From NCBI GenBank assembly GCA_043810925.1, contig JBDRNT010000107.1, forward strand, positions 1-16,681: DNA of 16,681 nt, read 5' to 3'. The DNA comes from Candidatus Eiseniibacteriota bacterium. Lineage in GTDB: Bacteria > Arandabacterota > Arandabacteria > Arandabacterales > Arandabacteraceae. The notes beneath the pieces were generated by a model. The model was not told the origin of the DNA. It was given only the letters and a program-made list of their open reading frames with translations, and searched no databases. A program made the translations under genes and the position numbers. Positions 1 to 16,681 of this stretch are shown here, piece after piece (within the stretch, counting starts at the first letter, position 1; the number at the start of each line of letters is the position of its first letter).

Positions 1-72
1 AAGGAGCTCACATTGCGTTCCCAACACCAAGACGTTAGGGACGCCGCAAATGAGGTCACAAAACGCTTAATT

Positions 73-1416
73 TCAAGACCTGACTCCGAGGATTCGTCTC
101 ATCAGGAGGATGGTGGCGAGGGCGCCGAGGAAGAAGGATACGGCTATACCGGTGAACATGCCGGGGAGGCCGAAGAAGTGCGAGCCGACGAGCGCGAGGG
201 GAATATAGAACGCGAACATGTGTGCGATCGTAAGCCCTGCTGCAAGGAGCGGCTTACGAAGAACATTTAGCACCGCCGCCGCCAGTATGATCATCCCGTA
301 GACACCGTAACCCGTAGGCACGATCCTGAGATAGAGCGTGGTCGTTGAGACCACCACGGGATTGGAGTTAAAGATGCGCGCAACCGGCGCCGCCCAGACC
401 GCGAGAACCGCGAACATCAGCGTTCCCCAGACCAGCGACATCTTGTTACTGACACTCACCCCCGAGGCCACGCGATCCTGCCTGCCCGCCCCCCAGTTCT
501 GTCCGACAAAGGGCATAAGTACGCTCGAAAGAGCCCTCACGATGGTGAGAGCGAAGAACTCGATACGCGTCGCCACACCGAATCCGGCTACGGCTTCCGC
601 CCCGTATGATGCCACGAGCCTGGTCGCGACACCCATTGCAATCGGGAGTATGATCCGCGTCGTGGCCGTCGGTATACCGATAAAGAGGATGCACTTCCAC
701 GAATCGATGACCGTCCTGAGCGCGGGGACGGCCCTTGTCAGCATCTTATCCCTGTGCCCCAGGACCCATAGAGCGACAGTGAAGGTGGTTGCCCTGGCAA
801 AAACGGTCGCAAGCGCCGCACCGGCAATCTCGAGCCTCGGGAAAGGCCCGAGCCCGAAGATGAGAATCGGATCCAGTGCGGTATTCACCGCAACTGCAAC
901 CAGCATGATGATGCTCGGTGTCTTGGTGTCACCGGTAGCACGGATCGCGTTGTTTCCAACCATGGGAATCACCACGAATCCCACTCCGAGATACCAGATC
1001 CTCATGTACTGCCGGACCATGGGGAGTGTCCGTGCAGTCGCCCCCAGCATCCGGAATACAGGATCGATGGTAAGCAGACCGAGGACCACAAAGCACATGA
1101 CCACAACCACCGAGAGTATAAGGCTGTCGGTGGTCAGCCGCTTCACCCTGTAGTGATCACCCTCCCCTATCGCACGTGATATCACGGCCGATGCACCTGT
1201 CCCGAGCCCGAGTGCAAGACTGTTGATGACAATAATCACCGGAAAGGTGAAACTGAGGGCGGCGAGCTCATCCGTGCCCAGCCTACCGACAAAGAAGGTG
1301 TCGACTAAGTTAAAGGCGACCATGCCGATCATGCCGAAGATCATAGGTAACGTAAGCCGGATGAGCGTCTTTCCAACCGGACCCTCGACCAGCACGGCCT
1401 TGTTCGCTTGCCCCAT
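73..1416 (-). CDS. MATE family efflux transporter (447 aa)
   Basis: About 12 hydrophobic segments in two repeated halves. Typical MATE motifs: LTLPMIFGM..FNLVDTFFVGRLG..LAA, RATGDTKTP, N..LDPILIFG...LEIAGAALATV, G..AVAGFG, GQNWGAG. Confidence 0.95.
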   Translation of the reverse strand: MGQANKAVLVEGPVGKTLIRLTLPMIFGMIGMVAFNLVDTFFVGRLGTDELAALSFTFPVIIVINSLALGLGTGASAVISRAIGEGDHYRVKRLTTDSLILSVVVVMCFVVLGLLTIDPVFRMLGATARTLPMVRQYMRIWYLGVGFVVIPMVGNNAIRATGDTKTPSIIMLVAVAVNTALDPILIFGLGPFPRLEIAGAALATVFARATTFTVALWVLGHRDKMLTRAVPALRTVIDSWKCILFIGIPTATTRIILPIAMGVATRLVASYGAEAVAGFGVATRIEFFALTIVRALSSVLMPFVGQNWGAGRQDRVASGVSVSNKMSLVWGTLMFAVLAVWAAPVARIFNSNPVVVSTTTLYLRIVPTGYGVYGMIILAAAVLNVLRKPLLAAGLTIAHMFAFYIPLALVGSHFFGLPGMFTGIAVSFFLGALATILLMRRILGVRS

Positions 1417-1452
1417 GTTTGGGAGTATAAAGGCATCGGCACATTATGGCAT
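1417..1452 (-). promoter_or_regulatory. Putative sigma70-type promoter for a leaderless MATE transcript
   Basis: The minus strand reads ATGCCA (1452-1447), 17 nt, TATACT (1429-1424), 7 nt (CCCAAAC), ATG (1416). There is no Shine-Dalgarno between the -10 box and the start codon. Confidence 0.5.
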
Positions 1453-1506
1453 CTAAAGAATTGCATTTGAGATGCTGATTTGAGATAAAGTAAATAGAGA
1501 AACCAT

Positions 1507-1512
1507 AGGAGG
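1507..1512 (+). promoter_or_regulatory. Shine-Dalgarno site for the 98-aa ORF
   Basis: AGGAGG, 6 nt upstream of ATG 1519. Confidence 0.85.
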
Positions 1513-1518
1513 CGTTAT

Positions 1519-1815
1519 ATGCCGAAGTTCGAAAAGATCCTCGTTGTCAACAGCCAGATTGAAGCGAAGATCCTTGAAGGAGTCCTCAAGGAACACGACA
1601 TACCGCATCTCATTAAGTCGTATCACGATTCCGCATACGACGGGTTATTCCAAGCCCAGAAGGGTTGGGGCCACATAGCCGCCCCCGCTGAATACAAGGA
1701 CGAAATAAAGGCCCTTTACAAGGGTGTACAGGAGCGGATCCTCATCGAAGAGGAAGAGCTAAACCAGGAGCCCGGAAATGGCGACGAATCTAACGAAGGC
1801 CCGACCTTCGCGTAG
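1519..1815 (+). CDS. Small DUF2007-like (putative signal-transducing, PII-like fold) protein, 98 aa
   Basis: Strong RBS. Pattern 'N.IEA.IL.GVL.EHDIP..IKSY.DSAYDGLFQ...GWG.I.....Y...I..L' resembles DUF2007-type proteins; acidic C-terminal tail. Family assigned by recognition only. Confidence 0.65.
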   Translation: MPKFEKILVVNSQIEAKILEGVLKEHDIPHLIKSYHDSAYDGLFQAQKGWGHIAAPAEYKDEIKALYKGVQERILIEEEELNQEPGNGDESNEGPTFA

Positions 1816-1990
1816 GGCCCTCTAACGCTCCCGGATGGCTCCTGTGGGCGCTACTGCGGCGCGAGAGGTCGCGTAACGGAACAAGCATATCTATTAGGGG
1901 TTATATGAAGATAGCGGGGACTATCTTACTGCGCCAACTTCCCTCCCGGCGCTTTGATTCTGTCTACGGTACATACGAGGATCCGGTGTT

Positions 1991-4900
1991 ATGAGATGCC
2001 CGGAGTGTAGAACCGATAATTCCGATACAAGCCGCTTCTGCATGAGCTGCGGCACGAGGCTCGCCAGGCAGTCGGACTCACATCTGTCCGACACTCAGGC
2101 TATGAAGACCTACGAGGTGAGCTCGGCCGAGGGAGAGACCTTCGCAGGCAAGTATCGCATTATCGGGGACCTGGGCCGAGGCGGCATGGGTGTCATCTAT
2201 AAGGCGGAAGACATCAAGCTTAAGCGGCCCGTGGTGCTTAAGTTGCTGCCGCCGGAGCTCACCCGCGACACCGAAGCCCGGCAACGCTTCATGCAGGAGG
2301 CGCGCGCGGCATCTGCTTTGGATCACGCCAACATCTGCACCATCTACGAGATTGATGAAACCGAGGACGGTCAGATGTATATCGCCATGGCGTATTACCC
2401 GGGTAAGACCCTAAAAGAGAAGATCGAGCACGGACGGCTCAAAGTGAAAGAGACCGTCGAAATAGCCATACAGATCGCCGGAGGCTTGGCACGAGCCCAT
2501 GAAGCGGGAATAGTCCATCGCGATATAAAGCCCGCGAACATCATTGTCACGGATCGGGGCGAAGTTAAGATTCTGGATTTCGGTCTTGCGAAGCTGGCCG
2601 GACAGCAGGATCTGACGCAGGTAGGCATAGCGATGGGCACCGTTATTTATATGTCACCCGAGCAGGCGCGCGGCGAGGAGACCGATGGCCGGACCGATAT
2701 CTGGGCCCTGGGCGTAGTCCTCTATGAAGTGCTCAGCGGACGGCAACCCTTCCGAGGCGATCGTGACCAGGCTGTTGTTTATTCCATCCTAAACGAGGAT
2801 CCCGAGCGGCTTTCATCGATCCGGCCCGATGTACCGGCGACACTCGAACGGATTGTCCACAAGGCCATGACCAAGCCGATGGCGGGCAGATATCCCGGCG
2901 CAGAGAACTTACTGAGCGATCTAAAGGACCTTAAGACCACCGGGGGTGCGGGTGCTCAGGCTGAGACCGCAAGGGTCGCGGTCGCCGAGTCCAGGGCCGT
3001 GCCGCTCTCCGACCAGAAGCCGATCGCGGTCATAAGTTTTGAGAATCTGACCGGTGACCCCGCATACGACTACCTGCGGAAGGCGATCCCCAACCTGCTT
3101 ATCACAAGTCTTGAGCAATCCAAGTACCTGCGAGTTCTCACCTGGGAAAGGATGTACGATCTCCTCAAGCAGTTGGGGAAGGAACAGACAGAGATCATAG
3201 ACCGTGATCTGGGCTTTGAGCTCTGCCGGATGGAGGGTGTGGATTCCATCGTTGTCGGGAGTTATGTCAAGGCCGGTGACATGTTCGCCACAGACGTCAA
3301 GGTGCTGGACGTGGACACAAAGAACCTCGTCAAGAGCGCGAGTTCAAAGGGCGATGGTGTCGACAGCATCCTCAGGGAACAGATAGATGCGCTGAGCCGA
3401 GAAGTCTCAACCGGACTCGGAGTACTGGATACCACCAGGGCCCGGGGCTTGCCAATCGCGGAAGTTGCGACGGCATCGATGGAGGCATATAACTGGTTCC
3501 TCAAAGGCATAGAAGAGTACGAGAAGCTATACAACGATGAAGCGCGCCGGTCGCTTGAGAATGCCGTAGAGCTCGATCCCACATTCGCGGCTGCGTACCT
3601 TTACCTCGCCTGGACACATAACAGGCTACGCGAGGTGAAGGCCGAGCACAAGGCTTTCGAGAAAGCCAAGACATATGCAGGCAAGGCGACCAGGAAACAG
3701 AGGTTGTACATCGAAGCCGAATATGCACGCGCCATAGAGCAGGATGAGGATAAGCGACTTCGGTTACTCAAGCAGATCGCGGAACGCTATCCCGATGAGA
3801 AACGGGCACGCCACTTGATCGCGGCCCATTACAGGGCAAGGAACCACCTCTATCAGGCTGTGGAGGAGTATAAGAAGGTACTTGAGCTCGATCCCAACTA
3901 CGGATGGGCTATGAACGAGCTGGCATACATGTATGCGGATACCGAGGCTTTTGATAAGGCCGCCGAGTATCTCGAACGCTATGCGACCGTGTCCCCCGGC
4001 GATGCGAACCCGATTGATTCGATGGGCGAGCTCTACTTCAGAATGGGCAAGCTCGACGAGGCTATTGCGAAGTACAAGGAGGCTCTTGAGCTGAAGCCTG
4101 ACTTCTACTATGCCTACTGGGAGATCGCTTACATCGAGGCGCTCAAGGAGGACTATGAGGAGACTCTCGCCTGGGTAGACCGCTTTATAGAAAAATCTCC
4201 ATCTCCCGCTACAAGGGCAGGCGGTATCCTGTGGAAATGCTTCTATCTCTATTGGCGTGGCAGTCTGGACCGGGCGCTTGAGGAAGCCCAGAAGACAGCG
4301 GACCTGGCAGAGGAATCCGGTAACAAGCTGTGGAGGGTGGAGGCCGACCGGATGCGCGGGTGGATTTGCCACGATAAGGGCGCACTTGAGCTGAGCCGCA
4401 AGTGTTTCCAGAATTGCATTGATTCGGTTAAGGCTGAACCGAGGGCGTATGTTCCGGTTTCCACGAGCTACTCCACGGGTCTTGTGGAAGAGACCCGCAA
4501 ACTGACGGCCTCTTTTGACTTCTCACTCGCCCTGGTGGATCTAAGAGAAGGCGATGTTGAGGCGGCACGGACAAGACTGGAACGGATCAAACCCTTGCTG
4601 CCCGATTATTACTGTCTGCTCCACGGCGAACTCCTGCTGGCCGAGGACACACCTGATAAAGCCATCACCGTATGCGAAAAAGCGCAGCGTTGGAAGATAC
4701 CGTACATGAGCGACCGCGACAGCATGCTGACCTACAATCTGCCACCGCTTAAGGACGCTCTTGCGCGTGCCTTCCTCAACAAGGGTGATCTTGGTCGGGC
4801 GACAGACGAGTACGAAAGGCTGACCACCATGCGCGAGGGGACCGGCGAACGTCAGCTCATACATCCGAAGTACCATTTCCGCCTGGCGGAATTATACAGT

Positions 4901-5032
4901 GAGACGGGACAGGCGGACAGGGCGCTTACGGAATACGAGCACTTCCTCGATCTCTGGAAACATGCGGATCCCTCCTACCGCGAAATCAGGGTCGCCCGGG
5001 ACTGTGTCCGGCGGGCTGAGAGACAGACATAG
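1991..5032 (+). CDS. Hanks-type Ser/Thr protein kinase with N-terminal zinc ribbon, TolB_N/FlgO-like domain and C-terminal TPR array (1013 aa)
   Basis: CPEC...CMSC zinc ribbon. Intact kinase motifs GRGGMG, VVLK, HRDIKPAN, DFG, GT..YMSPE, DIWALG. 'IAVISFENLTGD' alpha/beta domain. Many TPR-like repeats (A.ELDP.FA.AY, LELDPNY.WA, ALELKPDF..AY). No signal peptide or TM helix seen. GAGG at 1977-1980. Confidence 0.93.
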   Translation: MRCPECRTDNSDTSRFCMSCGTRLARQSDSHLSDTQAMKTYEVSSAEGETFAGKYRIIGDLGRGGMGVIYKAEDIKLKRPVVLKLLPPELTRDTEARQRFMQEARAASALDHANICTIYEIDETEDGQMYIAMAYYPGKTLKEKIEHGRLKVKETVEIAIQIAGGLARAHEAGIVHRDIKPANIIVTDRGEVKILDFGLAKLAGQQDLTQVGIAMGTVIYMSPEQARGEETDGRTDIWALGVVLYEVLSGRQPFRGDRDQAVVYSILNEDPERLSSIRPDVPATLERIVHKAMTKPMAGRYPGAENLLSDLKDLKTTGGAGAQAETARVAVAESRAVPLSDQKPIAVISFENLTGDPAYDYLRKAIPNLLITSLEQSKYLRVLTWERMYDLLKQLGKEQTEIIDRDLGFELCRMEGVDSIVVGSYVKAGDMFATDVKVLDVDTKNLVKSASSKGDGVDSILREQIDALSREVSTGLGVLDTTRARGLPIAEVATASMEAYNWFLKGIEEYEKLYNDEARRSLENAVELDPTFAAAYLYLAWTHNRLREVKAEHKAFEKAKTYAGKATRKQRLYIEAEYARAIEQDEDKRLRLLKQIAERYPDEKRARHLIAAHYRARNHLYQAVEEYKKVLELDPNYGWAMNELAYMYADTEAFDKAAEYLERYATVSPGDANPIDSMGELYFRMGKLDEAIAKYKEALELKPDFYYAYWEIAYIEALKEDYEETLAWVDRFIEKSPSPATRAGGILWKCFYLYWRGSLDRALEEAQKTADLAEESGNKLWRVEADRMRGWICHDKGALELSRKCFQNCIDSVKAEPRAYVPVSTSYSTGLVEETRKLTASFDFSLALVDLREGDVEAARTRLERIKPLLPDYYCLLHGELLLAEDTPDKAITVCEKAQRWKIPYMSDRDSMLTYNLPPLKDALARAFLNKGDLGRATDEYERLTTMREGTGERQLIHPKYHFRLAELYSETGQADRALTEYEHFLDLWKHADPSYREIRVARDCVRRAERQT

Positions 5033-5054
5033 ATCCCCACGCTCCGCAGGTTTC

Positions 5055-5185
5055 TGTGTCACTGCGAGGAATGAAGTGACGAAGCAATCCCCTTGGTGTG
5101 CATCAGACGAGATTGCCGCGGCTTCTTTGGAGCCTCGCAACGACACATCCATGTGTCGGATCGTCACGCCGCGCCCGCGATGACA
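5055..5185. repeat. Palindromic REP/RPE-like intergenic element plus a degenerate second right arm; possible bidirectional terminator
   Basis: Outer inverted repeat TGTGTCACTGCGAGG (5055-5069) / CCTCGCAACGACACA (5133-5147), 13/15 complementary. Inner GCAATC (5084-5089) / GATTGC (5111-5116). Resembles the widespread GTCATTGCGAGG..GACGAAGCAATC..GAGATTGC..CTCGCAATGAC palindrome family. Lies between convergent stop codons. Confidence 0.75.
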
Positions 5186-5196
5186 TAGCCTTGATG

Positions 5197-8100
5197 TTAC
5201 TTTATGCGGAGACGGAAACGGATCGAGAAGCTCGGGTTGTTCCCCCCACTTGCAGCGTTGAACTGCCCCTTGAGTTTGATTTCGAAGCTGACGACGGCGC
5301 TGTCATAACCGTCGGGGTCCGGTGAGGGGAAGTATTCGCCGGATGAATCGTAGAAGATGATATCATCCAGTACGCTGTCAAGAGCGATAAAGGTATAGGT
5401 GAGACCGCTTGCAGTGGTGCCGTCCGTAAACTCCACAGGACCTGAGCCTGCGACCGTGAGATCATCTACGTAGAGCTCCGTATTCGCGGGGATCGAATCC
5501 GTGAGAACCACTGTGTCGTTATCGGTGGGACCGTTACCCTGGTTAAAGGCGGCGATCGTGCAATCAACTTCGGCACCGGGTATCGCCTTGGGATTCACGC
5601 CTCCGCTAAACGGGTCGGAATAGGTATCCACCGACTTGGCCATTACGATGTCGGGCGAGAGTCTCGTCACAGGGTCGGTCACACCGAACTCGGAGGTGTT
5701 ACCGTTACTGTCGGTTGCCGTCGCAGTAACAGGGTCGCCGTCGCTCAGGGAAACGGCAGCCGGGACTGTGAGATCGGCGGTGAATGTACCGTCGGCATTT
5801 GTCGTGAAACTCCCGATATAATAGCGCCCCTCGCCGTGGGGCACGCTCTGCCCGTCGCCGGCTTCGATTTCGCCATTGTTGTTGCCGTCATCGTCTGCCT
5901 TGAACACTTCGACGGTGTGCGTACCGGCCAGAGGACTGGCCGCTGTGCCGACATAGCCCTCGACATGGAGAACGGGGCCCGCGAGCGTGACAAGGGTGAA
6001 TACGGGATAGTCGAACCCGTCGTTCTGTTCGCCGATCACCCACACTCCATCATTGGGAGTCACACCGTCCCCGTTGGGATTACCGACAAGAGTCGTCTGG
6101 TCGAGATCGATACTGATGCTGCCGTTACCATAGGTTGCGTTCTTGGAAATCGTATTGTCGGCCGATGCCCCGGCAGTCCCCCTCGGTACGACAATCCCGG
6201 CCCCGACGGCACCCGTTATGACATTGTAACGAATCTGGTTGCCCGTGCCGAAAACGCGGATACCACCCGTTTCGCCCTGTGCGCCCACAATCCCCGTGTT
6301 TAGGACCGTGTTGTGCTCGAAAGTGTAAGGACCGGGAGCCTGCCAGGATTCGAGACCATAGGCCGTCACCGTCTCGACGCGGTTCGCTCTGATCGTAATA
6401 GCCTGCCCGCTGCTTCCTTCAACCGAGACACCGTCACCCAACGGGAAGTCAAAGCCGATGTCGTAGATATCGTTCCAACCGGTGAGTGAAGTGTTCTGGA
6501 GCATGATGCCGGAAGAACGGATATGTGCCACTAAATTGGCTATTACTGAGGCCGTACCACCCGTGACGTCTACTCCTGTGGTCAAGCGTAAGCCAGCGCC
6601 GGGATCGGTGCCGTCAGCCCGTGTGCCTATGAAGTTCAATATGATCCAGCTACTGGTTCCACCGGTCACGAGCATTCCGCAGTTGTCCGGAGCACCAAGG
6701 ATGGCTAAGCTCTGCACGATGATGTTATTGCCGGCCACCTGGAGAACATCGCCGAAGCCCCCGCCATTGATCTCAAGCTCTGGCCTTTGGTATTGGGGCA
6801 GGGTGAGCTCATCCCCGGTGCCTTCGATACCGTCGACACCGGTACCTACGCTCTGGCCACTGTGCCCGGCCGTACCCGGATTGAGATCGCGCACGGTAGT
6901 ACCATCGACATAGCTACGGGCAATCCCGTTAAGCGTTGTGGCGCCGTCCGTTATCGGGGGCAGGGCAGATGTGAGGACTGCCGTCCACCAGTCTCCACCG
7001 CTTCCGCTTGTGGTTGTGGAGGCAACCGGCACAAAGCGCATGGCGTTTGGACCTGCAACGGCGTTAGCATTCTGGAGTAACTGGCGCAGACTTCCCTGCA
7101 CCGACCGGTTGGCTCCAAGATCGTCATCGCCGTCACGGACGTGCGTGACCACATTGAAACTCATACCGAAGTCGACGGCCCCTCTGTCGCTGGTGGTCAC
7201 GGTCACCCTCGTCACATGCTCTGCCGTGCCAAGGTTTGCAGCATTGTCCGATGTGCTGCCGTTTCGTCCACCATAACAGGGTCCGGAAATCGGAAGCACA
7301 ATGAACCCGCTCAGGCCGTCAGGATCATCGCACAAAGTACCCCCTGCACCATATGTTTGCTCGGCCCAAACATCACCCTGGACGAAACCTCCGCCCAGGC
7401 CTGTATTCGGTGAAACTGTCTTCGAGTCGAGAACTATCCAGTAGCTTGCGGCCCACAAGCCGCTGAAAGTGTACGAACCGGCGATGTCGGTTACTGTGCT
7501 TGCGATGAGCACATCATCTGTACCGTTGGCAAGTCCGTCCCCCCCATCTCGATAAAGGCGAACCGTCGCTCCCGGCGTAGCGGGGTTTCCGACATCACCA
7601 GGTAACTGCAGACCCGCCAGGGCATCCCCCACAAGGTCTTCGAAGACAGTTCCGGATACGGAGTGGCAACCACCCGGCTCCTCAAGCCCTACGGAGTACA
7701 CTGGCTCATTGGAAACGTAGTTGCCCACGGCGATCCAGTCGATATAGTAGTACCAACCACCCCGCATAGTGACAAGGGTGAAAGAGGAATATGTTGCATC
7801 GGTCCCTGACATGGACCCTATCAGCGCATGGTTGTTATTGTACAAGGTCGCGGTGATGTTGTTAGCACCCGAACCATAGCGCGTTAGCTCCGTGATGTAC
7901 CAGTTGTCGTAAGGTTGGTTGAGGGTGGTCAGAACCGAAGATCCTCCAACTCCGCCGGTCCTCCGTTCAACGCCAAAGCTGCCTATACCCACCACGTCGG
8001 CTAGCCTCCGGATCGTATAGCCATTGAATAAGTTATCCTCCACGCCATATCGGTTCCACGTTCCGCCATCCACCTCGTTCCTGCGGTGGTCACGCGCGAT

Positions 8101-8661
8101 CAGTCGGAAATCCGAGATGGATGTGCCCATTGACTTCCATCCGCCGTTGGGGTCGTTGTTTGACTGTTTTCGGAGTACCGGGAAACCGAAAGTGCCCGCG
8201 TCCTGCACAACGCTCCCCGAACCGTAGTTGTTCCAGCCAGCCCAGGCCGTGAAGTCGTCGAAGAAGACGAATGTGGCCGGGCCGTTGCTCGTTGTAGTGA
8301 CGGCGGCATTACCGTAATACATATAAATGGTCTGCACCGACGATGCCGGCAAACTTGGTAACTCAACCCAGGCGATGGCGGATGTCGATGCGGTGTACTG
8401 CTCGATCCAGTAATCGATCTCGGTGGTGTCGTCCGACAACGTGAACCTCAAATCGGCGAAGTTGATATCCATTCCGGCTTCATAAGACACATCTATCCGG
8501 ACTTGATAATTCGTGAGATTAAGGGCGGCCTGCTCGGTAACCGTGATCGGCTTGCGGTAAGTCCAGCCACAGAGCCAGGCGGCACGCGCGAAGGTCGGGA
8601 ACAGGACACACAGCAGCGAGATGGCAAACAGCACGCCCCTCAGTCTCAGGCTTGTCCTCAT
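5197..8661 (-). CDS. Large secreted adhesin-like protein: DUF2341/lectin-like, SdrD-B-like, right-handed beta-helix, C-terminal truncated DUF11 (putative fibre tip)
   Basis: Start placed at ATG 8661 (GGAG 6 nt upstream) rather than GTG 8673. Signal peptide MRTSLRLRGVLFAISLLCVLFPTFARA. DUF2341 motifs W.YRKPITV, DLRFT, I.YWIE, IYMYYGN, F.FFDDF. SdrD-B-like VSGTVFED..PGATVRLY..TD..GSYTFSGL. GSLRQ..NAN followed by beta-helix repeats; IDL...GVTPND; TATATD..GNTSEF; DIVMAKS..PGA..LTDSIP. Confidence 0.85.
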   Translation of the reverse strand: MRTSLRLRGVLFAISLLCVLFPTFARAAWLCGWTYRKPITVTEQAALNLTNYQVRIDVSYEAGMDINFADLRFTLSDDTTEIDYWIEQYTASTSAIAWVELPSLPASSVQTIYMYYGNAAVTTTSNGPATFVFFDDFTAWAGWNNYGSGSVVQDAGTFGFPVLRKQSNNDPNGGWKSMGTSISDFRLIARDHRRNEVDGGTWNRYGVEDNLFNGYTIRRLADVVGIGSFGVERRTGGVGGSSVLTTLNQPYDNWYITELTRYGSGANNITATLYNNNHALIGSMSGTDATYSSFTLVTMRGGWYYYIDWIAVGNYVSNEPVYSVGLEEPGGCHSVSGTVFEDLVGDALAGLQLPGDVGNPATPGATVRLYRDGGDGLANGTDDVLIASTVTDIAGSYTFSGLWAASYWIVLDSKTVSPNTGLGGGFVQGDVWAEQTYGAGGTLCDDPDGLSGFIVLPISGPCYGGRNGSTSDNAANLGTAEHVTRVTVTTSDRGAVDFGMSFNVVTHVRDGDDDLGANRSVQGSLRQLLQNANAVAGPNAMRFVPVASTTTSGSGGDWWTAVLTSALPPITDGATTLNGIARSYVDGTTVRDLNPGTAGHSGQSVGTGVDGIEGTGDELTLPQYQRPELEINGGGFGDVLQVAGNNIIVQSLAILGAPDNCGMLVTGGTSSWIILNFIGTRADGTDPGAGLRLTTGVDVTGGTASVIANLVAHIRSSGIMLQNTSLTGWNDIYDIGFDFPLGDGVSVEGSSGQAITIRANRVETVTAYGLESWQAPGPYTFEHNTVLNTGIVGAQGETGGIRVFGTGNQIRYNVITGAVGAGIVVPRGTAGASADNTISKNATYGNGSISIDLDQTTLVGNPNGDGVTPNDGVWVIGEQNDGFDYPVFTLVTLAGPVLHVEGYVGTAASPLAGTHTVEVFKADDDGNNNGEIEAGDGQSVPHGEGRYYIGSFTTNADGTFTADLTVPAAVSLSDGDPVTATATDSNGNTSEFGVTDPVTRLSPDIVMAKSVDTYSDPFSGGVNPKAIPGAEVDCTIAAFNQGNGPTDNDTVVLTDSIPANTELYVDDLTVAGSGPVEFTDGTTASGLTYTFIALDSVLDDIIFYDSSGEYFPSPDPDGYDSAVVSFEIKLKGQFNAASGGNNPSFSIRFRLRIK

Positions 8662-8673
8662 ACGTGGCTCCAC

Positions 8674-11600
8674 TTAGATCCTTCCATTGACTTCGTGTGT
8701 CAACGGTGCAAGCGAGTCGATCAGATCACGCACAGATTGCTGATCCACCTTTAACTTCAGCCGAATGAACGGTCCTCTTGCAGTGAAACTCCCGCCGGAA
8801 AACTCCTCGTCCTCAAAACCGAATATGTTATAGCCGGTGCTCACCCAGACATTTTTCATGATGTTCAAGCCCAGGGATAGACCTGTACTGTAGTCAAACT
8901 GATTCGCGTTCCAGGAGTGAAGGACGCCGCCACGGATGCCAACATCCCATCTCGGGGTCAGACCCCGGCGGGCCTCCAATCCCATGAGGTCCGTGTACCC
9001 GCTGCAGAGTATGCCGTCGAAATCGCGTGTGACATACTTCGCACCGTACTGAAGTGACATCTGTGTCGCTTCACTTGGTTTGAAGTTGAGGCTGATGTTA
9101 TTGATGATCTTACGGCTGTCCATGTCCGATGCCGGAGCGTCCCGGTTGGCCACCTCAAGCTCCATACGATCAAGCAAGGTCCACTTCGAGGCTACCGGTC
9201 TGTAGACCATCCCGAGCCTCAGGTTGCTGCTGATTGTGTATACACCTAAAGACGATATTGCTCTGAGAACCTGGGCGGCCGCCGACATACCAAGACCGTC
9301 GCGGGGCTCGCCGAAGATACCCGACGCGACCATCCACTTATCTTCGTCGTCCGCATAGCGCAGTTCGACCCGTGTGTTCGCCGTCCACCTTTCCTCGCGA
9401 TATGCCGTCCCGAGGGAGACCGCCGTAAAGTCGTCGCCACCACCGGATGACGGCGGAACGTCGGTATCGAAACGCGTATTCCCGGGGTGCCTGACGGTCC
9501 GGCTGTGATCCATACCCGCGTCCACGCTCCATCGCGGGCCGATAAGCCACGCCTGCTTGAGACCGAGATTGGCAAAGACGCGGGCACCGTTTTCGGTGTA
9601 CCGCCGCCCAAGCGACGATCTTACGCTTGCACCCATCCATGGAGTTGCCTTCAGTCCAAGCCGTGAACCCTGTGTATTCTCATTCTCTCCCCACGTAAGC
9701 TCATGCTCGGCGAAAACGCTCACCGGTTCGGCCAGCTTGTAATCGGCGCCCATGGTGGTACGTGTGGGGAAGTCAGGATTGGCGTCGTAGCCTCCCAGAG
9801 ACTGATCGTGATCAATTCTCACATGCAGCCGGTTACCAAAGACGCTGCAACCGGCACCGGTCGTAACCTGGCTTGAGCGGTACACCGTCCCGTCGCCGAG
9901 CCTGTCTCTGGCATAGCGGAATCCGGCACGGAGGCTGTGCCCGGCTTTGTTGAAGTTGAGCCTGGTCTCGCCGACGTCACGTTCGGCGTCGGCGGAGAGG
10001 TTGCGCTGGCGATATGCCTGGCTGTCGATGGAAAGATGCGGGTTGAAGTGATGACCGACATCAATTCCGAGTTTCTGTGTGCCGCTTTCGCTTTGGTTCT
10101 GTTGCCCGAGTCCGAAACCGTCGTCCTGCTCACGCATATAGACTCTGGCATCAAGTTGCATCGAACGATGCTTGAACTCAGCAACATAAGCGTCACCCTC
10201 CGCACTGCCTGAAACGAGGTCTGTCCTGCTCGTAGCATACTCAGCCTTAAACTCACTGCTTCCATTGAGTTTGAAGGTGGCATCTACACCGAGGAGGTCC
10301 CCGTCGCCCCCTTCCTGGCCTTCATGGAGGTATGTTGCGCCGACTTCGAGCGTGCGGTGGAGCAGTTTCCGCGCACCACGACCACCATAGCTGTATGACC
10401 TGTCCGAGCTATCGCAGGACTCGAAGTCTATAACGACGGTAACGGGGTTGAGCTGGCCGTCCTTGCTCGGCACCGGCTCCTTGAAGAAGAGTGTGCCTGC
10501 ATTGTAATCGATGTTGTAGTCGATATGACGCGTAAGATTGCGCGAATCGAGTATGATCTCGCTGTGGAAACGGTCGCGGGTTTCGATGGCGACTTTCTCG
10601 GAGTTGACCACGATGCTACTGCGTGAGAGACGGTATATTCCCGAAGTACCGTCCCCGCGGATCTCATCTTTCACGAATGCCTGGTCGGTTTGACTGACAA
10701 ACACGTTGACTGAGTGGTCTTCGGTCCGCAGCTCAGACTTAAGACCGTTTAGACTACGGCTGTAGCGCGAAAGCTCCGTAATCGTGAGGCCGGTGGTGAA
10801 GTCCCCGAACACGGCATAGAATTGACGACGTTCGATTTTAAGGTAGAGTTTCTGCACACTCGGGGTTTCATAGTCCTGCCGTGTGGCATCACCGTACAGA
10901 GTATAGTATTCATCAGGATCGATTGTCTGAAACAGGCTGTTACCGGCCTCGGCCTTGCGCTTCTCGCTGTCGTAGGCCAGTGTGAGGAGCCACTTGCCTT
11001 TGATCCTACCCTTTGCAAAAAGAGCAACGCGACCATCACGGTAAAGATCCTCCTCGACACCTGCTTCGGTATGGTTGTCCATGTGCTCTTCAATGGTGTT
11101 GTAGCCCACTGTCCCGTCGGCCAGACCCACAAGTATCCAGTCACGTTCCTCAGGGCTCAGCCACGCACACAGTTCCCGCTCGCCATCAACAAACCGGAAC
11201 CTGAGGACCACTTCACCTGCGCTCGAGGTCGGCTCGAGTTCGACAAACGCGACTCCGTCCGCACCGACTGTGAAACGCGGTTCACGGCGGTCCGCACCCG
11301 TGAGGGGAAATCTCCGGTATGCTTCCTCTTCCCAGCGCGCTATGTAGGGTGCATCAACGGAGAACCTACCTACCACACCTGCACGGGCCGGGTAGCCATC
11401 CCCATCAGTCAGCCGGAAGGCTATGACAGGGGGATACTTGCCGTTGGCGACCAGGCGTGACTCCTCGGAAACCAGTTCGACTGCGACCGGCAGACCGGAG
11501 TAATGGATGGTCCGCGTGAGGTGCGCAGATTCCCGGCGCTCGCCATCGTATACGATTATCTCAAAGTGGTTGTCTCCTTCTTCAAGATCCACACCCGTCC

Positions 11601-14600
11601 ACCGGCTCATCGCCACGGTACCCGTAGTGTTCTCTACCGTCTCGTCGAAGTTGACCCGACTGACCTGCCGGCCACCCAGAAGCAATTCAAGCCGGTCTCC
11701 TGGATCGTGCTTGACGATAACCTCAAGACTCGGAATCGGTGGACCGTAACCCGGTTCGGGCCACAGCCATTCGAGACCGGGTTCGGCGCTATCAAGCCAG
11801 GCAAGGCCATACTCGGGAGCTGTCTGTGGCAACCGGTGAACCGGGTGGAAACCCGACTCCGTACCTGACCGGTCCCCGTCCGGTCCAGGCCCGGTTGTCC
11901 CGGTCACAACCCGGTCATGCCGTTTAACGGTCTCAAGGGCAACCTCGCTCGTTCCTTCCATTGCGGTCACAAGCGCCTCGACACGCCTATTGAGAGCACG
12001 TCCCCGGGGCGTGTCATTTCCTGCAAGAGGCTCGTCCGGGCCCTTTCCCGCGACCGTTACCTGTGATGGGGCCAGCCTGAGACTGTCTGCCAGGTAGTCA
12101 CCGACACTCTTCGCGCGTGCCAGTGACAGGGCATAGTTGTCGCGGAAGAGATAGCGGCTTCGCTCACGTATCGGACGGCTGTCGGTGTGGCCCTCCGCAT
12201 GTATCTGTGTCACCTCCGACCCCTCGAGGACACCGACAAGGCGATTCAGCTCGTCCCTGTCTACACGACCCAGCTCGGCGCTCAGTGTCGCGAAGTGCGG
12301 ACGCACCGTGAATCTCCGCTGGCTCAACAGCTGTTTTCTGTCTAACGCTAAACGGTTTTCGACGACAGGTGTTTGCCTGTCCCCGCCACCGGGAGTGTCA
12401 AAAACCAGCAGGGCCTTCGTAATCAGTTCGTGTGATGCGGATTCGGTATCCACAGCCGCCTTGAGCGAAATGTGCTTTGCCCATCCGGCGGCCGTATCGC
12501 CAAGCCGGTAGGTGATCACATTGCCGGTGATATCCGGGTCCCGTGTGACCGCATCTTCCTGCCGGCTGCTCCCGGCGACGTAGGTGATGCCGTCCGGAAG
12601 CATTAACAGGAGCCGCAGGTCACCGAGCGGTACGACTTCTCCCGAAAGTGCTACCACGTAGTCGACCGTGTCGCCACCGGCCCGGCTCGTGAGGTCAAGG
12701 CTCACCATACCCTCAACCCTGGGTTTCCGGATCAACCGGAAGTCGGCGCGCCACTGGCTGCCGCCCGCAAGATCGACAAACTGCGAGTAAGTGCGTCCGG
12801 CAAACCAGTTGTTCTCACCGCACGCTGTGACTTCATACCCATCGGGGAGACTTTCGAGATCGACCTGTACAACATGGACCCCCGGTGAGACACCTTCGAA
12901 GTGAAACATCCCGCGCTCATCGGTAATCACCCAGGTGCCGTCCTCAAGATATATGCGTACGCCTTTTACGCCGTCACCATGAATCTCACCCACAGTGTCG
13001 CAGGAATCGGCTGTCACGCTGCCCACTATGAAACACATTGTTCGGAAGAGATCCTCAGTCACCCTTACCCGGGCGTCGGCGGTGTTTGAAGTCACCCCTC
13101 CACCACTCACTGCGAAGGCCACATTGACGGCCTCACCGAGCCGTGCTCCCGCTGCGACCTCTGCAAGATACCGGATACGTACCGCAGCTCCTGCATCCAT
13201 CCGGCCCAGCAAAAACATCAGCGTTCGTCCGTCGGCGGAAACGTCCGGGTCGGAGGCGTGGTCACCATCGATCTCGCCTGAACCTGCCTGATACCGGAAA
13301 CCCGCGGGCAGTCTATCCGTCACCACGACGTCGGGTAGCGGGCTCGCACCGGTGTTTTCAACTGTCAGGCAGTACTCGATGAAATCACCGATGGCGACGG
13401 CAAGTTCATTCACGGTCTTGCTGATATGGAGATCGCCGCCTGCCGGATCGATCGGGAAATCGATGCGTGAAGCAAACATGCACTCGATTTCAAACTCTCC
13501 GCCGCGTGAGCCCGGTTCGACGATCGCAAAGGGTGCTCCGGGAAGTGCCTGCAAGTCCGGTGTCGGGACGTTCGATGGTGCGGTGTAGCCGGCCTGCGGT
13601 ACTACTTCGAGACGGTAGGTGCCCGGCTCGGGGAAAGGAAACCTGAAGCCGCCGGGTGGGAAATGATACTCACTGCCGCCGGCATCAGTGGCCGTGCCAC
13701 CCGAGGTCACCGTCGACGGGAAGATGCTGACACCATCATCTCCGTAGACAGTCGCAGGCAGCCCGGTGTCGGCATCGATGAGTGAGACGGCGACATCGCT
13801 TACCGGCTGACCGGTTCTACTGTCAAAGACGGTCCCGCACGCATCCATCCAGGCAATCGCGGTCGAAGCATCGCCGGCATCCTCGACGTCGACATAGCTC
13901 GCGACAATATCGTGTTCACTTCCTACCGTGAGCATACCGTTGTTCGCGATCGGTGAATCGTCGCTCGACGCTTCGATGTACCCGGCAAACACGCCCGTAT
14001 CCGGTCCCGTCTCTCTGAGACACAGGAGCTCGCTCTCTCCCAGAGGACTTACGGTAACCCTCACCATGACCTGCTCGGAAACCTGGGGAGTGAGGTTCTG
14101 ATCCTGATCCGATAACCGCAGAAAGACCGGCTCGTCCGTGCGATATAGCCCGGTCGATATGAGTGGTACAGTTGAGCCCGGATCGAGTGGACCGGCCCCG
14201 CCACCGAGCGTTGGGGGAGGTAGTGGAACAAATGGGCCGTCGCCGGTACCGGTGACACTATAGTACGTGATCGAAATCCGCACCGGTTCCGCACCGGCAC
14301 ATTTCGGTGCGTACCGCATGAATTCAAGAACGGACCGGGTCCGGCTGAGAACGGTTATCAAGGTGACTGGATTGGAGGGTGTCTGGATGGCACCTGTGCC
14401 GCCCGCGGCATAGACCGCCATGGCGGTATTATCAATCTGGGTGCCCGGAGGAACAGCATGGCTTGAGGCCGGTAAGAGAAGCGTCAGGAGCAGGATCAAG
14501 CCATTAAGACGTACGGACGGCAGTCCCCACCCCTTGCGCCCGAAGAAGCGAAACTGGACATTCTCATCCCTCGAAGAGGCGTGCAGCTCGGCACTCCGGG

Positions 14601-14658
14601 CACGAAACCACCCGGGGAGCCGCACACCCCGACACAAGGATTGCCGGAGGAGCTCCAT
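8674..14658 (-). CDS. Very large outer-membrane protein (1994 aa): Ig/DUF11 domains, central OmpA-like peptidoglycan-binding domain, large C-terminal predicted beta-barrel
   Basis: Hydrophobic signal ending ASSHA. LRETGPDTGVFAG motif. Carboxypeptidase-regulatory/SdrD-like domains (GTVFDSRTGQPV; GVKGVRIYLEDG..TD.RG.FHF). Complete DUF11 at about 13060-13435. OmpA motifs EGHTD, N..LS.ARA.SV, G.G...P...N.T..GRA.NRRVE at about 11970-12300. The last ~800 aa are rich in alternating amphipathic strands. Exact start uncertain. Confidence 0.85.
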   Translation of the reverse strand: MELLRQSLCRGVRLPGWFRARSAELHASSRDENVQFRFFGRKGWGLPSVRLNGLILLLTLLLPASSHAVPPGTQIDNTAMAVYAAGGTGAIQTPSNPVTLITVLSRTRSVLEFMRYAPKCAGAEPVRISITYYSVTGTGDGPFVPLPPPTLGGGAGPLDPGSTVPLISTGLYRTDEPVFLRLSDQDQNLTPQVSEQVMVRVTVSPLGESELLCLRETGPDTGVFAGYIEASSDDSPIANNGMLTVGSEHDIVASYVDVEDAGDASTAIAWMDACGTVFDSRTGQPVSDVAVSLIDADTGLPATVYGDDGVSIFPSTVTSGGTATDAGGSEYHFPPGGFRFPFPEPGTYRLEVVPQAGYTAPSNVPTPDLQALPGAPFAIVEPGSRGGEFEIECMFASRIDFPIDPAGGDLHISKTVNELAVAIGDFIEYCLTVENTGASPLPDVVVTDRLPAGFRYQAGSGEIDGDHASDPDVSADGRTLMFLLGRMDAGAAVRIRYLAEVAAGARLGEAVNVAFAVSGGGVTSNTADARVRVTEDLFRTMCFIVGSVTADSCDTVGEIHGDGVKGVRIYLEDGTWVITDERGMFHFEGVSPGVHVVQVDLESLPDGYEVTACGENNWFAGRTYSQFVDLAGGSQWRADFRLIRKPRVEGMVSLDLTSRAGGDTVDYVVALSGEVVPLGDLRLLLMLPDGITYVAGSSRQEDAVTRDPDITGNVITYRLGDTAAGWAKHISLKAAVDTESASHELITKALLVFDTPGGGDRQTPVVENRLALDRKQLLSQRRFTVRPHFATLSAELGRVDRDELNRLVGVLEGSEVTQIHAEGHTDSRPIRERSRYLFRDNYALSLARAKSVGDYLADSLRLAPSQVTVAGKGPDEPLAGNDTPRGRALNRRVEALVTAMEGTSEVALETVKRHDRVVTGTTGPGPDGDRSGTESGFHPVHRLPQTAPEYGLAWLDSAEPGLEWLWPEPGYGPPIPSLEVIVKHDPGDRLELLLGGRQVSRVNFDETVENTTGTVAMSRWTGVDLEEGDNHFEIIVYDGERRESAHLTRTIHYSGLPVAVELVSEESRLVANGKYPPVIAFRLTDGDGYPARAGVVGRFSVDAPYIARWEEEAYRRFPLTGADRREPRFTVGADGVAFVELEPTSSAGEVVLRFRFVDGERELCAWLSPEERDWILVGLADGTVGYNTIEEHMDNHTEAGVEEDLYRDGRVALFAKGRIKGKWLLTLAYDSEKRKAEAGNSLFQTIDPDEYYTLYGDATRQDYETPSVQKLYLKIERRQFYAVFGDFTTGLTITELSRYSRSLNGLKSELRTEDHSVNVFVSQTDQAFVKDEIRGDGTSGIYRLSRSSIVVNSEKVAIETRDRFHSEIILDSRNLTRHIDYNIDYNAGTLFFKEPVPSKDGQLNPVTVVIDFESCDSSDRSYSYGGRGARKLLHRTLEVGATYLHEGQEGGDGDLLGVDATFKLNGSSEFKAEYATSRTDLVSGSAEGDAYVAEFKHRSMQLDARVYMREQDDGFGLGQQNQSESGTQKLGIDVGHHFNPHLSIDSQAYRQRNLSADAERDVGETRLNFNKAGHSLRAGFRYARDRLGDGTVYRSSQVTTGAGCSVFGNRLHVRIDHDQSLGGYDANPDFPTRTTMGADYKLAEPVSVFAEHELTWGENENTQGSRLGLKATPWMGASVRSSLGRRYTENGARVFANLGLKQAWLIGPRWSVDAGMDHSRTVRHPGNTRFDTDVPPSSGGGDDFTAVSLGTAYREERWTANTRVELRYADDEDKWMVASGIFGEPRDGLGMSAAAQVLRAISSLGVYTISSNLRLGMVYRPVASKWTLLDRMELEVANRDAPASDMDSRKIINNISLNFKPSEATQMSLQYGAKYVTRDFDGILCSGYTDLMGLEARRGLTPRWDVGIRGGVLHSWNANQFDYSTGLSLGLNIMKNVWVSTGYNIFGFEDEEFSGGSFTARGPFIRLKLKVDQQSVRDLIDSLAPLTHEVNGRI

Positions 14659-14673
14659 ACTGCCAGAGCCCCC

Positions 14674-15798
14674 TTAATCCACGGTCACGTCAAAAGTAAT
14701 CTGAGCAGTACCTGTACCTGAATCCACAACCGAATTCGTCACCCTGATATAGGCAACAGGCACGGTCTCGGCCGGGAACCAGCTCAGCCCATCGGTCGAG
14801 TATTCTACCGTGATCGTGGCCCCTACGTTACTGTTCGAGGTCGTCACCGACCCACTCACATATGTAGTGTTCGCGGGAATCTGGTCCACGGTGATCACAT
14901 TGTCGGCATCGGTGCTGCCACTGTTGGATATGTCAACGGTGTAGCGTATGGTTGCACCCGGAATCGCCTTGGGATTGACCGCGCTGAACGGATCGCTGAT
15001 CACAGCTTGTGACTTGGTAACTGTGAGATCGGCGGATTCGACTTCGTAGTCATCCTGATCCGAGTGCTTGCCGTCATACTGTGCATCCCCTGCGGCCGTA
15101 CCAGCGGCGTCAGCAAAGACAACCTGCACTGTTGCGCTGTTCCACGCGCCTACATCAGCCGTTGTAAGTGCGCCAAGCGAGCCGCCGGCGCCGGCGTCGT
15201 GAATGGTCGCCACCAGGTGGTAGGATGCGATTTCACCATCCGCAGCTGTGAGCGGCGCATCTAGCACGACAAACACATCGTAGTAGCTGTTCGCCGGGAG
15301 CTCATCAATATAGTTAGCGACATCAACACCATTGGTGTACGAACCCGGAGCGTCCACAACTGAGTTGACGAAAATGCGCGTCGTGGGTACCGGCTCCGGC
15401 GTCATGTCGAACGCATCGGTGCCTCCGAACTTGCCAGGATTTCCCGTTGCAACTGTAACGACGCTCAGTGAGCAGTCCTGCGCAGTGTTTCCTGTGTTGG
15501 TGACTCTGACAGTCAGGACGTTATATTGCGCACTGGCGAACTGAGAACCGGGAGTCACTATGACTTCGCTCACATCCTGGGTCACCACGGTAAGGTCGAC
15601 CTTGTTATCCACCAGGAAATTCACACTGCTTGAGAGCTGTGTCTGATCTATACCGCCCACCTGATAGTCGAGGAGTGCGGTGTTACCGATGTTTGTGCCT
15701 GAAGCAGTACCGAGTGCCATGGCCGCTTGCGGTATTAACAATGCGAATGCACAGGTACACAGCAGGCCGAGTGCACACAGTTTAGATATTGACTTCAT
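14674..15798 (-). CDS. Secreted DUF11-domain protein, 374 aa (putative major fibre/shaft subunit)
   Basis: AGGAGG (15811-15806) 7 nt before ATG. Signal peptide ending AMA. Mature N-terminus LGTASGTNIGNTA. Internal Ig-like domain (DLTV..PG..VTNTGN). C-terminal DUF11 ADLTVTKS..PGATIRYTV.ISNSG..A.NV..VDQIP...YV.GS..ITFDVTVD*. Confidence 0.88.
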   Translation of the reverse strand: MKSISKLCALGLLCTCAFALLIPQAAMALGTASGTNIGNTALLDYQVGGIDQTQLSSSVNFLVDNKVDLTVVTQDVSEVIVTPGSQFASAQYNVLTVRVTNTGNTAQDCSLSVVTVATGNPGKFGGTDAFDMTPEPVPTTRIFVNSVVDAPGSYTNGVDVANYIDELPANSYYDVFVVLDAPLTAADGEIASYHLVATIHDAGAGGSLGALTTADVGAWNSATVQVVFADAAGTAAGDAQYDGKHSDQDDYEVESADLTVTKSQAVISDPFSAVNPKAIPGATIRYTVDISNSGSTDADNVITVDQIPANTTYVSGSVTTSNSNVGATITVEYSTDGLSWFPAETVPVAYIRVTNSVVDSGTGTAQITFDVTVD

Positions 15799-15809
15799 CT
15801 CTTCCCCTC

Positions 15810-16307
15810 CTACTGTAACTTAGCCCTGAATGCTACATATCCTGCCGTCGAAGGCAGCAGCGTGTCTTCAAACGTCCAGCAGATATGCGTGTAGTCGGAT
15901 GCGTTGGCCTGACGCTGTTTGCCGTCGGCCTCTGCGACCTTGAGGTTTGTCGCCACATCGTAGGTCCTGCCACTATCCACAGAGAACGTAACCGTCGTGC
16001 CTCCCCCGGAGGCACTGCCGTCCGTGTAGATCATGTGGTCCGGGATCGCGTCGGTGATGACAACCCGCTCTGCGACGTCGTCGCCCACATTGGCGTAGTG
16101 GATCGTGTAGAGCACCTCATCGCCAGGGACAACCTTGGTGGCTTCAACCCGCTGAATCTCCTTTTTTCCTTCTTTGTTGATGACTTCCATTTCGATCTGA
16201 GCCGTGGTCTTAAGCTCGATGCTGCGTTCCGGGTCGGCACCAATGGCGCCGGCTTGGGCGAATACGACGAGCATCAAGATTAGACCAACAGCGCTGTTCA
16301 GTCTCAT
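15810..16307 (-). CDS. Small secreted single-DUF11-domain protein (165 aa)
   Basis: Start placed at ATG 16307 because AGGAGG (16319-16314) lies 6 nt upstream. Signal peptide MRLNSAVGLILMLVVFAQAGAIGA. Motifs VVPGDEVLYTI.Y.N.G...A..VVITDAIP....Y..GSA and V.FRAKLQ*. Confidence 0.85.
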   Translation of the reverse strand: MRLNSAVGLILMLVVFAQAGAIGADPERSIELKTTAQIEMEVINKEGKKEIQRVEATKVVPGDEVLYTIHYANVGDDVAERVVITDAIPDHMIYTDGSASGGGTTVTFSVDSGRTYDVATNLKVAEADGKQRQANASDYTHICWTFEDTLLPSTAGYVAFRAKLQ

Positions 16308-16324
16308 CACTTCCCTCCTTTCCA

Positions 16325-16681
16325 TCAATCGATCACCACAGCGAATGTCACTGTCTGGGCGGGCGAACCCGCCGCAACATCACCCAGACTTACTGTGACC
16401 GTGCCGGGACTTGTCATCCCTACATCACCCTCGTCGGCATCCGCTTGATCCGTCAGAGGTCCCCCATTCAGCACCAGCGTGCCTGAGCTGTAGGTTGTGT
16501 GTGTCGGGATGGGATCCGTCAGAACCAGGCTTTCAGCAGTACCCGAACCCGAGACTGTAACGACCAGCGTGTAGGTGATGACAGCTCCGGGGACCGGCTC
16601 GGTACCGCCGAAGGGATCAGCCATCGTGGCAGACTTGACCACAGAGACCACCACATTGGATACCAGGTACGTACCGACATC
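16325..16681 (-). CDS. 3' end of a DUF11-domain protein, truncated by the window edge
   Basis: The frame is open to position 16681 (DVGTYLVSNVVVSVVKS...). Motifs VVKS..DPFGG.EPVPGAVITYTL.V...G...A..LVLTDPIP..TTY..GT and VTFAVVID*. Confidence 0.85.
   Translation of the reverse strand, partial: DVGTYLVSNVVVSVVKSATMADPFGGTEPVPGAVITYTLVVTVSGSGTAESLVLTDPIPTHTTYSSGTLVLNGGPLTDQADADEGDVGMTSPGTVTVSLGDVAAGSPAQTVTFAVVID

Follow-up and report, generated by a model that had tools for sequence, protein, structure and literature searches.

We describe a DUF11/CLIPPER domain that is split between the two ends of a polypeptide, in proteins encoded by a conserved operon, with the three residues of its isopeptide triad residing at positions that are homologous to those of intact domains and that are conserved among relatives. 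In our interpretation, these proteins would form a surface fibre of diderm bacteria by donor-hairpin complementation, with chains locked to each other by an isopeptide bond. We favour this reading with a probability of about 0.6. The bond is inferred, and neither expression data nor experiments exist for any member of the group.

The window that was analysed, a stretch of 16,681 nucleotides from a Candidatus Eiseniibacteriota bacterium, contains the features listed in Table 1. In the AF2 model of P0001, the donor hairpin is composed of strands 36-43 and 55-62, and the middle domain resembles MG/CARDB-like sandwiches (VIA-align, Z 7-8.7), with residues 66-106 giving a weak HMM match to the start of DUF11. 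Searches with the whole model in Foldseek retrieved only tandem-Ig look-alikes at TM scores of 0.2-0.33, and matches of residues 171-255 to OprC (E 0.0018) are weak and were regarded as compositional. P0003 does not contain an N[TS]A motif anywhere in the protein and thus carries no donor motif.

Table 1. Features of the candidate fibre locus, with nucleotide positions numbered from the first letter of the window.
Feature	Residues	Position	Strand	Remarks	Basis
Operon, candidate surface-fibre locus		16681 to 5197	minus	five genes	
P0005, C-terminal part of a P0001 paralogue	118 aa	16325..16681	minus	truncated by contig end	translation
P0005 acceptor residues	K16, D56	16634-16636 (K16), 16514-16516 (D56)	minus		
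P0004, secreted single acceptor-like DUF11 domain	172 aa	15810..16328	minus	no donor hairpin	DUF11 32.3 bits
P0001, candidate shaft subunit	374 aa	14674..15798	minus	from N- to C-terminus: signal peptide, donor hairpin, middle Ig-like domain, acceptor DUF11/CLIPPER domain	ORF and translation; TIGR01451 46.9 bits; AF2 mean pLDDT 94.8
P0001 putative signal peptide	1-28	15715..15798	minus	ends with AMA before L29	inferred from sequence; helix 6-20 in AF2 model
P0001 donor hairpin	29-62	15613..15714	minus	Asn39 at 15682-15684; equivalent to the two final strands of canonical DUF11	
P0001 middle Ig-like domain	64-255	15034..15609	minus	no Lys at first-strand position	
P0001 acceptor DUF11/CLIPPER domain	256-374	14677..15033	minus	Lys262 at 15013-15015, Asp305 at 14884-14886	
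P0002, candidate base anchor	1994 aa	8674..14658	minus		Pfam and NCBIfam matches
P0002 donor hairpin	67-102	14353-14460	minus	Asn77 at 14428-14430	
P0002 intact internal DUF11	408-535	13054-13437	minus	K414, D448, N512	
P0002 OmpA-like domain	789-891	11986-12294	minus		Pfam/NCBIfam match
P0002 C-terminal beta-barrel	~1150-1994	8677-11211	minus		structure model and fold matches
P0003, candidate tip adhesin (DUF2341, beta-helix)	1158 aa	5197..8673	minus		Pfam matches
P0003 C-terminal acceptor domain	~1003-1158	5200-5667	minus	K1013 at 5635-5637, D1059 at 5497-5499	

The family assignment of P0001 rests on a match to TIGR01451 above its curated threshold (46.9 bits, cut-off 24), with the match to Pfam PF01345 falling just below the cut-off (23.9 against 24.6 bits). 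When aligned to the canonical DUF11 domain with hhalign, the acceptor region (residues 252-374) occupies columns 8-94 (E 4.9e-17, probability 98.8%) and residues 29-45 occupy columns 95-111 (E 1.2e-4), with an HMM alignment placing residues 30-70 on columns 95-134. The donor hairpin of P0002 is similarly located on columns 95-129 (E 1.1e-5), and P0004 spans only columns 12-93. In the HMM alignments, K262, D305 and N39 of P0001 fall on the canonical K, D and N columns and are divided between the two chain ends. P0001 thus does not contain a contiguous nine-strand CnaA-like sandwich, since its C-terminal domain covers columns 8-94 of 138 and stops after the seventh strand. The position of the chain end is shared by relatives, with 72 of 79 aligned proteins terminating six residues after the equivalent of F369 and another 6/79 terminating seven residues after it. 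With the triad being among the best-conserved of 374 columns and the break located between canonical columns 94 and 95, the split pattern exceeds chance.

The first-pass annotation of this DNA, prepared from the letters without database searches, had located the triad residues and proposed an isopeptide bond between subunits. The positions that it claimed for K262 (AAG), D305 (GAC) and N39 (AAC) of P0001 all held in a codon check, as did those of N77 of the large protein P0002 at 14428-14430 and of the lysines in IVMAK (5635-5637) and VSVVK (16634-16636), which correspond to K1013 of the 1158-residue P0003 and K16 of P0005. Its assignment of an intact triad in cis to the internal DUF11 of P0002 was equally confirmed, as K414, D448 (in the sequence TDRLP) and N512 reside on the K, D and N columns of the canonical HMM. 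The claim that the Asn of the NTA motif would occur only on donor hairpins held in part: the string is also found at residues 104-106 of P0001 and 525-527 of P0002, neither of which is homologous to the isopeptide Asn, and the claim is thus true for the homologous position only. The reference family named there, TIGR04226 with RrgB D2 as example, proved incorrect. It matches only the 172-residue P0004, below threshold (18.4 bits against a cut-off of 30), and the correct family is DUF11/CLIPPER (TIGR01451).

CLIPPER domains (DUF11, PF01345; PDB 9IFR, PMC12617251) belong to the same family as the split domain and share its CnaA-like fold with a homologous Lys on the first strand, an Asp and an Asn on the penultimate strand. 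Gram-negative bacteria also have them, in surface proteins that carry OmpA-like anchors. In 9IFR, the isopeptide bond was observed by crystallography and the domain loses stability in the K715A mutant (PMC12617251). When a canonical DUF11 repeat is aligned to this structure, the match is weak (E 2.1) and places its Lys and Asn on positions 10 and 101 of the chain, with the Asp one residue off position 43; with the offset taken from the published range 708-828, these positions are K715, N806 and D748. The K, D and N positions are thus homologous to the proven CLIPPER triad. PDB sequence searches with P0001 and with the internal DUF11 of P0002 did not reach 9IFR, and the entry is absent from the listed VIA-align matches of the P0001 domains; among these matches, residues 256-374 resemble the isopeptide domains of Mfa5, RrgA, GBS104 and SpaA (Z 7.7-8.6). 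In contrast to 9IFR, where a single chain holds all nine strands and the triad and the bond serves to stabilise one domain, strands 8 and 9 with the Asn are in our case carried N-terminally, both by the same protein and by others.

Conservation of the three residues in homologues, which had been named beforehand as a check, was passed for Lys, Asp and Asn. In the P0001 family, the Asn is retained in 113 and the Lys and Asp each in 118 of 120 proteins, and in relatives from species genomes (where 19 of 97 rows were removed for length or E-value) the respective numbers are 77/78 for Asn and 78/78 for both Lys and Asp. Full-length relatives of the P0005 type, with about 330 residues, contain Lys and Asp without exception (54/54 each) and the donor Asn in 43/54 cases. 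In P0002-type proteins, the donor Asn equivalent to N77 is invariant (56/56) and the internal triad is complete in 49/54. Acceptors of P0003-type adhesins have retained Lys and Asp in 36/38 sequences each, and the losses of both residues coincide in the same two proteins, the adhesins of loci L014 and L021; similarly, in P0198, a member of the P0001 family, N and K are both missing. A different pattern is found in the P0004 family, where Lys is present in 24 and Asp in 4 of 75 sequences and the Asp position is occupied by Asn in 67/75. The P0004 of this window itself has the Lys and a TDAIP motif, although its family does not retain them. For the Lys position, we relied on MAFFT columns instead of the HMM, whose read-out failed for many rows because of an insertion after strand 1.

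Two observations limit what conservation by itself can tell. All three residues occur together in 681 of 743 canonical repeats, and in those that lack the Lys the Asn is still kept in 56 of 60 cases, so that a conserved Asn taken by itself provides little evidence. The donor Asn is moreover missing in 11/54 adaptor-type and about 5/120 shaft-type proteins that retain K and D and, as a consequence, not all junctions can be covalent. A comparison of the loss of the adaptor donor Asn with the loss of Lys and Asp in adhesins (2/7 loci against 0/12, p ~0.12) provides a hint only, as the rows are not independent.

The insertion of the hairpin in trans is predicted by a model of the complex. Three runs with two copies of P0001 (residues 29-374) gave scores of 0.74, 0.73 and 0.77, compared to 0.01 for the best of three controls, with at least 88% of the contacts common to the runs and a partner pLDDT of at least 91. 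In a benchmark of the procedure, 20 of 30 solved same-chain pairs but only 1 of 23 single chains attained the mark; the score is the model's own confidence, and the alignment was supplied by the analyst. The modelled pair is asymmetric and arranged head-to-tail, with residues 257-266, 269-272, 275-280, 296-311 and 373-374 of one copy facing residues 30-49 and 55-66 of the other. N39, K262 and D305 are all part of this interface, although side-chain distances were not obtained from the model. The donor strand runs antiparallel to residues 298-304 in a register that is uncertain by about one residue, so that the model does not settle if D305 and N39 point their side chains towards one another. 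That an incomplete Ig-like subunit is completed by strands from the N-terminus of its neighbour is thus predicted by the model, and it is further supported by natural fusions and by the existence of donor-only and acceptor-only proteins.

In three such fusions, P0128, P0269 and P0270 (696-700 residues), two subunits are joined, of which the second lacks a signal peptide. The first acceptor and the second hairpin here constitute one continuous canonical DUF11 match of 62-67 bits, which extends from HMM position 16, 18 or 20 to 134 and brings D and N in cis. The three proteins are 70% identical to one another and thus probably reflect a single evolutionary event. A search with P0001 for longer homologues at E 1e-20 did not return any, even though the fusions exist, and this blank is therefore uninformative. 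The order of genes of the P0004, P0001 and P0002 type is preserved in 44 of 45 loci of at least 15 kb, with the exception being an artefact of ORF calling, and the donor-only P0002 and acceptor-only P0003 proteins share the same conserved operon.

These data bear on the alternative that complementation occurs in cis, with P0001 being a monomeric two-domain protein whose DUF11 domain is circularly permuted, into which the middle domain is inserted, and whose hairpin bends back into the C-terminal domain of its own chain. The isopeptide would then be intramolecular, as in RrgA D2 and GBS104, whose Lys and Asn are set apart by a large domain. In favour of this alternative, CnaA-like domains are known in which large insertions lie between the residues that form the bond (PMC12617251). 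The AF2 monomer is highly confident including the hairpin (pLDDT ~97, pTM 0.85) and consequently does not exclude a self-docked hairpin, and from the spacing of the termini of the middle domain, which roughly equals that of the two poles of the acceptor, we infer that topology does not rule out a side-by-side arrangement. The monomer model however does not discriminate between cis and trans, and when offered two copies, the complex prediction has chosen the asymmetric head-to-tail interface in trans (0.74). Since P0003-type proteins lack a hairpin and P0002-type proteins an open acceptor, neither could be satisfied in cis. In the fusions, the second hairpin directly follows the first acceptor in canonical DUF11 connectivity, and the links between hairpin and middle domain and between middle domain and acceptor have the short length that is seen in tandem DUF11 arrays. 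We thus regard the cis arrangement as very improbable.

A stronger objection concerns the bond. Assembly in trans might proceed without any covalent link, as in chaperone-usher systems, with K, D and N being buried hydrogen-bonding residues inherited from a CLIPPER ancestor. This view is supported by the described retention of the Asn in canonical repeats without Lys, which therefore points to a role beyond the bond, by the 11/54 adaptor-type donors without Asn, whose presumed partners retain K and D, and by the unresolved side-chain register in the complex model. Against it, a buried and unpaired Lys and Asp, conserved at 98-100% in three acceptor families, are hard to explain without chemistry, and this conservation exceeds the frequency of the full triad in intact repeats. 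Moreover, residues are lost jointly, K with D in adhesins and N with K in P0198, and engineered split CnaA/CnaB domains are known to react upon docking. We therefore consider a purely non-covalent fibre to be unlikely, and the proposal of an inter-chain Lys-Asn bond, which had been likened to SpyTag/SpyCatcher in the first-pass annotation, is supported by all checks that were run, with the bond itself remaining an inference.

In the proposed mechanism, the candidate shaft subunit P0001, which ends in a DUF11/CLIPPER Ig-like domain short of its last two strands, would receive these from the mature N-terminus of another P0001. By filling the gap in the subunit before it, each hairpin would extend a head-to-tail chain resembling a tandem Ig-domain array. 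The insertion would set Asn39 of the incoming chain beside Lys262 and Asp305 of the receiving chain and, because these are the positions that bond spontaneously within intact CLIPPER domains, the bond would join the chains. It would be formed between Lys and Asn with release of ammonia and without a sortase. The fibre would start with P0003 as acceptor-only tip adhesin, followed by an adaptor of the P0005 type, the P0001 shaft and the donor-only base P0002, which may be fixed by its OmpA-like peptidoglycan-binding domain and its large outer-membrane barrel. Besides the covalent bond, this order of subunits, the length of the polymer, its location at the cell surface and its export through the barrel are all inferred.

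As an alternative to a long polymer, one adhesin, adaptor, P0001 and anchor could be stapled in series into a single stalk. The three donors and three covalent-type acceptors of the operon would be enough for such a 1:1:1:1 chain, and P0002 alone brings about 700 residues of stalk domains. Conversely, P0001 contains both a donor and an acceptor and its self-pairing is supported by the model, a natural P0001-P0001 fusion exists, and none of our results caps the copy number. A fixed complex thus appears very unlikely compared to a polymeric shaft. A bolder version of the polymeric reading, which we hold to be possible but less likely than not, would define an unrecognised and widespread class of self-assembling diderm pili, each with its own tip, adaptor, anchor-translocon and P0004-type decoy. 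Each pilus would be one continuous covalent chain because evolution would have split a CnaA-like domain into tag and catcher, the former a two-strand hairpin with the Asn, the latter seven strands with Lys and Asp. A fused anchor-plus-translocon, combining the OmpA-like domain with a barrel of about 30 strands, would secure the base and serve as the exit for the fibre, and P0004-type proteins, as decoy acceptors without Lys and Asp, would bind donor hairpins reversibly in the periplasm up to the time of assembly.

With respect to known machineries, a sortase (PF04203) was not detected in the genome, which is 91.7% complete and in which positive controls matched, and the C-terminus of P0001 (FDVTVD) does not contain an LPXTG-type sorting signal. 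The proposed division of labour resembles chaperone-usher pili (type 1 and P pili; PMC13721041), with an acceptor-only tip, shaft and adaptor subunits with donor and acceptor, a donor-only base terminator and an outer-membrane barrel. It differs in the donation of two strands instead of one, the proposed covalent lock and the fusion of anchor and barrel in one protein. Furthermore, none of the five proteins matches a PapD-like chaperone or Usher family in Pfam at E-values up to 0.1, and the likeness of the P0002 barrel to FimD is weak (TM 0.23-0.27) and one of many matches to large barrels. The fold matches do not support assignment of the barrel as usher or to any other specific barrel family.

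The closest precedent for the mechanism is BsaA of Clostridium perfringens, a member of the TasA family, for which 'donor strand exchange and lock' was described (bioRxiv 10.1101/2024.11.04.621531). There, an Asn (N35) is located on the N-terminal donor strand and a Lys (K74) and a catalytic acid (E56) on the acceptor; polymerisation does not depend on a sortase, and the oligomers, which withstand heat and SDS, are lost in mutants (bioRxiv 10.1101/2024.11.04.621531). By position, N39 on the donor and K262 with D305 on the acceptor of P0001 meet the same description, with catalysis being inferred. BsaA differs by its TasA/camelysin fold, a Glu in place of the Asp, a single donated strand instead of a hairpin, its Gram-positive host, SipW processing and the absence of an outer-membrane barrel anchor. 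No match to TasA/camelysin was found in Pfam or NCBIfam, and the fold matches of P0001 are Cna-type domains. Threads of Sulfolobus acidocaldarius (Saci_0406, PMC9715654) are likewise donor-strand complemented, with proposed inter-subunit isopeptides and no known enzyme. Their bond starts at Asp24, whose alpha-amine forms the N-terminus, and leads to Asn57 of subunit n+2 (PMC9715654), in a protein without a Lys/acid triad or Pfam domain and an archaeal host without an outer membrane. In the A-ENA 'sporesilk' of Bacillus thuringiensis (PMC13111695), a self-assembled fibre is made covalent by autocatalytic, proximity-induced intermolecular isopeptides, although its subunits are alpha-helical hairpins with up to ten bonds each that assemble on a Gram-positive spore surface without donor-strand complementation. 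The concept of a covalent fibre made without sortase is thus not new in itself, with BsaA, archaeal threads and A-ENA spore fibres as precedents, and donor-strand exchange and lock is known from the first two.

In engineered systems such as SpyTag/SpyCatcher, isopeptag, SnoopTag and Jo-In, a strand with one reactive residue docks and the bond then forms spontaneously. Split isopeptide pairs of this kind are reviewed in PMC6539128, and the Jo-In complex (PDB 5mkc) was matched by VIA-align at Z 7.7. Whereas the engineered pairs were cut from natural intramolecular domains, the split would here be a natural one, with a hairpin of about 34 residues as tag, and would serve polymerisation. A DUF11/CLIPPER donor-strand fibre is not described in the literature that we have searched, which excludes the supplementary tables of the isopeptide survey PMC12617251, where such proteins are possibly listed; PMC11821415 was rejected as a link between DUF11 and donor strands since it concerns DUF1102. 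If the bond forms, it would, as far as this literature shows, define the first natural Cna-type isopeptide domain divided between polypeptides and, for bacteria with an outer membrane, the first description of a donor-strand fibre with covalent links. Chaperone-usher, type V and sortase pili would then be joined by a further assembly route, and the donors of shaft, adaptor and anchor would offer natural orthogonal tag/catcher pairs for protein ligation and tough protein materials.

The system is not restricted to the described contig. Relatives were confirmed at a minimum of 564 sites (564 of 597 candidates on contigs from one genome per species) and the five-gene operon recurs in the diderm phyla Zixibacteria, Krumholzibacteria, Pseudomonadota, Nitrospirota, Desulfobacterota and Verrucomicrobiota. 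Since its carriers include cultured strains of Novosphingobium and Lysobacter, the proposed mechanism is amenable to tests at the bench.

The gene of the candidate shaft subunit P0001 belongs to a group of five minus-strand genes that follow each other head to tail with gaps of at most 15 bases or small overlaps, and a DUF11-type element (TIGR01451 or PF01345) is present in all five encoded proteins. In homologous loci of at least 15 kb, the order P0004-type, P0001-type, P0002-type is found in 44 of 45 cases, the sole exception being an ORF-calling artefact, with the adaptor gene also located upstream in 36/45 and a P0003-type gene present in 19/45. A search of the source genome, which is 91.7% complete, yielded no sortase match.

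Coordinates of genes and regions on contig JBDRNT010000107.1
Feature	Position	Strand	Description
MatE transporter (neighbour)	73-1416	minus	efflux protein
Small DUF2007 protein (neighbour)	1519-1815	plus	
Zinc-ribbon Ser/Thr protein kinase (neighbour)	1991-5032	plus	TPR repeats; on the operon's other side
P0003	5197-8673	minus	1158 aa; candidate tip adhesin; DUF2341 and right-handed beta-helix
P0002	8674-14658	minus	1994 aa; candidate base anchor; OmpA-like domain at residues 789-891
P0002 predicted beta-barrel	8677-11211	minus	residues 1150-1994
Start of longest P0002 ORF	14458-14658	minus	first ~66 codons
P0001	14674-15798	minus	374 aa; candidate shaft subunit; carries the reported triad feature
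P0001 acceptor stretch, Lys262 to Asp305	14884-15015		includes the insertion at residues 269-282
P0004	15810-16328	minus	172 aa; single acceptor-like domain
P0005	16325-16681	minus	truncated P0001 paralogue, adaptor type; gene cut by contig end

The DUF11 domain is divided at one defined point. As reference we used a canonical profile of intact DUF11 repeats taken from 34 giant repeat proteins (consensus DLSLTK ... VVVTDTLP ... ATVTFTVTVD NSLPDGTTITNTATV ...). In profile-profile comparisons, the C-terminal domain of the P0001 family (252-374) corresponds to canonical columns 8-94 (E 4.9e-17), where the chain ends, its mature N-terminus (29-45) to columns 95-111 (E 1.2e-4) and the N-terminus of the P0002 family to columns 95-129 (E 1.1e-5). 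The P0004 and P0005 families likewise end at columns 93-96, and in the P0005 family the N-terminus additionally matches columns 95-136. In an alignment of 79 shaft proteins, of which 78 come from species genomes and one is P0001 itself, the chain terminates six residues after the equivalent of F369 in 72 and seven residues after it in six, and none (0/79) has C-terminal last strands of its own. In HMM alignments, K262, D305 and N39 of P0001 fall on the canonical K, D and N columns, as do K414, D448 and N512 of the intact internal domain of P0002, a domain that the first-pass annotation had recognized. All codon positions named by that annotation are correct. Its restriction of the NTA string to donor hairpins needs correction, as the string is also found at residues 104-106 of P0001 and 525-527 of P0002, and the fitting reference family is DUF11/CLIPPER instead of TIGR04226, which matches P0004 alone and below cut-off.

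An insertion after the first strand (P0001 residues 269-282, SDPxNxxxNPKAIPGA) is common to the covalent-type acceptors of shaft and adhesin and absent from canonical DUF11 repeats, with D269 kept in 119/120 and P280 in 118/120 sequences. In the two-copy model described below, its loop is placed in contact with the middle domain of the next subunit.

DUF11 has been renamed CLIPPER, and a 1.77 Å structure (9IFR) contains a Lys715-Asn806 bond with Asp748 adjacent; of its nine strands, the first carries the Lys and the penultimate the Asn (PMC12617251). Upon alignment of a canonical repeat to this chain, which spans the domain but is weak (E 2.1), the repeat Lys falls on residue 10 and the NTA Asn on residue 101, with the Asp one residue off residue 43; these chain residues translate to K715, N806 and D748 when the published range 708-828 sets the offset. 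The AF2 monomer model of P0001 has a mean pLDDT of 94.8, and its region 256-374 resembles isopeptide-bearing domains, namely Mfa5 (Z 8.6), RrgA (7.8), GBS104 (7.8), the RrgA Jo-In complex (7.7) and SpaA (7.7), values that the comparison tool rates as middling.

Conservation in homologues, which the first-pass annotation had set as a test, is met in that Lys, Asp and Asn are kept in most relatives.

Conservation of triad residues by protein type (the species-genome P0001 set leaves out 19/97 rows by length or E-value)
Set	Donor Asn	Lys	Asp	Lys, Asp and Asn together
P0001 family, 120 diverse members (34-75% identity)	113/120	118/120	118/120	
P0001-type, species genomes	77/78	78/78	78/78	
P0005-type adaptor	43/54	54/54	54/54	
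P0002-type anchor, N-terminal donor	56/56	n/a	n/a	
P0002-type, intact internal domain				49/54
P0003-type adhesin	n/a	36/38	36/38	

Adaptor-type donors at loci L014 and L021 carry Cys or Ser in place of the Asn. Exceptions among the 120 P0001-family members comprise P0198, a homologue without both Asn and Lys, one protein with Asp for Asn, one alignment shift and five proteins that lack the Asn and retain Lys and Asp. In adhesins, Lys and Asp are lost jointly in the same two proteins, at L014 (9857-11680) and L021 (16817-18622), where Lys is replaced by Ser and Asp by Asn. The joint losses at these loci hint at a possible pairing of the adaptor hairpin with the adhesin acceptor, an association that is not significant (2/7 vs 0/12). 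Conservation of the Asn alone says little, since it is still present in 56/60 intact repeats without the Lys; the stronger signal is the buried Lys/Asp pair, which is kept at 98-100% in domains without an Asn of their own. A hairpin-complemented fibre held together without any covalent bond appears unlikely.

The hairpin of P0001 could complement an acceptor within the same chain (cis) or in another chain (trans). For cis speaks the AF2 monomer model, which is confident on the hairpin (pLDDT ~97), although its placement in the model is not resolved. Trans is favoured by fixed parts of the operon, since P0003-type proteins contain an acceptor without hairpin and P0002-type proteins a hairpin without open acceptor. 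It is also favoured by two-copy predictions of P0001 29-374, which passed their controls with scores of 0.74, 0.73 and 0.77 vs 0.01 for the best of three controls, at least 88% of contacts in agreement between runs and a partner pLDDT of at least 91. The mark for this score was reached by 20/30 solved same-chain pairs and 1/23 single chains, counts that hold only roughly because we used our own alignment. The predicted interface is asymmetric, involving strand 257-266, loop 269-280, strand 296-311 and the C-terminus of copy A, and residues 30-49, 55-66 and the middle-domain base of copy B. K262, D305 and N39 are all located inside the modelled interface, with their side-chain geometry unresolved; the donor strand runs antiparallel to 298-304 in the contact list, in a register certain to about one residue only. 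Further support comes from three metagenomic homologues (P0128, P0269 and P0270; 696-700 aa, sharing 70% identity, with one located on a 306-kb contig). Each of them joins two subunits in head-to-tail order and lacks the second signal peptide. At the junction, the first acceptor and the second hairpin read as an uninterrupted canonical DUF11 domain (62-67 bits) that unites Asp and Asn in a single chain, which is the connectivity predicted by the trans model. Finally, the hairpin-to-middle and middle-to-acceptor links of P0001 are as short as inter-repeat links in tandem arrays, again favouring trans, and we consider cis complementation very unlikely.

The proposal of the first-pass annotation that the triad is split between subunits is thus supported in silico, with the covalent bond and the Lys/Asp/Asn geometry remaining inferred. 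We lean towards a hairpin-complemented fibre with an isopeptide bond between chains, at a probability of about 0.6. A short fixed complex, which overlaps with this reading, is very unlikely. As a kind, the sortase-free covalent fibre is known, since BsaA, archaeal threads and A-ENA precede it. In BsaA of C. perfringens, oligomers stable to heat and SDS require N35, K74 and E56 (bioRxiv 10.1101/2024.11.04.621531) and, as in the P0001 system, the Asn is on the donated strand and Lys and acid on the acceptor. Archaeal threads combine donor strands with an inter-subunit isopeptide (PMC9715654), which is however of another type, and A-ENA spore fibres cross-link autocatalytically (PMC13111695). The features that appear to be new are the split CLIPPER fold, a donor of two strands, the type of host and an operon that includes a barrel-bearing anchor; no description of such a system was found in the full-text literature searched, which did not cover subscription journals and supplementary files.

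In the anchor P0002, the last 845 residues, fused downstream of the OmpA-like domain, are predicted by AF2 (mean pLDDT 78) to form a large beta-barrel with ~30 long strands. A small beta domain (model residues 153-243) interrupts the barrel model near its start, following the first few strands. No Pfam family matched this barrel and its best fold matches (SlpA, MtrB, LptD, TonB-dependent receptors and FimD) are all weak, reaching only TM 0.16-0.27, and it is thus assignable just as a large outer-membrane barrel. In the longest ORF, ~45 residues precede the hydrophobic signal segment; translation probably starts further downstream, since relatives align from about residue 40-70 only.

P0004, whose type is always encoded directly upstream of the shaft gene, is a secreted single DUF11-like domain with relatives in the homologous loci, which ends after strand 7 without a hairpin. 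Its family has lost the Lys, which is present in only 24/75 members, and contains an Asn instead of the catalytic Asp in 67/75 (motif TNPxP). It is conceivable, as an inference without binding data, that this type holds or caps donor hairpins without reacting with them. In the candidate tip protein P0003, the acceptor domain is accompanied by DUF2341 (81.7 bits), an SdrD_B-like domain and a right-handed beta-helix (31.5 bits). Among P0003-type proteins of other genomes, head size differs greatly (320-1070 aa), and their gene flanks the operon on one side or the other or is encoded on the opposite strand.
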